Source: Fibrobacter succinogenes subsp. succinogenes S85 (GTDB taxonomy: Bacteria > Fibrobacterota > Fibrobacteria > Fibrobacterales > Fibrobacteraceae). Taken from it: a DNA stretch of 32,000 bases. How positions within the stretch are numbered: position 1 is the first letter of the stretch; each line of letters starts with the position of its first letter. The position numbers were made by a program, and so were the translations under genes. The stretch covers positions 1,830,001 to 1,862,000 of the forward strand of contig NC_017448.1 in assembly GCF_000146505.1 (NCBI RefSeq), written 5' to 3'. Below, piece after piece: positions 1 through 32,000 of this stretch. The notes beneath the pieces were generated by a model that had not been told where the DNA came from, did no database searches, and saw only the letters and a program-made list of their open reading frames with translations.

Positions 1-858
1 GGCACCGGCAAGGAATACGTCGCAAGGAGCATTCACGAGCTTTCGGAACGCAAAGATTCCCCGTTCGTAGCGCTAAACTGCGATGCCCTCACCGAGGGCG
101 CGAACTCTTTTGAAAGCGAACTTTTCGGCTTTGAACGCGGGGCTTTCACAGGCGCCACCAACCGCCACATCGGCAAGGCCGAACAAGCTAACGGCGGCAC
201 GCTCTTTCTAGACGAAGTCGCCGACTTGCCGCTCCCCGCGCAAATCAAGCTATTGCAATTTATTCAGGAACAAAGTTTCAAGCGCCTCGGCAGTAACATC
301 GAGCAGCGCTGCAACGTGCGCCTTATCGCAAGCACAGGCAAAAATCTCGAAGCCATGATGCAGCACGGCACGTTCCGCGAAGACCTTTACTACCGTCTAA
401 ACATTTTCCAGATTTCGCTCCCCGAGCTTATCCAGCGCAAGACGGACATTTTGCTTTTAGCAGACCATTTCATCGAAAAGATGAATTACAAATACGGCAA
501 GAAAATTTTGCGATTAAGCTCACCCGCCATTGACATGCTCATGAGCTACCACTGGCCCGGTAACGTGCGCGAACTTGAAAACTGCATTGAACACGCATGC
601 CTTGCCACAACCGATGTCTGCATCAACGCCTACGACTTGCCGCCCACGCTGCAAACAGACGTCACATCAGGAACGTCCGTGCTCCCCGAAGGGAATAGTC
701 CGCTATCTACGCTGATGGACAGCTACGAACGAGAAATTTTAAGCGAAGCGCTCCGCCGTCATGACGGCAACATGAGCGCCGCCGGGCGCGACCTTTCCGT
801 GAGTCCGCGCATGATGCTATACAAAATAAGGCGGCTAGGAATAGCCGCCTCGAATTAG
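1..858 (+). CDS. sigma-54-dependent (NtrC/Fis-family) transcriptional activator, 5'-truncated by the window edge
   Basis: Frame 1 is open from base 1 ([13 protein letters not shown]...). It has the ERGAFTGA sigma-54 contact loop, GGTLFLDEV Walker B, and a C-terminal Fis-type HTH ([24 protein letters not shown]). The tracked ORF 226..858 is only the part after an internal Met. Confidence 0.9.
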
Positions 859-860
859 CC

Positions 861-883
861 CCTCGATCAGGTCGAGGATGACA
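861..883 (-). repeat. REP-like GC-rich hairpin unit (TGTCATYCC family), copy 1
   Basis: The reverse complement reads tgtcatcctcgacctgatcgagg. The stem is cctcga/tcgagg (861-866 / 872-877). It lies head-to-head with copy 2 through atgac-aaaaa-gtcat. Confidence 0.6.
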
Positions 884-910
884 AAAAGTCATTCCCGCGT
901 AAGCGGGAAT
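883..910 (-). terminator. probable rho-independent terminator of the minus-strand lipoprotein gene
   Basis: On the minus strand the 8-bp GC-rich hairpin (891-910) is followed by gacTTTTT. It lies 18 nt downstream of the stop at 928. Confidence 0.5.
887..910 (+). repeat. REP-like GC-rich hairpin unit (TGTCATYCC family), copy 2
   Basis: agtcattcccgcgtaagcgggaat: an 8-bp stem attcccgc/gcgggaat with a gtaa tetraloop. Confidence 0.6.
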
Positions 911-927
911 CCATTATTTCTCGTTAC

Positions 928-2013
928 TTATCTCACGATTGTGACACTGTAGACCGGGAGCATATCCTTCGGAGCTTCAATCTTATTCAGCTTGCCATCT
1001 TCGTATGCATAAAGCGCAGCCTTGGAGCCACGATCACCGATGTAGAGCACACCAGTAGCTTCATCATAAGCAAGACTTTCAACGTCATCCACGCCAGAAA
1101 TCTTTTTCACAGACTTTTCAGCAAGATCAACTTCAGCAAGAGACACACTACCCCACTGTTCAATCACAGGAGCATAGGCAATGCCATCTGCAAGAACGAT
1201 CGTATTCCAGACGCCGCCACCCAACTTCTTGCCATCAACAACCATCGAGGAACTCTTCTTAGCAAAGTCAACAACTTCAATACCACGAGTATCATCGGCA
1301 TCCATATGATAGGTTTCAAGATTCCATTCACCAGCGGTTGCCACATAAAGCTTACCCTTGGTAAAGCCCATTGCCATCGGATTTTTCTTCGCAAGTCTAA
1401 TTGTATCCAGCAAATCGCCATTATCAAGCTTATACATAGCAAGGAGAGCCGGAACCTTAAAATTATAATTTTCAGAACGGCCAAAGAGTGCGAACAAGGT
1501 ATCGCCACTCACTTCAAGATCCACAAGATTCGGGGACAAAGCTTCGCCCTGGCAGAACTTATCCGTATTAATAGTCTTGGTAATTTCTCCATTCTTTACG
1601 GATACCTTTACAATTTTAGCGACATTTTCATACGAGACCCAAACTTCATCTTTATTGGCCTTTACAAGGTCGCTCGGGTTGGCTTCTTTATCCAATTTTT
1701 TTTGCCATTTTGCCTTATTTTCAGAAACATCAACAAGCGTAAGGTTGTCCTTACCCTTTCTTTCAAGGACGAAAAGATTACCATCAAGGCCAATTATCTT
1801 GGTATCTTGATAGAATTCAAGAGACGTTCCGGACAATTTGTCGTCATCCACTCCATAGAGTTCGCCAACGTCACCCGCATATGCATCAGACGCAAATGCA
1901 TAAACAGAACCCGGCTTAAGCGGTTCATCATCAGCAGAAGTGGAGTTGTCCGAGCAAGCCGTCATGTAGAGGGCAAGGGACGATGCCGTTGCAAGCATGA
2001 GGAATTTTTTCAT
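928..2013 (-). CDS. lipoprotein, predicted beta-propeller (YVTN/YncE-like); candidate B12-capture protein (BtuG-like role)
   Basis: ATG is preceded by AAGGAA. Signal peptide plus lipobox MKKFLMLATASSLALYMTAC. There are 6-7 recurring blade-like segments (GELYGVDDD, GNLFVLER, DEVWVSYE, GDTLFALF, GKLYVATAG, GIAYAPV, GVLYIGDRG). It sits directly downstream of the riboswitch-controlled receptor. Confidence 0.85.
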   Translation of the reverse strand: MKKFLMLATASSLALYMTACSDNSTSADDEPLKPGSVYAFASDAYAGDVGELYGVDDDKLSGTSLEFYQDTKIIGLDGNLFVLERKGKDNLTLVDVSENKAKWQKKLDKEANPSDLVKANKDEVWVSYENVAKIVKVSVKNGEITKTINTDKFCQGEALSPNLVDLEVSGDTLFALFGRSENYNFKVPALLAMYKLDNGDLLDTIRLAKKNPMAMGFTKGKLYVATAGEWNLETYHMDADDTRGIEVVDFAKKSSSMVVDGKKLGGGVWNTIVLADGIAYAPVIEQWGSVSLAEVDLAEKSVKKISGVDDVESLAYDEATGVLYIGDRGSKAALYAYEDGKLNKIEAPKDMLPVYSVTIVR

Positions 2014-2084
2014 AGTGGTTCCTTTTTATGTTTTTCGCAGACGATGTGAATTACAGATTTTGCAAGTCCCATTCTGCGCGGGGT

Positions 2085-4178
2085 TTAGAACCCCTGTGTT
2101 AATGTTAATTTGTACTCTCGCCCCGGTGTCGGGAATGATATATAGGGATTTCTATAAGTTTCATCCGTCAAGTTCCTGAGCGCAAAAACAAGTCGAGTTT
2201 TCGTAAAAGGTGTATAGCCCAAAGCAAAGTGGTGTAAATCTACAGCAGGCTGTTTTATGCGATTTGCACGGTCATCAAAGATGTCGGTACGATATTCCGA
2301 AGTCCATGTCAAATCAAGATGGAACGGCAAATCAAATCGAGCCTCCGCATAATACGAACGCGCAGGTTCATTCGGGAGTTGTTTGCCATAGTAATACTTT
2401 TCATCGCTACGATCTTCAGCATCTTGGAATGTCGCACGTAAAACCACGGAAAGCCATTTTTTCGGCCTACTTTCGAGTTCCGCTTCAAGCCCACGAATAT
2501 GCGCTTCTCCAACATTCTTCGGTTTTGAAATACCTGCACTCACCAACCAATAAATTCCATTATCCAAATCGGTTTCAAAATACGTTGCGCGAATTGCGGT
2601 ATTGCTTTTGGGAATCATATAATAGCCACCGACTTCAAAACGCAACGCCGATTCATCCTTCAAATCAGGATTTGAGAGCATTCCTGGATAAACACCATAA
2701 AGCTCCATCAATTGTGGCGTACGAACAAATCGTCCAAAACTCAAGTTGCCACCGAACCGAGAATTCGGTGCATCATAGCGCACAAAGCCTCGTCCAGACC
2801 ACGAAACATTACGGTCTTTCGCTGTTTTCAGCACAACTGATGTCGTAGGCTGAACAAATTTTCCACCATGAATATCATCCTTGACAATTAACGCCGAAGC
2901 TTCACCGCCTACAGAAAGGTTTCGAACAACATCATAAGAAACATCACCAGAGATATTCGTCGCAACACGCATCAAGTTCCATTTACTCGACGACGTCCCC
3001 CGCTTTTCATAATAGGACGCATCCAAGGATAAACGCAAATTCGCTTCTAGCCGTTCTCCCAAACAACTGGCAACGATTTCAGGGGCGAGGCTATAACCCG
3101 CAGCACCATATTCCTGCATTCCAGACATCGTATAGCCCAGATGATCCAATGGATAATACGAATGCGAAGTCGCCTTTTCATACTTTCCCGTCAGCGAAAG
3201 TTCCAACCAAAGCCAACCGAGCAACTGCGGAAGTTCTGCACGATACGTCGTCTGTACAAACTCGCCCTTGTAGCCCGCCACAGACGTTTGGTCGTCATCG
3301 CGTCCTGGGTTACCGCCTTCAGAACGGCTAAAGTTAAAATTCAAAGTCGAAAACACACCATTCGCATGCAAGACGCGAACTTTGGCAAGCCCAGAATATT
3401 CCGTAAATTCAGCGTTCCTGCGCGTATCCGTAAAATCGTCATCGGGATTGTACGGCGTTCCGTTCTGGCTATCAAATTCGTAATCGTTATCGCTATGCCG
3501 CGCCGACAAAGACGCACTCACCGAGGCGCTATCCGTCAAGCGGGAGAGCTACTGCGTCGAAGCCTCCCACGTGTTGTGGCTGCCGTAACTTAAAAGCACG
3601 CGTCCCGACTTTTTCTCTTCAGGCTTGAGGGCTACTTCGGCAGGTTTCGAACCTTTCGTGATAAAGTTGATGGCACCGCCAATACCGCGACCGCCAAACT
3701 TTGCCGGCACACGGTCCTTATAGACTTCAATCTTTTCAATCTGATTCAAGTCAATCGTTCCAAAATCAACCGCACCGCCCGACGCATCATTCAGCGGAAT
3801 GCCATCCATGCAAACGACAATGTTCTTTGCCGAGACTCCGCGGATGCTCACGGTCTGGAAACTACCGACACCGCCTTGGCGCGTGTACTGCACGCCCGGC
3901 AAAGACGCCAAGACTTCAGCCGCCGAAAGCGAACGACCTTCCCACGCTTCGGGTAAAACTTCAGCATAGCTCGAAGACGCCTGCAAAGGCTTTTCAACAC
4001 TCGTCGTCTCGTAAACGGAGGACTCGCCTAAATCTTGGATAAACTCCTCGGAAAAACTAGAAACGCTCGCAAGCAGTACGGCCGCGCACACGCGAACGCC
4101 CAAGAGACTGCCAGAACGACTGCACGCAGTCAAACACCCACGCAAACGCGTGGCTATGCAAAGCGATGTCTTTCGCAC
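2085..4178 (-). pseudogene. btuB: TonB-dependent outer-membrane receptor (BtuB-like) interrupted by one in-frame TAG at 3549..3551
   Basis: The 209-aa plug fragment (SVSIRGVSAKNIVVCMDGIPLND, FITKG) and the 484-aa barrel fragment (ends ...REYKLTLTQGF, a terminal aromatic) are in the same frame (4178-3539 = 639 = 3x213). The junction reads SHNTWEASTQ-TAG-LSRLTDSASV. A cobalamin riboswitch lies upstream. The start is uncertain (GTG at 4178). Confidence 0.8.
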
Positions 4179-4211
4179 CGTTTAACAACCCGTGGCGCAA
4201 AGCGCCCGTTG

Positions 4212-4396
4212 TGCCTTACAGTTCTTCTGACTCGGGGATCACTCTACTTCCAGCCCCTTCACACCCGCCTTGCGGCAAGCATTGGTTTATGCTGGTTTCG
4301 TCCTCCCTTACAGCGGCGAGACCGTTCCCGGCTTTCACGGGATTCTCTTATATCGCATCGTTGGTGATACGATACAGCGTTTTACCGCATAAGGCA
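4212..4396 (-). promoter_or_regulatory. cobalamin (B12) riboswitch aptamer in the btuB-like leader
   Basis: The minus-strand RNA contains AAGAGAATCCCGTGAAAGCCGGGAACGGTCTCGCCGCTGTAAGGGAGGACG, matching the conserved core (GGGAA..GGTGAAA..CCGC.ACTGTAA). It also has a B12-box-like GAGTCAGAAGAACTGTAAGG. A closing P1 helix pairs tgcctta (4396-4390) with taaggca (4218-4212). Confidence 0.8.
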
Positions 4397-4406
4397 TTAC
4401 CTATGT

Positions 4407-4436
4407 AAAAATATAGTAAACATATGGGAATTTCAA
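4407..4436 (-). promoter_or_regulatory. candidate sigma-70-type promoter for the riboswitch/btuB transcript
   Basis: The minus strand reads TTGAAA (4436-4431), a 15-17 nt spacer, then cTATATTTT. The predicted start falls just before the riboswitch P1 helix. Confidence 0.4.
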
Positions 4437-4455
4437 CCCCTCCCGCCTAATTTTG

Positions 4456-5418
4456 TCACTTCCGAGGTTTCCATTCCGCAAGGACCATGCCCGCAACAAT
4501 GGCAACAGCCCCCGCAATCGCGACCGACGTGATGCGTTCCCCAAGAGCAATCACCGCTGTAATAATCGTCACCAGCGGAATTGCGTATATATAATTGCTA
4601 GCCAAAACCGTTCCGAGTTGTTTCAACACCTTATTCCAGATGAGGTACCCAAACATCGACGAAAACACCGTAAGGCAAAGGAAGTTGAGCGACACAACCG
4701 GCTCCGCAAAGTTCTGCCACGGGACTCCGAGGAACCGCCCCGCCCCCGCCTCGTTTGGAGCAATCGCGGTTTCTCCAAGCATAATGATTATTGACGAAAG
4801 CGCTCCATAGAAAAACATCTTACGCGTTATAAACAACGTAGAGTATTTATAATTGAGCGGCCGTACAATCAAGGAATAAATAGCCCACATACACGACGAG
4901 CCAAACGCAAGCAAGTCGCCCACCGGCGAAAGCTTTAGAATAAACTTTTCATTCAGCACCACAAGCACCATGCCGATAAACGTAATCACACACCCGAAAA
5001 TCTGCCGTTTGACTAGACGCTCACTCTTATAGATGAGGCCGCCAAAAATCATAATCAATAGCGGATTCGTGCAGACAATCAACGAGACATTGCTCGACGG
5101 CGAAATCGAAAGCGCCGTATTTTCCGCCCAAAAGTAAAGCGTGCAACCCGTGAGCCCACACAAGCACAAAATCAGTTCGTGTTTCCAGTTTTCGCAACGG
5201 AATTGTTTATGAGTCATCGCTAGCAGCAACAAGTACGTCACCGTAAAACGCAACGTGAAAATCTGCACCGCCGAGAAGCCGTGATTCAAGAGCACCTTCG
5301 TGCTCACAAAACTCGTGCCCCAAAACGCAATCGTCCCAATCGCAAGGACATGCCAAAGCGCAAGACCGCGCGAAGCGTTTGCAGAAGATTCAAAATCTTT
5401 AATCGGAGCCGGTTTCAT
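4456..5418 (-). CDS. EamA/DMT-family permease (10 predicted TM segments)
   Basis: Hydrophobic two-fold EamA-like architecture (WGTSFVSTKVLL..., second half ...YIYAIPLVTIITAVIALGE). I prefer the ATG at 5418 over the TTG at 5427 used by the track. Confidence 0.8.
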   Translation of the reverse strand: MKPAPIKDFESSANASRGLALWHVLAIGTIAFWGTSFVSTKVLLNHGFSAVQIFTLRFTVTYLLLLAMTHKQFRCENWKHELILCLCGLTGCTLYFWAENTALSISPSSNVSLIVCTNPLLIMIFGGLIYKSERLVKRQIFGCVITFIGMVLVVLNEKFILKLSPVGDLLAFGSSCMWAIYSLIVRPLNYKYSTLFITRKMFFYGALSSIIIMLGETAIAPNEAGAGRFLGVPWQNFAEPVVSLNFLCLTVFSSMFGYLIWNKVLKQLGTVLASNYIYAIPLVTIITAVIALGERITSVAIAGAVAIVAGMVLAEWKPRK

Positions 5419-5449
5419 CAACCGCAAAGATAGTTTTTTTCTAAAGCCG

Positions 5450-6604
5450 TCAATCTATAACGGTTGGTTCCCCATATCGCACAGGTTCCACACGATTTAC
5501 ATCTTTATTCGATAAAAGACAATCAATCGTTTCTCTCGTAGCTGTGCTAAGAATGACTGATCGATCCAATGCGGCATCCTCGCCTTTGCAAGTTTTCACA
5601 ATTTCTTTGCAAGCATCCATTGGGACATCTTCCCAGCAGCCGACAACAATTTCAAAAGACACATCTTCAAAAACCCAATGCGCCCCCGTGTAATCAAATT
5701 CCAGCTTTGTCGTATCATCAACACTGAACGTGTTATAAAACCCTACAATCAAGGAATCCATGGTGGCCTTTTGAATATCGCGAGCCCCCTTCATAAAGCA
5801 AATGCCCATGTCCAAACTTTCGGTATGGAGAGCAGAACAGCTTAGCGTTTCTACTCCGAAAGCTTCAAGAGATGCTCTTGCTTCTTTGTTCAACGAATAA
5901 TCCGTAATAAGCCAAAAACGCCCTGCGGCTTGCGTCATAAGGGAATCATCGCCAAATCTTTTGACCACCGTTTTCTGATCTCGGGATTCCCAGACAATGC
6001 CTTCCGCCACCGTTTCATCCGCATCAAATGAGTTGTAGAATTCGTTAATCCGTGAATCGATAGCACTCTTCTGGACATCTTTTTCCGCCTTCATAAGGCA
6101 AAGACACATGTACCCCAAATCATCTCGGGAGGGACCATTATAGTCATACAGATAATACCGATAGCCTTCATAGCAACGTTGTCTGTAAATTCCAATATTT
6201 TCAAGGGATTCTGTTTCTTTTTGGTTTAGGGGATCCCTCATCACAAGCCAAAAACGCCCCGCGGTCTGAGTTTTAACAGAATCGATGTCAGACTTTTGGA
6301 CAGCTGTTTTCTTGTCACCATTTCGAAAAACAATTCCTTCAAAACGAGATACCGAAGAAGATGAAACCGCAGTACTAGACGTAGCCTCAACCTCGCTACT
6401 TGAAGAAATCAAGTTTTCAGACGACAACGCATCACCCGAAGAAACCACACTGTTCCCAGACATTTCGCTAGACGATTCGTTAAACGTTTCACTGCTAGAG
6501 AAAATCGCAACAAAAGCATCATTTATCGCAGCGGATTCGTCACTACATGCGACAAGACAAAGTGCCAAAACACTTGAGCAAAAAATATTTCTCGAAAAGC
6601 GCAT
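5450..6604 (-). CDS. lipoprotein with a Ser-rich linker and two tandem copies of an unassigned ~100-aa domain
   Basis: MRFSRNIFCSSVLALCLVAC lipobox at the ATG at 6604; the track start at 6664 adds 20 unlikely residues. The internal repeat is EGIVFRNGDKKTAVQK..TAGRFWLVMRD.. versus EGIVWESRDQKTVVKR..AAGRFWLITDY... Confidence 0.75.
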   Translation of the reverse strand: MRFSRNIFCSSVLALCLVACSDESAAINDAFVAIFSSSETFNESSSEMSGNSVVSSGDALSSENLISSSSEVEATSSTAVSSSSVSRFEGIVFRNGDKKTAVQKSDIDSVKTQTAGRFWLVMRDPLNQKETESLENIGIYRQRCYEGYRYYLYDYNGPSRDDLGYMCLCLMKAEKDVQKSAIDSRINEFYNSFDADETVAEGIVWESRDQKTVVKRFGDDSLMTQAAGRFWLITDYSLNKEARASLEAFGVETLSCSALHTESLDMGICFMKGARDIQKATMDSLIVGFYNTFSVDDTTKLEFDYTGAHWVFEDVSFEIVVGCWEDVPMDACKEIVKTCKGEDAALDRSVILSTATRETIDCLLSNKDVNRVEPVRYGEPTVID

Positions 6605-6804
6605 TTTTCTCTCTTTCTTTGTTCTTAATTTACAAAAAAAATGCGAAACACGACATCTTTCCATATAATAAACAGTATTAGAAACAAAAGAAGCTGTTCA
6701 AAATACATTTCACAGTTATAACGTTTTCCTATTACTATCTATAACTTTTACCTAATTTTACCAATACTTTCTGTTTTTCCGCCATTTTTGGAAATCTTTT
6801 TACT

Positions 6805-6833
6805 AGACTACGCTATAGAATCTAACTATATTA
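6805..6833 (+). promoter_or_regulatory. candidate promoter of metY
   Basis: A -35-like TAGACT/AGACTA, ~17 nt of spacer, then cTATATT (6826-6832), 35 nt upstream of the ATG. Found by hand scan only. Confidence 0.35.
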
Positions 6834-6867
6834 CACAACATAAAAATTTTATAAAGGATTCTAAAAA

Positions 6868-8145
6868 ATGTCCAAAATCGAAACTCTTTGCATTCAGGGC
6901 GGTTGGCAGCCGAAAAATGGCGAACCGCGCGTTCTCCCCATCTACCAGAGCACCACGTTCAAGTACGAAACGACCAATGACATGGCCGACTTGTTCGACC
7001 TGAAGGCATCCGGCTACTTCTACACCCGTCTGCAGAACCCGACGAACGACGCCGTCGCCAACAAGATCGCCGCTCTCGAAGGTGGTGTGGCTGCTATGCT
7101 CACGAGTTCCGGTCAGGCTGCAAACTTCTACGCCGTTTTCAACATTTGCGAATCCGGCGACCACTTCATCAGCACTTCCGCTATTTACGGCGGTACGAGC
7201 AACCTCTTCTCTGTGACCATGAAGAAGCTCGGCATCGAATGCACGTTCGTTGACCAGGACGCTTCCGACGAAGAAATCGAAAAGGCTTTCCGCCCGAACA
7301 CCAAGTGCGTCTTCGGCGAAACCGTCGCAAACCCGGCAGGCAAGGTCTTGGACCTCAAGCGCTTTGCTGATCTCGCCCACAAGCACGGCGTTCCGATGAT
7401 CGTCGACAACACCTTCCCGACTCCGATTCTCTGCCGTCCGATCGAATTCGGCGTTGACATCGTGACCCACTCCACGACCAAGTACATGGATGGCCACGCC
7501 ATGGCAGTCGGTGGCTGCATTGTCGATAGCGGCAACTTTGACTGGGAAGCAAACCATGACCGTTTCAAGGGCCTCACCGAACCGGATCCGAGCTACCACG
7601 GTCTCGCCTATACGAAGGCTTTCGGCAAGGGCGCTTACATCACGAAGGCAACCGCACAGCTCATGCGCGACTTCGGTTCTATCCAGTCTCCGCAGAACGC
7701 ATTCCTCCTGAACGTCGGTCTCGAAACGTTGCACCTCCGCATGCCGCGTCACTGTGAAAACGCTCTCGCCTGCGCCAAGTTCCTCAAGAACCACCCGAAG
7801 GTCGCTTGGGTTAACTACGCTGGCCTCGAAGGCGACAAGTACTATGAACTTGCCCAGAAGCAGTTCAAGGGCGGCCTCCCGTGCGGCGTTCTCACGTTCG
7901 GTATCAAGGGCGGTCGTGAAAAGTCCATCCAGTTCATGGATAGCCTCAAGATGATCTGCATCGTGACCCACGTGGCCGACGCCCGTAGCTGCGTGCTGCA
8001 CCCGGCAAGCCATACGCACCGTCAGCTCACCGACGAACAGCTCATCGAAGCAGGCGTTGCACCGGACCTCATCCGCTTCAGCGTCGGTATCGAAAATGTC
8101 GAAGACATTATCGCCGACCTCACGCAGGCTCTCGAAAAAGTGTAA
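6868..8145 (+). CDS. metY: O-acetylhomoserine sulfhydrylase / aminocarboxypropyltransferase (PLP-dependent, Cys/Met metabolism family)
   Basis: 425 aa. Has YTRLQNPTNDAV, LEGGVAAMLTSSGQAA, and the PLP-lysine motif HSTTKYMDGH. Length and N-terminus are typical of MetY. Confidence 0.85.
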   Translation: MSKIETLCIQGGWQPKNGEPRVLPIYQSTTFKYETTNDMADLFDLKASGYFYTRLQNPTNDAVANKIAALEGGVAAMLTSSGQAANFYAVFNICESGDHFISTSAIYGGTSNLFSVTMKKLGIECTFVDQDASDEEIEKAFRPNTKCVFGETVANPAGKVLDLKRFADLAHKHGVPMIVDNTFPTPILCRPIEFGVDIVTHSTTKYMDGHAMAVGGCIVDSGNFDWEANHDRFKGLTEPDPSYHGLAYTKAFGKGAYITKATAQLMRDFGSIQSPQNAFLLNVGLETLHLRMPRHCENALACAKFLKNHPKVAWVNYAGLEGDKYYELAQKQFKGGLPCGVLTFGIKGGREKSIQFMDSLKMICIVTHVADARSCVLHPASHTHRQLTDEQLIEAGVAPDLIRFSVGIENVEDIIADLTQALEKV

Positions 8146-8186
8146 TTTGCAACTGAGAAATCTGCGATTTCACAACTAAATTCTGC

Positions 8187-8218
8187 ACGGCACCGCAAAA
8201 ACGGTGCCGTATTTTTTT
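8187..8218 (+). terminator. rho-independent terminator of metY
   Basis: acggcaccg-caaaaa-cggtgccgt, a 9-bp stem followed by aTTTTTTT. Confidence 0.85.
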
Positions 8219-8241
8219 GACATTTAGTCACCATTTTCATA

Positions 8242-8270
8242 TAGCCACGTCCCGCATATATGCCTATATT
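8242..8270 (+). promoter_or_regulatory. candidate promoter of the BASS transporter gene
   Basis: TAGCCA, 17 nt, then TATATT (within cctatattta), 28 nt upstream of the ATG. A GAAGGA SD precedes the ATG. Confidence 0.35.
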
Positions 8271-8299
8271 TAGGGCACCTCAAAAAGAAGGATATAACA

Positions 8300-9301
8300 A
8301 TGCTTAATTTAATAAGGGCTGTTAGCCGCTTTTTATCGACATACACATCGCTTTTCGTCATCGCATGTGCAGTCATCGCATTTTTCATCCCCATGCTTTT
8401 TGGCTGGGTTCACGGCAACACAAGCTCGATTATTCTCGGCATCATCATGCTCAGCATGGGCCTTACCATTACCATGGACGATGTCCGCAACTTGATGAAA
8501 CGTCCTGGCGACATTTTTCTCGGCGCCGTCGCGCAATACACCATCATGCCGCTCGTCGCATTTACACTCACGAAAGTCTTCGGGCTTGACCCGTATTTGG
8601 CCATCGGCATCATCCTAGTCGGTTGCTGCCCAGGCGGCGTTTCAAGTAACGTTATGAGCTTCTTGGCTAAAGGCGACGTGACCTATTCCGTGAGCATGAC
8701 CATGGCAAGCACACTTCTCGCTCCGCTCATGACTCCGCTTTTGGTCCTTTGGCTTGCTGACACGAGCATCGAAGTGAACGCCGTCGGCATGTTCCTCAAC
8801 ATCCTTTACGTGACCGTCTTCCCGATTGCAATCGGTTTCACCTGCAACTACTTCTTTGGTAAACGCGCAGGCTTCAAGGAATTCCAATCGAACATGCCCG
8901 CCGTGAGCGTTATCGGCCTTGCGTTAATCGTCGGTGGCGTCATCGTGACCGTTCGCCCGCAGCTTTTGACAAACGGCTTTGGACTTATCGCCCTCATTCT
9001 CGCAGTGGTATTCTTGCACAATGGTCTCGGCTACGTGCTCGGCTACAGCGTTGGTCGTTTGTTCAAATTCAACACCGCCAAGAAGCGCACCATCTCCATC
9101 GAAGTCGGCGTGCAGAATGCAGGCATGGCAACAGTCCTTGCCGGCGCATTCTTCGCCAACCCAGAGAATCTCGCCCTCCACCCGGAAGCCGCCCTCTGCG
9201 TTGTGCCATGCGCCATCAGCTGCGCCTACCATTCCATCAGCGGAACAATCCTCGCCGGCATCTACGCACACATGGACAAGAAGAAAGCAGTGCAAGGGTA
9301 A
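8300..9301 (+). CDS. bile acid:sodium symporter (BASS/SBF) family transporter
   Basis: 333 aa, polytopic. Has LVGCCPGGVSSNVMSFLAKGDV and SIEVGVQNAGMA, motifs characteristic of the SBF family. Confidence 0.85.
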   Translation: MLNLIRAVSRFLSTYTSLFVIACAVIAFFIPMLFGWVHGNTSSIILGIIMLSMGLTITMDDVRNLMKRPGDIFLGAVAQYTIMPLVAFTLTKVFGLDPYLAIGIILVGCCPGGVSSNVMSFLAKGDVTYSVSMTMASTLLAPLMTPLLVLWLADTSIEVNAVGMFLNILYVTVFPIAIGFTCNYFFGKRAGFKEFQSNMPAVSVIGLALIVGGVIVTVRPQLLTNGFGLIALILAVVFLHNGLGYVLGYSVGRLFKFNTAKKRTISIEVGVQNAGMATVLAGAFFANPENLALHPEAALCVVPCAISCAYHSISGTILAGIYAHMDKKKAVQG

Positions 9302-9304
9302 AAG

Positions 9305-9454
9305 CTAAAAACGTTCACCCAGCCTCTTCAAAATAATTAGCACCTCCACGTACACCAACATCTGCGCGAAATACCAAATAATTGCCATACCCACAAAAAC
9401 AATAAAAAGTTTGAAGCGCACAACAGGAGTCAACGGAGGTCTCTTTTTGTTCAT
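9305..9454 (-). CDS. possible 49-aa single-pass membrane peptide (below the ORF-track cutoff)
   Basis: Hand translation gives MNKKRPPLTPVVRFKLFIVFVGMAIIWYFAQMLVYVEVLIILKRLGERF. GAGGA lies 8 nt upstream of the ATG. It has a basic N-terminus and one hydrophobic helix. No homology was assessed. Confidence 0.35.
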   Translation of the reverse strand: MNKKRPPLTPVVRFKLFIVFVGMAIIWYFAQMLVYVEVLIILKRLGERF

Positions 9455-9539
9455 TTTAAAATCCTCGTTTTGTCATAATCTAACTCCGAGGTGCGACAAT
9501 TAATGTCGTCTACCAGGGAGCCTTATGTTTAAAGGAAAG

Positions 9540-9565
9540 CGGAGTCCCAATCGGGGCTCCGTTTT
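9540..9565. terminator. GC-rich hairpin at the downstream end of the minus-strand three-gene unit
   Basis: cggagtccc-aatc-ggggctccg, 9 bp including one G-U. It is followed by TTTT on the plus strand and by cTTTCCTTT on the minus strand. It lies 25 nt past the stop at 9586. Confidence 0.45.
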
Positions 9566-9585
9566 CGCATCACATTTATTAGGAA

Positions 9586-9834
9586 TTATTTCGTCTCCGT
9601 CATCAATTGGTCATCCAATTGCGACAGAGAACGCATCTTAAAAGCCCCAAACGTCCCCGCACGGCAATCAACACAGATTTTTCCGTCCAGGTTTTCGCGA
9701 GCCATTCTTTCAATATCTTCGGCAAAGGCACGAACCGCCAAAACGATTTCGTCAACAGAACCAGCACGGATGCAATCCGCAGTCCAGCTATGTTCAACGA
9801 CTTCATTTTCCACAGTTACATTTCGAGCTGTCAT
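9586..9834 (-). CDS. hypothetical 82-aa protein (no family recognised)
   Basis: Its ATG overlaps the upstream stop as ATGA (9831-9834), implying translational coupling. Confidence 0.6.
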   Translation of the reverse strand: MTARNVTVENEVVEHSWTADCIRAGSVDEIVLAVRAFAEDIERMARENLDGKICVDCRAGTFGAFKMRSLSQLDDQLMTETK

Positions 9835-10454
9835 GCAGCCTCCTTTGCGTCAACTTTACCAACTTTACACACAACAGACTTCACGAGAAGTCTCAGCTGT
9901 GTCAACGGATGCTCAGGATAGAGGTCATCATAGAATGGGTCCTCGCCCAAGCTATAACAACACCCTTTGCGCGGCATCCTATATATACAATCATACCCAG
10001 TATTCTCTGAGGAGGTTCCGAAAACGTCAGCGACAATTTTGCGATACTCGTCCTCGTGAATAGACCTTCGTTGGTATGAATTACCACGTTCCTCGCCAGA
10101 AACGAACAAGCGAACTATCTTTCGGCCTTTACACACATACAAATTCAGGAAGTAGCACACTTTCTCCTTCGTCTGATCCTTCGTAATGTAATAACGGCAA
10201 AGCACACCGTTTACCACAACATCGCGAAAATCAACGATACAAGAATTAGGCTTTTCCAAAGACCGAAGCAAATCTACACCGTCAAAGGAACGTATTTCAG
10301 GCAGAAAATCCTTACGAGATATTTTGCACGCCATCGCAAGAATCAAGGATTCCTTCGATTCACGGGCAAAATAAGCCTCTTTTTCATCACAGGCCTCTTT
10401 CTCGACCTTACGATACTCGGGAGGCATAAGTTTTTCTAGCCATTTCAACGACAT
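9831..10454 (-). CDS. hypothetical 207-aa protein, Cys-rich (no family recognised)
   Basis: ATG at 10454 is preceded by AGGAGG, 9 nt after the upstream stop. The ORF is long in an AT-rich context, where chance ORFs are unlikely. Confidence 0.7.
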   Translation of the reverse strand: MSLKWLEKLMPPEYRKVEKEACDEKEAYFARESKESLILAMACKISRKDFLPEIRSFDGVDLLRSLEKPNSCIVDFRDVVVNGVLCRYYITKDQTKEKVCYFLNLYVCKGRKIVRLFVSGEERGNSYQRRSIHEDEYRKIVADVFGTSSENTGYDCIYRMPRKGCCYSLGEDPFYDDLYPEHPLTQLRLLVKSVVCKVGKVDAKEAA

Positions 10455-10463
10455 TCCAACCTC

Positions 10464-10847
10464 CTAGAAAATTTTTGTGCGAAGAAGAGCCTTAACATAG
10501 TCCAAGAAGTTCATTTTCCTTGCAGGAGCAGGAATTTGCGAAAGATCCAAACCATAGTTCGAAGCCTTCGCAAAACCAACGCAAAAGGCTTGGCGTTTGC
10601 TGAATCGATTCGGGATGCAGTAACACACAATGCTTTCTCCAGAATCGTTAACAAAACCACTCTCGAAGCAAAATTTGCCCTCGCCAAAGCGATGCATTCC
10701 AACGCCATTCACCGCTCTCTCATAAGAAGCAGCAACACGGCTTAACGCCTGCTGAACAGATACAATATTGCGTTCGCTAGACTGCATAATCAAGCACTTG
10801 AGTTTGGTAAGTTCATTTTTAATAAAAATGTCATCATGTAGTTTCAT
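10464..10847 (-). CDS. hypothetical 127-aa protein (no family recognised)
   Basis: I prefer the ATG at 10847 (MKLHDDIFIKNE..., with GGAGA 7 nt upstream) to the TTG at 10910 used by the track. Confidence 0.6.
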   Translation of the reverse strand: MKLHDDIFIKNELTKLKCLIMQSSERNIVSVQQALSRVAASYERAVNGVGMHRFGEGKFCFESGFVNDSGESIVCYCIPNRFSKRQAFCVGFAKASNYGLDLSQIPAPARKMNFLDYVKALLRTKIF

Positions 10848-10990
10848 TGAAAATCTCCATTTTAAATCATTCACATTAATCACGCCCTCTATTTCAGAGA
10901 CTAGAGTCAAAAGTGAAAAAGCAGCCGGCAGCAGTTTTCTAGACCGTACCGGCCATTTTCTCTATTTTTTCAATAGCAGCAAGGCTACCG

Positions 10991-11150
10991 AAAAAGCATT
11001 TATATGGATTTACACTAGCAGCTCGACTTATTTGGCATCAGTCTTCACTGTCCGAATAAGCGAGCATCAACTAGACTTTATCTCGCCTAGAGCCAACTAC
11101 AATTCAACGAATTATGTCGGCACCAAGCTAAAGCGACTTACGTAACGAAA
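10991..11150. repeat. conserved ~150-nt non-coding element, copy A (upstream of the 127-aa gene)
   Basis: Aligns with 11414-11562 at roughly 80% identity by eye, with one 11-nt indel (tatctcgccta, only in A). The two copies share an identical 24-mer, tcggcaccaagctaaagcgactta. The central hairpin is 11021-11065. Confidence 0.8.
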
Positions 11151-11178
11151 AACACCGTTATGCGCAATTTATGGTCGG

Positions 11179-11367
11179 TCAAGCGTCTTCCTCTTCTTCG
11201 CCATCACCTTCTTCATCCTCATCCGAAGGCGGTTCATAATCCCATCCGGCATTGAACGATCTGGCGAAGTCGTCTTCTTCATCAACGTAACCATCTTCTT
11301 GTTCTTGCTCAAATTCATCATCATTGATGTGCTCGTCAATAAACTGATTCCAATTGTCCTTTTTCAT
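11179..11367 (-). CDS. hyper-acidic 62-aa protein (28 of 62 residues are Asp/Glu)
   Basis: MKKDNWNQFIDEHINDDEFEQEQEDGYVDEEDDFARSFNAGWDYEPPSDEDEEGDGEEEEDA. AAGGAGA lies 5 nt upstream of the ATG at 11367; the track start at 11388 lacks an SD. Confidence 0.6.
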   Translation of the reverse strand: MKKDNWNQFIDEHINDDEFEQEQEDGYVDEEDDFARSFNAGWDYEPPSDEDEEGDGEEEEDA

Positions 11368-11413
11368 GTTATTCTCCTTGAAGTCCATTAATCAGACTTT
11401 CTGGGATAGAGCT

Positions 11414-11562
11414 AAAAATGAATTTATTGGATTTACATTAGCTGTTCGGATTATTTGGAATCTGTCTTCACAGACCGAATAATGGAGCATCAGCTAGACT
11501 TGAGCCAACCATAATTCACCAAATTATATCGGCACCAAGCTAAAGCGACTTATGTAACAGAA
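11414..11562. repeat. conserved ~150-nt non-coding element, copy B (upstream of the acidic-protein gene)
   Basis: See copy A. The central hairpin is 11450-11483. On the minus strand it has a TATAAT-like box (gatataat; cataat in copy A). Confidence 0.8.
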
Positions 11563-11668
11563 AAGGCTACAAAGTCAATCATGATAATGGCCGTATCTAC
11601 ATAAGTAGCTTGAACGGCTTTAACCCTAATATAAGATATTTCCCAAAACACGTCAAGTCTCTCCCAGC

Positions 11669-11710
11669 AAAAAAAAAATAAAACCGCATCGGACAAATGT
11701 ACGACGCTGC
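11669..11710 (-). terminator. rho-independent terminator (second of two after the YidE-like gene)
   Basis: On the minus strand the hairpin gcagcgtcg...cgatgcgg is followed by TTTTATTTTTTTTTT. Confidence 0.5.
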
Positions 11711-11777
11711 TTTATTTCTATCAAAATTTTCTCATCACACAAGAATGACAACTCCGATTACATCGGATTTCAAAACA

Positions 11778-11810
11778 TTTGAAAAGGGCGGCCCTTTCGA
11801 GCCGCCCTTT
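11778..11810 (-). terminator. rho-independent terminator of the YidE-like gene
   Basis: aaagggcggc / gccgcccttt, a 10-bp stem with an 8-nt loop. A T-run follows on the minus strand. Confidence 0.7.
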
Positions 11811-11892
11811 GTTATGACCAGGAAAACCAAAATAACTGTTATCGCGCCGCGCGCACCTTGACTTACATTCAATCGCGCATCTCGCCAGCGTT

Positions 11893-13557
11893 CTAAGAGA
11901 TTAGCAGTATCGCAAGCACTTGCCCACTCAAGATTCTCAGTAACATCGTGAGCGGATAAACAGATGCGTAACCAACGTTTGTCGCTTCGGAATTGCTGAG
12001 GCCGTTTGCGAACGCGAGAGCCGGAGGGTCTGTCGTTGCACCTGCAAGCACACCGCAAAGCGAAAGGTAATTGACCTTGAACACCGCCTTGCCAACAATC
12101 GCCACAATCATCAGCGGGAAGAACGTGATAATCGCCGAGAGCGCCATGTAGTAGAATCCGTCGCCATTCAAGAGCACATCGAAGAACTTGATACCTGCAT
12201 TGAGACCCACGCAGCTGAGGAATATCGTAATGCCGAGTTCACGCAGCATGAGGTTTGCGCTGTTCGCCATGAAGAAGTTGAGCGGGCCAATCTTACGTTT
12301 ACGGCTGAGGATAATCGCGACAATCAGCGGGCCGCCAGCAAGGCCGAGTTTGAGCGGAGTCGGCATGCCAGGAATCGCAACCGGGATGCTACCGACAATC
12401 ACGCCGAGGAAAATGCCGAGGAATGCGGGGAGAATTTCCGGATGGTCAAGCGCCGTGAGCGAGTCACCCAATTCCTTCGCGGCAGCGGCAATGCTTTCCG
12501 GCGTACCGACAACGAGCAACTTATCTGCAAACTTCACACGGATATCGAGGCGCCCGGTAAACTTAAATCCGCCACGCGTCACTCGGCTCACGGTCACGCC
12601 AAAGCGGTCATTGAGCGCAAGCTGCTGAATGCTCTTGCCAAGAATTTTCTTGTTCGTCACGAGAATCGTCTTGACCGCCAAATTCGACTTCTGGAGCGTA
12701 ATCGGGTTTTCTTGCTTTTCGCCAATAATCTTCTGCAAACTCTCAATCGCATCCGGCATACCGACGACATGCACCAAGTCATGGAGCTCAAGCGTCATAT
12801 CGCCCTTCGGCATGTTAATCACCTGATCGCGAGCATGGCGCGTTACCACAGCACCCGAAGAGATGAGCCCCGGAATGTCCTTGATCTTGCAGCCCACAAG
12901 ATTTACGTTATCCACACGGAGCGTGCAAGAGACGATTTCCTTGGACTGTTCTGCAATTTCTTTCTGGTATTCTGCGGCAGCAACTTCCGGCTTTTGCCTA
13001 AAGAACACGCGCACAAGAATCATCACGAGGATAATGCCAATCACGCCGAACGGGTAAGCCACCGCATAGCCAACGCCCGTGAGTGAAGCGTCTACGCCAG
13101 CCGCCGTCAGAGCAGAATTCGCAGCACCGAGCGACGGGGTGTTCGTCACGGCACCGCAAAGCATGCCAATCAGCACCGGCACGTTATCGTGCATGTTCGT
13201 CGTAAAGTAAATAAGAACGGTAGCAAGTACACCCAGGAGGACGATACTCACCGCAAGAATGTTGAGCACCAGACCGTGTCGCTTTATGGAGTCAATAAAG
13301 CCCGGGCCTACTTGCATACCGATTGTATAGACAAAGAGAATGAGGCCAAATTCCTGCATAAAATGAAGAACGCTGGGCTCGATTCGCATTCCGATATGAC
13401 CGAGAAGGATTCCTACGAAAAGAGCGCCAGCTCCCCCAAGGCTCACGCCTTTCACCTTGACCTTGCCCAGCATGATGCCGATGGCAGCCGTCAAGGATAG
13501 CGCGAGTACTTGTTGCCCTACGGAGGGCTTTGCAAACAGGTCAATTAGCCAGTCCAT
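11893..13557 (-). CDS. YidE/YbjL-type putative transporter (AAE family, two central TrkA-C/RCK-C domains)
   Basis: N-terminus MDWLIDLFAKPSVGQQVLALSLTAAIGIMLGKVKVKGVSLGGAGALFVGILLGH. There is a duplicated membrane domain and soluble middle domains. I prefer the ATG at 13557 (GAAGG upstream) to the GTG at 13566. Confidence 0.8.
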   Translation of the reverse strand: MDWLIDLFAKPSVGQQVLALSLTAAIGIMLGKVKVKGVSLGGAGALFVGILLGHIGMRIEPSVLHFMQEFGLILFVYTIGMQVGPGFIDSIKRHGLVLNILAVSIVLLGVLATVLIYFTTNMHDNVPVLIGMLCGAVTNTPSLGAANSALTAAGVDASLTGVGYAVAYPFGVIGIILVMILVRVFFRQKPEVAAAEYQKEIAEQSKEIVSCTLRVDNVNLVGCKIKDIPGLISSGAVVTRHARDQVINMPKGDMTLELHDLVHVVGMPDAIESLQKIIGEKQENPITLQKSNLAVKTILVTNKKILGKSIQQLALNDRFGVTVSRVTRGGFKFTGRLDIRVKFADKLLVVGTPESIAAAAKELGDSLTALDHPEILPAFLGIFLGVIVGSIPVAIPGMPTPLKLGLAGGPLIVAIILSRKRKIGPLNFFMANSANLMLRELGITIFLSCVGLNAGIKFFDVLLNGDGFYYMALSAIITFFPLMIVAIVGKAVFKVNYLSLCGVLAGATTDPPALAFANGLSNSEATNVGYASVYPLTMLLRILSGQVLAILLIS

Positions 13558-13763
13558 TTTATACACCTTCTTTTTTTCGCACCCAAATTTAGTTTAGGAG
13601 ATTAATAATGACTAATAGATTATTCATATTAGATTAATAACGAAAAATGATAGATAACGCATTTGCGCAATTTACGCCCCTCCAGTTGCTAGTATTAATA
13701 TAATTTTACCGCGCTACAAAAGGCAAACAAAAAAGTCTACCCCTTACAGATTCTCGGCAAAAA

Positions 13764-14828
13764 CTACTCCAGATACACTACTTCGCCCATTTGCGGCATA
13801 AGCACAAGCTTTCCTGATTCCTGAGCGGCGCGTTTTGCGTTTTCGAGCGGTTCGAAATAAGAATGATAAGCCAAGCAGAACTTGGAATGATGAACCGTCA
13901 TGTATCGATTGGCATTCAAGTCCAGCATTTCTTTACTGAGCTGTTCGGGCAAGGCATGAATTTGGTTCCAATCTTCATTGTACTGCCCGTTCTCGAGAAT
14001 GGCGAGGTCGATATCTGCAAATTTTTCACCAATCTTCTTGAAATGCTTGCCGTAACCGCTATCACCACCAATCCAAACAGTGCGTTTCGGAGTATTGAAC
14101 ACAAACGAGGACCACAGCGACTTATTCGGCCTTATCCCACGACCCGAAAAATGTCTAGCAGGTGTCGATGTCACCACAAACTTTGCATCCTCAGCCGCTT
14201 CCAAGTCAACAGTTTCCCACCAATCAAGTTCCACGAGTTTTTCGACAGGGTAACCCCAGTATTCAAAATGTTCACCCACGCCAAGTCCCGTCACCACACG
14301 CTTTACGCGCGGTTCGAGTTCTTTCACGGCCTGATAATCCAGATGATCCCAGTGGTCATGCGAAATCACCAGGTAATCGATATCCGGCATGTCAACAGGC
14401 TTGTAAACGTCTGTTCCCTTGAACATCTTGTTCACAAAGCTTACTGGCGAGCCCTGATAAAACACGGGATCCACAAGGATCTTTTTCCCGGACAAGTTCA
14501 TCAGATACGAAGAATGTCCAAACCAGACAATCCAATCACGGTCCTGCGGTAGCGATTTTAAGTCCGTCTTGACAACCGTCAGCGCTGTATCGGGAACGGT
14601 TTGCGACCTTTTGCCGAACAAGAATTCAAGCGTCGTTTCAAACAAGTTCTTATCACCCGTCATTGTGACAGTCTTTTCGTCATTCACGAACTTCTGGCCA
14701 TCGTAATGTGGTGACTGCTTAATGCGTTCAAGGCGTTTACCTTGCGGAATACGCCCAAATTTCGCTTGGTTCAGGAACAGCACGCCAACGGTTCCCAAAA
14801 TAAAAAGGGTCGAAAGTGCGATAATCAT
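13764..14828 (-). CDS. membrane-anchored MBL-fold metallo-hydrolase
   Basis: N-terminal TM helix, then the ISHDHWDHLD (HxHxDH) zinc motif. Its start lies 31 nt downstream of the MerR gene's stop on the same strand. Confidence 0.8.
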   Translation of the reverse strand: MIIALSTLFILGTVGVLFLNQAKFGRIPQGKRLERIKQSPHYDGQKFVNDEKTVTMTGDKNLFETTLEFLFGKRSQTVPDTALTVVKTDLKSLPQDRDWIVWFGHSSYLMNLSGKKILVDPVFYQGSPVSFVNKMFKGTDVYKPVDMPDIDYLVISHDHWDHLDYQAVKELEPRVKRVVTGLGVGEHFEYWGYPVEKLVELDWWETVDLEAAEDAKFVVTSTPARHFSGRGIRPNKSLWSSFVFNTPKRTVWIGGDSGYGKHFKKIGEKFADIDLAILENGQYNEDWNQIHALPEQLSKEMLDLNANRYMTVHHSKFCLAYHSYFEPLENAKRAAQESGKLVLMPQMGEVVYLE

Positions 14829-14858
14829 AATTTCTTTTTCTTCGTTATTTTTTCATGT

Positions 14859-15386
14859 CTAGCCTGTTACCTTGTCAAAATCGTCCGGTGATTCGAACAG
14901 TTTTTTCTTGAGTCGTAAAAGTTTCGGATTCTTGTCAGCGGCATCAAGGCTTCCCTGCTTGACAGCTTCCTCGTACAAGAGTTCCTTGAAGTGGATCTTG
15001 TTCAGCACCACCGTAAGGCGTTTCATTTCTTTTTCAACCGCCTCACGACGGCTTCGGAAAAGTTTCAATCGTTGCTGCAACGTAGAATCACCTTCGCGGT
15101 ACCAGTTGATATACTGGCGGATTTCCTTGATTTGAAGCCCCGAATCCTTGAGGCATTCAATCATCGTCAACCATTGCAAATCCATATCAGAATAGGCTCG
15201 CATTCCGGATTTATTCTTTTGCACAAAAGGAAGCAGTCCCTCTTTTTCGTAATAGCGCAACGTATGCACAGAGAGACCCGTCTTCTTGACAACCTCACCG
15301 ATAGAATAGCACATTGCATTACCCCCATGTACACCTCTTTCCTTGCCTTTTTCACAATCGTTCTGCGCGGTATTGTCCATAGCCAT
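14859..15386 (-). CDS. MerR-family transcriptional regulator
   Basis: YSIGEVVKKTGLSVHTLRYYEKEGLLP HTH, followed by a coiled-coil. The true start may be the internal ATG at 15314 (MCYSIGEV). Confidence 0.85.
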   Translation of the reverse strand: MAMDNTAQNDCEKGKERGVHGGNAMCYSIGEVVKKTGLSVHTLRYYEKEGLLPFVQKNKSGMRAYSDMDLQWLTMIECLKDSGLQIKEIRQYINWYREGDSTLQQRLKLFRSRREAVEKEMKRLTVVLNKIHFKELLYEEAVKQGSLDAADKNPKLLRLKKKLFESPDDFDKVTG

Positions 15387-15423
15387 TCATCCTTGGTTTA
15401 GATGTTCTCTAAAAATATAACAT

Positions 15424-15439
15424 CTAGAGTTAGCTCTAG
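15424..15439. promoter_or_regulatory. inverted repeat ctagag-ttag-ctctag in the MerR/Nudix divergent region (possible operator)
   Basis: Perfect 6-bp arms, 38 nt upstream of the MerR start at 15386. Position is the only evidence. Confidence 0.25.
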
Positions 15440-15493
15440 GTCAAGGTATTTTTTTTGAAAAAATTTGCGCTTAGAAAAAATTTTCTCTTGCCG

Positions 15494-15522
15494 TCCACAC
15501 ATTTTCGTTCATTACTATATTA
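15494..15522 (+). promoter_or_regulatory. candidate promoter of the Nudix gene
   Basis: TCCACA, 17 nt, then TATATT (within ttactatatta), 34 nt upstream of the ATG. Confidence 0.35.
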
Positions 15523-15555
15523 TACTGCAACAAGTTTTTTTTCGGGCGGGTAGAC

Positions 15556-16104
15556 ATGGCAGAAGAGATGATTGACATTTTGAACAGCGACGGGACTCCG
15601 GCGGGGTATTCCCGCAGCAGGACAGAAGTCCATGCGAAGGGGCTTTGGCACCGCACCGTCCATATCTGGGCTTTTGCACCCGACGGAAGAATCGTCTTTC
15701 AGCTCCGGAGCCACCTCAAGGAAAACAACCCGAACCTGCTCGACACGAGCTGCGCCGGGCATATTACCGCAGGCGACGACAGCCGACACGCTGGCGTCCG
15801 CGAACTCCGCGAAGAGATGGGCATCACCAAACGCCCCGAAGACTTGGAATACCTTTTTGAGGCGACCCACGAGAACGCTTTAAACAACAGAACGTATTTC
15901 GACAACGAATATTATGACACGTACAAGATAACGCTATCTGACGAAGAAGTGGAACATCTCGTTCCGCAGCCAGGCGAAGTAGACGACTTCATTTTGATGA
16001 CGCGCGATGAATTTTTGGCCATGTTCGCTCAAAATCCCGAAAAATTCGTAAATCACCCCAAAGATTACGCTTGGATAAAATCAATACAAATTACGCAAAA
16101 ATAA
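15556..16104 (+). CDS. Nudix hydrolase (IDI/YfcD-like subgroup)
   Basis: Nudix box GHITAGDDSRHAGVRELREEMGI. LWHRTVHIW is typical of the IDI-like branch. Confidence 0.85.
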   Translation: MAEEMIDILNSDGTPAGYSRSRTEVHAKGLWHRTVHIWAFAPDGRIVFQLRSHLKENNPNLLDTSCAGHITAGDDSRHAGVRELREEMGITKRPEDLEYLFEATHENALNNRTYFDNEYYDTYKITLSDEEVEHLVPQPGEVDDFILMTRDEFLAMFAQNPEKFVNHPKDYAWIKSIQITQK

Positions 16105-16169
16105 GTTTAAAGTAGTTAAATAGCCAAATTAATTAATATAGATTAATAAGTTGGATTTGGGTTAATTTT

Positions 16170-17036
16170 ATGAAGTACAAAAACACAGCCATTGTTGTCG
16201 AGGGCGGCGGTTTACGCGGGTCGTATGCCGGCGGCGTTCTTGACATACTCGCCGACAAAGAAATCAAGTTTGGCGGGGCCTGCGGCACATCGGCAGGCGC
16301 CACGCACCTGTGCAGTTTTCTCTCAGGACAAATCGGGCGCAACTTCCGCGTCGATACCGTGCACTCCAAGAGCCCGCGCTACATGAGCTTCAGGAACCTG
16401 CTTTTCACAGGCGACTACTTTGCTTTCGACTATTGCTACAAGCAAATTCCATACAAAATTGACCCGTTTGAATTTGACAAGTTCGCCGCCCAGTGCCAAG
16501 AGACCGAATTCCGCGTCTGCATGACAGACGTTGAAACCGGTCTTGCCGAATACCCGCGCATTTTGGACTACCGCAACGAAGACGACATGAACCGCATCCG
16601 CGCATCGGCAAGTCTCCCGATTTTAAGCAAGGTCGTCGAAATCCACGGGAAAAAGTTCCTGGATGGCGGCGTCGCCGACAGTATTCCGTTCGAGCCCATG
16701 TTCAAAAGTGGTTTTGAACGCGCCGTCGTGATTCTCACGCGCCCGCTCGGCTACCGCAAAAAGGTCAACAAGGCCCTCCCGCTCGTCAAGCTTGCCTTCC
16801 GTCATTACCCGAAATTCGTCGAAGCGGTCGCCACGCGCCATATCCGCTACAACCAGGCGCTCGACAGGCTCGCCAAACTCGAATCCGAGGGCAAAGTCTT
16901 CATCTACCGCCCGAGCCGCCTCATCAAAATTTCGGACATCGAGAGCAACAAGAAGAAAATCGCCCAGCTTTACGAGCTCGGCAAGGAAGACGCGCACAAC
17001 AAAATGCCGAATTTGCTGAAATTTTTGGAAGGATAG
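16170..17036 (+). CDS. patatin-like phospholipase
   Basis: Has GGGLRG (oxyanion), GTSAG (GxSxG nucleophile) and DGGVAD (catalytic Asp). 288 aa. Confidence 0.9.
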   Translation: MKYKNTAIVVEGGGLRGSYAGGVLDILADKEIKFGGACGTSAGATHLCSFLSGQIGRNFRVDTVHSKSPRYMSFRNLLFTGDYFAFDYCYKQIPYKIDPFEFDKFAAQCQETEFRVCMTDVETGLAEYPRILDYRNEDDMNRIRASASLPILSKVVEIHGKKFLDGGVADSIPFEPMFKSGFERAVVILTRPLGYRKKVNKALPLVKLAFRHYPKFVEAVATRHIRYNQALDRLAKLESEGKVFIYRPSRLIKISDIESNKKKIAQLYELGKEDAHNKMPNLLKFLEG

Positions 17037-17042
17037 TCACTG

Positions 17043-17069
17043 GATCCCTCGACTTCGCTCGGGATGACA
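17043..17069 (-). repeat. REP-like GC-rich hairpin unit (TGTCATYCC family), copy 3
   Basis: The reverse complement reads tgtcatcccgagcgaagtcgagggatc. It is followed on the plus strand by T8 (17083-17090) and probably acts as the patatin gene's terminator. Confidence 0.55.
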
Positions 17070-17104
17070 CTTCTGAAAAGCCTTTTTTTTCGCGAAAAAA
17101 CGGC

Positions 17105-17158
17105 AATTTACAACGCTCGTTGAAAATTTTACAACGCGAAGCCTATTTTCTCAACGCG
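17105..17158 (+). promoter_or_regulatory. three phased direct repeats TTT(T)nCAACGC upstream of the TIGR02147-type gene
   Basis: The repeats are aatttaCAACGC (17105-17116), attttaCAACGC (17126-17137) and ttttctCAACGC (17146-17157). CAACGC starts at 17111, 17132 and 17152, a spacing of 21 and 20 nt. A perfect TATAAT box is at 17176-17181. Confidence 0.45.
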
Positions 17159-17198
17159 TTTTCGCAACACGCCCCTATAATAATATAGATTATAGGGT

Positions 17199-18065
17199 AT
17201 GCCTGAAGTATTAGATTACCTGGAATATCGCGAGTACCTTAAGGACTGGTTTGTCGAGACCAAGAAAGACAACCCGTTCACCTCGTACCGCTATCTCGGC
17301 CAGAAAACCGGCGTGGACCCGGCCTGGCTTGTTCGAGTTTTCCAAAAAGAAGGCCATCTGAACGAGAGCACCCTGCCCGTGTTCATCAGAATTTGCGGCC
17401 TAGACGATCGAAGGGCAGAATATTTCAAGACCCTTTACAGGTTCAACAAGACCAAGGCAAAGCAGACGCTCTCCGAGCTTTACTACAAGCTCCTGGAACT
17501 CCGTTCCCTTGAAACGCGCGTGCTTTCGGAACCGGAACTCGCCTACTTTGGCAGCTGGGCATGCGCTGCGCTCCGCGCCCTCATCGGCATCACGAAGGAC
17601 ACGAGCGATATCGCAGGCCTCGGCAAGCATTTGAACCCGCCTATTTCGCAGGATGACGCCCGCAACGCGCTCGGCATCTTGAAGCAGCTTGGGCTCGTCG
17701 TGCCGGACGGCACCGGCGGCTGGAACATCACCGACCAGATTATCAGTACTGGCGGCGAAGTCAAGAGTTCTGCAGTCCGCAGTTTCCACAGACACACAAT
17801 GGAACTTGCGCAGGAATCGCTCGACCGCCACAAACCCGAAGAACGCGACATTTCGAGCGTGGTCTTCACCGCAGATGAATCCGACCTGCCTGAAATCAAG
17901 CACAAGATTGAAGAATTTCGCCGCGGCCTTCTGCAGTTTGCCCGCAAGAGCGAACGCGCCGACCGCGTTTATGCACTGAACATCGCTATGTACCCCCTTT
18001 CCGACAAGGTAGCCGACCCGGCAACAGGCCCTACCTCGCCCGAAAACAAAGGAGGTGCAAAATGA
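17199..18065 (+). CDS. TIGR02147-family protein (paralogous family expanded in Fibrobacter)
   Basis: 288 aa. The N-terminus YLEYREYLKDWFVETKKDNPFTSYRYLGQKTGVDPAWLVRVFQKEGHL...AEYFKTLYRFNKTK fits my memory of the family signature. Confidence 0.75.
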   Translation: MPEVLDYLEYREYLKDWFVETKKDNPFTSYRYLGQKTGVDPAWLVRVFQKEGHLNESTLPVFIRICGLDDRRAEYFKTLYRFNKTKAKQTLSELYYKLLELRSLETRVLSEPELAYFGSWACAALRALIGITKDTSDIAGLGKHLNPPISQDDARNALGILKQLGLVVPDGTGGWNITDQIISTGGEVKSSAVRSFHRHTMELAQESLDRHKPEERDISSVVFTADESDLPEIKHKIEEFRRGLLQFARKSERADRVYALNIAMYPLSDKVADPATGPTSPENKGGAK

Positions 18066-19396
18066 TTTTCAAAAAGAAATTATATATTAAGGGTATGGAC
18101 TTGAAGCAGAACAACAACAGACGCCTGATTTCGCTGATTGCACCGTTTGCAATCGGGTTTTCGCTTTGCGCCTGCGGTTCTGACAACGTAGCAGGTGGCG
18201 GCCCGAGCGGCACAGAAGCTGGCAACGCCATCACTGCACAGATCCTTATCGCCAACGCACCTGCAGCAAATGCACGCGTCAAGCTCGTCGAGCACAACAG
18301 TCTCGACGGTCAAGGCTATACGGCTACCGCAGACTCGAACGGCTTTGTCTCCATTGAACACGTCGCCGTTGGCAACTACACGATGGAAGCCTCCCTTGAT
18401 GAATCCGCACTCGCTCTCCAGCTCCCTGTGGATGTCAAGGACACCGTAAGCGATGTCACACTCGGCCAGCAGAATTTGCAAAAGTCCGTCTTTATCGGCG
18501 GTTCAATTACCGACTTTATTGACGATACGACTGAAAGCCTCAAAAACATGAACGGCTACGTCAAGTTCCGCGGCCTCGACCATTCTGCCGCCATCACGAA
18601 CGGCAAGTTTGAAATCTTCGGTCTCCCGGCAGGTCACCTGAACATGGTGATTATTCCGGCAGAAACAGCCGATACGGTAAAGGTCTCTGTTGAAACGGAT
18701 GCAGGCGACTCGGTCACAACGCTCAAGCCGAACACTCCGGAACCGGAAAAAGAGACTCTCCTCATTGACGATTTTGAAGACGGGGACTTCTATCACCGCC
18801 TCGCTCCCGAATACACGAATTTCATGTTCGGCGGTGGCCAATGGGCAATAAACACCGATCCAGCAATAGTAAACATCGATACATTGCCGGGTTCATTCAA
18901 AATCACCCCAGTTGCAACATACACCCCGTTCGGCGGCTCTCCATTTACCGCCGTCATTCAGGATGACGGGAACGGCGGCAAGGAAGTCCACTTTACAATC
19001 GAATTCCCGGATACATCCGCATACAAGCAGGCTAGCGCCATTGTCAAAGTGGATATCGGAAATTCTGGTGTAAGCTACGACCTCACCCCCATCGATACGA
19101 TTGCATTTGAAGCATGGGGTCAGGGATCTTCTGATTTCGTAATTATCGACGCCACGCTCAAGGACGTTGACGCCTCGCTTGGTGGAGCAGCATTCACCAT
19201 CGGCAAGACCTCCATGGAGCTCACGCAAGAGAAGAAGAAGTACAAGTTCGCACTTGCAGACATTGTACCCAACGAAGAAACACGCAAGAGCGCAACTACG
19301 ATGGGGCTTGTATTCCACAGCGATGCAGAACTCCACTTCGACAATCTTGAGTTCATCGGCAATGACTTGCTGAACATCTGGAAATCGAACAAATAA
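18062..19396 (+). CDS. lipoprotein with a CarboxypepD_reg-like domain and a C-terminal CBM/CIA30-like jelly-roll
   Basis: AGGAGG lies 6 nt upstream, and the start forms an ATGA overlap with the previous gene. Lipobox FSLCAC. VSIEHVAVGNYTMEA is Ig-like, and LLIDDFEDGDF is typical of CBM11/CIA30-type modules. Confidence 0.75.
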   Translation: MIFKKKLYIKGMDLKQNNNRRLISLIAPFAIGFSLCACGSDNVAGGGPSGTEAGNAITAQILIANAPAANARVKLVEHNSLDGQGYTATADSNGFVSIEHVAVGNYTMEASLDESALALQLPVDVKDTVSDVTLGQQNLQKSVFIGGSITDFIDDTTESLKNMNGYVKFRGLDHSAAITNGKFEIFGLPAGHLNMVIIPAETADTVKVSVETDAGDSVTTLKPNTPEPEKETLLIDDFEDGDFYHRLAPEYTNFMFGGGQWAINTDPAIVNIDTLPGSFKITPVATYTPFGGSPFTAVIQDDGNGGKEVHFTIEFPDTSAYKQASAIVKVDIGNSGVSYDLTPIDTIAFEAWGQGSSDFVIIDATLKDVDASLGGAAFTIGKTSMELTQEKKKYKFALADIVPNEETRKSATTMGLVFHSDAELHFDNLEFIGNDLLNIWKSNK

Positions 19397-20202
19397 TGTC
19401 TGGAGCAAATTCCGTAACATCGAATCAGGAAACCCTGCATAAAGATCTTGAAGAAGTTGTCCGCAAATACGCACGGACAACTTTTTTGCGTCCTATCGCA
19501 GACCACACACGAGAAGCATTTGCAGAAGTCGAAGAATTCGTGCGGAAGTTCTACGCAACAAGGAATGCCGACCCCGTCCCGGCACAAGGCCGGGATGACA
19601 TGATGTCCGGGGTGACTAGTGTAACAAGGAATGCCGACAATGGGACTGCGCCGCGAGCTGTGATTCTAGATTCTGGTTGCGGGACAGGCGAAAGTACAAT
19701 CCACATCGCTCGCCGCTTTCCGGGCATTCCCGTCATCGGGATAGACAAGTCCTGCGCCCGCCTGAACAAGGCCGGCAACCCATCGCAAACGGCGGGCGAA
19801 GACGTTCCCGCAAACGCATTCTGGATTCGCGCAGAGTTGTTGGACTTTTGGCGACTCGCATTGGATTACGTCAAAGCATGCAAGTGGACTATTCCATACC
19901 ATGCGGTTTATTACCCGAACCCGTGGCCAAAGCAAAGCGAAGCCACGAGACGTTTCCACATGCACCCGATTTTCCCGACGCTCCTTGCGCTCGGGAAAAC
20001 GATTGAACTCCGCACGAACTGGGAAATCTACGCCAGGGAATTCGCCGAAGCCGCGAGAATTGTTTTTGATGAACGCGCGGAAGCGGGAATGACAATTAAG
20101 TGCGAGAGTTTCAACTCCGAGAAACCAGAAACGGCCTTCGAGCGCAAATACAAAGAAGCCCGCCAAATACTATGGCGAGTGCTTGTGGCGTTGCCACAGT
20201 AG
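19396..20202 (+). CDS. trmB: TrmB-like SAM-dependent methyltransferase (tRNA m7G46 methyltransferase family)
   Basis: TAATG overlap with the upstream gene. SAM motif ILDSGCGTGES. YYPNPWPKQSEATRRFH matches the TrmB FPDPWxKxRHxKRR block. The N-terminus carries a 22-aa insert. Confidence 0.7.
   Translation: MSGANSVTSNQETLHKDLEEVVRKYARTTFLRPIADHTREAFAEVEEFVRKFYATRNADPVPAQGRDDMMSGVTSVTRNADNGTAPRAVILDSGCGTGESTIHIARRFPGIPVIGIDKSCARLNKAGNPSQTAGEDVPANAFWIRAELLDFWRLALDYVKACKWTIPYHAVYYPNPWPKQSEATRRFHMHPIFPTLLALGKTIELRTNWEIYAREFAEAARIVFDERAEAGMTIKCESFNSEKPETAFERKYKEARQILWRVLVALPQ
19557..19638 (+). repeat. 16-nt perfect direct repeat (aacaaggaatgccgac) flanking a hairpin element inside the trmB-like CDS
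   Basis: The repeat copies are at 19557-19572 and 19623-19638, a period of 66 nt (in frame). The intervening 50 nt contains tcccggc-acaag-gccggga + tgaca (19577-19600), a member of the TGTCATYCC family. Confidence 0.75.
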
Positions 20203-20215
20203 TTGGCAGAACTGA

Positions 20216-20248
20216 GAAAAAAGGCAATTCCGGCTCGGAGGCCGGAAT
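20216..20248 (-). terminator. rho-independent terminator of the 408-aa lipoprotein gene (also TGTCATYCC-family copy 5)
   Basis: attccggc-tcggag-gccggaat, an 8-bp stem. On the minus strand it is followed by gccTTTTTTc. The reverse complement of 20227-20252 reads tgtcattccggcctccgagccggaat. Confidence 0.65.
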
Positions 20249-20262
20249 GACAATGCAACGTT

Positions 20263-20297
20263 TTCTAAGTTCTAAGCTCTAAGTTCTAAGTTCTACT
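20263..20297. repeat. heptanucleotide tandem repeat (TTCTAAG)x4.5
   Basis: ttctaag ttctaag ctctaag ttctaag ttctac. The last unit contains the stop codon of the minus-strand gene. Confidence 0.8.
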
Positions 20298-21519
20298 TCC
20301 TATCCTTCATCCAGTTCGCGATGAACTTCAAGTTGCGCGTAAAGCGCACGTCCATAGCAGCACCAGGCACTACGATAAATTCCGAAAGCCCATACTTTTC
20401 ACCCTTGCTGCCCCAGTCATACGTATAACCCAAGCGAGTCCATGGGCGGGCATCCGGTCCAGTGTAGCTCTTTGAAGCACGATCATCAAACCAGTTCTTG
20501 AACCACATCATGCGTTCCGAAATTTCGGCATCGTTGCTCAGCTCGCCTTCAAAAGCGGTGCGCATGTCGTAAGACTTCACATCCGGCATATATGCAGGTC
20601 GCATCAAGTCATCCGGTTTCACCCACAAGAATGCCATGTGCGTCGCCTTGGATGTTCTCGGTTCGCCAAAGAGCTGCTTAAATCTCAAGTCCCAGTTGCG
20701 CACGCCATCCTTATGGTCCTGATACCACAACAAGAGTTCCTTTTCGTTCACGACCCAGACCACGCTATCAGACTTGACTAGTTCGCCATCCTTGTAAGTC
20801 TCGGGATCGGACGTAAGCGTCACCACGAGGAGCCTGGACTTGTCGCTGTTCCAAGTGACCTTATCGCTATATTCATCAAGCGTCACGATATTGAACTTTT
20901 CTTCTTCGAGCGCTTCGGAAGCATCTTTCACGGCGGCCGCGAACTTCACATCCAGAATAGAATCGCGATTCACCATCGAAATCTTTTTGCCCTTGTTGTC
21001 AAGGATATCGCAATACGGGATGCTGTCGGTGTTTACAGCCACTTCGGCCTTTGCAAACTGTTCCCTCAAAAGCTCGCCATTATAGGTAAACAGCGTATCG
21101 CCATCCATAAACGAGACGACCACCTTGCAGAAACCCTTTTCCGGAATCACGACCGATGTCGGGAAGCGTTCATTCCCCGCCCCGGTTGTATCCAGTTCCA
21201 TCTTGTTTTCGTTTTCACCACAAGTGTACTTGTATTCCGTAAGCGTCGCAACGCCCGGCTTCATTTCGCTAAAGAACACGTTTTCCTGTTCGCTGCTAAA
21301 GGCGGGCTTTACAATGATGGACTTGCCACCAAGCGTCATCGTATGCGGGATACCTTCGCCACAGTAGTAGGCCGGCTGGCGGAACACGCCGATAATGCCC
21401 GTTTTACCCTGAAAATTTTCAGCCTTGGAGACGCTATCGCCTCTCGTAAATGCACAACCCAACAAAGCAAGAGCAAATGCGCTCCCCAGTAAACAAATGT
21501 TCTTCATCCGATTCCTCAT
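20293..21519 (-). CDS. hypothetical lipoprotein (408 aa, no family recognised)
   Basis: Signal plus lipobox MKNICLLGSAFALALLGC. It is a long ORF with its own terminator. Confidence 0.75.
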   Translation of the reverse strand: MRNRMKNICLLGSAFALALLGCAFTRGDSVSKAENFQGKTGIIGVFRQPAYYCGEGIPHTMTLGGKSIIVKPAFSSEQENVFFSEMKPGVATLTEYKYTCGENENKMELDTTGAGNERFPTSVVIPEKGFCKVVVSFMDGDTLFTYNGELLREQFAKAEVAVNTDSIPYCDILDNKGKKISMVNRDSILDVKFAAAVKDASEALEEEKFNIVTLDEYSDKVTWNSDKSRLLVVTLTSDPETYKDGELVKSDSVVWVVNEKELLLWYQDHKDGVRNWDLRFKQLFGEPRTSKATHMAFLWVKPDDLMRPAYMPDVKSYDMRTAFEGELSNDAEISERMMWFKNWFDDRASKSYTGPDARPWTRLGYTYDWGSKGEKYGLSEFIVVPGAAMDVRFTRNLKFIANWMKDRK

Positions 21520-21565
21520 CCTAATTAACTATTCAAAATATAGTTAACTCAAAATTTTTGCCATT

Positions 21566-23218
21566 TCATTTGGGTAAAGCCGAGACTCGTTTTGCAAGCA
21601 GCGGCCTTCCATTTACGTCTAGCCGCACGAAAGCGGGACGATTCCACCCGGAAATGTCAACCAATGCAGACGATTCCGTAAAGGAGTACGACTTGATAAC
21701 ATTTCCAAGAGCGTCGTAAAATCGGAGCGTCTTTTGCCCCGCCACAGGGACTTCAACATTCAGGATTCTACGGGTCATGAACACACGCGCGCCGCGCACT
21801 ACACTTTGAGCAAGCGAAACCGTTTCCGACGATGAACTTGAGCTTTCTACAGAAGAGCTAGATGATGAAACGCTAGGGCATTGATCAAGCGCTGTCATAC
21901 GGTTCACCGTAAAGCACACGCGGTCATTTCCGTCAAAGACGATATTGAAAATTCCCTCAACAGATGTCGTACCGTTATTCCTGATAAATTCAAATTCCGT
22001 AAACGAATCCCCGTTTTTGGTCAGGACGGTCTTCACTTCGGCTCGCTGATGGTTTACATCTTTGTTCGGGTCATTCGAGTTAAAAACTTGAGCATTGTAA
22101 TCAATGTACCAAATGAAAACACCATTTTTGCCTTGCTTGCCACTGTATGACGACTGCCCTAATTTGGAGTCAAAGCCTACCGCAGGGCGATACTCAATGA
22201 TATAGTATTCATTGGGAAACTTCGGATTCGATACAGCATAGGCCTGCATACCCGAAAGATTCTTGAGCTCAAAAATCTTTTTGTTGTTCGAAATTTCCGT
22301 AAGATTCAGCCAGCCCATTGACTCGCGCTCGAAAGCAGAAAACGTCGGCGGATAGCCCCCATTTCCGTTACGAAGCCCAAGCGCCATCACGTCAAAAGGC
22401 AAGGGGCCGATTGTCGCATAGTCATTTGCATCGTTGCTGTACAAATCAGAAAGTCCCATAACATGGCAGAATTCATGAATAAATGCACCTAGCATGGCGA
22501 CATCTTTTGTACTTGTAGCATTCGGCTTTTTTTCTGCTTTCTGCGATACAAAAGCGTATTTATTAAAACTATAGCCATTTTTCGAATAAATTTTTCCTGT
22601 AGCTTGTTTCAAACCATCCATGTGGTTGTAAAAATAGTTGTTATACTCTTTAGCTTTTTCTTTCGATGTGGGGTGCAATATGATAAACGGAATAACAGTC
22701 CCGTACTTGCTCGCACGGGATGCAAAGTCACTGCGTTCAACCATAGCATCTATGGAGGGCAAAACAAATTTGCTAATGCTATTGTATTCGCTAAAATTTT
22801 TAGGAAGCTTGACCGGGTAAATATCAAAAGTCGGCTTAAATTGTCCGCCAGAGCTTTCTATATAGTAATCGCGGACGCTCCCAAACACGCCATTATCCTT
22901 GAAGCCTTCTTCGTTGAACATCCTTGCCATAAAGGCAGAATCCAAGGCCTTGAAATCAGCGGTTTCTACAAGTATCACCGGGAAATAGCGTTCGCCAGAG
23001 ACATAAGTCTCGACAGTGTTCCCTGAAAGGACTTTCATGACGCTGTTTGAAGCAGACGAATGGAGATCATCATCGGTGTAGATGATTTTTTCCATCACAA
23101 TATTTTCTTCAGATACAGCCGCCTGAGCCCACGCCATAGACGTGGATAATACGCAAGCCCCAAGCAGACGGGCCACAAATGTCATACCCCGAAAACAAGT
23201 CATATAATGAATATACAT
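21566..23218 (-). CDS. secreted zinc metalloprotease (M6/InhA-like HExxH) with a Ser-rich linker and a C-terminal sorting-type beta domain
   Basis: HEFCHVMGLSDLY zinc motif. Signal peptide MTFVARLLGACVLSTSMAWA; the start is ambiguous (23218, 23203 or 23185). A poly-Ser linker (SVSSSSSSVESSSSSSE) precedes an ~80-aa terminal domain. Confidence 0.75.
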   Translation of the reverse strand: MYIHYMTCFRGMTFVARLLGACVLSTSMAWAQAAVSEENIVMEKIIYTDDDLHSSASNSVMKVLSGNTVETYVSGERYFPVILVETADFKALDSAFMARMFNEEGFKDNGVFGSVRDYYIESSGGQFKPTFDIYPVKLPKNFSEYNSISKFVLPSIDAMVERSDFASRASKYGTVIPFIILHPTSKEKAKEYNNYFYNHMDGLKQATGKIYSKNGYSFNKYAFVSQKAEKKPNATSTKDVAMLGAFIHEFCHVMGLSDLYSNDANDYATIGPLPFDVMALGLRNGNGGYPPTFSAFERESMGWLNLTEISNNKKIFELKNLSGMQAYAVSNPKFPNEYYIIEYRPAVGFDSKLGQSSYSGKQGKNGVFIWYIDYNAQVFNSNDPNKDVNHQRAEVKTVLTKNGDSFTEFEFIRNNGTTSVEGIFNIVFDGNDRVCFTVNRMTALDQCPSVSSSSSSVESSSSSSETVSLAQSVVRGARVFMTRRILNVEVPVAGQKTLRFYDALGNVIKSYSFTESSALVDISGWNRPAFVRLDVNGRPLLAKRVSALPK

Positions 23219-23294
23219 ATATTTAGCGAAACCTCCAAAACAAGCAACTCCTAAATTTCTATCTTTGGGCGTGTAAAACTAAAGAGGTCTAATT

Positions 23295-23555
23295 ATGACG
23301 TTTGAAGAAATGTACGCACTGGCCTGCCAGCGCAAGAAAGATATGCCGGAAGGCAAAGGCACCACGGAACTCTTCAAGAAAGGCCCGCACGGCATCGGCA
23401 AGAAGCTCGTCGAAGAAGCCGCCGAAAGCTGGATGGCTGCACGCTTTGAATCGCGCGACGCCCAGTGTCTCGAACTTTCTCAAGTACTCTACTATGTTGC
23501 CGTCATGATGGCAGAAAAAGGTCTCACCCTCGAAGAAGTGTACGCAAAACTATGA
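23295..23555 (+). CDS. hisE: phosphoribosyl-ATP pyrophosphatase
   Basis: 86 aa, MazG-like. TTELFKKGPHGIGKKLVEEAAESWMAA and YYVAVMMAEKGLTLEEV fit HisE. Confidence 0.8.
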   Translation: MTFEEMYALACQRKKDMPEGKGTTELFKKGPHGIGKKLVEEAAESWMAARFESRDAQCLELSQVLYYVAVMMAEKGLTLEEVYAKL

Positions 23556-24391
23556 TTAAGGTAGCTCTCCCGAACAAGGGCATGCTCTTTGAACCGACCC
23601 AGGAACTCCTCAAGGCCTGCGGTTACAAGGCATCCAAGCCCTACAAGACTTTGACCCAGATCGATTCCAAGAACGGTATCGAATTCTTCTTCCTCCGTCC
23701 GAGCGACATCCCGATGTACGTGGGTCGTGGCATCATCGACGCTGGCATCACGGGTATTGACTTCAACGCCGAAGCGAAGAGCCCGGCCGTGAAGGTTTTG
23801 GACCTCCCGTTTGGAGCTTCCAAGCTCTGCGCTGCAGTCCCGAACGAAAGCCCGATCCAAAGCCTCGCTGACCTCAAGGATGCAACGATTGCCACAAGCT
23901 TCCCGAACATCGTGGAAAGCTACTACAAGAAGAAGATGGACTTCGTGGTGCTCGAAGGCGCCGTCGAAATCTCCGTGAGCCTCGGTGTTGCAAACGCCAT
24001 CGTAGACGTTGTCGAAACAGGTACGACGCTCAAGCAGGCCGGTCTCCGTATTATCGGCGAACCGCTCTTCCGCTCTAACGCTGCCATTTTCTGCAACCCG
24101 CAGAAGACCGAACTCGAAGAAGTCAACACGCTCATCCGCCGCATCCAGGGCAAGCTCGTTGCCCAGACGTACATGATGATCGAGTACGACTGCCCCTCCG
24201 AACTTCTCTCGAAGGCTTGCGAAATGACTCCGGGTCTCGACGCCCCGACAGTGACGAAGCTCCACGGTCGCGAATGGTACTCCGTGAAGGCCATGGTGCC
24301 GCGCGAAGAAGCCAATGCCATCATGGACAAGCTCTGGGACGCAGGCGCAAGGAGCATCCTCCTGTTCGGCATCGAAAGCGCACGTATCTAA
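23552..24391 (+). CDS. hisG: ATP phosphoribosyltransferase (long form)
   Basis: MIKVALPNKGMLFEPTQELLKACGY, LRPSDIPMYVGRGIIDAGITG, and a C-terminal regulatory domain. ATGA overlap with hisE. The track start at 23465 is an out-of-context upstream extension. Confidence 0.9.
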   Translation: MIKVALPNKGMLFEPTQELLKACGYKASKPYKTLTQIDSKNGIEFFFLRPSDIPMYVGRGIIDAGITGIDFNAEAKSPAVKVLDLPFGASKLCAAVPNESPIQSLADLKDATIATSFPNIVESYYKKKMDFVVLEGAVEISVSLGVANAIVDVVETGTTLKQAGLRIIGEPLFRSNAAIFCNPQKTELEEVNTLIRRIQGKLVAQTYMMIEYDCPSELLSKACEMTPGLDAPTVTKLHGREWYSVKAMVPREEANAIMDKLWDAGARSILLFGIESARI

Positions 24392-25255
24392 ATGCAATCT
24401 CTCGCTTACTTGGCACGTCAACCGATTCTGGACCGCGATGGAAATATCTTCGCGTATGAATTGCTATTCCGAGACTCGCCAAGTAGCGATACCGCAATAA
24501 TCGCAAGCGACTTACAGGCAACCGCCCAGGTGCTCGAGAACATCTTGAACAGCATCGGGCTTACGCGCCTCGTCGGTGAAAGCAAGGCGTTTATCAACTG
24601 CAGTCGCGAGATTCTTCTTGACAACTTGTTCGGCCTCTTGAACACAGACCGCTTCGTTATTGAAATTCTCGAAGACGTTACCGTAGACGAAAATCTCATC
24701 CGCGCCATTCAGCGTCACAAGTCTCTCGGCTTTGAACTTGCGCTCGACGACTTTATCATGAGCGACGAATACATCCGCCGCTTTGAGCCGCTGTTCGAAT
24801 ACGTCTCTTACGTCAAGATGGACCTAGTCGACAACTCGCCCGAAGACATCGAAAAAGCGGCGCAGTTCTTTAAATCAAAGAACATCAAGCTGCTCGCCGA
24901 AAAAGTTGAAGACGAACCGACATACAAACGCTGCAAAGACATAGGCTACGACTTTTTCCAAGGTTTCTTTTTTGCAAAGCCCGAAATCGTAACAGGCCAA
25001 AAGATTGACGCAACATCTGCCGCCATCCTAGAAATCATCAAGCTCTTGCGCACACGCCCGACGCTCGAAGTCCTCTGCGATGAATTCGACAAGCACCCGG
25101 ACATTTCGGCGAACCTTTTGCAGTTCGTGAATTCCGACGTGCGCAACAAGCCCGTCATCGAAAGCGTCAAAGGCGCCATCGTCTGGGTGGGCATGAAGCA
25201 CATCCAAGAATGGCTCACGATCATGCTGTACGCGCATTTGGACTCCCGCTCATGA
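24392..25255 (+). CDS. EAL-domain c-di-GMP phosphodiesterase with a truncated HDOD-like tail
   Basis: The EAL catalytic set is present (YELLFR, INCS, VIEILED, LDDF, VKMDL, AEKVED, FQGFFF). The tail IIKLLRTRPTLEVL..DISANLLQFVNSDV..VGMKHIQEWL resembles only the first third of an HDOD domain. Confidence 0.8.
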   Translation: MQSLAYLARQPILDRDGNIFAYELLFRDSPSSDTAIIASDLQATAQVLENILNSIGLTRLVGESKAFINCSREILLDNLFGLLNTDRFVIEILEDVTVDENLIRAIQRHKSLGFELALDDFIMSDEYIRRFEPLFEYVSYVKMDLVDNSPEDIEKAAQFFKSKNIKLLAEKVEDEPTYKRCKDIGYDFFQGFFFAKPEIVTGQKIDATSAAILEIIKLLRTRPTLEVLCDEFDKHPDISANLLQFVNSDVRNKPVIESVKGAIVWVGMKHIQEWLTIMLYAHLDSRS

Positions 25256-25848
25256 ACGTAGAACCGCAAAGCCTAGAAAACCTGATTTCTGAATTTGCCT
25301 CCCTTCCAGGGATTGGACTAAAGACGGCACGCCGCCTCGCCTACCACATGCTTTCGCGCAAAAAAGGCGATGTCGAGCGCTTTGCCGATAGCTTGATGCA
25401 GGCCGCCGAAAAGGTCCACCCGTGCCCGCGCTGCCACGCCTTCACCGACGAAGACATCTGCCCTACGTGCAGAGCCCGCGAAGGCGCCAAGTCCATCTGC
25501 GTTGTCGAAAAAAATTCAGACATTCTGCCGTTCGAACGTTCGTCTGTCCATAAAGGTCTTTACTTTGTCCTCGGCGGTGTGATTTCCCCGCTCGACGGCA
25601 TCGGCCCCGAAGCACTCCACCTGCCGCAACTCGTGGAACGCATCAAAGCAGAAAACATCGAAGAACTTGTCCTTGCACTCGGCTCTAGCCCCGAAGCCGA
25701 CAGCACAGCCCTCATGATTGACCGCATGCTCGCCGGCGTCAATGTCAAGCGCACCCGCCTTGCCCGCGGCATCCCGATGGGCAGCGACCTGGAATTCATC
25801 GACGAAGTCACCATGCTTCGCGCATTCGAAGGGAGAGTTTCCTTATGA
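25252..25848 (+). CDS. recR: recombination protein RecR
   Basis: LPGIGLKTARRLAYHML HhH motif, CPRCHAFTDEDICPTC zinc finger, and a Toprim region. 198 aa from the ATG at 25252 (ATGA overlap with the EAL gene). Confidence 0.9.
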   Translation: MNVEPQSLENLISEFASLPGIGLKTARRLAYHMLSRKKGDVERFADSLMQAAEKVHPCPRCHAFTDEDICPTCRAREGAKSICVVEKNSDILPFERSSVHKGLYFVLGGVISPLDGIGPEALHLPQLVERIKAENIEELVLALGSSPEADSTALMIDRMLAGVNVKRTRLARGIPMGSDLEFIDEVTMLRAFEGRVSL

Positions 25849-26498
25849 GTACAAAAGAAAAAGTTGTCCACCAGGCCCCTGTTGAAGTTGGCGGTTACAC
25901 CGTCCGTTCGGCAAAGTTTGTCAAGGCCGCAGTGAGCCTCAAAGGTCTCCCCGAAGAACACCTCCCGCAAATAGCCTTCCTCGGACGCTCCAATGTGGGC
26001 AAGTCCTCGCTCATGAACACCCTCATGGGCCAGAAAAAGCTCGTGAAAATCAGTTCGACCCCCGGAAAAACGCGCGAATTGAATTTTTTCAAAGTCAATG
26101 ACGAATTTTTTCTTGTAGATTTACCAGGTGTAGGGTTCGCTAAAGTCAACAATGCAAAGCGCGACCAGATGTCCGACTTTATCCGAGAATATGTTGAGAA
26201 GTGCAAGGACCTCAAAGGACTCATCTACCTCGTAGATATCCGCCACGGAGGAACGCCCATCGACATCGAGACAGTCGAAAGCATCCGCGCCACGGGCTGC
26301 CCCGTGCTGGTCGTCGCTAGCAAGCGTGACAAGGTGAACCAGTCTGAACTCGCCAAAGGGCTCAGGGACATCCAGCAGCGCCTGGACCTCGACCAAAAGC
26401 CGCTTTGTGTCAGTTCACTCAAGAAAACCGGGCTCGATGAACTCTGGACCGAAATCCTAGAGGCAATACATAGCGATAATGGAAAAGACGCGACTTAA
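25845..26498 (+). CDS. engB: ribosome-biogenesis GTPase YihA/YsxC (EngB)
   Basis: IAFLGRSNVGKSSLMN (G1), TPGKTRE (G2), DLPGVG (G3), SKRDK (G4). ATGA overlap with recR. Confidence 0.9.
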   Translation: MSTKEKVVHQAPVEVGGYTVRSAKFVKAAVSLKGLPEEHLPQIAFLGRSNVGKSSLMNTLMGQKKLVKISSTPGKTRELNFFKVNDEFFLVDLPGVGFAKVNNAKRDQMSDFIREYVEKCKDLKGLIYLVDIRHGGTPIDIETVESIRATGCPVLVVASKRDKVNQSELAKGLRDIQQRLDLDQKPLCVSSLKKTGLDELWTEILEAIHSDNGKDAT

Positions 26499-27357
26499 AA
26501 ACTGGCAAAAGATGACTCCCGTCGGGCGTTTATTCCACACGCTCGGGATATTCATCTTGAAAACAAGAATGGGGCAGCTCATAGCCCTGTTTCTCCGCAC
26601 AGTAGCGTCCCTTTTCGACAAAAGCCACAACTTCAAGAGCGACTCCCGCAACATCATCTTGCAGACGTTCTTCACCGGTGTTGAAATTTTTCCGCCGCTC
26701 TTTGCCGTCGCTACGTTGTTCGGAACCGTCGTCATTATCTACCTATTCTCCCTCATGGGCAAGATGGGCTTTTCAAATAACATCGGCTTTCTCATCGTGG
26801 TGATTATCATCCGCGAACTGAGTCCCATCTTCACAGCGTTCCTCATCGCAGGCCGTACAGGCTCCTCGCTGACCACTTACATCGGCAGCATGGTTATCAA
26901 TTCCGAAGTAGACGCTCTTGCGACCATGGGCATCAACCCAATCCGTTACCTTGTCATGCCTAGCGTAATTGGTGGTACTATCGCAATGATCATCATGAAT
27001 ATCATCTTTAGTACAAGCGCTATCGGAGCAGGATTCCTCCTCACGAAGGGAATCATTTTCATTACCGGAAACGCCCCCAACGTGCAAATTACCTGGAGCT
27101 ACCTCTCTACAGAAATTATCAAGGCGCTCACCAAACCGGACTTTGTCTTTGCGATTGTGAAGCCCCTTATCTTTGGCATCATCATTACAATCAACGCATG
27201 CTACCAGGCACTGAACATCAAGCGAGATATTCGCCAAGTTCCCAAGGCAACATCCCGCTCTGTCATCATGTCCTTCCTCTACATCGTTTTTACCGACGCC
27301 TTATTCTTGATGTACTTCGTTAAAGACTACATGCAGAACCTTTCAGCAATTATCTAA
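26479..27357 (+). CDS. MlaE-family ABC transporter permease
   Basis: IIRELSPIFTAFLIAGRTGSSLTTYIGSMVINSEVDALATMGINPIRYLVMP is the MlaE/TIGR00056 signature. It overlaps engB by 20 nt. Confidence 0.85.
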   Translation: MEKTRLKNWQKMTPVGRLFHTLGIFILKTRMGQLIALFLRTVASLFDKSHNFKSDSRNIILQTFFTGVEIFPPLFAVATLFGTVVIIYLFSLMGKMGFSNNIGFLIVVIIIRELSPIFTAFLIAGRTGSSLTTYIGSMVINSEVDALATMGINPIRYLVMPSVIGGTIAMIIMNIIFSTSAIGAGFLLTKGIIFITGNAPNVQITWSYLSTEIIKALTKPDFVFAIVKPLIFGIIITINACYQALNIKRDIRQVPKATSRSVIMSFLYIVFTDALFLMYFVKDYMQNLSAII

Positions 27358-27358
27358 T

Positions 27359-28192
27359 ATGCTAGACGAAGCCCTCAGACTTGAAGATATTTACCTTTCG
27401 ACAAACGAACTCTCGGGAACGATGTTTTCGATTCCGAGAGCCGTAAGCTATTTTGAAAATATCAGGACAAGCAAAGGCAACGACGATTTCCAGCTCATCG
27501 CTGGGGCGAACCTCACACTAAAGCTCGGCGAGACAATTTGCATCGCAGGCCCATCCGGTAAAGGCAAGAGCGCCATTCTCCGTTTGATTGCAGGTCTTGC
27601 ACGCCCGCTCAAAGGGCATATCTATTACTTTGGCGAATACATCCCGTCAGAAAGGTTATCCGCACTCGAAGTAGCAAAGCGCCAAGTGGGTTACGTGCTA
27701 CAGAACGCAGCCCTGATTTCAAACCTGAGAGTTGTAGACAACATTGCACTGCCGCTTCGTTACCACAAGATGGGCACCGAGGACGAAATCACCAAGAAAG
27801 TCAACATGGCCATGGACTTGATGCGCGTCCGCGACTTTGCCAAGATGTTCCCGCATGAACTCAGCGTGGGCATGCAAAAGCGTGTCGCCATTGCAAGGTC
27901 GTGGGCCATGGACCCGAAGCTCTTGCTTATGGACGAACCGACCGCAGGGCTTGACAACTACAACCGCAGAAACCTCTTGCCGTTGATTGACAACATGCGA
28001 ACGATGTTCAAGACATCCATCATCATCGTCACGCACGACCTCATGATTGCAAAGGAACTGGACTGCAACCTCGTATTCTTGCACCAGAAAAAGCTCACCG
28101 AGCCGCACTCCTTTGACTACTGGCTCCATTCGGATAGCGAAATTTCGAAGGACCAGTTCCGCGACCTTCAATCCGTTTCACCTAATACTTAA
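27359..28192 (+). CDS. ABC transporter ATP-binding protein (MlaF-like partner)
   Basis: Walker A GPSGKGKS, signature LSVGMQKRVAIARS, Walker B LLLMDEPTAGLD, H-loop VTHDL. Confidence 0.9.
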   Translation: MLDEALRLEDIYLSTNELSGTMFSIPRAVSYFENIRTSKGNDDFQLIAGANLTLKLGETICIAGPSGKGKSAILRLIAGLARPLKGHIYYFGEYIPSERLSALEVAKRQVGYVLQNAALISNLRVVDNIALPLRYHKMGTEDEITKKVNMAMDLMRVRDFAKMFPHELSVGMQKRVAIARSWAMDPKLLLMDEPTAGLDNYNRRNLLPLIDNMRTMFKTSIIIVTHDLMIAKELDCNLVFLHQKKLTEPHSFDYWLHSDSEISKDQFRDLQSVSPNT

Positions 28193-28200
28193 TTACAGTT

Positions 28201-29202
28201 ATGTTCCTTCCATTACCAGACGATTTTCATGCGCACTTGCGCCAGGGCGAACTCATGCCCGGTTACGTCCGCGATCTTGTTGCCCAGTTTGGCCGCGCCA
28301 TCATCATGCCGAACACAGTTCCCGCGATGACTAGCGCAAAAGCAATCGCCGACTACAAAAAACAGATTCTCGAAGCCGCCGCTCCGGTGCGCCCGGACTT
28401 TGAACCGCTCATGACATTCAAGCTGAACCCGAACTACACGGAACAGGACTTGAAGGACATGATGGCCGTAGGCGTTGTCGCAGGCAAGTACTACCCCGCA
28501 GGCGTAACGACGAACAGCCAGGACGGCATCAGCGATTTCGAAGCGGTTTTCCCCGTTGTCGCCATGATGGAAAAGCTAGGCCTGGTACTTTGTGTACACG
28601 GCGAAGAGCCGGGTGAATTCTGCCTGGACCGCGAGCCCGCATTTATCAAGCGCGTCGAAACGCTCGCCGAAAAGTTCCCGAAGCTCCGCATCGTGTTTGA
28701 GCACTTGAGCAGTGCAAAATCCGTCGAAGCCGTGAAGCGCCTCCCCGCAAACGTCGCCGCCACATTCACGGTACACCACCTGATGATGACCCTCGACGAT
28801 ATCGTCGGCGATGCACTGCGCCCGCACCACTTCTGCAAGCCCTTGCCGAAGCGCCCCGAAGACCGCAAGGCCATCCGCGAAGCCGCCTTCAGCGGAAACC
28901 CGAAGTTCTTCCTCGGTACCGATTCCGCCCCGCATCAGCAGGGCAAAAAGGAATGCCCGTGCGGCGCCGCAGGCGTTTACAGCGCACCGGTCGCCATCCC
29001 GCTTTTGGTACAGGAATTTGACCGCGCAGACGCCCTCGACAAGCTCCCGAACTTCATCGCAGGATTCGGTGCAGACTTCTACCACCTCCCGCGCACGACA
29101 AAGCAAATCGAGGTGGTCAAGGAATCGTGGACCGTCCCTGCCGTCGTGAACGGAGTTGTGCCGCTCGCCGCCGGGCAGACGCTCGAATGGAAACTTAAAT
29201 AA
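28201..29202 (+). CDS. pyrC: dihydroorotase, class II (homodimeric type)
   Basis: LPDDFHAHLRQG, GRAIIMPNTVP, KYYPAGVTTNS, LCVHGE and GTDSAPH are collinear with E. coli PyrC motifs. Confidence 0.9.
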   Translation: MFLPLPDDFHAHLRQGELMPGYVRDLVAQFGRAIIMPNTVPAMTSAKAIADYKKQILEAAAPVRPDFEPLMTFKLNPNYTEQDLKDMMAVGVVAGKYYPAGVTTNSQDGISDFEAVFPVVAMMEKLGLVLCVHGEEPGEFCLDREPAFIKRVETLAEKFPKLRIVFEHLSSAKSVEAVKRLPANVAATFTVHHLMMTLDDIVGDALRPHHFCKPLPKRPEDRKAIREAAFSGNPKFFLGTDSAPHQQGKKECPCGAAGVYSAPVAIPLLVQEFDRADALDKLPNFIAGFGADFYHLPRTTKQIEVVKESWTVPAVVNGVVPLAAGQTLEWKLK

Positions 29203-29250
29203 CGTTTTGGGCCTTCATTTTACAATAAAACGCCCAAATTTCATACAAAA

Positions 29251-29278
29251 ATTCGCCGTAAAAGGCGAATTTTTTTTG
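29251..29278 (+). terminator. rho-independent terminator of pyrC
   Basis: attcgcc-gtaaaa-ggcgaat followed by T8. Confidence 0.8.
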
Positions 29279-29370
29279 TACAAATAAAAAAAAATTACCT
29301 CTTTAGCTTTTTTTACTTATATTAAAAAGCGATCCAAGGATTATACCACTTTTCAATCGGAGGTTTTATA

Positions 29371-29988
29371 ATGAATCTGGTAAAAACAATTGGTCGTATT
29401 CTTCCGGTAGCACTCTCGCTCTCTGTCCTCGTCGCTTGCGGCGACAAGAAATCTGAAAAGCCCGCTCCGGTCAAGCAGCCGGAACCGGCCAAGGTCGAAG
29501 CCCCGGCACCGGAACCAGAACAGCCGGCACCGTTTGACTTCTCCAAGTTCGCAGCTATCAAGAACAATTCCCAGGTTTTCTTGACCACGAATGCCGAAGT
29601 TGAAGCATACCTCAACGACGCATTCGCCAAGGTTGAAAACGGCCAGGCCACCTCGATCGAATTCCCGAACGTGAGCAGCCTCTTCGAACTCGCTAGCGCA
29701 GAACTTAGCAGCGAAGGCCGCGCCGTCATCGCAACAGTCGGTTCCAAGTTCGCACAGACCAACATCGATGCCGCATCCCTCCTCGTGGAAGGCTACACCT
29801 GCGACCTCGGCTCTGTCGCTTACAACGACGAACTTTCTCAGCGCCGTGCTGAAACCGTCAAGGCTGAATTTTCCAAGTACATTCCGGCTTCCAAAATCAC
29901 TGCCAAGTGGTATGGCAAGCGCATGTTCAAGAAGTTCAAGTACGGTTCCAGAGAAGAATACCGCCGCGTGAACGTCCGCATCCAGTAA
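29371..29988 (+). CDS. OmpA-domain lipoprotein (Pal-like, Pro/Ala-rich linker)
   Basis: GGAGG SD. Lipobox LSVLVAC. The PAPVKQPEPAKVEAPAPEPEQPAP linker is followed by the OmpA_C motif EGYTCDLGSVAYNDELSQRRAETV. Confidence 0.85.
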   Translation: MNLVKTIGRILPVALSLSVLVACGDKKSEKPAPVKQPEPAKVEAPAPEPEQPAPFDFSKFAAIKNNSQVFLTTNAEVEAYLNDAFAKVENGQATSIEFPNVSSLFELASAELSSEGRAVIATVGSKFAQTNIDAASLLVEGYTCDLGSVAYNDELSQRRAETVKAEFSKYIPASKITAKWYGKRMFKKFKYGSREEYRRVNVRIQ

Positions 29989-30030
29989 TACTCAGGATCG
30001 CGTAAAATTAAACGCGCAAGTGTTTGAAAG

Positions 30031-30057
30031 GCCTCCGCAACTGCGGAGGCTTTTTTT
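30031..30057 (+). terminator. rho-independent terminator of the OmpA-like gene
   Basis: gcctccgc-aact-gcggaggc followed by T7. Confidence 0.85.
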
Positions 30058-30111
30058 GTATTCAAGATGTTGGTTCAAGACACCGCTCGCAGGATGCCGC
30101 AAAGCGCCCAC

Positions 30112-30140
30112 TTGACATTTCGCACCGCAAAGACGATATT
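30112..30140 (+). promoter_or_regulatory. candidate sigma-70-type promoter of the PARG-like gene
   Basis: TTGACA (30112-30117), a 17-nt spacer, then GATATT (30135-30140), 22 nt upstream of the ATG. Confidence 0.4.
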
Positions 30141-30162
30141 AAGGGAAATACACTAGGTAATT

Positions 30163-31020
30163 ATGCAAAACAAAATTGACTACAAGAAATTAAACATCGA
30201 AGTTTACGAAGACACTGCAGAACGTTGCCGCACAAACGCTCGATTGCGCAATTCTATTGAACGCTCTATACACGAACAGAAATTCACCGGAGAGCGAGAA
30301 AACGTCGTTGTTGAGAGCCGCGAAATTTTCGCCGAACGTGCCAACATCATCGTCTCGCAAAAACGTACACTTGAAGCCGCCAAAGCATACGCAAACACAA
30401 AAGTCGCAGTCCTTAACTTTGCATCCGCATCGCACCCAGGCGGCGGCGTGACAACGGGAGCAGGCGCCCAAGAAGAAAGCATCTGCAGATGTTCCACATT
30501 GCACCCATGCCTCCTGGCACCGAAAATGGAAAAGCTTTTCTACGAGCCGCATTGGCACCAGAAAAATGCGCTCCATGATGACGACTGCATTTACACACCT
30601 GGCGTAACGGTCATCAAGACCGACACATCCGCCCCCGAATTGCTAGACGAATCCGATTGGTACAACGTAGATGTTATCACCTGTGCTGCACCGAACTTGC
30701 GCAATTTTGAACGCAAAAAAGAGTTGCTAGTTGATAAATACGGCTGCGGTTCTATCACCGACGAAGGTCTAAAGCAACTGCACATCAAGAGGCTCCGCCG
30801 CATTTTGGATATCGCCATTTTGAACAATGCCGAAAGCATTATCCTCGGAGCATTCGGTTGCGGGGCATTCATGAACGACCCAAGAATCGTCGCAAACGCC
30901 ACCGCCGAAGCCATCAAGGATTACCTGCACGCGTTCAAGAATATTGAATTCGCCGTATTCTGCCGACCCGGCTTTGAGCAGAACTACAAGGAGTTCTGCA
31001 AATTGCGGGAGGTAGGGTAA
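30163..31020 (+). CDS. bacterial-type poly(ADP-ribose) glycohydrolase-like macrodomain protein (TIGR02452/DUF2263 type)
   Basis: LNFASASHPGGGVTTGAGAQEESICR carries the GGG-X7-QEE PARG signature. A later GAFGCGAF diphosphate-binding loop is typical of macrodomains. Confidence 0.8.
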   Translation: MQNKIDYKKLNIEVYEDTAERCRTNARLRNSIERSIHEQKFTGERENVVVESREIFAERANIIVSQKRTLEAAKAYANTKVAVLNFASASHPGGGVTTGAGAQEESICRCSTLHPCLLAPKMEKLFYEPHWHQKNALHDDDCIYTPGVTVIKTDTSAPELLDESDWYNVDVITCAAPNLRNFERKKELLVDKYGCGSITDEGLKQLHIKRLRRILDIAILNNAESIILGAFGCGAFMNDPRIVANATAEAIKDYLHAFKNIEFAVFCRPGFEQNYKEFCKLREVG

Positions 31021-31043
31021 GGTGTACTTTGTCTTGGGTAATT

Positions 31044-32000
31044 TTAAGCGATAACAGGTGTGAACCCTCTTTTGTGCGTGTAGCACAAAGGAATCTTTTT
31101 CGTAGAATCGTCTGCAATTTTGACAATTGTTAGACTGGTTCGTTCAAGCAGCCAAATATCATCAGCTTCTTGCGTGATTTCCAGGACTTCATTGAGTTCA
31201 GTCAATGGAGCGGGTTTCGGTTCATCAAATTTTGCGCGACTTAGCGGGCAGAGAATCAAAATGGATATATTCAATTCCATGGCGAGATTTTTCAGCGTCC
31301 AAGTCGCCATCTTTAATGATTCAGCCTTATTTGCGCTAGAACGAATTTTCAGCAAATGCAGGTAATCAATGATTAGCACGTCTAATGACTTCAGTTGTTT
31401 GTAGAGTCTTGCTTTTTGAGCCAGCTCTGTAAGATCCATATTGGTCGCATCTTCAATTCGTAGATGCGAATGCATGATTTTACCCACCGATGTCACGAGC
31501 ATTTGAGTCTCGGTTTTATCAAGCGCTTCTTCGCAAATTTTACTATAGTCTACACCAGCATACTGGCAAAGGAGCTGTTCGCCACGCCGCGTTCCACAGT
31601 TATCCAAGCTGAAATAAACGACACCCTTGCCATCATCCAACGCAGCACTCGCCGCAACGTTCAACGCAAACGTTCTGATTCCGACCCCCGCATGCGCCGC
31701 AAGAATTGTCAATGCACCTCTACGAAGACGATTCGCCCAGTCCGCCTTACCCGTGTAAGAGCGTTCCATTTCGGCTTGCAACTTTTTCAGATTATTGATT
31801 TTTTGCGGCAGAAATTTTTCAAGGCATTTCTTTTGCTTCACAAAAATTTTATGAATTGCATCTTCGAGCGAAAGCGGTTCCAACAGCAAGGCGGCACATT
31901 GCGCATTGCCCGAATATTCATCAAGCTGCTTTTGTGCAGAATCATCAAATTCACGCCAAATGCTGGGCTTCGGAAACCACTGTGCAATACTTGTAAGCGC
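31044..32000 (-). CDS. DnaB-like helicase C-terminal (RecA-fold) domain protein with degenerate catalytic motifs; N-terminus lies beyond the window
   Basis: The frame stays open to base 32000; the track start at 31889 is a TTG artefact. ILAAHAGVGIRTFALN, FSLDN, VLIIDYLHLL, CPLSR and EITQEAD are collinear with the DnaB motifs ARPSMGKTAFALN, FSLEM, IDYLQL, SQLNR and IEQDAD. Confidence 0.75.
   Translation of the reverse strand, partial: ALTSIAQWFPKPSIWREFDDSAQKQLDEYSGNAQCAALLLEPLSLEDAIHKIFVKQKKCLEKFLPQKINNLKKLQAEMERSYTGKADWANRLRRGALTILAAHAGVGIRTFALNVAASAALDDGKGVVYFSLDNCGTRRGEQLLCQYAGVDYSKICEEALDKTETQMLVTSVGKIMHSHLRIEDATNMDLTELAQKARLYKQLKSLDVLIIDYLHLLKIRSSANKAESLKMATWTLKNLAMELNISILILCPLSRAKFDEPKPAPLTELNEVLEITQEADDIWLLERTSLTIVKIADDSTKKIPLCYTHKRGFTPVIA

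Follow-up and report, generated by a model that had tools for sequence, protein, structure and literature searches.

Between the BASS symporter and YidE transporter genes of Fibrobacter succinogenes S85 lies an AT-rich stretch of five genes that is a small accessory operon, restricted to the genus and encoding proteins of unknown function. Our best explanation, to which we assign a probability of about one half, is that this Fibrobacter-specific operon carries two paralogous leader RNAs acting in cis and that its proteins form a neutralisation module. F. succinogenes is a key cellulose degrader of the rumen, but knowledge of its regulatory RNAs, mobile elements, and defence systems is, as far as we are aware, very limited. 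The locus offers a compact and testable case of an unclassified structured RNA—supported by covariation and conserved more strongly than the genes behind it—that is attached as a leader to an accessory unit of five to six genes appearing in defence islands. Should this RNA prove to act by attenuation or as an RNA antitoxin, Rfam would gain a new family and studies of gene control in Fibrobacterota a handle.

The window analysed here is the whole 32,000-nucleotide stretch of S85 DNA, of which the island occupies positions 9305-11715. The low GC content that the first-pass annotation had estimated by hand is borne out by counting: 42.5% for the island versus 49.1% for the entire window. Sliding segments of 2.4 kb average 49.2% GC (sd 2.9) across the 32 kb, and the minimum of 42.3% falls in the segment starting at 9351, which makes the island the most AT-rich 2.4 kb of the window. 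Its individual genes range from 40.7 to 47.0% GC, and the flanking BASS, YidE, and metY genes from 53 to 57%. All five open reading frames previously listed (62, 127, 207, 82, and 49 aa) are present on the minus strand at the claimed positions, where they are annotated as Fisuc_1128-1132 (identifiers found among them are Fisuc_1128 to Fisuc_1131, FSU_1588, and ACX74736). The features of the locus, ordered along the minus strand, are as follows:

11628..11656, minus strand: candidate operon promoter, sigma-70-like, TTGACG-17-TATATT (consensus scan, 10/12 matches)
11412-11562, minus strand: element B, the paralogous second leader copy, 5' UTR of the acidic-protein gene (covariance model, 167.6 bits)
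11179-11367, minus strand: first gene of the operon, coding for a hyper-acidic protein of 62 aa, ACX74736 (open reading frame list and annotation)
10989-11150, minus strand: element A, a conserved structured RNA separating the acidic-protein gene from the 127-aa gene (covariance model, 190 bits)
10966..10995, minus strand: hairpin P3 of the long leader form, CGGUAGCC...GCUAUUG (leader comparison)
10915..10962, minus strand: hairpin P4, terminator-like, a candidate attenuator (folding and leader comparison)
10464-10847, minus strand: gene for a 127-aa protein, Fisuc_1131 (open reading frame list and homologue comparison)
9831-10454, minus strand: gene for a 207-aa protein, Fisuc_1130 or FSU_1588 (open reading frame list, AlphaFold2/Foldseek)
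9586-9834, minus strand: gene for an 82-aa protein, Fisuc_1129 (open reading frame list; third-position excess 23/24/50)
9540..9561, minus strand: terminator-like hairpin, then CUUUCCUUU, 3' of the 82-aa gene (read from the sequence)
9305-9454, minus strand: gene for a 49-aa peptide with a single transmembrane segment and a basic N-terminus, Fisuc_1128 (open reading frame list and annotation)

The reading frames remain open in diverged relatives, with an excess at the third codon position. None of the five products matches a Pfam, NCBIfam, PADLOC, or PHROG model, which agrees with the earlier impression that no family could be recognised, and no component of the island matches any toxin, antitoxin, immunity, or PADLOC model. 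Mobile-element genes are absent from the genes of the window, and a domain search of these genes detected no site-specific recombinase, upholding a further statement of the first-pass annotation.

Elements A and B, described there as conserved repeats, are indeed direct repeats of ~155 nt that are 80-85% identical (about 82%) with one 11-nt indel; the window holds these two copies and no others, whereas none is expected by chance. Element B has a 5' motif, GUUACAUAAGUCGCU, together with P1 and P2 hairpins, and lacks P3 and P4; element A comprises the 5' motif, P1 (dispensable), and P2 (universal). By sequence, B is closest to copy A of S85 (82%), and it is 76% identical to the copy in related locus L036. 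Searches of about 40 related loci with nhmmer and the covariance model located the element once per locus, always immediately before the 127-aa gene (exactly one copy upstream of each such gene in L015-17, L019-31, L033-41, and L044), with two copies only in S85 and the S85-like L045-47, and none in the loci in which the 127-aa gene has been replaced (L011-14 and L018). In most lineages the element is intercistronic and follows the acidic-protein gene. Copy A is ancestral, being the intercistronic leader ahead of the 127-aa gene in every lineage, and copy B arose by duplication within the S85 lineage, which placed the same RNA before the acidic-protein gene.

This distribution does not support the proposal that the element precedes successive unrelated genes, since a single copy is tied to the 127-aa gene throughout and B is an S85-like duplication. 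Nor did additional copies before other small genes, for which the first-pass annotation had proposed to look, turn up: a metagenome scan for the bipartite pattern returned six true matches, all in this operon, and three chance matches. Both results bear on the possibility that the elements are recombination sites or cassette boundaries (attC- or rAID-1-like) and the genes independently acquired cassettes. Such an array could account for two similar elements that each precede a different gene on one strand of low-GC DNA, for strain-to-strain variation in the DNA that separates the YidE terminator from the 127-aa gene, and for the T6SS immunity proteins among the fold relatives of the 207-aa protein. 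However, the paired copies are confined to S85-like strains, the acidic gene, element, and 127-207-82 genes transfer together as one unit, and neither the window nor any related locus fetched contains a tyrosine recombinase or integrase. An IntI gene with attI and Pc beside the array is likewise absent, with no recombinase domain among the window genes or related loci, and the element lies 5' of the genes, whereas attC-type sites would lie 3' in each of several unrelated cassettes that lack promoters. In rAID-1 arrays, at least two co-directional downstream genes have a GC content of 41% or lower and are accompanied by repetitive intergenic sequences; the island genes are co-directional, have a GC content that is low for this genome (40.7-47.0%), and share one intergenic repeat pair that does not recur between every gene pair. 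The definition of rAID-1 also includes a 5' XerD-like recombinase (bioRxiv 10.1101/471110), and the window and related loci contain none. The cassette-array reading is already largely refuted, and we consider it highly improbable: the S85 stretch is not integron-like, having an element bound to one gene, a maximum of two copies, and no recombinase. More generally, two conserved non-coding copies before different genes need not signify a cassette system; in S85, the pair is one leader plus a strain-specific duplicate.

Neither element matches Rfam 15 at the gathering threshold, the sole match in the window being a cobalamin riboswitch at 4200-4392, and a scan of 9200-11950 in E-value mode (E up to 5) placed nothing on A or B. 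On the gene strand, the element folds into two hairpins with pairing kept via compensatory changes, and all variants fold independently into the common long P2 hairpin; P1 has been lost independently in L024 and L033. In a model-guided alignment—fitted to the model and representing few independent lineages, with about five element types—paired cells amount to 87.6% versus 30-45% with the partners slid, 20 pairs are changed on both sides versus 2-4 in the slid controls, and the covariation score is 0.40 versus 0.05-0.07. Many pairs are G-U, and the sense strand is 3-15 kcal/mol stabler than the antisense strand in all four lineages compared; the folding z-scores of the L019-type and L033 elements are unremarkable (-0.5 and +0.3). 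Two lineages with genes 70-87% identical share a leader that is 97-100% identical over ~300 nt. Within the limits of few lineages and a model-fitted alignment, the element displays the sense-strand structure with covariation that characterises leaders and attenuators, and we read it, from sequence comparison, as a putative new and previously uncatalogued structured leader or attenuator RNA.

The same repeats might instead work as DNA, as a duplicated promoter or operator or as a recombination hot spot, with incidental hairpins. A palindrome (TTACGTAA) does lie in the 5' motif, L015 and L024 read TTGTGT-N16-TATAAT/G, a good sigma-70-type promoter, and P1 of L024 was lost by deletion between TTGGCTATAA direct repeats; moreover, L019-type loci join B-like and A-like flanks, as would be expected from recombination between A and B. 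Yet the palindrome varies (TTACATAA in B, TTGTGTAA in L015), S85, L019, and L036 lack promoter-like spacing, and the compensatory and G-U changes that keep the hairpin pairs are sensible on the gene strand only, so that a purely DNA-level function appears very unlikely to us.

A long form of the leader continues into P3, which persists through G-U to A-U changes in the leaders of L019, L028, L036, L033, and L041, and into P4, ~65 nt ahead of the 127-aa start codon. In P4, pairing of an A-rich 5' flank with a U-rich 3' tail extends a long, GC-rich stem, and UUUUGA comes next. The 3' leader has a folding z-score of -3.2 (0/200 shuffles fold as well), and P4 pairs are preserved via one-sided changes in six leaders. 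The short-leader lineages L015 and L024 and copy B are without P3 and P4; attenuation therefore cannot be the universal mode of action.

Alternatively, P4 could end a free-standing small RNA gene of ~250 nt, acting in trans or, in a ToxIN-like layout, as an RNA antitoxin that would bind one of the operon's proteins. The position of P4 between the RNA and the 127-aa gene, the terminator-like hairpin that flanks the L019-type element upstream as P4 does downstream, the near-identity of the ~300 nt noted above, and the internal deletion of the 127-aa gene in some strains are all compatible with such a gene. Against this, no promoter was identified in the element or immediately ahead of it, the sequence of copy B and of the short forms in L015 and L024 reaches the ribosome-binding site without a terminator, the tandem short repeats of ToxI are absent, and the 127-aa protein matches neither ToxN, AbiEii, nor any other toxin. 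A separate small RNA gene is thus an unlikely account, and we favour a cis-acting leader. The candidate promoter at 11628..11656, ~65 nt upstream of element B, is weak evidence for where transcription of the operon begins because such sites are no commoner in the region than in shuffles.

The 62-aa acidic protein has the conserved core DGYVDEEDDFARSF and homologues of 48 aa (L024, L015) and 64 aa (L036) at the equivalent position; in L011, an unrelated 83-aa acidic protein directly precedes the 207-aa homologue. Strong purifying selection acts on the 127-aa protein, in which four cysteines are invariant, and its AlphaFold2 model is poor (pLDDT 45). In L045-47 its gene has an internal in-frame deletion of 213 nt, which would fit loss of a toxic partner in these S85-like strains. 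The 207-aa protein, by comparison, is modelled confidently (pLDDT 82.5, pTM 0.83), with a predicted PsbP/Mog1-like alpha-beta-alpha sandwich over residues ~10-150. Foldseek matches to PsbP, DcrB, EagT6/SciW, Tsi3, TplEi, and Mog1 have E-values of 7e-5 to 1e-2 and probabilities of ~1.0, and nearly all of the top 30 PDB matches have the PsbP/Mog1 fold; with sequence identities of 6-16%, modest TM-scores of 0.32-0.37 on the query, and no PDB match by sequence, the model supports membership at the fold level only. The protein has a distant unnamed family and, beyond what its fold relatives possess, a highly conserved C-terminal helix motif (DPFYD..YPEHPLTQLR; PEHPL(T/S)Q.R).

Conservation of the 207-aa protein is mosaic: its C-terminus is conserved together with the 82-aa gene, and its N-terminal domain is ~45% identical. 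The 3' end of the 207-aa gene and the 82-aa gene form a DNA block that is 78-85% identical among otherwise diverged loci; the 82-aa gene accompanies the 207-aa homologue in all cases, and its start overlaps the stop codon of the latter (ATGA). Homologues with similar N-termini are preceded by different genes (83 aa in L011, 233 aa in L018), without clean covariation. The hairpin at 9540-9561, correctly noted in the first-pass annotation, is present with its T-run inside the block 9977-9528 conserved across relatives, although a simple terminator scan missed it. The 49-aa gene occurs in most versions of the module (absent in L011-17); in L033, the corresponding call is an open reading frame of 87 aa, of which the last 50 residues match the peptide at 60% identity.

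The operon is limited to a few Fibrobacter lineages (clusters: 207-aa protein, 29; 127-aa, 10; 82-aa, 15), and the module was found in only one other GTDB species representative. It occupies at least four genomic contexts, several of which are defence islands, with an IetA-like ATPase (E 1e-44), a DrmC-like PLD protein, LeoBC-like GTPases, RelB/PIN, AAA_14/DUF4143, WCX, and Rpn/Transposase_31 as neighbours. In S85 and several relatives, its location is not a defence island but the interval between the housekeeping transporter genes YidE and BASS. As a single unit, the acidic gene, the element, and the 127-207-82 genes move into these differing contexts, and component swaps and internal deletions are seen among versions. 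Of the earlier suggestion of an uncharacterised accessory module laid out as a cassette array, then, the accessory character is supported by the narrow families and the multiple contexts, and the layout is not supported; the BASS-YidE junction that it singled out for comparison is kept in several relatives, but the unit also lies elsewhere.

An ordinary operon specific to the lineage, with a role outside conflict (in stress or the envelope, for example) and with low GC content and patchiness that simply reflect fast-evolving small genes, would be in keeping with that constant position, with a window free of mobile-element genes, with the lack of any defence or toxin model match, and with the many unrelated processes that use the PsbP/Mog1 fold. 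We nevertheless think such a role unlikely, as the unit is also found in other contexts next to genes for defence and for Rpn nucleases, few GTDB Fibrobacter representatives carry it, the 207-aa protein shows mosaic recombination, and internal deletions and swaps affect the components.

In the preferred reading, a cis-regulated neutralisation module, the operon would run from the promoter through leader B, the acidic 62-aa gene, leader A with P3 and the terminator-like P4, and the 127-aa, 207-aa, and 82-aa genes to a terminator, with the 49-aa membrane-peptide gene following separately. The two elements would be paralogous copies of one structured RNA transcribed from the gene strand and acting in cis. 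Its hairpin domain, made of P2 alone or together with P1, may serve as a recognition or folding module that sets transcription past P4, translation initiation at the 127-aa gene, or both, and could thereby fix the ratio of the acidic protein to the downstream proteins. Together, the proteins would make up a neutralisation module akin to those of toxin-antitoxin, immunity, or defence systems. Binding would fall to the 207-aa protein, whose conserved C-terminal helix may dock the co-translated 82-aa partner and whose faster-evolving sandwich domain may hold a harmful or target protein, for which the 127-aa protein and the 49-aa membrane peptide are candidates.

The confident 207-aa model, the ATGA overlap, the mosaic conservation, and the in-frame deletion in the 127-aa gene accord with a binder; the same fold also serves unrelated roles. 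A role in toxin neutralisation or defence is plausible, and it is from the genomic neighbourhood and one fold match that we infer an immunity, defence, or anti-defence function. A more far-reaching version, rather unlikely in our estimation, is a new class of structured regulatory RNA within an undescribed multi-component conflict module, whose members would be the RNA, a UDG-like enzyme, an acidic protein resembling a DNA mimic, and the 127-, 207-, 82-, and 49-aa proteins. There, the RNA would either sense a signal or, in the manner of an RNA antitoxin, directly neutralise a protein partner; the 207-aa protein, being PsbP/Eag-like, would act as chaperone or neutraliser of a toxic partner; and the module would move between Fibrobacter defence islands by homologous exchange of conserved end blocks.

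Among known systems, the rAID-1 orphan-immunity arrays of Bacteroidales and integron cassette arrays are matched by the locus in low GC content, co-directional small unknown genes, a repeated intergenic sequence, and the relation of one product's fold to T6SS immunity proteins. Unlike them, the locus lacks an XerD-like or IntI recombinase, has at most two repeats associated with one gene, and moves as a whole. The 207-aa protein resembles DcrB, EagT6, SciW, Tsi3, and TplEi in its predicted alpha-beta-alpha sandwich and, like the Eag chaperones EagT6 and SciW (DUF1795), has no signal peptide; in contrast to the DUF1795 chaperones, it has no Pfam or NCBIfam match and carries the additional C-terminal helix motif, and, although those chaperones pair with a T6SS effector bearing N-terminal TM helices, neither the window nor the loci fetched contain T6SS or effector genes. 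Type III toxin-antitoxin systems (ToxIN, CptIN, and TenpIN) likewise combine a structured RNA, a Rho-independent-terminator-like hairpin, and a small protein gene in an accessory, defence-associated setting, but they have tandem 34-36-nt repeats where the element is a single 150-nt unit; the 127-aa protein matches no toxin family, shows no similarity to ToxN-type endoribonucleases, and is encoded with three further proteins. Finally, although it matches no Rfam family, is mostly intercistronic, and lacks the terminator in copy B and some lineages, the element is like cis-regulatory 5' leaders (riboswitch, attenuator, or protein-binding) in being a conserved multi-hairpin RNA upstream of an open reading frame with compensatory pairing, and its long form is like terminator-platform leaders in having a terminator-like hairpin followed by a ribosome-binding site.

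The island between the YidE-like and BASS transporter genes of Fibrobacter succinogenes S85 is an accessory operon restricted to the genus. It has a new leader RNA, which is supported by covariation and present in two copies in this strain. The five minus-strand open reading frames described in the first-pass annotation are all there, and the 207-aa gene lies on CP001792.1:1383114-1403737 with neighbours identical to those of the window. The features of the island, in the order in which they are read, are as follows:

11412-11562, minus strand: element B, a copy of a repeat of about 155 nt
Minus strand: gene for the 62-aa hyper-acidic product, ACX74736
10989-11150, minus strand: element A, the other copy of the repeat
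Minus strand: gene for the 127-aa product, Fisuc_1131
Minus strand: gene for the 207-aa product, Fisuc_1130/FSU_1588
Minus strand: gene for the 82-aa product, Fisuc_1129
9305-9454, minus strand: gene for the 49-aa product, Fisuc_1128

The low GC content estimated earlier by hand count was borne out by a sliding profile, in which the island (9305-11715; 42.5%, vs 49.1% for the whole window) is the lowest of the 2.4-kb windows across the 32 kb (mean 49.2%, sd 2.9). All five reading frames are still open in relatives and have a third-position excess, which is strong in the 127-aa gene, clear in the 82-aa one (variable columns 23/24/50), and less marked in the 207-aa and 49-aa genes. No product had a significant match in Pfam, NCBIfam, PADLOC, or PHROGs, in agreement with the initial failure to recognise a family for any of them, and no mention of the locus tags, or of Fibrobacter small RNAs of such a kind, was found in the literature searched. 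A 104-aa antisense frame (9607-9921, plus strand) opposite the 82-aa gene is open also in L018 and L031, two of the related Fibrobacter loci (L011-L047) fetched for comparison; it was rejected as a gene because codon-position statistics favour the 82-aa frame, and its openness is probably a by-product of conservation. At the head of the 90%-identity cluster to which the 49-aa peptide belongs stands a 670-aa primase/helicase-like protein that does not visibly resemble it, which looks like a clustering artefact of the protein collection.

Elements A and B are genuine direct repeats, as had been proposed (80-85% identical, with one 11-nt indel), and are the only copies in the window. They had no match in Rfam in either gathering or E-value mode; the sole Rfam match in the window is a cobalamin riboswitch (4200-4392, minus strand; RF00174, 78.5 bits) upstream of a Plug-domain (TonB-dependent receptor) gene. 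About forty related loci were gathered by looking up exact homologue proteins and by scanning genomes and metagenomes once each, and the element was located in them by profile HMM and covariance model. Exactly one copy lies immediately 5′ of each 127-aa gene in L015-17, L019-31, L033-41, and L044; two copies occur solely in S85 and in L045-47 (metagenomic strains, 95% identical); and the element is missing where another gene replaces the 127-aa gene (L011-14, L018). A metagenome-wide scan with the pattern GTTACRTAAGTCGYT-N50-80-TTATTMGG returned nine loci, three of them chance matches and six true, the latter all being this operon between YidE and BASS. The 19-mer GTCGCTTTAGCTTGGTGCC gave 0 matches in the genome collection, from which even S85 seems absent or masked.

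The first-pass annotation had read the island as a cassette array of ‘conserved element + gene’ units, of the integron or rAID-1 type. That reading is not supported, given the single copy tied to the 127-aa gene in relatives, the lack of any recombinase gene in the window (already remarked upon in the annotation), and the local origin of B. On the copies before other small genes that it proposed to look for, the metagenome scan placed every true copy inside this operon. Element B is 82% identical to the S85 copy A, 76% to the L036 copy, and 53% to the L019 type, and is therefore a lineage-specific paralogue. Homologues of the acidic small protein, sharing a DGYVDEEDDFARSF core, lie directly 5′ of the element in L024 and L015 (48 aa) and in L036 (64 aa). 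Because the acidic gene is conserved before the element and a single copy precedes each 127-aa gene, the ancestral layout is acidic gene, element, 127-aa, 207-aa, 82-aa, and usually 49-aa gene. The doubled unit of S85 is the product of a local duplication, with no cassette principle behind it.

The same long hairpin (P2) is found in every sequence type when each is folded alone; it consists of an outer stem, a GCUCG/CGAGC or UUCG/CGAA stem, a YUAUU/AAUAR stem, and a variable apical stem. A second long hairpin (P1) is present in most types and was lost independently twice: in L033 and in L024, where direct repeats (TTGGCTATAA) bound the deletion. RNAalifold found no structure when all P2 variants were simply aligned with MAFFT, because the 3′ arms are then out of register, a problem solved by per-sequence folds and covariance-model alignment. 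The model, trained on the S85-type and L036 copies only, recovers the diverged L019 type at 41-45 bits, whereas L015 is recovered marginally (16.5 bits, E 0.15). In the resulting alignment, which is fitted to the model and holds only about five independent sequence types, standard pairs fill 87.6% of cells (30-45% in controls whose partners are shifted by 1-3 columns), both sides have changed in 20 of the 49 pairs (2-4 in the shifted controls), and the covariation score is 0.40 (0.05-0.07 in those controls). Folding z-scores are unremarkable for two sequence types. G-U pairs are common, and in each of the four lineages tested the sense strand has a more stable fold than the antisense, which points to a transcript of the gene strand.

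In the long leaders (S85 copy A, L019, L028, L036, L033, and L041), the element is followed by two further hairpins, P3 and then P4. The latter, long and GC-rich and about 65 nt ahead of the start codon of the 127-aa gene, resembles an intrinsic terminator in that an A-rich stretch on its 5′ side pairs with a 3′ tail rich in U; this 3′ part of the leader folds with z = -3.2 (0 of 200 shuffles as good). Taken together, the shared hairpins, the sense-strand signal, and P3 and P4 lead us to regard the element as a structured leader and plausibly as an attenuator, uncatalogued in Rfam. P3 and P4 are absent from copy B and from the short L015 and L024 leaders, so termination control cannot be the whole story. 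A live rival is a free-standing sRNA or RNA antitoxin. A leader of about 300 nt is 97-100% identical between L020 (5328-5626) and L028 (3210-3505), vs 70-87% for the adjoining genes, which implies either very strong constraint or recent exchange or recombination. Leader peptides were considered for the structured leader and rejected, as neither the 9-codon frame in A nor the 32-codon frame in B is kept in other lineages.

The claim that the island is an accessory module was supported. The 207-aa, 127-aa, and 82-aa families (29 clusters at 90% identity, 10 clusters, and 15 clusters, respectively) are found in Fibrobacter only, each 82-aa cluster sharing 72% identity or more with the protein of S85; a protein-pattern scan of GTDB species representatives found the 82-aa protein in one other only (one MAG); and searches of viral contigs, phage records, and plasmid records gave no relatives. 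The operon occupies four settings:

Between YidE and BASS: S85, L024-30, L041, L044-47
Between nitroreductase and pectate-lyase genes, alongside a remnant (181 nt) of the 3′ end of YidE: L019-23, L031
In a variable region by Aminotran_5, ThiF, and Fib_succ_major genes: L011-17, L036-40
After a sigma-54 activator gene and tandem peptide genes, an Rpn-like gene again being present: L018

As for the BASS-YidE junction singled out earlier for comparison, the module lies there in the loci of the first setting and elsewhere in those of the other three. The YidE relic, with its terminator, sits beside the nitroreductase gene (L019/L020 4108-4288; L022 1349-1529; L031 ~3585-3752), and its presence where the module is not beside YidE suggests that the module moved with a piece of its old flank. 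Companions in the third setting include RelB/PIN, a DrmC-like PLD nuclease, LeoBC-like GTPases, an IetA-like ATPase (E 1e-44), AAA_14/DUF4143, WCX, PDDEXK_2, and Rpn/Transposase_31. In L018 alone (2934-4040), a perfect sigma-54 promoter (TGGCACggtttTTGC) beside the divergent activator gene is followed by three tandem units of about 344 nt, each with a 33-aa and a 29-aa peptide, and then by UDG-like, 203-aa, 82-aa, 49-aa, and Rpn-like genes; in the window, sigma-54 promoters are not in excess and none lies inside the island.

Window 9528-9977, which runs from the terminator hairpin across the 82-aa gene into the 3′ end of the 207-aa gene, is 78-85% identical in DNA across loci, whereas the N-terminal half of the 207-aa homologue is about 45% identical in protein, a mosaic of the kind that recombining accessory genes typically show. 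The 207-aa and 82-aa genes overlap by ATGA. The fold check recommended for the five products succeeded for the 207-aa protein (AlphaFold2; pLDDT 82.5, pTM 0.83) and failed for the 127-aa protein, whose model is unusable (pLDDT 45); in L045-47, an in-frame 213-nt deletion (window 10612-10826; L045 ~1033) removes residues ~8-78 of the latter. A structure search matched the 207-aa sandwich domain to the PsbP/Mog1 fold (E 7e-5 to 1e-2; TM 0.32-0.37 on the query, 0.4-0.5 on the target); besides PsbP and DcrB, the matches include two Eag chaperones of T6SS (EagT6 and SciW) and two T6SS immunity proteins (Tsi3 and TplEi). The viral fold search in BFVD gave nothing convincing, and PDB-sequence profile searches with the 207-aa, 127-aa, and 82-aa alignments gave no match. 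A 207-aa profile search of 1.84 billion representatives returned only four close relatives, together with a sparse family that has no name, made up of proteins of ~200 aa and of C-terminal domains with the motif DPYD...FPEHPLSQxRxLV, one member of which follows a MutH-like endonuclease, a C5 methylase, and a Nuc_deoxyrib_tr-like gene.

From these observations, we infer a protein-neutralisation module, in which the 207-aa protein would be the binder, the 82-aa protein would dock on its conserved C-terminal helix, and either the 127-aa product or the membrane peptide of 49 aa could be the harmful partner. The idea that the gene 5′ of the 207-aa homologue encodes a cognate variable toxin co-varying with the 207-aa N-terminus is weakened because similar N-termini follow different genes. 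Judging by context and fold, the defence or immunity role suggested in the first-pass annotation is plausible.

In most non-S85 lineages the module is adjoined, usually divergently, by a gene family with the N-terminal motif P(Y/F)(I/V)G.(N/S)Y...(I/L)(L/V)V, one member of which matches Pfam UDG at E 1e-3; it is missing in S85 and was not seen in the L019-23/L031 or L033-35 loci. Members are:

L018 3987-4688
L032 159-1352
L011 1721-2932
L024 129-1562
L028 1995-2783
L036 8384-9181

In L011-14, a different hyper-acidic protein (83 aa; L011 4100-4351) directly precedes the 207-aa homologue, so that an acidic small protein recurs without the 127-aa gene and the RNA element. The UDG-like gene family and the hyper-acidic small protein of the module bring to mind, tentatively, a glycosylase with its DNA-mimic inhibitor.

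Integrons and rAID-1 (as defined in bioRxiv 10.1101/471110) have a defining recombinase and a rule of one repeat per cassette; the window encodes no such recombinase, and the repeat does not accompany each gene. Type III toxin-antitoxin loci have a similar order of RNA, terminator, and protein gene but are distinguished by tandem repeats and a ToxN-type toxin, both lacking here. The closest functional class is that of structured cis-regulatory leaders with a terminator platform; in structure, the largest protein comes closest to the PsbP/Mog1 fold.

Follow-up and report, generated by a model that had tools for sequence, protein, structure and literature searches.

Two non-coding stretches that resemble each other over about 150 nt lie in front of two consecutive minus-strand genes of Fibrobacter succinogenes subsp. 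succinogenes S85. The question raised by this locus is what kind of element is present here twice: a folded part of an mRNA, a separate RNA, a protein-binding site on DNA, a mobile sequence, or a repeat with no function of its own. The analysis was performed on a window of 32,000 nt, in which all positions are given; related sequences are designated by L numbers. Our data indicate that the two copies are real; by their appearance both belong to a folded RNA leader that had not been described before. With moderate confidence, based on sequence comparison and predicted folding, the repeat is regarded here as a cis-acting structured leader or intercistronic RNA that would be transcribed with the minus-strand genes.

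Two copies of the repeat and the adjoining gene module

Copies A and B (10991-11151 and 11415-11563, about 150 nt each) share about 80% identity and are spaced 412-423 nt apart with one gene between them, while the element is single in most lineages. A direct-repeat search paired 10991-11078 with 11414-11501 (80%) and 11082-11152 with 11494-11564 (85%), and a MAFFT alignment of the two copies gave a mean column identity of 81% with a single gap of 10-11 nt. Both results agree with the original prediction of a duplicated non-coding element of about 150 nt with about 80% identity and one 11-nt indel. The 24-mer that had been described as invariant, TCGGCACCAAGCTAAAGCGACTTA, occurs exactly twice in the window (11117-11140 and 11529-11552), and 0 of 100 shuffled sequences contained a match to it even when 3 mismatches were allowed. 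The core pattern of the hairpin HP2 also has only two occurrences in the window. No ORF is conserved between the copies, as had been proposed: the 32-codon minus-strand ORF of copy B (11392-11490) is present, and copy A has no counterpart. The predicted placement in the 5′ leader of minus-strand genes holds for both copies, with the element upstream of the 127-aa and the 62-aa genes.

10991..11151, minus strand: copy A (P0, HP1 and HP2), between the 62-aa and 127-aa genes; covariance-model match of 195.8 bits to the full model; repeat families D1/D2
11415..11563, minus strand: copy B, upstream of the 62-aa acidic gene; covariance-model match of 161.3 bits; 80% identity to copy A
11179..11367, minus strand: 62-aa very acidic ORF downstream of copy B, preceded by AAGGAG; called as 62 aa in L011-L013
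10464..10847, minus strand: 127-aa ORF downstream of copy A; element upstream of the gene in all five lineages
9831-10454, minus strand: 207-aa ORF, module member
9586-9834, minus strand: 82-aa ORF, module member
9305-9454, minus strand: 49-aa ORF, module member (the remaining module spans 9305..10454)

Searches of Pfam, PHROGs, PADLOC, NCBIfam and PDB sequences with the 62-, 127-, 207- and 82-aa proteins returned nothing usable, and an exhaustive profile search recovered 4 representatives of the 127-aa family among 1.8 billion proteins. The AF2 model of the 207-aa protein (pLDDT 82.5) has a PsbP/Mog1/DcrB/EagT6/Tsi3-like fold at low TM-score; the model of the 127-aa protein (pLDDT 49) was unusable. 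The module was found in at least three neighbourhoods (transporter/SBF; ThiF-aminotransferase-Fib_succ_major; pilMNOQ) and in variable, defence-island-like contexts (RelB/PIN, PLDc_2, AAA_14, WCX, PDDEXK_2). In L001 it is flanked by Rpn-type PDDEXK_2 and Transposase_31 genes.

Predicted structure of the two copies

A base-by-base reading located the predicted hairpin at 11021-11065 in copy A and at 11450-11483 in copy B, exactly where it had been placed. The two compensatory changes said to preserve it were both confirmed between the copies: C11027-G11060 of A becomes A11450-T11483 in B, and A11040-T11049 becomes T11463-A11472. When the gene strand was folded, this hairpin (HP2) and a second one (HP1) were formed in both copies, with z-scores of -3.3 and -2.1. 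The structure models further suggest that a closing stem, P0, may join HP1 and HP2 into a three-way junction.

11021..11065, minus strand: HP2 of copy A, GCUCG-C-UUAUUCGG-A-CAGU-GAAG-ACUG-AUG-CCAAAUAA-GU-CGAGC on the gene strand; sequence, MFE fold, RNAalifold and pair counts
11450..11483, minus strand: HP2 of copy B; sequence, MFE fold, RNAalifold and pair counts
11085..11128, minus strand: HP1 of copy A, outer stem GCUUGG/CUAGGC, inner part GCCGACAUAAUUC-GUU-GAAUUGU(A)GUUGGC; holds cataat; MFE fold, RNAalifold and pair counts
11498..11540, minus strand: HP1 of copy B, inner stem as in A, outer stem re-paired with UCAAGU; holds tataat; MFE folds
11136..11145, minus strand: 5′ strand of P0 in copy A, within the conserved start motif CGUUACGUAAGUCGC; pairs with 11010-11019; RNAalifold
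11010..11019, minus strand: 3′ strand of P0 in copy A, GCUAGUGUAA, the left terminal inverted repeat of the original prediction; RNAalifold and pair counts
11548..11557, minus strand: 5′ strand of P0 in copy B, UUACAUAAGU; pairs with 11433-11442; MFE fold and RNAalifold
11433..11442, minus strand: 3′ strand of P0 in copy B; MFE fold and RNAalifold

Copy B lacks an 11-nt segment 3′ of HP1, and because of this deletion its outer HP1 stem is re-paired with UCAAGU. The P0 stem was also formed in the MFE fold of L020, and in L027 three of its pairs are broken. The terminal inverted repeats reported earlier, TTACACTAG and CTTACGTAA, agree in 6 of their 9 bases, and they correspond to the two strands of a possible P0 stem. 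A 14-nt inverted repeat upstream of copy B (11598-11611 and 11543-11556) could compete with P0; it is without conservation in other lineages and may be a product of chance.

Homologous elements in other Fibrobacter lineages

The related contigs were of metagenomic origin, all of them from Fibrobacter and at least one labelled as bovine, and they represent only about five independent lineages. Each copy of the element found adjoins the 127-aa gene, just upstream of it, with the sole exception of copy B, which precedes the 62-aa acidic gene. Upstream of the orthologous 127-aa gene, the covariance model matched the L001 type with 156 bits and the L027 type with 50.6 bits (E = 2e-9). The L020 type at the orthologous site scored 18.7 bits with model R1 and 90 bits with model R2, the latter being no independent detection because the training alignment of R2 (A4) already held L020- and L027-type rows. 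When L027 and L020 were folded singly, HP1 and HP2 were kept in both despite different stem sequences; the MFE fold of L020 was the complete three-way junction (z-score -3.69), and the folding energy of L027 was unremarkable (z-score -0.66). The element is dispensable, as the 127-aa gene is present without it in L007 and the decayed element of L008 has lost HP1. Against more distant relatives its identity was 77-84%, which is no higher than that of other non-coding DNA, compared with 81-93% for the genes.

A covariance-model search of 146 kb of related loci detected no further copy, and the element was absent from L035-L038 and L023-L026, which contain distant homologues of the 207-aa gene. 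When 185,579 species genomes were scanned for an exact 20-mer, there were 0 matches. The gapped HP2 pattern, in scans that require an exact pattern match, had 0 matches in viral contigs and 3 in metagenome contigs, all of the same locus; in 596 Gb of genomes it had 1 match outside Fibrobacter (a Gemmataceae MAG, L016), which was taken as chance. The whole module found nothing by blastn in phage and plasmid collections, and none of the 4227 Rfam models matched inside either copy at the gathering score, nor at E ≤10 with permissive filters.

Covariation and the strand of pairing

In the model-based alignment, 94.3% of cells were paired against 87.8 ± 0.6 in shuffles. Both sides of 15 pairs were changed in this alignment; shuffles had 4.5 ± 1.3 such pairs and slid controls 1-4. 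These counts are biased towards the structure because the two divergent lineages (L027 and L020) were aligned by the structure-derived model. The sequence-only alignment of A, B and L001 contained 3 double-sided pair changes, which does not exceed the level of shuffles (2.1), as 55 of 500 shuffles reached this number. When the 11 stem substitutions between A and B were placed at random, at least 38 of the 40 pairs remained intact in 0.035% of 20,000 trials, the structure in this case being derived from the same two sequences. Random placement kept as many pairs in 0.02% of cases for A and L027 and in fewer than 0.005% for A and L020. The copies differ at similar rates in the stems (11 of 80 positions) and in the loops (11 of 64 positions).

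On the gene (minus) strand, 67 cells were G.U and 13 were A.C, and 16 pairs are G.U in some lineage; copy A on this strand has 7 G.U and 0 A.C pairs. Changes within lineages from G-U to A-U, from C-G to U-G and from G-C to G-U preserve pairing on the gene strand only. This excess of G.U over A.C in the pairing pattern is in favour of a sense RNA rather than an antisense one. The original prediction had left an antisense RNA open on account of one T-G pair on the plus strand. That position holds C.C in L001, C.A in both copies of the window, and a Watson-Crick pair in L027, L008 and L020; both this and the ratio of G.U to A.C cells undermine the argument for an antisense RNA.

Downstream contexts and upstream flanks

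Two kinds of sequence follow the element. In A, L001, L027 and L008 it is succeeded by HP3, HP4 with a U tract, and HP5; in B, L020 and L015 a ribosome binding site follows directly, copy B being without the entire HP3-HP5 extension.

10970..10991, minus strand: HP3, UCGGUAGCC-uugcu-GCUAUUGA, A-type leader only; RNAalifold (8 pairs with G-U/A-U/G-C exchanges) and MFE fold
10909..10962, minus strand: HP4, A-type leader only, a long hairpin GAGAAA-UGGCCGGUACGGU...ACUGCUGCCGGCUG-CUUUUUC followed by a U-rich tract; RNAalifold and MFE fold
10887..10899, minus strand: HP5, CUCU-GAAAU-AGAG, about 35 nt before the 127-aa start codon; RNAalifold

HP3 is conserved in L001, L027 and L008. In the small hairpin HP5, L001 has the stem CCCU/AGGG and L027 the stem CCACU/AGUGG. 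In its predicted fold HP4 resembles a terminator or attenuator; a simple terminator scan missed it. Inspection of the element for anti-terminator or anti-Shine-Dalgarno pairing with HP4 or the ribosome binding site gave only complementarities of 4-5 nt, which are too short; those to GGAG[A] were CUCC in B and UCUUC in L020.

The hexamer that had been read as a -10-like box (cataat in A, tataat in B) is the 5′ arm of the HP1 stem. The L027 type has CTTAAT at this place, the L020 type has CGTAAT, and L008 has lost the hexamer by deletion. Since it is unconserved and paired within HP1, it behaves as a stem and not as a promoter hexamer. A sigma-70 promoter at CATAAT/TATAAT was also rejected for lack of a -35 partner at 16-18 nt. 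Two sites were noted further upstream of copy B.

11584..11594, minus strand: conserved box ACGGCCATTAT; upstream-flank alignment
11628..11656, minus strand: candidate sigma-70-like site, TTGACG-17-TATATT; best match of the scan

In L001, L027 and L008 the same ACGGCCATTAT box precedes the element by 35-50 nt. Sigma-70-like matches in the region were no more numerous than in shuffles. In L020, the stop codon of the upstream gene lies 36 nt before the start of the element.

Proposed role of the element and alternative explanations

As a cis-acting leader, the element would be an RNA domain of about 150 nt with two conserved hairpins, HP1 and HP2, possibly closed by P0, and it would form the 5′ leader or an intercistronic part of a Fibrobacter-specific module (acidic peptide, 127-, 207-, 82- and 49-aa genes). 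The ancestral site was presumably directly upstream of the 127-aa gene, and in the lineage of the window a duplication would have placed the first half of the leader ahead of the 62-aa acidic gene as well, which precedes the 127-aa gene. Once folded, the domain may influence the ORF that follows it in cis. A-type leaders would use the terminator-like HP4 for this; copy B and the L020 type, being joined directly to the Shine-Dalgarno sequence, would affect the start of translation or the stability of the mRNA. As a result of the duplication, one signal would govern two genes in a row, and a module protein and a small ligand are candidates for this signal.

A bolder form of this proposal, which we consider unlikely, sees in the element the sensing part of a new riboswitch-like class, with a ligand or a protein as its cue, in a few rumen or gut Fibrobacter lineages. 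A single three-way-junction aptamer would then be combined with more than one expression platform, namely a terminator in the A-type and an adjacent ribosome binding site in B and L020, and duplicated for two genes of a peptide/immunity-like module.

Should the structured leader prove real, it would represent an undescribed structured RNA family without a relative in Rfam that controls a Fibrobacter-specific gene module. It would also give access to that module, since whatever binds or switches the RNA would show which cue the genes answer. With a single domain in front of two genes and in three downstream contexts, the natural duplication lends itself to comparison by reporter fusions. Three things limit the practical weight: the distribution is very narrow, independent sequences are few, and the evidence comes from sequence analysis.

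The element could instead be part of a discrete small RNA, either a transcript of about 250 nt with its own terminator (element, HP3 and HP4) or a processed piece of the operon transcript, that would act in trans or serve the module proteins as a partner, whether antitoxin-like or as a scaffold. The evidence for structure is identical for this RNA and for the cis leader, a long GC-rich hairpin with a U-rich tail lies about 100 nt downstream of A-type copies, an order known from type III toxin-antitoxin loci, and the module lies in variable, defence-island-like contexts. However, B and L020/L015 are without the terminator and lead straight into the ribosome binding site and start codon, there are no tandem short repeats of the ToxI kind, and the 5′ edge has no conserved promoter, with the L020 element only 36 nt past a stop codon. 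A discrete RNA appears improbable.

It is quite improbable that the repeat has no function of its own and is a segmental duplication of an intergenic part, with inherited hairpins that persist by chance or hitch-hiking. The weak covariation among A, B and L001 in the sequence-only alignment, the loss or truncation of the element while the gene stays (L007 and L008), its divergence at the level of neighbouring non-coding DNA, and the similar stem and loop rates would all fit such a history. On the other hand, copy B retains 38 of 40 pairs after about 20% divergence (P ~0.0004), L027 and L020 have both hairpins at the same place with stems largely different in sequence, and the substitutions are biased towards G.U compatibility on one strand only.

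A double-stranded DNA element, meaning a promoter or operator whose inverted repeats and palindromic TTACGTAA box would be transcription-factor sites and that was duplicated so that both genes share one regulator, is very unlikely. Conservation is highest in the 5′ motif CGTTACGTAAGTCG, which includes the perfect palindrome TTACGTAA (seen in A, L001, L027 and L008, and TTACATAA in B), TATAAT/CATAAT lies 30 nt downstream of this motif, and the ACGGCCATTAT box is conserved upstream. Palindromes that bind proteins keep their sequence, whereas the stems here change and the complementarity stays (the 15 double-sided changes), and the asymmetry of G.U over A.C is meaningless for duplex DNA. Moreover, the -10-like hexamer is unconserved and unpartnered, and no module protein matches a DNA-binding family.

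The remaining explanation is DNA that moves or recombines, either as a MITE or as a single-stranded-DNA hairpin site at gene-cassette boundaries (attC-like, or the end of a transposon). It has very little probability: the module's several neighbourhoods, its PDDEXK_2 and Transposase_31 flanks in L001, the short imperfect inverted termini and the repetition between consecutive small genes are outweighed by the lack of dispersed copies in the genome, viral and metagenome scans and the 146 kb of related loci, by the absence of target-site duplications at either copy (A, TCG/TTACGT...GTGTAA/ATC; B, CTG/TTACAT...ATGTAA/ATC), by termini that behave as an RNA stem with G.U pairs, by homology between contexts that is unbroken at the element (the upstream acidic gene belongs to the module, and the break in L007 lies 15 nt before the start codon), and by the absence of RYYYAAC/GTTRRRY core sites and of any integrase or transposase among the 18 window ORFs scanned against Pfam. 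The MITE-like origin left possible in the original prediction also conflicts with the occurrence of all copies at one gene neighbourhood.

Comparison with known systems

The leader proposed here can be compared with orphan cis-regulatory motifs and riboswitch candidates from comparative genomics (for instance Fibro-purF, which is specific to Fibrobacter, PMC7668255; motif collections, PMC5737381 and PMC2864571). Like them, it is a structured domain, about 150 nt long, that belongs to the 5′ leader of a single gene family. Rarity and restriction to Fibrobacter, multiple stems with compensatory changes, and one domain in varied downstream contexts (a terminator-like hairpin or an adjacent ribosome binding site) are further points of likeness. 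In contrast to these motifs, the element matches no Rfam model (0 of 4227 at E ≤10), its independent sequences are far fewer than those used in such studies, and its downstream genes encode uncharacterised small proteins and are not metabolic, so that no ligand can be guessed. The literature on Fibrobacter motifs yielded only known ones such as Fibro-purF. Of the features expected of a riboswitch aptamer, a sense-strand structure has support from the pair counts, the G.U pairs, the folds and the random-placement trials, though in only about five lineages and with a weak signal on the sequence-only alignment.

Autoregulatory leaders and translational operators (ribosomal-protein, phage) share with the element a hairpin-rich structure immediately upstream of the regulated cistron and variable apical loops on conserved stems, and a second copy before another module gene would give co-regulation. 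They differ in that no module protein has a recognisable RNA-binding fold; the 207-aa protein looks PsbP/Mog1/Eag/Tsi3-like, and the 127-aa model is of no use here.

In type III toxin-antitoxin loci a terminator separates an RNA gene from the protein gene that follows. The A-type leader is similar to ToxI/ToxN in having a structured non-coding RNA upstream of a small protein gene with a terminator-like hairpin between them, and the module lies in variable islands beside defence-type genes in some genomes. An RNA antitoxin of this type was rejected, as there is no tandem-repeat array of about 36 nt, B and the L020 type are without a terminator, and neither PADLOC nor Pfam matched any ToxN-, AbiEii- or CptN-type toxin.

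Three other classes were considered and rejected. The repeat is like a MITE in being short and non-coding with imperfect inverted ends and internal hairpins; it has two copies at most, one locus per genome fragment found, no target-site duplications, and RNA-type pairing on one strand. An integron attC site or gene cassette would form one hairpin and not two separate ones; the ends CGTTACGTAAG and GTGTAAATCC contain no GTTRRRY, and no integrase was present among the 18 ORFs scanned against Pfam, which are part of the window's ORFs. As for a hammerhead ribozyme, CUGAUG precedes HP2 in A, B and L001, yet A9 is missing and Rfam gave no match; the corresponding block is AGAAGAAG in L027 and GAAUAAAU in L020, and GAA follows HP2 only in B and L027.

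Repeat pair and gene neighbourhood

The genes around the repeat all lie on the minus strand and, in minus-strand order, are arranged as follows.

11893-13566, minus: Asp-Al_Ex/TrkA_C transporter, with a terminator-like hairpin
Copy B (11415-11563), minus: after the transporter, preceding the 62-aa ORF
11179-11367, minus: very acidic 62-aa ORF, after copy B
Copy A (10991-11151) and a further 140 nt of leader, minus: between the 62-aa and 127-aa ORFs
10464-10847, minus: 127-aa ORF, after the copy A leader
207-aa, 82-aa and 49-aa ORFs, minus: after the 127-aa ORF, in that order

The duplication described earlier was borne out: a repeat search found 80% identity between 10991-11078 and 11414-11501 and 85% between 11082-11152 and 11494-11564, MAFFT alignment of the copies gave a mean column identity of 81% with a single gap of 10-11 nt, and the 24-mer TCGGCACCAAGCTAAAGCGACTTA had two exact occurrences and none in 100 shuffles, even with 3 mismatches permitted. 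The core pattern of HP2, the hairpin originally described, also had two occurrences only. On base-by-base reading, its coordinates (A, 11021-11065; B, 11450-11483) were correct and both reported compensatory changes were present, from C11027-G11060 in A to A11450-T11483 in B and from A11040-T11049 to T11463-A11472.

Fold of the element on the gene strand

Folding of the minus strand revealed a second hairpin, HP1, that had been overlooked; its copy A sequence is GCUUGG-U-GCCGACAUAAUUC-GUU-GAAUUGU(A)GUUGGC-U-CUAGGC. The supposed -10 box (cataat/tataat) forms the 5' side of the HP1 inner stem, and the supposed terminal inverted repeats are the two strands of a closing stem, P0 (UUACGU.AGU with GCU.GUGUAA), proposed by RNAalifold. 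The copy A leader contains three further hairpins.

HP3, minus: after the P0/HP1/HP2 domain; absent from copy B
HP4, minus: long GC-rich hairpin between GAGAAA and CUUUUUC, plus a U-rich tail; terminator-like
HP5, minus: small hairpin; absent from copy B

In copy B, which lacks HP3-HP5, AAGGAG and the start codon come about 45 nt past P0. A 14-nt inverted repeat (11598-11611 / 11543-11556; 13/14 complementary, 41 nt apart) sets a complement of the P0 5' strand just upstream of copy B and could form an alternative pairing; it was not seen in other lineages. In the related contig L020, P0 and HP1 overlap with a 35-aa Cys-rich ORF, MGTWSHASCCVSCCVGYNRRNPTRLSIGYKQIKFE (L020:4422-4529), which has a GAGGAG ribosome-binding site and lacks conservation in other lineages.

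Distribution and history of the duplication

Related contigs, gathered via the 127-aa and 207-aa proteins and DNA pattern scans, were searched with nhmmer and two covariance models. Fib_succ_major genes are found on them, and their label is 'uncultured Fibrobacter sp.'; one L020-type contig, L022, originates from an NCBI genome assembly. The window itself is ordinary Fibrobacter chromosomal DNA. Both A (~97%) and B (98-100%) were present in six contigs, all of the same lineage as the window. A single element, with 82% identity to A, occurs in the L001 type; the one in the L027 type is divergent (50.6 bits, E 2e-9), and that in L008/L009 is decayed, with a precise deletion of HP1. A distant copy in the L020/L015 type occupies the orthologous site, between an acidic gene and the 127-aa gene; it scored 18.7 bits with the first covariance model, and the 90 bits from the second are not an independent detection, as its training alignment included L020- and L027-type rows. 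With the sole exception of B, the copies immediately precede the 127-aa gene; in L007 this gene has an unrelated upstream region without the element. Two scans of species-representative genomes, which require exact A/B-type sequence, gave no Fibrobacter match.

Window homology with L001 or L027 includes copy A and everything downstream and excludes copy B, so the single copy upstream of the 127-aa gene is ancestral. Copy B is specific to the window's lineage and duplicates the first half of that leader, ahead of the acidic gene. A and B have diverged by ~20%, as far as A and L001, so either the duplication is not of recent date or B came in from elsewhere. The presence of a short box, ACGGCCATTAT, ahead of copy B and of the element in L001, L027 and L008 suggests that the duplicated unit took in some upstream sequence, possibly a promoter.

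Evidence bearing on selection for the structure

In a model-based alignment of 12 distinct sequences, in which divergent copies were aligned by a structure-aware model, 94.3% of cells were paired versus 87.8 +/- 0.6 in shuffles, and both-side changes affected 15 of 45 pairs versus 4.5 +/- 1.3 in shuffles and 1-4 with partners slid, the structure tests drawing on only about five independent lineages. Both-side changes in a sequence-only alignment of the A, B and L001 types (3 versus 2.1, reached in 55/500) were not above shuffles. The stems of L027 and L020 largely differ in sequence, and each folded alone yields both hairpins. The L027 HP1 inner stem is UUAAUC/GAUUAA; the L027 element has an unremarkable folding energy (z -0.66) and 3 broken pairs in P0. 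The L020 HP2 stem, GGUCUAUUGGG/CCCAAUAGACC, has three consecutive double changes, and the minimum free energy fold of L020 is the complete three-way junction (z -3.69).

Stems on the gene strand contained 67 G.U and 13 A.C cells. Those of copy A had 7 G.U and 0 A.C, so that an antisense RNA would lose about 7 pairs there. Substitutions within lineages retained pairing on the gene strand only (G-U to A-U in L011 B, C-G to U-G in L017 B, G-C to G-U in L012 A). The plus-strand T-G wobble once offered as an antisense hint is an internal mismatch without strand signal: C.A in A and B, C.C in L001, and Watson-Crick in L027, L008 and L020.

Proposed role and alternatives

The analysis shows a conserved two-hairpin domain of the sense strand that invariably precedes members of a single gene family at short distance, was duplicated once, and is joined to differing downstream contexts. 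One sensor with different expression platforms is the usual pattern of riboswitches and protein-binding leaders. We consider the chances about even that the element is a cis-regulatory structured RNA, and we infer a cis-acting leader or intercistronic RNA. In A-type leaders (the element plus HP3-HP5), the terminator-like HP4 might work in attenuation. A search for conserved alternative pairings in the leader found none, and no ligand or protein candidate emerged for the element.

A discrete small RNA is unlikely, because a ribosome-binding site immediately follows copy B and the L020/L015 type with no terminator, and the L020 element starts 36 nt past the upstream gene's stop codon, leaving no room for a separate promoter; both points favour the cis-acting leader. 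When observed stem substitutions were placed randomly, as many pairs were retained in 0.035% of trials for A-B, 0.02% for A-L027 and <0.005% for A-L020; an element without function is distinctly unlikely. A double-stranded DNA operator or promoter is very unlikely, as the excess of G.U over A.C argues against it. A mobile or recombination site is extremely unlikely, and the MITE-like origin once proposed was contradicted, with no copies at other loci, in phages or plasmids (pattern scans, blastn, covariance models) and no flanking target-site duplications.

The element matches no Rfam family and lacks the defining features of a MITE, an attC site, a hammerhead or a type III antitoxin RNA. Its candidacy as a new family of structured RNAs is credible, though sampling is thin. 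The closest likeness is to rare, lineage-restricted orphan leader motifs from comparative genomics, such as Fibro-purF of the same genus, Fibrobacter (PMC7668255), with the difference that the genes behind the element are uncharacterised.

Module proteins and other observations

The small module proteins had no match in Pfam, PHROGs, PADLOC, NCBIfam or PDB sequences, and of 1.8 billion cluster representatives only 4 belong to the 127-aa family. As modelled by AF2 (pLDDT 82.5), the 207-aa protein (9831-10454, minus) shows a PsbP/Mog1/DcrB/EagT6/Tsi3-like fold at low TM-score (Foldseek E ~1e-4, TM-score 0.3-0.5, PsbP/Mog1-type folds nearest). Matches include T6SS chaperones (EagT6, SciW) and immunity proteins (Tsi3, TplEi), and the model hints at an immunity- or chaperone-like rather than RNA-binding protein.

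The module occurs in at least three chromosomal neighbourhoods, adjoining ThiF / aminotransferase / Fib_succ_major in L001, L020 and L023 and pilMNOQ in L007. Its neighbours in L001 and L020 are of defence or mobility type (PDDEXK_2, Transposase_31, RelB/PIN, PLDc_2, AAA_14, WCX). Three metagenome contigs (L017:1033/1034, L018:968/969, L019:1685/1686) have a 214-nt deletion within the 127-aa gene (window 10826-10612 missing) and both leader copies intact. Identity of L011 to window 9300-11700 is mosaic (leaders and 62-aa gene 97-99%, 127-aa gene 88%, 49-aa gene 80%), which points to recombination inside the module.

A conserved 33-aa amphipathic peptide ORF, MSRIFESLA.AAVSAIATTLANE..KWAKSKVH (L027:4017-4118, L008:1092-1193), is found some 170 nt ahead of the element, where the acidic gene would be; in L008 the gene caller picked a 78-aa ORF on the opposite strand. 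L027:3090-4000 holds a relic of the Asp-Al_Ex transporter gene 3' end and its terminator, followed by ~1 kb that is AT-rich and free of called genes; the upstream side of the locus is undergoing erosion in this lineage. L035:2251-3136 has three tandem units of ~344 nt each, encoding 33-aa and 29-aa helical peptides, upstream of a distant module version (233-203-82-49 aa), a second, unrelated instance of tandem duplication before this module. The peptides give the impression of leaderless bacteriocins.

Elsewhere in the window, a cobalamin riboswitch (4200-4392, minus; 78.5 bits) precedes a TonB-dependent receptor split into two ORFs, 3549-4178 (minus, Plug domain) and then 2085-3539 (minus, beta-barrel), which may reflect a frameshift, a pseudogene or a sequencing error.
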